A DNA stretch of 32,000 nucleotides from Breznakia sp. PF5-3. Lineage in GTDB: Bacteria > Bacillota_I > Bacilli_A > Erysipelotrichales > Erysipelotrichaceae. The notes under the pieces are model-generated. The model worked only from the letters and a program-made list of their open reading frames with translations, did not search any database and was not told where the DNA came from. The translations under genes and the position numbers were made by a program. Of the stretch, positions 1 through 32,000 are shown piece after piece (position 1 is the stretch's first letter; the number at the start of each line of letters is the position of its first letter). The DNA lies in contig NZ_JAQFIQ010000010.1 in NCBI RefSeq assembly GCF_029504745.1, positions 30,001-62,000 of the forward strand, read 5' to 3'.

Positions 1-529
1 CATTTTCTGTTAATGAAGAAGTCGGCTCATCCAAAATCAACACCTTACTCTCTTTCATTAAACCTTTTGATATTTCAATTACTTGTTGATAAGATGCATC
101 CAATGTTCCTATTTTCACATTTGGATCAATGTTTACATCCAACTGTTGTAATATCTTAGCGGATTCTTCACGCATCTTCTTATTATCAAGAATTCCTTTG
201 TGTTTTATTTCTTGGCCAAAAAACAGATTTTCAGCAACCGTTAAATCTGGCAACAATGCTAACTCTTGATGAACAAAGGAAATCTTATCTTGTAACATAT
301 TCGTTCCATGATGTGTATGCTTTACCTCTTCACCATCATATAAAATATTTCCTGCATCGTAATCAATTACACCGCCTAAGATATTCATCAAGGTTGTTTT
401 CCCTGTTCCATTTTCTCCAAGTAATGCGTGTATTTCACCTTTTTTTAATTGAAAGTCTACGCCCTTTAATACTTTGTTGACACCATAAGACTTTTCAATA
501 TTCTGCATTTCTATAATATATTTACTCAT
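1..529 (-). CDS. Sugar ABC transporter ATP-binding protein, N-terminal part (gene runs off the left edge)
   Basis: Absent from the ORF track because there is no stop in the window. Minus-strand translation from the ATG at 529-527 reads MSKYIIEMQNIEKSYGVNKVLKGVDFQLKKGEIHALLGENGTGKTTLMNILGG (Walker A GENGTGKTT). The same frame at 61-2 reads LMKESKVLILDEPTSSLTEN (Walker B). It lies about 50 nt downstream of the binding-protein gene on the same strand. Confidence 0.85.
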   Translation of the reverse strand, partial: MSKYIIEMQNIEKSYGVNKVLKGVDFQLKKGEIHALLGENGTGKTTLMNILGGVIDYDAGNILYDGEEVKHTHHGTNMLQDKISFVHQELALLPDLTVAENLFFGQEIKHKGILDNKKMREESAKILQQLDVNIDPNVKIGTLDASYQQVIEISKGLMKESKVLILDEPTSSLTEN

Positions 530-580
530 CTCTTACACCTCTTCATATAAAAGAGCCTAATTAGGCTCTATAACTCCTGA

Positions 581-1540
581 TTAATAAGGTGAATCTGCAT
601 CTACGAAATCTTCTGCATTATCACGATTGATGATTTCTGGTGCTACATAATAATCTTTTTCAAACTTTTCACCTTTTTGAATTTTCACAGCCATTTCAAT
701 AGCATCAATAATCATTTTAGGACTATATGTTGCTGAGAATAGGTTAATCGAAGTTTCTGATTTAATCTTATTGATATAGCTTTGACTTCCTCCACATCCA
801 GACATATATTTAATATCTGTACGTCCTGCATCTTTAATTGCTTGTAAGAAGCCTAATGATGATTCATCATCAATTGAGAAAATTGCATCGATTTGTTTAT
901 TAGCTACTAATAAATCTGCTCCTGATTTCAATCCATCTTCTTGTGTAAAACTTGCAGTTGAGAATTCCACTAATTTAATATCTGGATATTTTTCTTTCAT
1001 AACCTTTTTAAAGTTATCAACACGTTCGGTACTAACAGAACCTGCACTTGGTACATTGTGAACTGCAATTGTTCCCTTTCCACCTAGCTTTTCACCTAAA
1101 TAATTCGCTACGGTTGTTCCTACTTCTGGATTATTCCCTGTTACATAAGATGTATAATCAACATCTACAATACGGTCAAATAGTACTAATTTAATCCCTG
1201 CATCTCTAATTTTCTTTGCATAGATTTCTACTTCATCTGTATGTGGTTCTAAAACGATTACAGAACAATCCATAGCAATCAAATCATCGATATGCGCTGC
1301 TTGTTCACTAACACTACTTGAAGTTAAGATTTTCGCATCCAAACCTAATTCTTTCACAGTATTTTCAGCATTATAAGATAATGCTGCTAACCAACCATGG
1401 TCTGCAGCTAGAATTGAAATACCAATAGGTCCATCGGCATTTGCTTCTTTCTTATCATCTTTCGATTCTCCTGAACTACAACCACTAATAATTAAAATAA
1501 ACGCGAATGAAACTGCTAATAATTTCTTTAAACTTTTCAT
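581..1540 (-). CDS. Sugar ABC transporter substrate-binding lipoprotein (type I periplasmic-binding-protein fold, RbsB-like)
   Basis: 319-aa ORF with a signal peptide and lipobox (LIISGC). An AAGGAG RBS lies upstream of the ATG. Sequence character matches monosaccharide-binding proteins. It sits between the oxidoreductase and ABC ATPase genes. Confidence 0.85.
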   Translation of the reverse strand: MKSLKKLLAVSFAFILIISGCSSGESKDDKKEANADGPIGISILAADHGWLAALSYNAENTVKELGLDAKILTSSSVSEQAAHIDDLIAMDCSVIVLEPHTDEVEIYAKKIRDAGIKLVLFDRIVDVDYTSYVTGNNPEVGTTVANYLGEKLGGKGTIAVHNVPSAGSVSTERVDNFKKVMKEKYPDIKLVEFSTASFTQEDGLKSGADLLVANKQIDAIFSIDDESSLGFLQAIKDAGRTDIKYMSGCGGSQSYINKIKSETSINLFSATYSPKMIIDAIEMAVKIQKGEKFEKDYYVAPEIINRDNAEDFVDADSPY

Positions 1541-1552
1541 TTATTTTCTCCT

Positions 1553-2695
1553 TTATTGTATGTCAATCCATACTTTTTTCTTATCGCTTTCCAAACAAGC
1601 GGCAACAACTTTCATAATATGATATCCATCTGCAAATGTAGCAAATGGCTTTGGACCATCATAGTCTTTGTTTTCGATTGCTTCATAAAATGCACGTATA
1701 CCATTGGTTAGTGCATCATGCCAACCTACTGGATGTCCATTTGGTAGGGTAGCAAATTTTTTAGCACCTTGAGAAACATATTTAGCATCTGCAAATACTT
1801 CTTCATTTCCCTTGTCGCGATGTCCAATCCACAATCTATCTGATTGTTCTTGTTTCCACTCCAATGCTTCTTTTTCACCTGAGATATTAATTTTCAAACC
1901 ATTCTTCTTCCCAGCACTCACCTGAGAAATTACAAACGATCCTATAAGGCCTCCTTCAAATTCTACTTGAATGACACCTCCATCTTCGTTTTGAACTATC
2001 AATTCTGTGTACTCCTCATCTGCTGATGATACTTGAGAAAAAGTACCTACTCCCTCATATCTTTTTCTTTTTTCATGAACCTTGAATAGCTTTGCATTCA
2101 CAGAAGTGATTTTTTTCGATATTACATATTCCATGATATCGAAACAATGCGATCCAATATCTGCCAATGCTCTTGATGCTCCCCCGATTGTTGTATCCAT
2201 ACGCCAATCATAGTCTGTATCAAACATTAGCCAATCTTGTAAATACTCCCCTTGTACAAACAAAGGTCTACCAAATGCTTCACTTTTCACAACCTCGTGC
2301 ATTTCTTGAACCAATAAATTTGTACGATAGTTAAAATTAACTCCAGTAATCAATTTTTTTCCATCCAACATTTCAATTAGTTCTTTTGCCTCATCAAGCT
2401 CTTTCACAAGAGGCTTTTCACTATAAATATGAAGATTTTTTTGAATTGCTTTCTTATTTACAGCAAAGTGAACATTTGTTGGTGTACAGTTATGGATTGC
2501 ATCTAACTCTTCTTTATCAAGCATTTCATTAAAATCTGTATAAATTCTTTCGCAAACACCGTTTTGTTGTAACACTTCCAAATTAGAAAGGTTATTATCT
2601 GTGATTGCTACAATTTTTACACCTGATATTCTTCCAAGCGCTTCTATATGCTGTTTACCAATGAATCCAGCACCAATAACACCTACTTTAATCAT
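1553..2695 (-). CDS. Gfo/Idh/MocA-family NAD(P)-dependent sugar oxidoreductase
   Basis: The ORF track gives 1553..2728, but a GGAGGAAGGAG RBS lies inside that extension, a few nt before the ATG at 2695. The product then starts MIKVGVIGAGFIGKQH (Rossmann GxGxxG). The family-typical EKP motif is present (HIYSEKPL). Confidence 0.85.
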   Translation of the reverse strand: MIKVGVIGAGFIGKQHIEALGRISGVKIVAITDNNLSNLEVLQQNGVCERIYTDFNEMLDKEELDAIHNCTPTNVHFAVNKKAIQKNLHIYSEKPLVKELDEAKELIEMLDGKKLITGVNFNYRTNLLVQEMHEVVKSEAFGRPLFVQGEYLQDWLMFDTDYDWRMDTTIGGASRALADIGSHCFDIMEYVISKKITSVNAKLFKVHEKRKRYEGVGTFSQVSSADEEYTELIVQNEDGGVIQVEFEGGLIGSFVISQVSAGKKNGLKINISGEKEALEWKQEQSDRLWIGHRDKGNEEVFADAKYVSQGAKKFATLPNGHPVGWHDALTNGIRAFYEAIENKDYDGPKPFATFADGYHIMKVVAACLESDKKKVWIDIQ

Positions 2696-2734
2696 AACTT
2701 CTCCTTCCTCCCCTGTAAGGGGTTTCACAATGGT

Positions 2735-2763
2735 ATTTTAGCACCGCCGAATTACAGTGTCAA
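2735..2763 (-). promoter_or_regulatory. Sigma-A-type promoter of the oxidoreductase/ABC transporter operon
   Basis: The minus strand reads TTGACA (2763-2758), 17 nt spacer, TAAAAT (2740-2735). Confidence 0.6.
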
Positions 2764-2766
2764 TAT

Positions 2767-2778
2767 ATTTACGTAAAT
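2767..2778. promoter_or_regulatory. Candidate LacI-family operator (perfect 12-bp palindrome ATTTACGTAAAT)
   Basis: Perfect palindrome with a central CG, as in LacI/GalR operators. It lies 3 nt upstream of the -35 of the minus-strand promoter, in the divergent region next to the LacI-family gene. Confidence 0.55.
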
Positions 2779-2792
2779 TATATTATTTTTAC

Positions 2793-2828
2793 TGTAAATT
2801 TTACATTATTGACTTTTTACGTTATAAT
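2793..2828 (+). promoter_or_regulatory. Promoter of the LacI-regulator/kinase operon with an overlapping palindrome
   Basis: TTTACA (2800-2805), 17 nt, TATAAT (2823-2828). The palindrome TGTAAA-T-TTTACA (2793-2805) overlaps the -35. An extra TTTACGT half-site at 2816-2822 abuts the -10. Confidence 0.55.
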
Positions 2829-2874
2829 ATTCATACTATAGTTAAGTATTTATCAATTTAATAAGGAGGTTTTA

Positions 2875-3888
2875 ATGAAAAAAACAATCACTGTTAAAGA
2901 TATTGCAAAGGAAGCAAATGTTTCAATTGCAACTGTATCTCGTGTTTTAAATAACATTGGACAAGTAAAAAGCAGTAAAAAAGACCAAGTTTTAGAAGCT
3001 GCTAGAAAACTTGGATATAATAAAAAGAATATATCAAATACGATTGATAATTCTTCAAAATGTATTTTAATGTTTATTCCTGATTTTGAGAATCCATTTA
3101 CTAGTACTGTTATCGATGGTGTTTTAGAATCTATTAATAACCATGGTTATAAAATACTATTTGCAAGTACAAAAAATTTTAATGATTCATTAGAGGATTA
3201 TATGGATTTTTGTCAATCTTTATCCCTAGCTGGAATTATATCTTTGGCTTCGGTGAAAAATCCTGAAATCATGGAGGGATTAGGGCGTAAATTCCCAATG
3301 GTACTATGTTCAGAATACCCAGAGAACAGTGCTTTATCATTTGTAAGTATCGATGATAATAAAGCAGCAAAAATCGCTACTGAATATTTATTATCTTTAG
3401 GAAGAAACGATATTGCACTTGTAAACAATTCAACAAAGAATAAATACGCAAGACATCGTCAAAAAGGATTCTTAAGAACAATGAAAGAACATCAAATCGA
3501 TGTTCCAAGCAATTGGATTTTAAACTTATCTAGAATTGATTATTCACTTGCCTTTACCAATATTCAAAGCTTATTAAAATCACCAAATGTCCCAAATGCG
3601 ATATTTGCTGTAAGTGATGTTTATGCAGTAGCAGCAGTTAATGCTGCAAAGAGCTTAGGTTATCGTGTTCCTGAAGATATTTCAGTAGTTGGGTTTGATA
3701 ATGAATTTGTTTCTATGATGTCAGTCCCATCTGTTACAACCATCATGCAACCATCTTATAAGATTGGTTATCAATCAGCTGAATTATTATTTGACATGAT
3801 CGAAACCAAAACCATCGAACAAAAAACAATTATTTTTGAAACTGAACTAATCGTTCGAGAATCAACTGCACAATTACAGGAGAAATAA
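2875..3888 (+). CDS. LacI/GalR-family transcriptional regulator
   Basis: 337 aa. N-terminal HTH VTVKDIAKEANVSIATVSRVLNN, followed by a sugar-binding-protein-like body. AAGGAGG RBS. Confidence 0.9.
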   Translation: MKKTITVKDIAKEANVSIATVSRVLNNIGQVKSSKKDQVLEAARKLGYNKKNISNTIDNSSKCILMFIPDFENPFTSTVIDGVLESINNHGYKILFASTKNFNDSLEDYMDFCQSLSLAGIISLASVKNPEIMEGLGRKFPMVLCSEYPENSALSFVSIDDNKAAKIATEYLLSLGRNDIALVNNSTKNKYARHRQKGFLRTMKEHQIDVPSNWILNLSRIDYSLAFTNIQSLLKSPNVPNAIFAVSDVYAVAAVNAAKSLGYRVPEDISVVGFDNEFVSMMSVPSVTTIMQPSYKIGYQSAELLFDMIETKTIEQKTIIFETELIVRESTAQLQEK

Positions 3889-3894
3889 GATCAT

Positions 3895-4866
3895 ATGAGT
3901 TATATTTTAGGAATTGATGGTGGTGGAACAAAAACCGCTTACTTATTAGCTGATGAAAGCGGAAGAATCATTGACCAATATAAAGGACCAACGATTCATT
4001 ATATGCAATGTGGCTACGATGGTCTTACATCAACTATTAAAGAAGCTGTTGATTACTTCATAAATAAACAAAAGATTCATAGAGATGAAATTGCTTATTG
4101 TTTTGTTGGTGCTGCTGGATATGGTGATATTGAAGAAGATAAAGAATTTATTAAACAAGCAATTGCAAAAGGATTAGAAGGGATACCGTTTGCAGTTGAT
4201 AATGATACTTTTAATGCCCATGCAGGTGCCTTATTAGGACAAGATGGAATTTGTGTAATTGCAGGAACAGGATCCATTGGTCTAGGAGTGAACAAAGATC
4301 AATCTATTATTTGTGGAGGTTGGCATCATGCCTTTGGTGGAGATGAAGGGAGTGCCCATTGGATAGCTGAAAATTATATCCAAGAATTCACAAAACAAAG
4401 TGATTTACGTTCCCCTAGAACGTTGCTATACACTTATATGAAAGACAAATACAACTTTAATAACGATAGTGATGCCCTTCAACAATTTATCGTTGATTGG
4501 GATTATGATCGCACAAAGATTGCTTCCTTATCTAAAGATGTATATGAATTAGCTAAGAAAAAAGATAGTGCAGCACTAGCAATATTTAAAAAAGCTGCAT
4601 ATGAATTATCCTTAATTTACCGTTCAATTTATAAACAATTAGATTATCAATATAAAATTCCTGTTTCTTATATTGGTGGTGTATTTCAAAGTAAGGAATT
4701 TATCCTAGAACCATTAAAAGAATATTTACACGATTTAAACCTTGAATTTGTAACACCAAAGTTTTCAGCTGATATTGGAAGTCTTTTGATTGCATATAAA
4801 TACTTAGGTATCGCTATTGATAATACACTAGTTTCTAATCTAGAAACATTTCATAATTCATTGTAG
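3895..4866 (+). CDS. BadF/BadG/BcrA/BcrD-type ATPase, N-acetylglucosamine-kinase-like sugar kinase
   Basis: 323 aa. ASKHA phosphate-1 motif ILGIDGGGTKT, then DNDTFNAHAGA and IAGTGS motifs. It starts 7 nt after the LacI stop, so it is probably co-transcribed. Confidence 0.75.
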   Translation: MSYILGIDGGGTKTAYLLADESGRIIDQYKGPTIHYMQCGYDGLTSTIKEAVDYFINKQKIHRDEIAYCFVGAAGYGDIEEDKEFIKQAIAKGLEGIPFAVDNDTFNAHAGALLGQDGICVIAGTGSIGLGVNKDQSIICGGWHHAFGGDEGSAHWIAENYIQEFTKQSDLRSPRTLLYTYMKDKYNFNNDSDALQQFIVDWDYDRTKIASLSKDVYELAKKKDSAALAIFKKAAYELSLIYRSIYKQLDYQYKIPVSYIGGVFQSKEFILEPLKEYLHDLNLEFVTPKFSADIGSLLIAYKYLGIAIDNTLVSNLETFHNSL

Positions 4867-4983
4867 TAATAAGATTTTATTCATTAATTACAAAAGAGAT
4901 AACAATAAACAGGTATATAAAGCCTAAGATGATTTGTATCTCTTTTTATTTTATCCTAAATATTAGAGATTAATAAACTACAT

Positions 4984-5018
4984 AATAAAAAAAGACAAAG
5001 CACATGCTCTTTGTCTTT
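4984..5018 (-). terminator. Intrinsic terminator of the tRNA cluster
   Basis: 10-bp stem AAAGACAAAG (4991-5000) / CTTTGTCTTT (5009-5018) with an 8-nt loop. On the minus strand a U-run follows (the A-run at 4984-4990 on +). Confidence 0.65.
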
Positions 5019-5066
5019 CATAAATTTGATTGTCTATTTTATTTAAAATACTAATTAATAAAATAA

Positions 5067-5153
5067 TGGTCGGGCCGGGGGGACTTGAACCCCCACGAGG
5101 TTGCCCTCAACGGATTTTAAGTCCGTTGCGTCTGCCTATTCCGCCACGGCCCG
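5067..5153 (-). tRNA. tRNA-Leu (anticodon UAA)
   Basis: The reverse complement folds as a cloverleaf. Anticodon loop CTTAAAA, long variable arm, T-arm GGGGG-TTCAAGT-CCCCC, encoded CCA end. Confidence 0.9.
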
Positions 5154-5171
5154 ATTATTACTATTTAAAAC

Positions 5172-5245
5172 TGGAGGTTCCTACCAGATTCGAACTGGTG
5201 ATCACAGAGTTGCAGTCTATTGCCTTACCACTTGGCTAAGGAACC
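5172..5245 (-). tRNA. tRNA-Cys (anticodon GCA)
   Basis: The reverse complement is GGTTCCTTAGCCAAGTGGTAAGGCAATAGACTGCAACTCTGTGATCACCAGTTCGAATCTGGTAGGAACCTCCA. Anticodon loop CTGCAAC, T-arm ACCAG-TTCGAAT-CTGGT, encoded CCA. Confidence 0.9.
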
Positions 5246-5250
5246 AAAAA

Positions 5251-5333
5251 TGGTGCGCGTGAAGGGACTCGAACCCCCACGGTTGCCCGCCAGATCCTAA
5301 GTCTGGTGCGTCTGCCAATTTCGCCACACGCGC
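5251..5333 (-). tRNA. tRNA-Leu (anticodon UAG)
   Basis: The reverse complement begins GCGCGTGTGGCGAAATTGGCAGACGCACCAGACTTAGGATCTGG. Anticodon loop CTTAGGA, long variable arm, T-arm GGGGGTTCGAGTCCC, encoded CCA. Confidence 0.9.
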
Positions 5334-5345
5334 AAGTGCCATTTA

Positions 5346-5373
5346 ATTATAGCATAATCCAAACAAAATGCAA
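5346..5373 (-). promoter_or_regulatory. Strong sigma-A promoter of the tRNA-Leu/Cys/Leu cluster
   Basis: The minus strand reads TTGCAT (5373-5368), 16 nt, TGcTATAAT (extended -10, hexamer at 5351-5346). It ends about 12 nt upstream of the first tRNA. Confidence 0.65.
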
Positions 5374-5461
5374 TATTTTATATGGGATAAAACAAAAAAA
5401 TATTTTGACCTTTTCTTTTACCATTTCTTACGGTATTCTTATATAGATAGGAGCGAAAATA

Positions 5462-6229
5462 ATGAAGCAAATATTAGATGAAATGATTAAGATTGCCCAA
5501 GAGGCAGGTAAGTATATAAAAGATAACAGAGCGTTTAAAGTAATGGAAAAGTCAGGGGCTGCTAATATTGTTACAACAATGGATTTAGAAGTGCAAGAAA
5601 TGATCTTGAAAAGACTTTCTGAAATCTTACCAGAAGCAAAAGTAATTGCTGAAGAAAATGAATTTAATAATTATGATGATAGTTATGTTTGGGTTGTAGA
5701 TCCAATTGATGCAACTACTAATTATGCATACGATTGTAAATATAGTTGTATTTCTATTGCCTTACTAAATAAATTAGAAGGAGTTGCTGGTGTTGTATAC
5801 AACCCTTACCTAGATGAAACCTTCTATGCAATCAAAGGTGAAGGAGCTTATCTTAATAATAAACAATTACAAGTAAATAGCAATGATTTATCAAATTCAT
5901 TAATTGTTGTTGGTTCATCTCCTTACAAAAAATCAGAAGCTGATTATACATTTGATACATTAAAACAACTATTTTTACATGGTCGTGACATTAGACGTAC
6001 AGGCAGTGCTGTCTTAGACATCTGTTATGTAGCCTGTGGGCGCTTTGACGCTTACTTTGAGGCCAATGTTGCCCCTTGGGATTATAGTGCCTCTACTGTC
6101 ATTTTAAAGGAAGCAAATGGCATTATTGAAGCCATTGAGCCAGACGTTTGGGGGTATGGAAAATCAATTGGTTTGATTGCCGGAAATAAGAATAATTTTT
6201 CTACCTTGAAATCTTTAACAAAAAGGTGA
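5462..6229 (+). CDS. Inositol monophosphatase (IMPase/SuhB) family protein
   Basis: 255 aa. Family motifs WVVDPIDATTNY and GSAVLDICYVACGRFDAYFE. AGGAG RBS. Confidence 0.85.
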   Translation: MKQILDEMIKIAQEAGKYIKDNRAFKVMEKSGAANIVTTMDLEVQEMILKRLSEILPEAKVIAEENEFNNYDDSYVWVVDPIDATTNYAYDCKYSCISIALLNKLEGVAGVVYNPYLDETFYAIKGEGAYLNNKQLQVNSNDLSNSLIVVGSSPYKKSEADYTFDTLKQLFLHGRDIRRTGSAVLDICYVACGRFDAYFEANVAPWDYSASTVILKEANGIIEAIEPDVWGYGKSIGLIAGNKNNFSTLKSLTKR

Positions 6230-6236
6230 AAAGGGG

Positions 6237-6265
6237 TTGCCACAACCTTGTGGATATGCTATTAT
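6237..6265 (+). promoter_or_regulatory. Promoter of tRNA-Asn
   Basis: TTGCCA (6237-6242), 17 nt, TATTAT (6260-6265) preceded by TGC. It starts 8 nt after the IMPase stop and ends about 12 nt before the tRNA. Confidence 0.5.
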
Positions 6266-6277
6266 AATATAGCGTTT

Positions 6278-6353
6278 GCCTGAATAGCTCAGTTGGTAGA
6301 GCATCCGGCTGTTAACCGGCAGGTCGCAGGTTCAAGTCCTGCTTCAGGCGCCA
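6278..6353 (+). tRNA. tRNA-Asn (anticodon GUU)
   Basis: GCCTGAATAGCTCAGTTGGTAGAGCATCCGGCTGTTAACCGGCAGGTCGCAGGTTCAAGTCCTGCTTCAGGCGCCA. Anticodon loop CTGTTAA, canonical D- and T-arms, encoded CCA. Confidence 0.92.
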
Positions 6354-6363
6354 TTAGAAAGCA

Positions 6364-6397
6364 AAAACATCATATTAAATATGATGTTTTTTTGTTT
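6364..6397 (+). terminator. Intrinsic terminator after tRNA-Asn
   Basis: Stem AAAACATCATAT (6364-6375) / ATATGATGTTTT (6379-6390), followed by TTTGTTT. Confidence 0.7.
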
Positions 6398-6418
6398 GTA
6401 CACTTATAAAGCAATATT

Positions 6419-7096
6419 TTATTTTGATGCAACTATAACCAATGCATAACTATCTTTTTCATAAGGAGCATCAGAGAATCCCTTATAACTATTTATTGTT
6501 TTAAATCCTGCTTCTTTCAACATCTCTACAAGTTCATCTTTGCATAAAGGAATTAATTCAACAGCATTTTCATAGCTTTTATCTTTGGTTTTTAAAATGG
6601 TAGAAAATACAATTTTATCTTCTTTGTGAGAATAGTTTCTAACAAACGTAACTTCTTCATTTTCAATCGTTGGTAATGAAGTGATATGTTCCTCTAGGAT
6701 ACGATCATAGTTTATTATTTGAAGTACAATATTTCCATCTTCTATTTTCTTATAACAAGAATTCAAAAAAGTTTGAATATCTTTTTTAGTTGGAAGATGT
6801 ACCAATGTATTTCCAATACAATATAAACTATCATATATTTCATCATCCATATCCAACATGTTTTCGACTTTAAAATAAATTGCAGAAGCTTTCTTTTTCG
6901 CATACGCAATCATCTCTGTGTCCAAATCTATCCCTGTCACACTATACCCTTTATCATGTAACGCGATTGTATACTCACCACTTCCACAACCAACATCTAA
7001 AATTCGTTTACCATCTAAATGCTTTTCTAAAAAAGCTACGATTTGATCTTTTGCTGGAAATATTTTATCAAAATATTTCGCATATTCATGATACAT
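6419..7096 (-). CDS. Class I SAM-dependent methyltransferase
   Basis: SAM-binding motif I ILDVGCGSGEYT. The ORF track starts at GTG 7105, but the GGAG RBS (7108-7105) overlaps that codon. The ATG at 7096 (MYHEYAKYF) has proper 8-nt spacing. Confidence 0.8.
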   Translation of the reverse strand: MYHEYAKYFDKIFPAKDQIVAFLEKHLDGKRILDVGCGSGEYTIALHDKGYSVTGIDLDTEMIAYAKKKASAIYFKVENMLDMDDEIYDSLYCIGNTLVHLPTKKDIQTFLNSCYKKIEDGNIVLQIINYDRILEEHITSLPTIENEEVTFVRNYSHKEDKIVFSTILKTKDKSYENAVELIPLCKDELVEMLKEAGFKTINSYKGFSDAPYEKDSYALVIVASK

Positions 7097-7188
7097 TGCC
7101 ATCACTCCAATCTAAGTATTTGTTAAATCTATTATAATTGATTTTCTATAAAATAACATGTATTTGCTTTTGTATCATCTCGCAAATA

Positions 7189-7210
7189 AAAACCTCTTCA
7201 TAGAGGCTTT
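7189..7210 (-). terminator. Weak intrinsic terminator at the end of the PTS operon
   Basis: CCTCT (7193-7197) / AGAGG (7202-7206) stem with flanking A/T pairs and a U-run on the minus strand. The stem is short, so confidence is modest. Confidence 0.4.
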
Positions 7211-7215
7211 TATTT

Positions 7216-9696
<2,481 letters not shown>

Positions 9697-9698
9697 CT

Positions 9699-10937
9699 CT
9701 ATTCTGCTGTTGCTTCTTCTTGTTCATTCAATAACTCTTGTTTTTCAGCAATTTTAAAGAATGGATAATAACACGCTACGGAAATCAATACTAGTACTCC
9801 TGTCCAAACAGCAGTTCTAAGATCTCCACCTGACATCAAGAAACCATTAAAGATTGGTGGCGTACTCCAAGGTATTTCCACAAATGGTCTACCGATGATA
9901 TTTGCTGACATCAACAACCATGTTGACGTAATATTAATTACTGGAACTAAAATAAAGGGAATAATCATAATTGGATTAAACATAATTGGGAATCCATAAA
10001 TGATAGGTTCATTAATATTGAAAGCTCCTGGGAAGATACTAATTTTACCAAGTGTCTTATGAACTTTTGCTTTTGAGAACAAGGCCAAGATTGTTAACCC
10101 TATCGTTGATCCAGTTCCTCCACAACACATGATTGTATACATTCCCCAAGTAACAAACCCTTCTGGTTGTGTTCCTGCTGCTACTGCTGCTGCATTTGCT
10201 TCACCATTCATTGCCATAACAGGAATTAAAAATCCAATAATAACAGCTGGGTTGATTCCACAAATAAATAATAAACACGCTAATAAAGAATATAGCAAAT
10301 ATCCTGGAAGAGTATTTAATCCATTTGCAATTGGTGAGAACAATTCTGTAATAGCTGCATTGATATCAAAATCCAAACCAATTCTAACTAACAACACCAA
10401 AGATACTGAAATTGCCAAAGCGATAATTACTGAGAATGACCCTGCTACCATTGGTGGTACACCATCTGGCATCTTAATCTCAATGTGATATTTCTTACAT
10501 AGATGAATAATATAGACACTAAAGAACCCTACGATCATTGCTGTAAACATTCCTGATGCCCCAAAAGTTGATGTATCAATAACCAAATCTGGTGTAAGCG
10601 TTGCTGCAAAGAATGATGCAACTGAAGTTGTAATCCCAAAAATAGAATCTAACTTATAATGCTTCGCCCCAAAATAACCAATCGCAATCGCTACAACCAA
10701 TCCTGATATATTTGCTGTTACTGTTGCTAGTGAACTAAAGAACGGAGCTGCTGGCTCTACCACTTTCGCAATTCCCTCAAATGGAATATTGGTCATAAAT
10801 GTACCAATTGCCCCAACAATCATCAATGGAACAATTGTCATTACTGAATTACGTAACACAATCATAAATGGTAATTGTGCAAATTTATTCGTAATTGGAA
10901 CTAATTTATTTTGCAAAAACTCTGAAAACTTCTTCAT
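9699..10937 (-). CDS. PTS lactose/cellobiose-family EIIC permease
   Basis: 412-aa polytopic membrane protein with GGAGG RBS. It sits directly upstream of IIB in the same operon. Confidence 0.9.
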   Translation of the reverse strand: MKKFSEFLQNKLVPITNKFAQLPFMIVLRNSVMTIVPLMIVGAIGTFMTNIPFEGIAKVVEPAAPFFSSLATVTANISGLVVAIAIGYFGAKHYKLDSIFGITTSVASFFAATLTPDLVIDTSTFGASGMFTAMIVGFFSVYIIHLCKKYHIEIKMPDGVPPMVAGSFSVIIALAISVSLVLLVRIGLDFDINAAITELFSPIANGLNTLPGYLLYSLLACLLFICGINPAVIIGFLIPVMAMNGEANAAAVAAGTQPEGFVTWGMYTIMCCGGTGSTIGLTILALFSKAKVHKTLGKISIFPGAFNINEPIIYGFPIMFNPIMIIPFILVPVINITSTWLLMSANIIGRPFVEIPWSTPPIFNGFLMSGGDLRTAVWTGVLVLISVACYYPFFKIAEKQELLNEQEEATAE

Positions 10938-11002
10938 TATATTTCCTCCTCTTTTTAAATAGTAATGTTTATAGAATCTGGTAGCTACATTTCTACACCT
11001 TT

Positions 11003-11059
11003 AGTATAAGCAAGATATTATCAATCCTTAAGGTATAAAAAGTCTGTATCACTATAGAC
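11003..11059 (-). promoter_or_regulatory. PTS operon promoter with upstream 18-bp inverted-repeat operator
   Basis: The minus strand reads GTCTATAGTGATACAGAC (11059-11042), 10 nt, TTAAGG (11031-11026), 17 nt, TATACT (11008-11003). The IIA promoter at 13061-13117 has the same architecture. Confidence 0.55.
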
Positions 11060-11060
11060 A

Positions 11061-12995
11061 TCATATATTATTGATTTCAGAAAAAATTGCATGTAATGTT
11101 TCAAAGTCCGTACTTTTTGAAAACCTAGCAAACAATTTAGGATTTAAAATAAACTTTGCTAACGCCTCATTAAAATGTCGTAAGTCACCAGGTGATTTTT
11201 TACTAGGTGACAAGAAAAAGATACATTTCACTTTTTTCTTTCCCCATATCATAGACTTGCTTAACATCAATACCGCAAAAATAGTTTCCTCTGTACACAT
11301 TTTTACCGGATGAGGAATGGCACTATAATTCCCAAATGCAGTAGATGAAAGTTTTTCCCTTTCCAAAATATTTGTTTTTAACTCTGGAGGGATTGTCATC
11401 TTCTCTTTCAATTTATTTATAATAAATTCAATTGCTTCTTCTTCATTATTCATAGGATCTGCATAGAAAAACAAATCCTTTTTCAAATAATCTTCTATAT
11501 GAAACATATCCATCTTATTATTTAAGAAGAAGGCATCCAACTCTTTATCTTTTAAATCACTTAAAAAATCATCGATATAAATAACTGGTAAATTCGTAGC
11601 TATCGGCTTATTAATCGTCGATATAACACAATCAAAATGCTTCATTGAAATCGTACGCAATTCATGGATCTGACAAGTTAAAATATCATTAATATAATCC
11701 CCGTATTGTTGTCTTAGCTTATAAACTAAAATTCTTGAACTACATACACCCAACCCACAAACAACCAAAATATTTTTGGGTTTTTGAATATATTTCAAGC
11801 GATCTAGTGCTAAAGAAAAATACATTGCCAAATAACTTACTTCATTATCATCTAAGTTATAATTATAATTATCTAATATGATTTTTTTAGCAATTAATCC
11901 CATTTCAAAGGAAGTAGCTTGTTGGCTTTTTACTTCATCAACAAAAGGATTGTTTGATTTTATTCCATATTTTAATCTAGTTAACATCGGTTCAAAGTGC
12001 ATTGCTAGATAATTAAACACTTCTACATCCGATTTTAAATCAATTGCTAATTTCGTATTAATTTCATCAAATATTTCACCAAGAATTTCTTCAATATCCT
12101 TCGCTAGTTGATATTGTTGATTCTTACCCGATAGCGAACGTTTCCCCAATAACTGAATTGCAATATAGATAATCTCTTCTTCTGCATCCAAAATAACAAA
12201 AAACTCTTTCAATTGGGTTACGATTGATTTCGCAATACTATATTCTCTCGTATCCATAATAACCTTTACTTCTTCTTCATCAAACGTTATAAAATAACCT
12301 TTTTCCATTCGATGTACAGATATTAGAATATGATTTACCAAATGTTCTCTGCTTGCATCTGACATTTGTACTTGATAAGTTTGTAAAGTGTTTAATATAA
12401 TCGTTTCAGCATGACGATATTCTTCTTCTGTATATTCAAAATCTTTCAACATAGACGTCTTATCTTGATTCATCATATATTTTGAATAGCATAAACGCAA
12501 ACTCATTTCACTTCCTGCTATCCGAATACCTTTTGACGTTTTATTTTCTATCTCCAATCCAAACCTTTGAACTAAATGTCTAACATTCTTTAAATCTGAT
12601 GAGATGGTTGCATCACTTACATAAAGCTGATCAGCGATATCTGAAATCATTATAAATTGGTCATCTAACCCTAACAATATTTGAATTATAGCAATCTCTC
12701 GTGTTTGTTTTTCATCATTATTAATGCGGAATAACACTTTAAATTGATGGTTTTTAAACTCATCAAATTGATGCTCATCATCAATTACTAACAAGTAGCC
12801 ATATCCTTGTTTTGCTTCAATATGAAAACCACTTTTTCTTATTTCTTTTTGGTCTTGTTCATACATATTAATCGTTCTAGATACTGTCTTCGCACTAATC
12901 CCCAGCTGAGTAGCCAATTCATTTGCAGAACTATAGTCTTGATATTCATAAAGCAGCTGAATTATTTCAATAAATCTTGAACTGAATACCATCAT
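11061..12995 (-). CDS. PRD-domain PTS regulator (LicR/MtlR/ManR-type: HTH, two PRDs, EIIB-like and EIIA-like domains)
   Basis: 644 aa. N-terminal HTH (ANELATQLGISAKTVSRTINMY), EIIB-like Cys segment VVCGLGVCSSRIL, C-terminal EIIA-like segment with His (NYSAIPHP). No AAA+/sigma-54 module is visible. The start may be the second ATG at 12992. Confidence 0.8.
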   Translation of the reverse strand: MMVFSSRFIEIIQLLYEYQDYSSANELATQLGISAKTVSRTINMYEQDQKEIRKSGFHIEAKQGYGYLLVIDDEHQFDEFKNHQFKVLFRINNDEKQTREIAIIQILLGLDDQFIMISDIADQLYVSDATISSDLKNVRHLVQRFGLEIENKTSKGIRIAGSEMSLRLCYSKYMMNQDKTSMLKDFEYTEEEYRHAETIILNTLQTYQVQMSDASREHLVNHILISVHRMEKGYFITFDEEEVKVIMDTREYSIAKSIVTQLKEFFVILDAEEEIIYIAIQLLGKRSLSGKNQQYQLAKDIEEILGEIFDEINTKLAIDLKSDVEVFNYLAMHFEPMLTRLKYGIKSNNPFVDEVKSQQATSFEMGLIAKKIILDNYNYNLDDNEVSYLAMYFSLALDRLKYIQKPKNILVVCGLGVCSSRILVYKLRQQYGDYINDILTCQIHELRTISMKHFDCVISTINKPIATNLPVIYIDDFLSDLKDKELDAFFLNNKMDMFHIEDYLKKDLFFYADPMNNEEEAIEFIINKLKEKMTIPPELKTNILEREKLSSTAFGNYSAIPHPVKMCTEETIFAVLMLSKSMIWGKKKVKCIFFLSPSKKSPGDLRHFNEALAKFILNPKLFARFSKSTDFETLHAIFSEINNI

Positions 12996-13060
12996 AATTC
13001 CTCCTCATTTGTATTATCTATATTATATACTGAACTCTAGAGGAAGCGTATCTAAAAAAA

Positions 13061-13117
13061 GTCTTTATCACTATAGACTTTTTCTAACTTAATCATTTTA
13101 TCTATCTGCACTATAAT
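13061..13117 (+). promoter_or_regulatory. EIIA promoter with the same 18-bp inverted-repeat operator
   Basis: GTCTTTATCACTATAGAC (13061-13078), 10 nt, TTAATC (13089-13094), 17 nt, TATAAT (13112-13117). It lies in the divergent region between the regulator and IIA genes. Confidence 0.55.
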
Positions 13118-13167
13118 TTGAATATACAAAGGAAGACTATATTGTTATCAGAAAGCGAGGAACCAAC

Positions 13168-13482
13168 ATGGAAAACTTAGAACAAATTTGTTTTGAAATA
13201 ATATCAAATGTAGGAAGTGCAAGAAGTATATATATCAATGCCATTCAAGAAGCAAAGCAAGGGGATATGGAGAAAGCTAGGGAGATGATTGAAGAAGGGA
13301 ACAGTGTATTTGTTAAAGGTCATCATGCACATGCAAAACTAGTCCAAAAAGAAGCGGCAGGAGAAAGTACGATTATATCTTTGCTATTGGTTCATGCTGA
13401 AGATCAATTGATGAGTGCGGAGTCTTTTAAAATATTAGCAGTTGAATTCATTGATGTTTATAAAGCAATTGCCTTGAAATAA
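13168..13482 (+). CDS. PTS lactose/cellobiose-family EIIA component
   Basis: 104-aa helical protein with the conserved His region LLLVHAEDQLMSAE typical of this EIIA family. Confidence 0.88.
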   Translation: MENLEQICFEIISNVGSARSIYINAIQEAKQGDMEKAREMIEEGNSVFVKGHHAHAKLVQKEAAGESTIISLLLVHAEDQLMSAESFKILAVEFIDVYKAIALK

Positions 13483-13488
13483 AATCTC

Positions 13489-13526
13489 AAACATACCACA
13501 TAGTTATCTAAGTGGTATGTTTTTTA
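13489..13526 (+). terminator. Intrinsic terminator after EIIA
   Basis: 11-bp stem AAACATACCAC (13489-13499) / GTGGTATGTTT (13512-13522), followed by TTTT. Confidence 0.75.
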
Positions 13527-13642
13527 TTATAGAGTTTCGTATTTCTAATTCTGTACAATATAAATGAAGATTCAATCACCCTTAAATTTACAAATCTCTT
13601 TTTTCACTTTATTCTTAATTTAATTACATATTGAATTCCATA

Positions 13643-13676
13643 AAAAAAGTCACTAAATTTATTAGTAACTTTTTTA
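13643..13676 (-). terminator. Intrinsic terminator at the end of the YfhO-GtrA-GT2-deacetylase operon
   Basis: Imperfect hairpin AAAAAGTCACTAA / TTAGTAACTTTTT with one C/A mismatch. U-runs are present on both strands. It lies directly after the deacetylase stop. Confidence 0.5.
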
Positions 13677-13678
13677 TG

Positions 13679-14332
13679 CTATTTTAAATATGGCACTAGT
13701 TCCTCATATTCAACAATATGATCTAATTTTGATAATGTCTTTTTCTGTGATTCATATACAGCTAATACTTCGCGTTTTTGATTTGCTTCTTGTTTATTTA
13801 ACTTTTTTTGTTTGAAAGCAATATCATCCTTTTTAAAGTATTCACCAAAATAATATAATGTATCTTCTTTATGTAACTCTTTTACTACGTTTGTTACGAT
13901 TTCATTCGTTTTTTTATGTTGGATGTGCCCATATTCACCTTGTGGATTATGCGTTACAATTCTATCCCAATCGCCAGTGATAATAATTTTTTCTACTTCT
14001 TTAGAGATCACTTCCTGTTCCTTTGACCAATTGCTTCGCTCTCCTTTTACTTTATCTGGATAGGATAAGATAACTCCTGTGTTTTTTGTTTTATCCAACA
14101 TGTTTTGAAATTCTGCTTCTCGAAGCTCATTATCACCATTGGTAAGACAGACAATATAATACTCATGGTTGATAAGTTCATTACCACCAAAGAGAACTTC
14201 ATCATCGGGGTGTGCCACAATCATGAGCCTTGTTTTATTTTGATTACTACTGGCTTCATGTTTCATCACTTCGCATCCAAATAGGATAGCTACAAACAAT
14301 AGACTACTTAAAAGCGCTATTGATTTACGCAT
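13679..14332 (-). CDS. PIG-L/LmbE-family de-N-acetylase, predicted exported lipoprotein
   Basis: Metal-site motifs VAHPDDEVLFGG and GEYGHIQHKK (HxxH). The signal peptide MRKSIALLSSLLFVAILFGC carries a lipobox. The ORF track starts at GTG 14344. I prefer the ATG at 14332 because it gives a canonical signal peptide and the same 8-nt ATGnnTAA overlap seen at the two upstream junctions. Confidence 0.8.
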   Translation of the reverse strand: MRKSIALLSSLLFVAILFGCEVMKHEASSNQNKTRLMIVAHPDDEVLFGGNELINHEYYIVCLTNGDNELREAEFQNMLDKTKNTGVILSYPDKVKGERSNWSKEQEVISKEVEKIIITGDWDRIVTHNPQGEYGHIQHKKTNEIVTNVVKELHKEDTLYYFGEYFKKDDIAFKQKKLNKQEANQKREVLAVYESQKKTLSKLDHIVEYEELVPYLK

Positions 14333-15260
14333 GATTTTGATCACTTTCTTTAATTATATAAATAGGACGCTTCTTATTTTCTAAATAATCTTTTGATAAA
14401 TATTGTCCTAGAATGGATATAAAAATCATTTGCAAACTACTCAATACTAGAATAATCTCTAATAAGATAAGAAAATCTTTTATACCATTTTGCATAAGCA
14501 ATTGGGCAATCATAACAACACCCAAAAAGCCAGCAATGAAAAGTAAGAGGATTCCAATAATACCTGCAAGTTTTAAAGGCTTTGTAGAGAAGGAAATAAT
14601 TCCTTCAAAAGCATACGCAAACAGAGATTTTAAATTCCATTTTGTTTCACCAGCAACACGATCTGCATTGTTGAAGGTTACCCACTTTGTATCAAAACCA
14701 ACAAAAGAGAAAATACCTTTCATATAGCGATTATATTCTTTCATTTCCAAAATAGCATCTACTACTTGCCGTGTCATCATTCTAAAATCTCCACTTCCAT
14801 CATTCATATCCATATTGGAAAGACTGCGAATAAGCTTATAAAAAGTTCTTGATAGAAAGTTACGCAATGCTCCTTCGCCTCTACGATCCAATCTTTTTCC
14901 TGCACAACAATCGTACTTCTCTACTTTCAAAGCATGATACATATCTGCTAATAAGGTCGGTGGATGTTGAAGGTCAGCATCCATGATGACACAATAGTCG
15001 CCTGTTACTTTTTGTAATCCAGCAAACATCGCTGCTTCTTTACCAAAGTTTCTTGAAAAAGAATGATAATGACAATCCTTATCCTTCATTGATAATGACT
15101 TTAATATTTGAATTGTGCAATCACTACTTCCATCATCAATAAAAAGCAATTCATAACTCACATTATCAATTTTATTTAATTCTTTTACCGTCTCTTGATA
15201 GAACATTGGTAACGATTCTTCCTCATTATAACAAGGTATAATAACACTGATTTTATCCAT
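14325..15260 (-). CDS. GT2 polyprenyl-phosphate glycosyltransferase (GtrB/CsbB/GtlA-like)
   Basis: 311 aa. Motifs VIIPCYNEE, IDDGSSD and DADLQHPP, plus two C-terminal transmembrane helices. This is the typical architecture of bactoprenol glycosyltransferases. Confidence 0.88.
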   Translation of the reverse strand: MDKISVIIPCYNEEESLPMFYQETVKELNKIDNVSYELLFIDDGSSDCTIQILKSLSMKDKDCHYHSFSRNFGKEAAMFAGLQKVTGDYCVIMDADLQHPPTLLADMYHALKVEKYDCCAGKRLDRRGEGALRNFLSRTFYKLIRSLSNMDMNDGSGDFRMMTRQVVDAILEMKEYNRYMKGIFSFVGFDTKWVTFNNADRVAGETKWNLKSLFAYAFEGIISFSTKPLKLAGIIGILLLFIAGFLGVVMIAQLLMQNGIKDFLILLEIILVLSSLQMIFISILGQYLSKDYLENKKRPIYIIKESDQNHA

Positions 15261-15648
15261 ATGTATTTTCTCCTTTCAAAAATATTTTATTACGACAAAT
15301 CATATAATTACCAAGAATAGTTATTACACTAATACTACATTTTGCAATAATTGGGTTTGCATAGAATAACTGAATAAAGATAAACAACAAGATATTCTCA
15401 ATAAGCAATGTAAGTAATCGTAAAGATGCAAAAGATAAAAATTCTTTTACTACTTTTTCAGATGAACCAAACACCCACAAACGATTGGTGAAGTATGCAG
15501 TTATCACGGCAACCATCCAAGCAACTGTATTCGCCACTAAATAATTTACATGTATTTTATACAACAGATAAAACACAAGATAATTAACTAGGGTTGTTAG
15601 AACGCCATTGATTCCATACTTTAATAATTCTTTTACTTTTTTACTCAT
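15253..15648 (-). CDS. GtrA-family small membrane protein (candidate lipid-linked sugar flippase)
   Basis: 131 aa with four hydrophobic helices. It has the GtrA-like size and context between the YfhO and GT2 genes, with 8-nt overlaps on both sides. Confidence 0.8.
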   Translation of the reverse strand: MSKKVKELLKYGINGVLTTLVNYLVFYLLYKIHVNYLVANTVAWMVAVITAYFTNRLWVFGSSEKVVKEFLSFASLRLLTLLIENILLFIFIQLFYANPIIAKCSISVITILGNYMICRNKIFLKGENTYG

Positions 15649-18100
15649 GTTGATACCTTCTTTCTAAGATATAGATTATGATAAATCCACATAATCCAAT
15701 AATTGATATAAATGCCCCTAATGTTTTTCCTGGTGGAACAAACGTTATTTTAATCTCATGGGTTCCTTTCTCTAATGCAAACCCTACAAATGCTTTGTTG
15801 ACCGTTTCAACAGGCTTTTTTTGACCATCTACATATACTTCATATCCTTTTTGAATAGGGAGTGATGTTACAAAGTAACAATCCTTATCAACTCTAATAT
15901 CGCCTTCTAAAACATGATTAGTCGAAGTCGTTTGCAAAGGTGTAATCACTTGTTTTTCTGGGTGGTAAGGCAATGTATAGGTCTGTATATTTTGTAATTC
16001 ATACGTCCCTTTCCCTAACGTTATATTTAAACTATCCAATTCCTCTTCTGATGATAATACATATGTAAAGTTTGTATTACCATTTGGATAAGCTGCCTTT
16101 TTACTAGATAACTTATTATTTACACCATTGATCGATATAGATAAGTCCTTACTTTTAATATTACTTATATTCTTCACATCAAACGTAATGATTAATATTT
16201 GCTCATGTAAATCGTGATTGATACCAAGTTTTAATTTACTTTTCTTTTTACTATCAATATAGATAGTCCCATCTTCTCTGAAATATTCTAAACAATCACT
16301 TTTCTCTAAAACATTGGTGGTAAGATTAGCTTGCTTAACACCAAATTCATACTTACTATCTCCTCCCTTAACAATTGTCCGATTGTACAATACATCTAAG
16401 GTATAAGGTAGTGAAAGCTTATCAAATGCTTCTTCACTATACAGTGCATCCGTAGCATATGCGATTGGCAATACATTTTTATTTTCTAGAAGTTTAACTC
16501 CATCATTTTCATATACAACTTCATATCCCTTTGGAATATACTTCTTATTTGTATAAAGATAACGAACTCCCATCTTCTCTTGAAACACAATGTTTTGTTG
16601 CAAGGATGTTATGACTCGATTTTTTGTGGGAATTGCATTCTTTGCAATATCATAAAAGAATGTATTATAAGCTTGATTGTTCATTGATGTATACATCGTA
16701 GTTCGTTTCATACCCGACAATGCAAGATTTACATTATTGAGTTGATAGCGAACATCATCAAATCGATAATTTTGATTTAGATGTAGATCTTTTAACTTTT
16801 CATCCGCTTTTATCATCATGACTTCATCATACTTTTGCTTTGAAACATAATTTTCTGAATGATTGTTCCAATAACTATTCACGAAGGGAACAAGTAAAAT
16901 CAACAAGTATACCATTCTTTTCTTTGTCTTCATATACAAGATGATTGTGATATAAATAAGCACAAGTTCGACTATCCATACCACCAGAAAACGGAAATTA
17001 AGCAAAGGAAGAAGCGCGATTCCAAGAGCTGGATACATCCATGTTTTGCCATCCCTCTTTATATGTTGCAGCACATATGCTGTAACATATAAAACAAGGG
17101 GAATGAAAGGAATAAACACTTTTTCTCTTATATATAACGTTCCATTTAATACATAACAGATAAGGCCAAACAACATACATATAAGTAAGCTTATGGATAA
17201 ACCTCTTATCTTTTTATCACGTAACCCAAAACTTAAAGCAATCCATGATATCAGACTCAAACCCATTCCATATTTATAGTAAAGAAAATTTTTAAGTTGG
17301 ATATTGGGAAGCAAGAGTCGCATATCAAATCCATTACTTCCTCCTCGTGCTCCTGCCAATAAAACATAGGCCGTTGGCAACAATAAAATTCCACATATCA
17401 TAAAGGCTACAAGGAAGATAAATACAAAGTTTAAGATTAATTTTTTTCCTTGCTTTGATAAAAGTTTTATATGTCGTAGTTTCATGTTATAAAAGATATA
17501 AATCATGAGTACAAAACTACAACTAACACTGAAGAAAAAGCTATGTAAAATAATTAAGACAATACTAATTATGAAAGGAAGTTTTGATTTTCCATTGAAT
17601 ATTCGATCAATAAAAATAAATGATAAAATAAGATATGGCATATAATTCACAAACATAATTTGTCTATGTAAATGAAAGAAGAAAGATGAAAAAGCAAACA
17701 ACATCGTACATAGAAACGCTATCACTGTATCGATATCTTTCTGCTTTAACCAATAATACAAAAGATTTAGACTAACAATAAAAGAAATCATCATATATAC
17801 AATTATTACATCCTTCATAGCTACCATTGGTAATAGCAATGAAATTAAGACATCTGGACGAAATAAACCATAATATGAAAATGCATATACATTTTGTCCT
17901 CCACCAAGTGCATCCACAAAGTTAGGAAATAAACCTTGTTCATACATCGTTGTACGAAGTGTATCAGCTATTTGCACATGTTGTGATAACCAATCGGTAT
18001 TGGAACCAAACATATAACCATTAGGGACATATAATATAATCATCAAGATTGCAATTCCACTAATGAATAAATATGGATATATATTTTTCTTATCTTTCAT
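15641..18100 (-). CDS. YfhO-family polytopic membrane glycosyltransferase (GT-C-like)
   Basis: 819 aa. The first ~400 aa are multi-spanning, followed by a ~380-aa soluble (extracytoplasmic) region and a final C-terminal TM (AFISIIGLCGFIIIYIL). GGAGGAG RBS. Confidence 0.8.
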   Translation of the reverse strand: MKDKKNIYPYLFISGIAILMIILYVPNGYMFGSNTDWLSQHVQIADTLRTTMYEQGLFPNFVDALGGGQNVYAFSYYGLFRPDVLISLLLPMVAMKDVIIVYMMISFIVSLNLLYYWLKQKDIDTVIAFLCTMLFAFSSFFFHLHRQIMFVNYMPYLILSFIFIDRIFNGKSKLPFIISIVLIILHSFFFSVSCSFVLMIYIFYNMKLRHIKLLSKQGKKLILNFVFIFLVAFMICGILLLPTAYVLLAGARGGSNGFDMRLLLPNIQLKNFLYYKYGMGLSLISWIALSFGLRDKKIRGLSISLLICMLFGLICYVLNGTLYIREKVFIPFIPLVLYVTAYVLQHIKRDGKTWMYPALGIALLPLLNFRFLVVWIVELVLIYITIILYMKTKKRMVYLLILLVPFVNSYWNNHSENYVSKQKYDEVMMIKADEKLKDLHLNQNYRFDDVRYQLNNVNLALSGMKRTTMYTSMNNQAYNTFFYDIAKNAIPTKNRVITSLQQNIVFQEKMGVRYLYTNKKYIPKGYEVVYENDGVKLLENKNVLPIAYATDALYSEEAFDKLSLPYTLDVLYNRTIVKGGDSKYEFGVKQANLTTNVLEKSDCLEYFREDGTIYIDSKKKSKLKLGINHDLHEQILIITFDVKNISNIKSKDLSISINGVNNKLSSKKAAYPNGNTNFTYVLSSEEELDSLNITLGKGTYELQNIQTYTLPYHPEKQVITPLQTTSTNHVLEGDIRVDKDCYFVTSLPIQKGYEVYVDGQKKPVETVNKAFVGFALEKGTHEIKITFVPPGKTLGAFISIIGLCGFIIIYILERRYQHE

Positions 18101-18131
18101 CGTTCTCCTCCGTACGATATTATTTTGTCAT

Positions 18132-18219
18132 AGATTTCTTAAGTCCCGCATAAAGGAAACCTTAAGAAATCTTAAGTTTTTCTTAATATTATCCATAACC
18201 CCTTATCTTATTGTATAAT
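18132..18219. promoter_or_regulatory. Divergent control region with a CTTAAG repeat array and the TCS promoter
   Basis: 12-nt perfect inverted repeat AGATTTCTTAAG (18132-18143) / CTTAAGAAATCT (18161-18172). Three tandem boxes follow: CTTAAG 18161, CTTAAG 18171 and CTTAAT 18182, spaced 10-11 bp. An extended -10 TGTATAAT lies at 18212-18219 with no good -35. Confidence 0.5.
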
Positions 18220-18252
18220 TTATGTAGATTTAAATAGAGATGAGAGGTATCT

Positions 18253-18951
18253 GTGGAAAAAACAAAAATCTTAATTGCCGATGATAATAGCGAAATAAGA
18301 GAAGTCATTTCTGTTCTTCTTAGTAGTGAAGGCTATGAAGTAATCGAAGCTAAAAACGGAGAAGAAGCAATCGAAAAAGCGAATGAAGATATTGATCTAT
18401 TCATTTTGGATATTATGATGCCAAAAGTAAATGGATATCAAGCATGTATTGGAATTCGTAAAAAAAGTCATGCTCCAGTTTTATTTCTCAGTGCCAAAGG
18501 TGCTGAAAGCGATAAAACATTGGGATTCTCTTCTGGTGCAGATGACTACCTGACAAAACCATTCTCTTACAATGAGCTTACTGCTAGAGTAAAAGCAATG
18601 CTCCGTCGCTATCATATATATAAGGGAAAAGAGGCGTTACAAGAAGAAAAGAGTATTCTAAAATTTACTTCTCTAACCATCGATGAAATAAATGAGAAAG
18701 TTTTTATTGATAACACAGAAATTGAACTAACTGATATCGAATATCAAATTCTTCATTTATTGGCAACTCATCGCCAACAAATCTTTTCATTAGAAAAACT
18801 ATATGAAACCATTTGGAATGAAGATTACTACTATACTGCAAATAATACTGTAATGGTCCATATGCGTAACTTACGTAAAAAAATTGAAAAGGATCCTCAA
18901 AATCCTAAGATTATAAAAACTATATGGGGAAAGGGGTATCGCTTTGAATAA
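18253..18951 (+). CDS. OmpR/PhoB-family response regulator
   Basis: 232 aa with a GTG start after a GAGAGG RBS. Receiver motifs ADDN, FILDIMMP (phospho-Asp), SAKG and LTKPF. C-terminal winged helix ending IWGKGYRF. Confidence 0.92.
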   Translation: MEKTKILIADDNSEIREVISVLLSSEGYEVIEAKNGEEAIEKANEDIDLFILDIMMPKVNGYQACIGIRKKSHAPVLFLSAKGAESDKTLGFSSGADDYLTKPFSYNELTARVKAMLRRYHIYKGKEALQEEKSILKFTSLTIDEINEKVFIDNTEIELTDIEYQILHLLATHRQQIFSLEKLYETIWNEDYYYTANNTVMVHMRNLRKKIEKDPQNPKIIKTIWGKGYRFE

Positions 18952-20788
18952 TAAAAAAAGAGGTCGCACCTTCCTAAAAATATACTTAGCTTTCCTTACT
19001 AGCATAATTAGTTTTTTTACTATTTATGCTTTTCGCTTTGATGTTTTACAATTGAGTGAAAGTGATGAGAATTCTTCAATAGTAGATGAAGTTAAAATAA
19101 AAAGACTTAATCAAAAGCTTTATGAGATTAATCTCAATGTAGATAACAACGATAAAATACTCAGTATTTTACAAAGTGAATTAGAAAATTACAATTACCA
19201 AGTATTAATGAGAAGTGATAATGATGAAATAGCGATTCCAATAACAAAATTTGAATCTATGATTTATAACAATAAATTATCTCAAGGACAATTTGAACTA
19301 TTACATTTTAAAAATGGAGATGCTTATATTGAAATATATCCTACTTTTAAATCTTATTTTTCAATTTATGTAATTGTTGATTTCATTATAAGCATTCTTA
19401 TTTTTATCATATGCTATTTTTTATTTAACTACATTGATAAAAAACAACTCATCAACAAAGCAACCCAAAAATTACAAAATACAAGATTTGGAAAACGCTT
19501 ATCAGTAGAACTTATTGGAGTGAATTTACTTGCCGTAGCAATTGCCATTTCCGCATATTTATTTATGTATAACAATCGTTATGCTTACTTCTCTTTTATA
19601 AGAGATAATGTCGCTGAAAATACTAATATGAAGATTGCAGATGAATTACAAGATATGTTTAAAGATGTTAATATCAACGAAAAAACTTACAATAAAATCA
19701 ATAATTCTTTAAACAATAGTTTTGATTCACATACAACTGTAACTCTTATGGATGAAAAAAAACCAGAAATGTACCTATCTACATTTTATTCATATGAATT
19801 ATATTCAAGTAATAATTTATATGATGTATCAGCAATTTCTTCTGCTAACAGTTCCACTCACACCATAAAATTTAAAAACAAAAAGATCTTTGCCTTCATT
19901 TCAACCTCGCCTGTAGCACCTTATGCACCTTCTTATTTATATACAATTATTTTTATTGCTATCTCACTTTATGCAATAACCCTAATTTGGTTTATTCAAA
20001 ACAAAGTGAAAATGATTTTAAAACTACAAGAGGATGTCGATATTCTTGCTGCTGGAAATTTAACACATGAAATCAGCATTTTAGGTGGAGATGAAATTGG
20101 TGAATTAGGAAAAAATCTAAATGAAATGCGAATTTCATTCTACGAAACAATGGAAAGCGAAAATCGAATGCAAGATGCAAATAAGAAGTTAATCACTTCC
20201 ATGTCACACGATTTAAGAACACCCCTTACATCGCTTATGGGATACTTAGACATTCTTCGCTTACAAAAAGGAGACCCTAAGCAAAGCCAAGTGTATTTAG
20301 ATAAAGCTGCTGAAAAAGTAGAACAAATTCGTTCCCTATCGGATCAAATGTTTGAATACTTCTTAGTATATGGACAAGACGAAAATGCTAATTTAACATT
20401 ACAAAGCTGTGAAGAATGGATAAACTATATCGAAGAGAGTGTGAACCTATTAAAGTATCAAGACTATAAAATTAAAATGGAACTAGAAAGAAGTGGATTA
20501 CTTCGCTTAAATATGACTTTGATGAAAAGAGCAATGGATAATATCTTCTCTAACTTACAAAAATATGCAGATATCACTTCTCCAATTACCATCATCAGTG
20601 AAATAAAAAAAGGCCATTACTGCCTTTTGGTCGAAAACTCTAAACGAAAAGATATCGATGATATCGAAAGCAACCACATTGGATTAAAAAGTGTTGATCG
20701 CATCATTAAACTGCATAATGGTACCATTAAAATAAAGAATACGGAACAACACTTTCTAATTCTTATTGAATTACCAATGATCGTATAA
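18944..20788 (+). CDS. Sensor histidine kinase (4 TM, two large outside loops, HAMP, HisKA, atypical HATPase_c)
   Basis: 614 aa. TTG start overlapping the RR stop by 8 nt. H-box SMSHDLRTPLTS (His codon at 20207-20209). N-box MDNIFSNLQKYA. The G1/G2 positions read LLVENSKRK and NHIGLKSV. Confidence 0.85.
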   Translation: MNNKKRGRTFLKIYLAFLTSIISFFTIYAFRFDVLQLSESDENSSIVDEVKIKRLNQKLYEINLNVDNNDKILSILQSELENYNYQVLMRSDNDEIAIPITKFESMIYNNKLSQGQFELLHFKNGDAYIEIYPTFKSYFSIYVIVDFIISILIFIICYFLFNYIDKKQLINKATQKLQNTRFGKRLSVELIGVNLLAVAIAISAYLFMYNNRYAYFSFIRDNVAENTNMKIADELQDMFKDVNINEKTYNKINNSLNNSFDSHTTVTLMDEKKPEMYLSTFYSYELYSSNNLYDVSAISSANSSTHTIKFKNKKIFAFISTSPVAPYAPSYLYTIIFIAISLYAITLIWFIQNKVKMILKLQEDVDILAAGNLTHEISILGGDEIGELGKNLNEMRISFYETMESENRMQDANKKLITSMSHDLRTPLTSLMGYLDILRLQKGDPKQSQVYLDKAAEKVEQIRSLSDQMFEYFLVYGQDENANLTLQSCEEWINYIEESVNLLKYQDYKIKMELERSGLLRLNMTLMKRAMDNIFSNLQKYADITSPITIISEIKKGHYCLLVENSKRKDIDDIESNHIGLKSVDRIIKLHNGTIKIKNTEQHFLILIELPMIV

Positions 20789-20811
20789 GAAACATCCTAA
20801 AGATGTTTCTT
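20787..20811. terminator. Bidirectional hairpin between the convergent kinase and lipoprotein genes
   Basis: 10-bp stem AAGAAACATC (20787-20796) / GATGTTTCTT (20802-20811) with a 5-nt loop. It overlaps both stop codons. Confidence 0.6.
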
Positions 20812-21208
20812 ATTTTGTATAGGTATTTATTATAGAATACAACTCCTCACTACTTTGTAACTGATACCAGTATAATTGATCATCATCCTTTTTCTTCACC
20901 TTAATTTGATCTCCACTTTCCCATAAGATGACATGAATTTCTTCATTATTATATTCAATAAATAACTCATATACAGGTTCTAATGTAGTAGCACGATACC
21001 CTTTTGGATTTTTCTTTGGATGATGTTGATCTTCATCATAAGTAGCAGCATCAATAATTTGAAAAACCTTTTGTGCATCATCTTCCTTCAATGAAATGTT
21101 TTTTTGACTTTCATTTAATTTTAAAACAATTGATGCTTTTTCTCCTTGGGTAAAACTACATCCAGCAAATAAAAATAATAGCGATAATAACATATATTTT
21201 CTTTTCAT
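20810..21208 (-). CDS. Small lipoprotein of unknown function
   Basis: 132 aa. Signal peptide with lipobox LLFLFAGCSF. AGGAGG RBS. No motif I can assign. Confidence 0.7.
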   Translation of the reverse strand: MKRKYMLLSLLFLFAGCSFTQGEKASIVLKLNESQKNISLKEDDAQKVFQIIDAATYDEDQHHPKKNPKGYRATTLEPVYELFIEYNNEEIHVILWESGDQIKVKKKDDDQLYWYQLQSSEELYSIINTYTK

Positions 21209-21354
21209 AATATTTCCTCCTTTTATGTCCCCTCTATATATTATGACGCACCCAACTTCGAAAAGGTTTTATAATTTATTAATATTATATAAATTAATTG
21301 TTGGCTCGTCACTACACTGATATATTTTTTATAATTATATCTGCATATAGAAAT

Positions 21355-21383
21355 TTGCACACTATTCTTAAATTTTGTAAACT
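21355..21383 (+). promoter_or_regulatory. Candidate promoter of the mini-ORF/FtsX permease transcript
   Basis: TTGCAC (21355-21360), 17 nt, TAAACT (21378-21383). The spacer contains TTCTTAAAT, which resembles the CTTAAG boxes at 18138-18187. Confidence 0.4.
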
Positions 21384-21440
21384 ATACTTATATCTAATAT
21401 AAATATATTAAAAAATAGGTTTATACAAAAAGGAGCGGAA

Positions 21441-21488
21441 ATGGATATTAACAAACATTATAAGACAGTAGAAAGGCTGGATCACTAA
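21441..21488 (+). other. 15-codon mini-ORF (MDINKHYKTVERLDH), stop overlapping the permease ATG (TAATG)
   Basis: An AAAGGAG RBS (21429-21435) lies 5 nt before the ATG at 21441. The TAA at 21486-21488 shares its last A with the permease ATG at 21488. It occupies the position normally held by the ABC ATPase gene. Confidence 0.3.
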
Positions 21489-24400
21489 TGAGCAAAGCAG
21501 CTTTTCGTAAAAGTTCTTTACGAGTCGTTAAAACAACCTTTACACGGTTTATTTCGATTGTTTTAATATCCTTTTTAGGTGCAGGAGTTTTTGCGGGTCT
21601 TAGTGCAACATCTCCAAATATGAAACTAACTGGTGACGCATACTATGATAAATATAATGTAGCTGATGCTCAGATTCTATCTACATATGGATTTGATGAC
21701 AGCGATATAAATGCTATTAAAGACATACATGGTATACGTGAAGTTTTGGCAACATATTCAATTGATTCCACAGGGAGTGTGGAAAGTAAAGACTATACAT
21801 TTAAAATCAGTGGATTTCCTGATCGTAAAGATGCACAGATCAATCAGGTTAAATTAATTGATGGGCAAATGCCAAAAGCCCAAAATGAAGCAATTATTAT
21901 CCAACCTTCTATAGGATTAAAAAACATAAAAATAGGGAGTAATATAACATTAGATAAATCTTCAAATACCGCTTTCTCATCAACCCTTGATAGAAATGAT
22001 TTTGAAATTGTTGGAATTGCAGAGTCTCCCTACTATTTATCATTCATGCAAGGAAGTACAACTGTTGGGAGTGGATCTATCGACTATGTCATTTATGTAC
22101 CTAAAGATAATTTTATAATTGATAGTTACACTGAACTGTTGGTAACATTTGATAACACTAAGAACTTGAATACATTTGAAGATGAGTATTTTAAAGCCTG
22201 TGAAAAGCCATTGGATAAATTAAGTATAATGGCTAAAGAACGCCAGGATTTACGATATACAAAACTAAAAAAGGATTTAAAAGACGGTCATAAAGAATTA
22301 TCAGTAGTGAGAAAAGATACAGAAAAGCAATTGGATGATGCTGAACTTCAACTTGAAGCAGCAAAAACTCAGATTGAAACTTCAAAAGTTTTGTATCAAA
22401 ATGGTGTAAGTGAATATAATACAAAAAAAGGATTAGCTGAAAGTGAACTTACAATTGCTGAAAATAAATTATCTGCTGCAGAAAAGAACATTATGCAAGG
22501 AGAGCAAGAACTTTCTAAAAAGCAAAGTGAACTACAAAACAATAAACTACTATTAGCGGAAGGTCGAAGAAAATTAGATACTGCATGGACTGACTACAAT
22601 CAGCAATATGCAGCTTACTTAGCTATAAAGGATTTTTTATGGAGCACAAATCCCGAACAAGCTGCACTTCTTGAACAACAATTAAATGCTTATAGGGTAC
22701 AACTTGATCAAGAAGAACAAGCTTATACTAATAATTCAGATAAGTTAAAAGCTGCACAAATACTTCTAAATCAAAAGCAAGGTGAAATAAACCAGGCAAA
22801 AATAGATTATCAAAATAGCATAATTACATATAATCAAAATAAAGAACTTGTAGATGCTGAATTGTACAATGCTGAGATTAGTTTAAAAACGGCTGAAAAT
22901 CAAATCCAAACTGCTGAAAATGAACTGAAGATAAAGTGGGCAGAGTTTGATGAACAGAAAAAGGCTACAATAACAAAGCTAGAAGATAGTGAAGTATTAC
23001 TAAATGAACAAGAAGATATCGTTTCAAAGATGGGAACTCCTAAATGGTTTGTTTTGGATCGCAACATGAATGAGTCTTTTATTAACTTTTATGATACAAC
23101 CAAAAAAATGCGAGATCTTGCTACAATATTTCCTGTAATTTTCTTTCTTGTTGCAGCACTTGTGTGTCTTACAACAATGACACGAATGGTGGATGAAGAC
23201 AGAATTTTAATTGGTACATTTAAAGCTTTGGGATATTCAAAACGAACCATTGCAATGCGATATTTGCTCTATGCTATTATTGCCAGTTTCATTGGGAGTT
23301 TACTTGGTGTGCTTGTAGGATTCTGGTTACTACCACATATTATTTGGAATGCTTATGCAATTATTTTTGCCTTTCCTACTCTACATACAAGATTTTTCTT
23401 AGATACTGCTACACTATCAGTATTAGCCATCGTAATAACAATTGGCTTAACTACCGGTTTTTCAATCAAACGTTCCTTAGATGAAGTTCCATCAGAGTTA
23501 ATGAGACCTAAAGCGCCAAAGAGTGGAAAGCGAGTTTTTATAGAAAACATTAAATTAATTTGGAATCGACTGAGCTTTACTAGAAAAGTAACGATTCGTA
23601 ATTTAGGACTTAATAAAAAGCGATTAGTCATGGCTTTACTTGGAATCTTAGGATGTACTGCATTGGTAGTAACTGCTTTTGGAATTAAAAATTCTATCCA
23701 GTCAATATCCAGCAAACAATTTCAAACTATTTTAAAATATGATATAAGTGTAGGATATAGTGATAAGCCATCAAATGAATTAGCGACATTCATGAGTAAC
23801 GAATCATACTTTAATGAAGCTGTAGAAGCCTATCGTGGAGCAGCAATAGCTAGAGATAAAAAGAACTCAAATACTACTGAAAGTATTAGTGTTGTAGCAC
23901 CCAAAGACAGCAAGGAATTTAATAATGTTGTTAAGTTCTACGATCCTAGTAATCACAAAAGTATCCAATTTACTACCAATAGTGTTGTAATTACTGAGAA
24001 GTTAGCAATTAATTTGAATCTTGATATTGGTGATAAAATTGAAATAAAATACTTGAATGATGATACATATCATAGTCTGGAAATAACAGATATATCAGAA
24101 AACTATACATTTAATTACATATATATTGGAGATGATGTATATATGGATATCTTTAATGAGCCTGCTTCTTATAACTACTACTTCTCTATCCTAAATGACA
24201 ATATAGATAAGCGCATTGTGGAAGCAAAACTACATGAAATCAACGGAGTGAGTGTTATCTCATTTACAAAAGATTTGATGGGGAATATTGAAAAATCTAT
24301 CAAAAGTATCGATACAATCATCTGGGTATTGATCATCGCTGCTGGTCTTTTGGCATTTGTAGTTATTTATAATCTGACAAACATTAACATTGGAGAGCGA

Positions 24401-24709
24401 CAAAGAGAGTTAGCTACGCTAAAAGTATTAGGTTTCTATGATAATGAAACATATAATTATATCTTCAGAGAAACAATTGCTATTTCAATAATTGCATGTA
24501 TCCTTGGATTATTTGGAGGTTCTTTCTTGTATAAAGCAGTTGTTGTAACCGTAGAGCCTAGTAGCATTTTCTTAACCCGCTCTCTATCCTGGGAAAGCTA
24601 TGCACTTGCAGTAATACTTACGATGTTTTTTACACTCATCGTAAATATGTTTTTAATACCAAAGATCAAACACATTGATATGTTAGAGTCTTTAAAATCT
24701 GTAGACTAA
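21488..24709 (+). CDS. Double-FtsX-domain ABC-type permease (MacB/COG0577 class) with a giant coiled-coil extracytoplasmic insert
   Basis: 1073 aa. TM1 at aa 21-40 and a large outside domain at aa 41-543, including heptad-rich aa ~245-512. First FtsX module contains RILIGTFKALGYSKR, with a second outside domain after it. Second FtsX module contains ERQRELATLKVLGFYDNE. Confidence 0.85.
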   Translation: MSKAAFRKSSLRVVKTTFTRFISIVLISFLGAGVFAGLSATSPNMKLTGDAYYDKYNVADAQILSTYGFDDSDINAIKDIHGIREVLATYSIDSTGSVESKDYTFKISGFPDRKDAQINQVKLIDGQMPKAQNEAIIIQPSIGLKNIKIGSNITLDKSSNTAFSSTLDRNDFEIVGIAESPYYLSFMQGSTTVGSGSIDYVIYVPKDNFIIDSYTELLVTFDNTKNLNTFEDEYFKACEKPLDKLSIMAKERQDLRYTKLKKDLKDGHKELSVVRKDTEKQLDDAELQLEAAKTQIETSKVLYQNGVSEYNTKKGLAESELTIAENKLSAAEKNIMQGEQELSKKQSELQNNKLLLAEGRRKLDTAWTDYNQQYAAYLAIKDFLWSTNPEQAALLEQQLNAYRVQLDQEEQAYTNNSDKLKAAQILLNQKQGEINQAKIDYQNSIITYNQNKELVDAELYNAEISLKTAENQIQTAENELKIKWAEFDEQKKATITKLEDSEVLLNEQEDIVSKMGTPKWFVLDRNMNESFINFYDTTKKMRDLATIFPVIFFLVAALVCLTTMTRMVDEDRILIGTFKALGYSKRTIAMRYLLYAIIASFIGSLLGVLVGFWLLPHIIWNAYAIIFAFPTLHTRFFLDTATLSVLAIVITIGLTTGFSIKRSLDEVPSELMRPKAPKSGKRVFIENIKLIWNRLSFTRKVTIRNLGLNKKRLVMALLGILGCTALVVTAFGIKNSIQSISSKQFQTILKYDISVGYSDKPSNELATFMSNESYFNEAVEAYRGAAIARDKKNSNTTESISVVAPKDSKEFNNVVKFYDPSNHKSIQFTTNSVVITEKLAINLNLDIGDKIEIKYLNDDTYHSLEITDISENYTFNYIYIGDDVYMDIFNEPASYNYYFSILNDNIDKRIVEAKLHEINGVSVISFTKDLMGNIEKSIKSIDTIIWVLIIAAGLLAFVVIYNLTNINIGERQRELATLKVLGFYDNETYNYIFRETIAISIIACILGLFGGSFLYKAVVVTVEPSSIFLTRSLSWESYALAVILTMFFTLIVNMFLIPKIKHIDMLESLKSVD

Positions 24710-24748
24710 AAAAGCTTTGTATAATCGAAGAGATAACAAAGCTTTTTT
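24708..24748 (+). terminator. Intrinsic terminator after the permease gene
   Basis: Stem AGCTTTGT (24713-24720) / ACAAAGCT (24736-24743), extended by A/T pairs, followed by a T-run. Confidence 0.7.
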
Positions 24749-24872
24749 ATACATACCTTTTTAAAGAAATTAAGTAAGAAGGTTACTTTTATGAAATATG
24801 GTTTCGTGTTAAAATTCATATATAACTAGAATTAATGAAATCACATATCATGTGATAAAGGAGTACTATAAT

Positions 24873-26072
24873 ATGCATGAAATCAAATGTCCACATTGTG
24901 GCAAAACATTTACTATCGATGAAGCTGGCTATGCTGATATTTTAAACCAGGTCCGCACAAAAGAATTCAATAGTGAAGTTCATGAAAAACTAGAACAAGC
25001 CAATGCACAATTTGCGAATGAATTGGCTTTAATGAAAGAAAAAACAAAGAATTCATTGGCAGAGGAACTTACCCAAAAGGATAAAGAGATCTCTGAATTA
25101 CAATCTAAAATCAATGCAAGTAAACAAGAAAAAGAAATTGCTGTTATCAAAGCAGAGAACATTATGCGTGAAACGATTGCTGAACAAGAAAGAAAAATCA
25201 CAGAATTATCTTCTAAGTTTGATCTTCAAGAGAAAGAAAAAGAACTGGAAAAAAATTCAATAAAAGAAAAATATGAAATTGAATTAAAACAAAAAGATGA
25301 AGCAATTGCTTTCTATAAAGACTTCAAAGCAAAGCAATCTACAAAGATGGTTGGTGAAAGTTTAGAACAGCACTGTGAGATCGAATTCAATCGCTTGCGG
25401 ATGACCGCATTTCCAAATGCTGAGTTTGGAAAGGATAATGATATAAAAACTGGAAGTAAAGGGGATTATATCTATCGTGAGAGCGATGAGCATGGAACCG
25501 AAATTATCTCCATCATGTTTGAAATGAAAAACGAAGGAGATGAAACAGCAACAAAGAAACGAAATGAACAATTCTTTAAAGAATTAGATAAAGATCGTCG
25601 CGAAAAGAAATGTGAATATGCAATCCTTGTATCAATGCTTGAAGCAGATAATGAGTTATATAACACTGGTATTGTTGATGTGTCTTATGAATATGAAAAA
25701 ATGTATGTAATTAGACCTCAATTTTTTATCCCCATCATTACGCTATTACGCAATGCTGCTATGAATTCGTTGAAATTCAAACAAGAAGTTGCTTTGATGC
25801 GAGAACAAAATATTGATATTACAAATTTTGAAGAAGACCTTAATACATTTAAAACATCTTTTGCAAAAAACTATAATCTTGCTAGTCGTAAATTCAATAC
25901 TGCAATTGAAGAAATTGATAAAACTATCTTGCATTTACAAAAAACAAAAGATGCTTTATTATCTTCTGAAAATAATTTGCGAATTGCAAATAACAAAGCT
26001 GAAGATTTAACTGTTAAAAAACTTGTCCGTAAGAATCCTACTATGAAAGAAAAGTTTGATTCTCTTAAATAA
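24873..26072 (+). CDS. Zn-ribbon / coiled-coil / PD-(D/E)xK-like protein (DUF2130- or RmuC-like architecture)
   Basis: The AAGGAG RBS inside the track ORF points to the ATG at 24873 (MHEIKCPHCGKTF). A ~150-aa Lys/Glu-rich coiled coil follows. The C-terminal region carries GDYIY...IMFEMK (a D...ExK pattern). Confidence 0.65.
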   Translation: MHEIKCPHCGKTFTIDEAGYADILNQVRTKEFNSEVHEKLEQANAQFANELALMKEKTKNSLAEELTQKDKEISELQSKINASKQEKEIAVIKAENIMRETIAEQERKITELSSKFDLQEKEKELEKNSIKEKYEIELKQKDEAIAFYKDFKAKQSTKMVGESLEQHCEIEFNRLRMTAFPNAEFGKDNDIKTGSKGDYIYRESDEHGTEIISIMFEMKNEGDETATKKRNEQFFKELDKDRREKKCEYAILVSMLEADNELYNTGIVDVSYEYEKMYVIRPQFFIPIITLLRNAAMNSLKFKQEVALMREQNIDITNFEEDLNTFKTSFAKNYNLASRKFNTAIEEIDKTILHLQKTKDALLSSENNLRIANNKAEDLTVKKLVRKNPTMKEKFDSLK

Positions 26073-26181
26073 CATTGAAAATCACTACTTTGCGTTTCGC
26101 TTATAATTCAATTTATTTTAATGCTATACTAAATTTAAGATAAATTACTGCTATAATGCAATGTAATATGAAGGGAGAAAT

Positions 26182-26889
26182 ATGAAATTATTACAATTAC
26201 AAAACTATGATGAATTATCAAGAATTGGTGCTGAAATTATCATTGATGAGATTAAGCATAATATGAATGCAAACATTTGCTTAGCCACTGGTGGCTCACC
26301 AAAAAAGCTATATGAACAAATGGTTCAACAAATTAATGAAGAACGTATCGATATCTCAAATGTCACTTTTACAAAACTCGATGAATGGTATGATGTAGAT
26401 CCAAAAGAATCATTTACTTGTGAAACTTTCATTCAAGAAAATATCTTAGATAAGTTATATATGCAACCAAAGCAATTCATTTCCTTTGTTTCAAATGCTT
26501 TGGATATCGATTTAGAAGTACAAAGAATACAAAAATTAATTGATGAAAATCCTATTGATATCATGATTTTAGGTTTAGGAATGAATGGTCATCTAGGTTT
26601 AAATGAACCAAATGATGAACTAACGCTACCTTGCCATTATGCCGCACTTGATACAAAAACCAAAACGCATGATATGGCGGATGGAAGGAATCTTGAAGGT
26701 GGCTTAACCATTGGCATGAAAGGTATCTTTGATGCCAAGAAAATCCTCTTTTTAGTATCTGGTGATAAAAAAGAAGATGCATATCATGGTTTTATGAAAA
26801 AAACAATATCAACAAACCTACCTGCAAGTTTTTTATGGTTACACAAAAATTGCATTACGCTTATTGATAAAGAACAGTTTACTAATTAA
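26182..26889 (+). CDS. NagB-family glucosamine-6-phosphate deaminase/isomerase paralog
   Basis: 235 aa. Motifs ICLATGGSPKKLY and MILGLGMNGHLGLNEP (closer to canonical NagB than the 7216-7926 paralog). An extended -10 TGCTATAAT lies upstream at about 26148-26156. Confidence 0.8.
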   Translation: MKLLQLQNYDELSRIGAEIIIDEIKHNMNANICLATGGSPKKLYEQMVQQINEERIDISNVTFTKLDEWYDVDPKESFTCETFIQENILDKLYMQPKQFISFVSNALDIDLEVQRIQKLIDENPIDIMILGLGMNGHLGLNEPNDELTLPCHYAALDTKTKTHDMADGRNLEGGLTIGMKGIFDAKKILFLVSGDKKEDAYHGFMKKTISTNLPASFLWLHKNCITLIDKEQFTN

Positions 26890-26914
26890 AAAAATATCAC
26901 ATTGTGATATTTTT
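26888..26914. terminator. Bidirectional terminator between the convergent nagB-like and PHP genes
   Basis: Palindrome AAAAATATCAC-ATT-GTGATATTTTT with A/T runs on both sides. Confidence 0.6.
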
Positions 26915-27797
26915 ATTTTAAGTATGCATTGAACGCCGCTAAGATTGCTTGTCCATTATTTTTTTTATATCCATATTCACCAAGCTGAATCTTAGGTTTG
27001 GTAGCTCCATGAAAATCCGAACCACAGGTCATAAGCAAATGATGCTTATCACAATATGCTTCATAATATATATTTTGCTCATCATTATGATAATTACTAT
27101 ACGCTTCAATTCCATCAATTCCCTGGGAAATAGCTTTTTCCAACAAATCTTCTCTTTGGTAAAATGTCTTCCATGGATGAGCCAATACAGCAATACCACC
27201 AGCTTTATGAATTTCCTTAACAGTATCTTCTAAAGAAGGAAATGCTACATCTACATAACACGGTGCTCCCTTAAAACAATACTTCCAATAGAAATTTGCT
27301 GTAGGCGAATCACTTTGCTCACCTCCTGGTAAGAAAGGATGAAATGCTTCAACATCTTTATAACGTGGATCATTTAGAATATCAAGAATAGCATCAATCA
27401 TCTTTCCTTTTTCTCCAACCATGTCCATAAGACGTTGTACATCTAATTTTATATTAAAATATGTTTCAAATAATTCTAGACGTGTCTTTGTAGAATCATA
27501 AATCAAATCACTTATTTTTTTATTCAAAGATTTAAAATATTCTGTATTATAATCTAATCCATATGCTAATACATGAACTTCAAATCCTTCAAATTTTGTA
27601 TCACATTCAATTGCAGGTATTACCTGCATCCCATATTTACTTCCTTCATTAATCATCTCATCAATCCCTAGCATCTGATTATGGTCGGCTAGTGCAACGG
27701 TCTTAATTCCTTTCGCATGTGCCATCTGAATTAATTGTGTAGGAGTATATTCTCCATCATTACTATAATTTGAATGCATATGTAAATCAAAGTCCAT
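26913..27797 (-). CDS. PHP-domain metal-dependent phosphoesterase
   Basis: PHP motifs DLHMHSNYSNDG, LADHN, HVLAYG, LAHP and GSDFHG. The track ORF extends to 27953, but a GAGG RBS and a TGCTATAAT promoter lie inside that extension. The start is therefore the ATG at 27797 (MDFDLHMHS). Confidence 0.85.
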   Translation of the reverse strand: MDFDLHMHSNYSNDGEYTPTQLIQMAHAKGIKTVALADHNQMLGIDEMINEGSKYGMQVIPAIECDTKFEGFEVHVLAYGLDYNTEYFKSLNKKISDLIYDSTKTRLELFETYFNIKLDVQRLMDMVGEKGKMIDAILDILNDPRYKDVEAFHPFLPGGEQSDSPTANFYWKYCFKGAPCYVDVAFPSLEDTVKEIHKAGGIAVLAHPWKTFYQREDLLEKAISQGIDGIEAYSNYHNDEQNIYYEAYCDKHHLLMTCGSDFHGATKPKIQLGEYGYKKNNGQAILAAFNAYLK

Positions 27798-27930
27798 AAT
27801 TACCTCATTTCTGCCTTTATTATAGCATAATATTATAACATTTCTAATTTCAACATATGAATAAATAAAATTTTTTAAATTTTTATGAACGAAATTGCTT
27901 TTAAAATGTACTAAATGATAGAAAGCGCTT

Positions 27931-28116
27931 TTGACTCTCGTCGGCACTTTCAAGTTGAGTTGGCTTCGCGGTTTACTCCAACTACTTCTGCAGGGCTGTG
28001 TTATCGAATTAGAGGGCGGAATTATTAACTATTTGATAACATAAAGTGGAGGATAAAAAATCGGTTATGTAGTCATACGAAGGAAAAGGCAATCAAATGA
28101 TTGCCTTTTTCTTTTT
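27931..28116 (+). ncRNA. Candidate ~185-nt structured small RNA or leader of unknown class
   Basis: By hand count, 27931-28020 is 45/90 G+C, against clearly AT-rich flanks. Nested helices: CACTTT 27945-50 / AAAGTG 28043-48; AGTTGG 27958-63 / CCAACT 27978-83; TGTTATCGAA 27999-28008 / TTTGATAACA 28032-41. It ends in a strong + strand terminator. A possible promoter is TTGCTT (27895-27900), 18 nt, TGaTAGAAA (27916-27924). The 5' end and identity are uncertain. Confidence 0.35.
28084..28116 (+). terminator. Strong intrinsic terminator capping the RNA-like element
   Basis: 11-bp stem AAAAGGCAATC (28084-28094) / GATTGCCTTTT (28099-28109), loop AAAT, then TCTTTTT. The T-tract is good only on the + strand. 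Confidence 0.75.
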
Positions 28117-28200
28117 GTTACTAATTATTTAAAAAAAAGAGATATTTATCCTACCTCTTTATATGCTTATATTACCATAATTTAGCACTTTTTTCAAGTC

Positions 28201-28229
28201 TTGTATATATTCCTAGATAGGTGTATTAA
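28201..28229 (+). promoter_or_regulatory. Candidate promoter of the 135-aa/451-aa operon
   Basis: TTGTAT (28201-28206), 17 nt, TATTAA (28224-28229). It lies about 20 nt upstream of the AAGGAG RBS. Confidence 0.4.
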
Positions 28230-28251
28230 GTAATAAAGAGAAGGAGAATTT

Positions 28252-28659
28252 ATGAAATATTATACAATTAAAACAAAAGAAAATACTCAGATGATAATAA
28301 AGGAAGTAAATGCTGAAATTGCTAGTTATGGATTTTCGTTAAGTGAAGAAGACTATCAATTTCTTTTAGCAAAACAAAAAGAACTCTATACACACTATAA
28401 CCTAATTGATTTAGATACAACAATCATTAAGGTTATCGCAATGACTGTAAATAAATCTCCTTATATACGACAAAGCAATTATGTAGACTTAATCGTTCAC
28501 TTTCTAGATTTATTCTATGCATGTCGAAAACAAATTGGAACTCTTCATTACGATGATGAAATCATTTATACACTTTATCAAATATATTTATTACACTATG
28601 GAGAAATATCCACAAAATTACTTTATGATACGCTAAAAATACTACAGGAGAAATTATGA
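28252..28659 (+). CDS. Hypothetical 135-aa soluble helical protein
   Basis: Good AAGGAG RBS. No TM segments and no motif I can assign. The stop overlaps the next start (ATGA), which implies translational coupling. Confidence 0.7.
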   Translation: MKYYTIKTKENTQMIIKEVNAEIASYGFSLSEEDYQFLLAKQKELYTHYNLIDLDTTIIKVIAMTVNKSPYIRQSNYVDLIVHFLDLFYACRKQIGTLHYDDEIIYTLYQIYLLHYGEISTKLLYDTLKILQEKL

Positions 28660-30011
28660 AACATACAATTCAATCTAATTCTTTTGAAAATACAACGTTC
28701 CTTGATATATTAAAATTCTTACGTACTCATTCCTTCATGGAAGACGAAGAATACCATAATATTCAAATACAAATTTTCTTATTAGTTAAAAAACTTGTTC
28801 TTACTCATACACATAATCGCACCACAACAATATCAAAACGTAAATACCATCAAATAATGAATAGTGTATACTACACACTTGATCATGCTACAACATATCA
28901 TAAAAACCCCATTGAATTCATAAAAGCAAAACACATTGCATTTTTTTATGATGAAGGAAAACAATCCATCACTGCTTTACACGAGCAAGTATATGATCTC
29001 TATATAAAGTTAAAGCAATCTATCCTCCCTATCAACAATGAACGTTATCAAGATGTTATTTTGCAACAACTGCTATACTTTTATCATGAATATAATATCG
29101 AATATCGTGCTACTTATTGTCGTCAAGACTTTGATTATCCATTGCTTGATGGAATTCCTCTTGATCATGATATGTATCATAAAAAAGGTGTTGATTTGGC
29201 AGTTGAATATGCAAAGCGATTATCCATTGAACAAACTTTTTGTCAACGTTTTACAACCGAAGAATTAGTTACCCTATTCCATAACTACGAAGAACATGTT
29301 GGTGTAAGTATTCACTTGTTGGGTATCAACATCATGGAAATCGTACTCCTTCAGTTTATGTTTTCAACACTTCTACCAAACCAAAAACCTTCACTAATGA
29401 TTTTAGATAGCGAGAAACGATACCTATGTTCTTTGATTCAAAATACCCATACTACGGTAGAAACAATCTATCAAAATATGGATATAATACTAGATAAGCA
29501 AACAATGCAATACATTTATCGATACAAAGAACAACTTTCACAAAAAATACAAATTGCATTAGAACACAATCAATTGGATCACCTAATAATTACAAAATCT
29601 ATTCAAAAAGCAAAATTTACTTTTCACGATAAACCATCTGTTAGTAGCAAAACGTTTTCACAAATCATCAATAAAATCGAAGAAAAAAATAATGCTGATG
29701 AGAAAATACAAATTCTATTTCAATATTCTCTTTCCATTCACGATATCATCGATATTTTAGAAACTGATATTTTCACAGATGACCATTATCCTTTGTTATT
29801 TCAAAAATTAGATATACTGAGCATTGCTTTATTATTTAAATATACATATCCAGAAGAATTTGTTTTTCATGCAACAATTGTATTACATACCTCATATCTT
29901 CATAATTTAGATATTTCTCGTCAATGGCAATCCTATTTTCTTATTTACATAGAACAACTTACAGATGAAAAAAAGAATGAATTACAAAATATCTTAAATA
30001 TTATGAATTAA
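28656..30011 (+). CDS. Hypothetical 451-aa protein, His/Tyr/Gln-rich and mostly helical
   Basis: Long uninterrupted ORF coupled to the upstream gene. It has one hydrophobic stretch (LLGINIMEIVLLQFMFSTLL). No catalytic motif is recognisable by eye. Confidence 0.7.
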   Translation: MKHTIQSNSFENTTFLDILKFLRTHSFMEDEEYHNIQIQIFLLVKKLVLTHTHNRTTTISKRKYHQIMNSVYYTLDHATTYHKNPIEFIKAKHIAFFYDEGKQSITALHEQVYDLYIKLKQSILPINNERYQDVILQQLLYFYHEYNIEYRATYCRQDFDYPLLDGIPLDHDMYHKKGVDLAVEYAKRLSIEQTFCQRFTTEELVTLFHNYEEHVGVSIHLLGINIMEIVLLQFMFSTLLPNQKPSLMILDSEKRYLCSLIQNTHTTVETIYQNMDIILDKQTMQYIYRYKEQLSQKIQIALEHNQLDHLIITKSIQKAKFTFHDKPSVSSKTFSQIINKIEEKNNADEKIQILFQYSLSIHDIIDILETDIFTDDHYPLLFQKLDILSIALLFKYTYPEEFVFHATIVLHTSYLHNLDISRQWQSYFLIYIEQLTDEKKNELQNILNIMN

Positions 30012-30012
30012 A

Positions 30013-30038
30013 AAATCTACAGGATTTCCTGTAGATTT
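30013..30038. terminator. Bidirectional terminator between the convergent hypothetical and GNAT genes
   Basis: Perfect palindrome AAATCTACAGGA-TT-TCCTGTAGATTT. It overlaps the GNAT stop codon. Confidence 0.65.
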
Positions 30039-30930
30039 AACGAATATACCAACAGCATTTTTTATCTGCTTTCACAAACCCCAATTTCATCTGAATATGA
30101 TCACTTGCAGTGTTTGCTTGATCTACCTGTGTGAAGATAACATCATCACTTTCTTCCAAAACGTGATTTATATAAGCAGACTGCAAAGTAATCGCTATTT
30201 TCTGATTACGAAAGGCTTCAAACACTTCAATCATGCCAATGGCTCCACTTGGGTGTCTTCCTACATATCCTACCAATTCTTCATCAATAAAGGCCCCCAA
30301 CATCCCTGCTTTGATTCTTTCCAGAAGATATGTATCGCTTGCTAAACTTTTAACGCTATAATGACGTTTAATCACTTCCAAATAGCTATCATCCAATTGG
30401 CGAATTTCTACTTCTTTATTGATTAAAGGTAACTCTTCCCTTTTTTGATATACATAATTATAGTAATAAAGTTTTTCATTATAAGTTAATTCTTTTTCAA
30501 ATATCGCTTCTGTGATTGCATCATAAGCAATAAGTGAATGATAATCTTGTGGTATCATTTTTACCATATCTTTTGCTGCTTCTTCATTAATAGTCATTGC
30601 ATGATAGGTATCATCCTTTTCATCATAGAGCAAGATACCATCCATTTCCGCATATAGAATCTTAGAATCCCCTTTACGATATGTTTCCAACATTTCCACA
30701 TAAAGCACTTCATCACTTTTTAATATTTTTGCAATAGCATCATCATAATGAACATCATCTAGATCTACATCGGATAACTTTAAGATCAAAAATGCTCTAC
30801 TCAGTGCTAATATCAAAATAAGAATTCCAACTCCAATCATGATTGGCTCACTACTAATTGTACCTCTGATAAAAAAGGCTATGGCTACCAAAGATAAAAT
30901 AATACTTGGTTGCAATTGTTTATGTTTCAT
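30037..30930 (-). CDS. Membrane-anchored GNAT-like acetyltransferase
   Basis: 297 aa. Two N-terminal TM helices (aa ~9-50). The C-terminal ~120 aa have GNAT character (GAFIDEELVGYVG...IEVFEAFRNQKIAITLQSAYINHVL). The ATG shares one base with the metG stop (TAATG). Confidence 0.6.
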   Translation of the reverse strand: MKHKQLQPSIILSLVAIAFFIRGTISSEPIMIGVGILILILALSRAFLILKLSDVDLDDVHYDDAIAKILKSDEVLYVEMLETYRKGDSKILYAEMDGILLYDEKDDTYHAMTINEEAAKDMVKMIPQDYHSLIAYDAITEAIFEKELTYNEKLYYYNYVYQKREELPLINKEVEIRQLDDSYLEVIKRHYSVKSLASDTYLLERIKAGMLGAFIDEELVGYVGRHPSGAIGMIEVFEAFRNQKIAITLQSAYINHVLEESDDVIFTQVDQANTASDHIQMKLGFVKADKKCCWYIR

Positions 30931-32000
30931 TAGCGAACAATAGACCCCGCATCTAAATGATTCACATTCAATACTTCTATTTGATCTCCATTTTCACCAA
31001 CAAGAATCATTCCTTGTGATTCAACACCACGAATCTTGGCTGGTTTTAAGTTTGTGACTACAACAACCTTTTTCCCTACCATATCTTCTGGCTTATAAGC
31101 ATCTGCAATACCACTTACAACTTGGCGAACTTCACTTCCTATATTAATTTGTGATACTAATAATTTATCTGCTTTAGGATGCTTTTCACACTTCTCTATC
31201 AATCCAACCTTCATTTCTGTCTTCATAAAGTCATCAAATGTAATTTCCGGCTTTGCTGGTGTTACTTCTTCTTTTTTACTATTTTGCTCAGCTTCCCATT
31301 GTTCTGCAAATTCTTTTTCATCAACCCGTTGGAAAAGAATCTCAGGTTTTTCCACTAGTTTAATATCTTCTTCCAATTGACCAAATTGTTGAATACTAGC
31401 ATAATCTTTTTTATTTGTATTCAACTGTTTTAATATTTTATCACTTGTTTCAGGAACAAAAGGACTAAGTAATACTGCTGTATAACGAATACTTTCCAAT
31501 AAATTATACAATACTGTTTGCAAACGATCTTGCTTTGCTTCATCCTTGGCTAAAATCCATGGACAAGTTTCATCAATATATTTATTGCTACGTCTAATCA
31601 GTGTGAAAATATCACTAATTGCATCACTAATATGCAAAGAATCCATATGTTCATCTACTTTTACTACGGTATTTTGTGCAAGTGTAATCAATTCTTCATC
31701 CATACTATCACTAATTTTTGGATTTCTCACAACACCATCAAAATATTTATTTGCCATAGAAATAGTTCGATTTACTAAATTACCTAAAACATTTGCTAAA
31801 TCCGAATTGTTTCTTTCAATCATAAGATCCCATGTAATTACACCATCTTGTGCATATGGCATTTCATGAAGCACATAATAACGTACAGCATCTACACCAA
31901 AATAACGTACTAAATCATCTGTATAAATAACATTACCTTTTGATTTACTCATTTTTCCTTCGCCCACTAAAATCCATGGATGACCAAAGATCTGTTTTGG
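30930..32000 (-). CDS. metG: Methionine--tRNA ligase, C-terminal part (gene continues beyond the right edge)
   Basis: Class I KMSKS motif (GEGKMSKSKGN). The reading frame stays open to position 32000 (PKQIFGHPWILVGEG). Anticodon-binding helical region is present. C-terminal Trbp111/EMAP-like tRNA-binding domain (HPKADKLLVSQINIG...GMIL). Confidence 0.92.
   Translation of the reverse strand, partial: PKQIFGHPWILVGEGKMSKSKGNVIYTDDLVRYFGVDAVRYYVLHEMPYAQDGVITWDLMIERNNSDLANVLGNLVNRTISMANKYFDGVVRNPKISDSMDEELITLAQNTVVKVDEHMDSLHISDAISDIFTLIRRSNKYIDETCPWILAKDEAKQDRLQTVLYNLLESIRYTAVLLSPFVPETSDKILKQLNTNKKDYASIQQFGQLEEDIKLVEKPEILFQRVDEKEFAEQWEAEQNSKKEEVTPAKPEITFDDFMKTEMKVGLIEKCEKHPKADKLLVSQINIGSEVRQVVSGIADAYKPEDMVGKKVVVVTNLKPAKIRGVESQGMILVGENGDQIEVLNVNHLDAGSIVR

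Follow-up and report, generated by a model that had tools for sequence, protein, structure and literature searches.

The locus raises the question of what an operon of YfhO, GtrA, GT2 and PIG-L genes does in the gut Firmicute Breznakia sp. PF5-3, where the last gene product appears to be exported and the operon faces a two-component system (TCS). The window analysed was a stretch of 32,000 nucleotides of this genome. We put the chances at about even that the locus is a sensor-controlled module which adds an amino sugar to a polymer of the cell envelope.

Architecture of the operon and assignment of its genes

The four minus-strand genes overlap at their starts and stops by 8 nt, and an RR gene and a HisKA kinase gene are divergent from them (Table 1). 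The overlap NTGNNNTAA is identical at all four junctions of the module, with the start of GtrA overlapping the stop of YfhO by 8 nt (ATGAGTAA) and the start of the HK overlapping the stop of the RR in the same way (TTGAATAA). All the open reading frames and motifs that the earlier note had described for this operon and the divergent RR/HK pair were verified at their positions. Pfam scores exceeded the gathering cut-offs for all six proteins (PIG-L, GT2, GtrA, YfhO, RR and HK), and in the profile-HMM and structure assignment that the note had proposed, Pfam, a confident AF2 model and Foldseek agreed with every family call. YfhO has about 10 hydrophobic segments together with a large outside domain in its C-terminal part and a last TM, and its only NCBIfam matches are the PgfM1 and PgfM2 models, which match its C-terminus weakly. 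The GT2 ends in two TM segments (234-252 and 263-281), and its two best NCBIfam models, PgfS at 298.6 bits and ArnC at 152.5 bits, fall short of their cut-offs.

Table 1. Positions of the operon, the divergent TCS and their sequence features in the window
Feature	Positions	Strand	Basis
YfhO-family GT-C glycosyltransferase, 819 aa, first gene of the operon	15641..18100	-	PF09586, 182.6 bits
GtrA-family small membrane protein, 131 aa, presumed Und-P-sugar flippase	15253..15648	-	PF04138 (GtrA_DPMS_TM), 80.3 bits, full-length
GT2 polyprenyl-phosphate glycosyltransferase, 311 aa	14325..15260	-	PF00535 (Glycos_transf_2), 108 bits
DADLQHPP motif, GT2 residue 94	14958-14981	-	motif check
Exported PIG-L/LmbE-family de-N-acetylase	13679..14344	-	PF02585, 47.8 bits; AF2; Foldseek
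AHPDDE metal-binding and catalytic-base motif, PIG-L residue 44	14198..14215	-	aligns with MshB AHPDDE
GHIQH (HxxH) catalytic and metal-binding motif, PIG-L residue 139	13916..13930	-	alignment, motif check
Lipoprotein signal peptide, lipobox LFGC (Cys24)	14273..14344	-	read from sequence
OmpR/PhoB-family response regulator, 232 aa, VanR-like	18253..18951	+	Pfam Response_reg and Trans_reg_C
Sensor histidine kinase, 614 aa: 4 TM, two extracytoplasmic loops, HAMP, HisKA, ATPase	18944..20788	+	Pfam
Terminator-like hairpin closing the RR-HK unit	20785..20813	+	12-pair stem, then T run
Divergent promoter region between yfhO and RR gene	18101..18252	.	repeat boxes
Box CTTAAGAAATC facing yfhO, at about -35 of candidate TAATAT promoter	18133..18143	-	promoter assigned by eye
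Boxes CCTTAAGAAATC, CTTAAG and CTTAAT, 10-11 bp spacing, upstream of TTGTATAAT	18160..18187	+	sequence match

The deacetylase and the family it belongs to

The predicted structure of the PIG-L protein (AF2 model, pLDDT 90.2) is that of a true LmbE/PIG-L fold with intact metal and catalytic residues, and its top 22 Foldseek matches all belong to the LmbE superfamily. H45, D47, D48, H140 and H143 are invariant across the family alignment, as are the subfamily-specific residues C66, T68, G70, R75, E78, F79, D97, W106, Y197, S199 and Q200. At the sequence level no solved member is significantly similar (E at least 0.17). Fold and catalytic and metal residues are shared with MshB, BshB, diacetylchitobiose deacetylase, Dbv21/Orf2* and the eukaryotic PIG-L, but in contrast to these cytoplasmic LmbE enzymes the subfamily of the window protein is exported, and many of its members are fused to surface modules.

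The protein counts 221 aa from GTG 14344 and 217 aa from ATG 14332 (M5 of the listed open reading frame). The ATG is the likely start, because it gives the same 8-nt overlap as the other junctions, and it keeps the signal peptide MRKSIALLSSLLFVAILFGC whole. The NCBI model is a protein of 195 aa from M27 that lacks the signal peptide. Against that model the long form is well supported by the homologs, since 115 of 120 carry a hydrophobic N-terminal segment ahead of AHPDDE and 25 a lipobox; the signal peptide and LFGC lipobox claimed earlier, with Cys24 present, stand despite the shorter model. Only about 14 residues link the lipidated Cys24 to the catalytic domain in the AF2 model.

A survey of PIG-L with YfhO operons, as suggested in the earlier note, showed that the linkage recurs across two classes of Firmicutes. 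Of 80 genomes, 48 have a YfhO gene at most 400 bp from PIG-L and 55 have one at most 6 kb away; in 27 of the 48 the pair shares a strand and either overlaps or is no more than 30 bp apart. Some 25 of the 80 PIG-L genes are orphans that stand among housekeeping genes with no YfhO close by. Surface modules are found among 76 long family members (Big_2 in 43, Choline_bind_3 in 13, ricin lectin in 7 and CWB2 in 3), and in loci L072, L075 and L079 a signal peptide is followed by choline- or cell-wall-binding repeats and PIG-L. Other fusions are to a GT2, to DUF6056 membrane domains and, in a single member, to a PBP-type transglycosylase domain; in L072 the gene also adjoins a GT2-TagF fusion.

That the enzyme modifies another GlcNAc, in peptidoglycan or the linkage unit of a polymer in the manner of PgdA or PplD, whether independently or in preparing an acceptor site for YfhO, is decidedly unlikely. 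The orphan genes, the transglycosylase fusion and the C. innocuum group, which has the module without PIG-L, all favour such a role, and PplD and PgdA are existing cases of extracellular wall-GlcNAc deacetylation, but it leaves unexplained the translational coupling and the frequent adjacency to YfhO as well as the fusions to GT2 and DUF6056 domains. PplD de-N-acetylates the linkage-unit GlcNAc of streptococcal rhamnopolysaccharide. It resembles the window enzyme as an extracytoplasmic, membrane-anchored zinc de-N-acetylase which makes a wall polysaccharide positively charged and confers protection from cationic proteins of the host, but it acts on the linkage GlcNAc through a CE4-like D-H-H zinc triad where HxDD and HxxH are found here, and the PplD paper makes no mention of PIG-L, LmbE or YfhO. 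Because of this triad, and since the Foldseek matches of the window protein are LmbE enzymes only, PplD is a functional analogue and not a relative, contrary to its earlier citation as a PIG-L precedent.

The two-component system and the shared promoter

The claimed link of the TCS held for YfhO, GtrA and GT2, which were present in all six independent kinase-centred contexts, but not for PIG-L, which was not found within 10 kb in five of the six. Four of these contexts adjoin TagF-type teichoic acid genes. In C. innocuum and its relatives the orthologous YfhO-RR-HK-GtrA-GT2 module has Glyphos_transf genes of the TagF type immediately upstream, and the module context in L083 has TarI/J-like and TagG/H-like genes. 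The YfhO of L086, which comes without PIG-L, groups as sister to those of Breznakia. Because of this placement and the absence of PIG-L from most kinase contexts, the deacetylase is an accessory which the YfhO-GtrA-GT2/TCS module can dispense with.

The kinase has TM segments at 9-27, 143-161, 190-208 and 333-351, and its two outside loops measure about 115-125 aa. It had been proposed that the TCS and a neighbouring FtsX permease form a GraRS-VraFG/BceRS-AB-type unit for cationic-peptide sensing and detoxification that induces the operon. An FtsX/MacB_PCD permease gene does lie 700 bp downstream of the kinase, and three Holdemanella loci have FtsX homologs a few kb away from the module. There is however no adjacent ABC ATPase gene, the neighbours being an opposite-strand gene for a 132-aa lipoprotein and a DUF2130 gene, and the terminator-like hairpin together with an opposite-strand gene separates HK from FtsX. 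With its loops the kinase differs from the loop-less BceS and GraS and is not an intramembrane sensor, FtsX was present in none of the six kinase-centred contexts, and TTAAG repeats were not found upstream of FtsX. Such a unit fails the defining features open to checking; it was rejected as most improbable.

The best NCBIfam model of the RR is VanR-F/M, with 242.8 bits against a cut-off of 460, and VanR-ABDEGLN is also among the best. Four CTTAAGAA-type boxes (at most one mismatch) lie in a 52-bp stretch of the promoter region, out of 38 in the whole window. The CCTTAAGAAATC box agrees in 10 of 12 positions with the VanR site (T/C)CGTANGAAA(T/A)T, and for TTGTATAAT, downstream of the boxes, the candidate -10 is at 18214-18219. 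The likeness to VanRS ends at the absence of van resistance genes and at the duplicated 4-TM sensor region, which is unlike VanS. The only match in the window to YTTAAK-N5-YTTAAK, the PmrA box type, is at 18171-18187. The same kind of repeat is present in orthologous promoter regions of other genera, and TTAAG/CTTAA was observed 50 times in 14 loci where 3.7 were expected, an enrichment somewhat inflated by the AT-rich intergenic DNA (26% against 35% GC). The promoter region between the two divergent units carries conserved VanR/PmrA-like TTAAG repeats in different genera.

The proposed pathway and its precedents

In the proposed module, which is read from the genes and from comparisons for each component, the GT2 would place an N-acetyl-hexosamine on undecaprenyl phosphate at the cytoplasmic face, GtrA would flip the lipid-linked intermediate to the outer face, and the YfhO GT-C would pass the sugar on to an extracytoplasmic acceptor, wall or lipoteichoic acid being the likeliest. 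The membrane-tethered PIG-L lipoprotein would then strip the N-acetyl group outside, so that a free, protonatable amine (HexN) remains. The VanR-like RR, driven by the two-loop kinase in response to a presumed signal, would activate both divergent promoters through the TTAAG-type direct repeats, and reduction of surface charge, possibly as cationic-peptide resistance, would be the purpose. The analysis bears directly on gene order and coupling, families and folds, the intact catalytic residues, the export signals of the family, both conserved linkages and the conserved promoter repeats, whereas the sugar, its acceptor, deacetylation as the last step, control by the RR and the purpose are inferred from them.

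An N-acetyl-hexosamine donor, perhaps GlcNAc, is suggested because PgfS of a GalNAc pathway is the best characterised relative of the GT2 and because a de-N-acetylase needs an N-acetyl sugar, and action on a surface polymer because family members carry wall-binding, lectin and Ig-like modules. Teichoic acid is the probable acceptor because of the TagF-type genes adjoining orthologous modules and the teichoic acid-like genes in L083 and L072; about 15% GlcN in the LTA of C. difficile is a chemical precedent for amino-sugar decoration. Against this acceptor, no teichoic acid synthesis genes were found in the window, and YfhO enzymes glycosylate proteins too. It is quite improbable that the module instead glycosylates Ser/Thr-rich extracytoplasmic regions of proteins in the membrane or at the surface, in the manner of PgfS/PgfM1 or GtrB/PgtC2, with the deacetylase trimming O-HexNAc. 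The Pgf models among the matches of GT2 and YfhO, the lack of teichoic acid genes in the window and the modification of protein IDRs by the YfhO-family PgtC2 and PgfM1 of streptococci point that way; however, these Pgf matches are far under their cut-offs (298 against 500 bits and 52 against 1500 bits), the operon holds neither an epimerase nor a Ser/Thr-rich adhesin gene, and both the TagF-type polymerases beside orthologous modules and the wall-binding repeats of PIG-L relatives indicate a polymer.

The order of the last two steps may also be reversed, with the short-tethered lipoprotein deacetylating Und-P-HexNAc at the outer leaflet after flipping and YfhO then transferring HexN, although we consider this unlikely. 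To our knowledge, deacylation comes before transfer, never after, in all characterised lipid-carrier amino-sugar pathways, which counts against the order proposed above. Early deacetylation would mirror ArnD, NaxD, LgmC and the eukaryotic PIG-L, all acting on lipid-linked sugars; NaxD deacetylates undecaprenyl-phosphate-linked GalNAc ahead of its transfer to lipid A. It would further fit the LmbE/PIG-L enzymes among the Foldseek neighbours, whose typical substrates are small or lipid-linked terminal GlcNAc (GlcNAc-PI, GlcNAc-Ins and chitobiose), the short linker that holds the enzyme at the membrane, and the tight coupling of PIG-L and YfhO, which would suit a donor maker and a donor-specific transferase. 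Yet many relatives are secreted and have, in place of membrane anchors, Ig-like spacers, lectins or repeats that bind the wall, which argues for polymer substrates; a YfhO without PIG-L is nested beside the PIG-L-linked Breznakia YfhOs, against a re-specialised donor specificity; and the known lipid-stage deacylases work on the cytoplasmic face.

Among known systems, teichoic acid glycosylation in Bacillus subtilis, Listeria monocytogenes and Staphylococcus aureus employs a CsbB/GtlA GT2, a GtcA/GtrA flippase and a YfhO/GtlB GT-C, the same three families, predicted topology and load-flip-transfer logic as in Breznakia, where a translationally coupled exported PIG-L and a dedicated TCS are added. 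We know of no PIG-L deacetylase or dedicated TCS in the characterised three-component systems, and neither was found as a component in the literature on them. The Arn (ArnC/ArnD/ArnE-F/ArnT, Ara4N), FlmF2/NaxD/FlmK (Francisella/Acinetobacter, GalN) and Bordetella LgmA-D (GlcN) pathways follow a comparable logic, with a GT2 acting on Und-P, amine-unmasking deacylation, GT-C transfer to an anionic polymer and an OmpR-family TCS, and the likeness extends to ArnC in the GT2 (152 bits) and to PmrA in the window's promoter box. They differ in that the GT-C is of ArnT and not YfhO type and that the acceptor is lipid A of Gram-negative bacteria. Their deacylases come from other families (CE4-like ArnD, YdjC-like NaxD/LgmC) and work at the cytoplasmic face, ahead of the flipping step.

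Families, export signal and recurrent PIG-L/YfhO linkage all agree with the earlier description of a three-component Und-P-sugar operon with an exported PIG-L. A literature search found no paper describing the pairing of YfhO and PIG-L, nor any characterised YfhO pathway with an exported deacetylase under TCS control, as the note had held. The exported PIG-L family is a widespread and uncharacterised one that stands next to YfhO-type transferases in many gut bacteria.

Gene assignments and the predicted export of the deacetylase

The open reading frames that the earlier note had claimed for this module are all present (see the table), and the motifs it quoted were found where it had placed them. 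Pfam assigned each protein above gathering threshold, including the OmpR-type response regulator (RR) and the HAMP/HisKA kinase (HK). The GT2 protein matches PF00535 with 108 bits and has DADLQHPP at residue 94 and C-terminal transmembrane (TM) segments at 234-252 and 263-281, GtrA covers profile positions 1-117 of 117 in PF04138 with 80.3 bits, and YfhO matches PF09586 with 182.6 bits. By family, the three proteins are therefore predicted to make up a complete three-component undecaprenyl phosphate (Und-P)-sugar glycosylation system. The closest characterised relative of GT2 is PgfS of a GalNAc pathway, followed by ArnC, both scoring far under the model cut-offs (152 bits against a cut-off of 529 for ArnC). 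An N-acetylated hexosamine (HexNAc) donor would agree with a de-N-acetylase being encoded in the module.

Genes and other features of the window
Feature	Position	Strand	Remarks
PTS cluster, cellobiose type	7216-13482		IIC, IIB, GH1 6-phospho-beta-glucosidase, NagB/6-phosphogluconolactonase-like gene
PIG-L deacetylase	13679-14344	-	
GT2	14325-15260	-	
GtrA	15253-15648	-	
YfhO	15641-18100	-	
RR	18253-18951	+	
HK	18944-20788	+	
Predicted lipoprotein, 132 aa	20810-21208	-	lipobox FAGC
Upstream ORF MDINKHYKTVERLDH, 15 codons	21442-21489	+	strong AAGGAG ribosome-binding site
FtsX-type permease, 1073 aa	21488-24709	+	unusually long; two FtsX/MacB_PCD halves
Second Glucosamine_iso-family gene	26182-26889		
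DUF6323 and DUF6179, overlapping pair	28252-30011	+	domains of unknown function

NCBI has proteins with 100% identity to the deacetylase and to the kinase from Breznakia sp. OttesenSCG-928-G09 and PF5-3. Its gene model of the deacetylase comprises 195 aa from M27, leaving out the signal peptide. A single type of 8-nt overlap is found at the three minus-strand junctions and at the RR/HK junction (ATGAGTAA, ATGGATAA, ATGCGTAA and TTGAATAA), and since it recurs at every junction the PIG-L start was placed at ATG 14332, which is preceded by the Shine-Dalgarno-like GAAAGTGA. A hydrophobic N-terminal segment precedes AHPDDE in 115 of 120 deacetylase homologs and a lipobox is present in 25 of them, and in many family members a signal peptide is followed by surface modules. 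The junction overlaps, the hydrophobic N-termini and the members with signal peptide and surface modules together favour the long form, and the deacetylase is, on this basis, very probably attached as a lipoprotein (MRKSIALLSSLLFVAILFG-C) to the outside of the membrane.

The deacetylase scores 47.8 bits against PF02585 (cut-off 28.2). Sequence search of the PDB gave no significant match (best E 0.17), and a fold search was therefore needed. With 28 homologs as input, AF2 gave a confident model (pLDDT 90.2) that had 22 significant Foldseek matches, every one of the LmbE/PIG-L type (E 1e-7 to 5e-6, TM-score 0.53-0.60), among them MshB, diacetylchitobiose deacetylases, Dbv21, LnmX and GalB. H45, D47, D48, H140 and H143 are invariant across the 28 sequences of the family alignment, and the AHPDD(E) and HxxH residues align with the catalytic motifs of MshB. 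Profile, the modelled Rossmann-like LmbE fold and the metal/catalytic residues agree in placing the protein in LmbE/PIG-L (CE14-type), as a predicted de-N-acetylase, so that the structure prediction bears out its earlier assignment. PplD, earlier cited as a precedent among PIG-L enzymes, does not serve as one: it is described with a D-H-H zinc triad, whereas the window deacetylase has HxDD and HxxH, and the PplD paper never mentions PIG-L/LmbE. As no CE4 (NodB) structure was among the Foldseek matches of the deacetylase, PplD was rejected as a relative and is a functional analogue only.

Linkage of the deacetylase and of the two-component system to YfhO

Linkage was surveyed by a scan with one genome per species, which returned 269 relatives; the best 80 loci were examined. 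YfhO lies at most 400 bp from PIG-L in 48 of these 80 and at most 6 kb away in seven more, and in about 25 the PIG-L gene is an orphan amid housekeeping genes. The close pairs comprise 30 that are co-oriented (27 with an overlap or a gap of at most 30 bp) and 18 that are divergent; the linkage of PIG-L to YfhO is thus conserved in relatives. Lachnospiraceae and Ruminococcus have a unit made up of PIG-L and YfhO alone. All six genes (GT2, GtrA, YfhO, PIG-L, RR and HK) are found, rearranged, in the Erysipelotrichales (Holdemanella, Thomasclavelia, Massilicoli, Absicoccus and Breznakia), and in Holdemanella the RR-HK transcription unit starts with PIG-L. Two genes following GT2 in other gene neighbourhoods were considered, one as a cryptic PIG-L and one as a substitute for it, and rejected. 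The 214-aa unannotated gene in L082 (C. innocuum) reached an hhalign probability of 2% and is without a Pfam match, and the 624-aa gene in L086, without Pfam match, signal peptide or TM segment, is probably unrelated to PIG-L.

Full-length homologs of the kinase were found in Erysipelotrichales only. In all six independent loci retrieved around such homologs, the RR-HK pair adjoins YfhO, GtrA and GT2, while just one (L085) has PIG-L within 10 kb. In a neighbour-joining tree the Breznakia YfhOs have as their sister the YfhO of L086, a locus lacking PIG-L. Taken together, these results make the two-component system (TCS) with the three-component glycosylation genes the conserved core; PIG-L is an accessory module, tracking YfhO over a far wider range of Firmicutes than the TCS does. 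The window is the meeting point of these two independent associations.

In a Ruminococcus MAG (L029, 1064-7514), RR, HK, PIG-L and YfhO all run in one direction as a single operon, which three TTAAGAAA boxes precede, showing that linkage to a TCS extends beyond Erysipelotrichales. The kinase of this operon differs, being longer and scoring 46 bits against the window HK.

The divergent promoter region and comparison with known regulatory systems

Of the 38 CTTAAGAA-type boxes in the whole 32-kb window, four cluster in 52 bp of the 152-bp region between yfhO and the RR gene. One of the four points towards yfhO and lies near the -35 position of a candidate promoter, and three, with 10-11 bp spacing, lie upstream of a TATAAT for the RR gene. 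CCTTAAGAAATC fits the VanR site in 10 of 12 positions, which is consistent with VanR models being the best family matches of the RR. Both proteins score below the VanRS model cut-offs (RR 242.8 against 460 for VanR-F/M, HK 62 against 400 for VanS), and no van ligase or dehydrogenase genes were found in the window. CTTAAGTTTTTCTTAAT is the sole match in the window to YTTAAK-N5-YTTAAK (0.61 expected by chance), a pattern of the PmrA box type, which governs naxD. As a conserved operator this strict pattern was rejected, since just four of nine matches across loci sit in module promoter regions, and the looser enrichment of TTAAG repeats was relied on instead. Fourteen loci from various genera, the Ruminococcus RR-HK-PIGL-YfhO operon among them, have equivalent repeats ahead of the RR gene, with 50 TTAAG/CTTAA observed against 3.7 expected, an excess to which the lower GC of these regions adds. 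From these repeats we infer, with good support, that the RR controls the module. Sigma-70 and terminator scans of the AT-rich window DNA were uninformative (52 found, 51 expected). In the C. innocuum group, the unit upstream of the RR gene is ATATATAAAGAAATCTTAAAAAATC, a variant of the TTAAG operator, with one copy in L082 (9177-9306) and two perfect tandem copies of 25 bp in L088 (9217-9357).

A likeness to GraRS-VraFG wiring through the neighbouring FtsX permease had also been suggested, and it did not hold. No ABC ATPase gene adjoins the permease gene in the window, an FtsX gene is absent from all six kinase-centred contexts, and between the kinase gene and FtsX lie a hairpin resembling a terminator and a lipoprotein gene on the other strand. 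No TTAAG repeats were found upstream of the FtsX gene. BceRS-BceAB and GraRS-VraFG have an intramembrane kinase with a minimal outside loop, and a BceA-type ATPase and BceB-type permease beside the TCS, whereas the window TCS is without such a conserved pair and the four TM segments of its kinase leave two loops, of about 115 and 125 aa, outside the membrane. By this predicted topology the window kinase is not an intramembrane sensor.

Other features in the window were also recorded. The permease has a coiled-coil-like insert of about 250 residues, and its start is overlapped by the stop of the MDINKHYKTVERLDH ORF (TAATG), which may be a leader peptide or coupling device. The 132-aa lipoprotein gene is convergent with the kinase gene, with a bidirectional hairpin common to both; its product matches nothing in Pfam or NCBIfam and lacks a homolog in the 88 fetched loci. 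The PTS cluster also contains a LicR/MtlR-type PRD regulator and a divergent IIA gene. The MetRS gene, which looked truncated, simply continues past the right end of the window.

Acceptor, site of deacetylation and significance

The module lies directly downstream of TagF-type glycerophosphotransferase genes in four contexts, that of C. innocuum and three related ones, one of the four also having TarI/J-like and TagG/H-like genes, and in the gene neighbourhood L072 PIG-L is flanked by a GT2-TagF fusion and a PMT_2-type GT-C. This gene order favours a teichoic acid as the putative acceptor, but YfhO enzymes also glycosylate Ser/Thr-rich protein regions, and the window holds no teichoic acid genes.

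An exhaustive profile search gave 274 representatives of the exported PIG-L family (clusters at 50% identity, E <= 1e-30). Fusions were surveyed in 144 top matches of this search that were absent from the first homolog search, 76 of which are at least 290 aa with a C-terminal PIG-L domain. The N-terminal parts of these 76 contain Big_2 (43), choline-binding/cell-wall-binding repeats (13), ricin lectins (7) and CWB2 (3), and L072, L075 and L079 combine signal peptide, wall-binding repeats and PIG-L. Such architectures point to surface glycopolymers as the substrates of the family, and the surface-module fusions favour deacetylation after transfer. By analogy with Arn/NaxD logic, the short-tethered lipoprotein form of PIG-L, with a linker of about 14 residues, may instead deacetylate flipped Und-P-HexNAc before transfer. 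The Arn/Lgm/NaxD systems differ in employing an ArnT-type (PMT_2/GT83) GT-C and a CE4 or YdjC deacylase at the cytoplasmic face, whereas the window has YfhO and an exported PIG-L. Among the long members, three (P0283, P0322 and one other) are fused to a polytopic DUF6056 membrane domain with an N-terminal HDDWAWGS motif, which we suspect to be GT-C-like. Of two further members, one (P0246) has a GT2 as fusion partner and the other a PBP-type transglycosylase. Such fusions hint, in the Rosetta-stone sense, at a physical link of the deacetylase to glycan-building enzymes.

The negative surface charge of Gram-positives is lowered mainly by teichoic acid D-alanylation, lipid lysinylation and peptidoglycan/linkage-unit deacetylation. 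For the module itself, decoration of an envelope polymer with an amino sugar is given an even chance. No description of a YfhO/GtrA/teichoic acid pathway with a PIG-L, LmbE or deacetylase partner was found in full-text searches of literature that takes in few subscription journals. The module is read as a variant of the three-component route. In a wider and distinctly tentative reading, exported PIG-L with YfhO would be a widespread unrecognised Gram-positive counterpart of the Ara4N/GalN/GlcN modification of lipid A, by which gut Firmicutes equip their teichoic acids or other wall glycopolymers with free-amine hexosamines, with a dedicated VanR/PmrA-like TCS switching it on by an envelope signal in Erysipelotrichales.

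Free GlcN is found in C. difficile lipoteichoic acid, at about 15% of one residue, and the slpA locus of this species contains an uncharacterised LmbE-like gene. Were the wider reading true, the exported PIG-L family could explain GlcN residues in clostridial lipoteichoic acid, and HexNAc addition followed by amine unmasking would be an extra charge-tuning mechanism in Gram-positives and a functional twin of the Gram-negative polymyxin-resistance pathways. An exported enzyme family of 274 clusters, so far uncharacterised, would likewise gain a function, a TCS with a recognisable operator would be defined, and the reading would bear on resistance to cationic peptides, lysozyme and bacteriocins in Holdemanella, Thomasclavelia, Ruminococcus and Lachnospiraceae and on the immune recognition of abundant gut Firmicutes.
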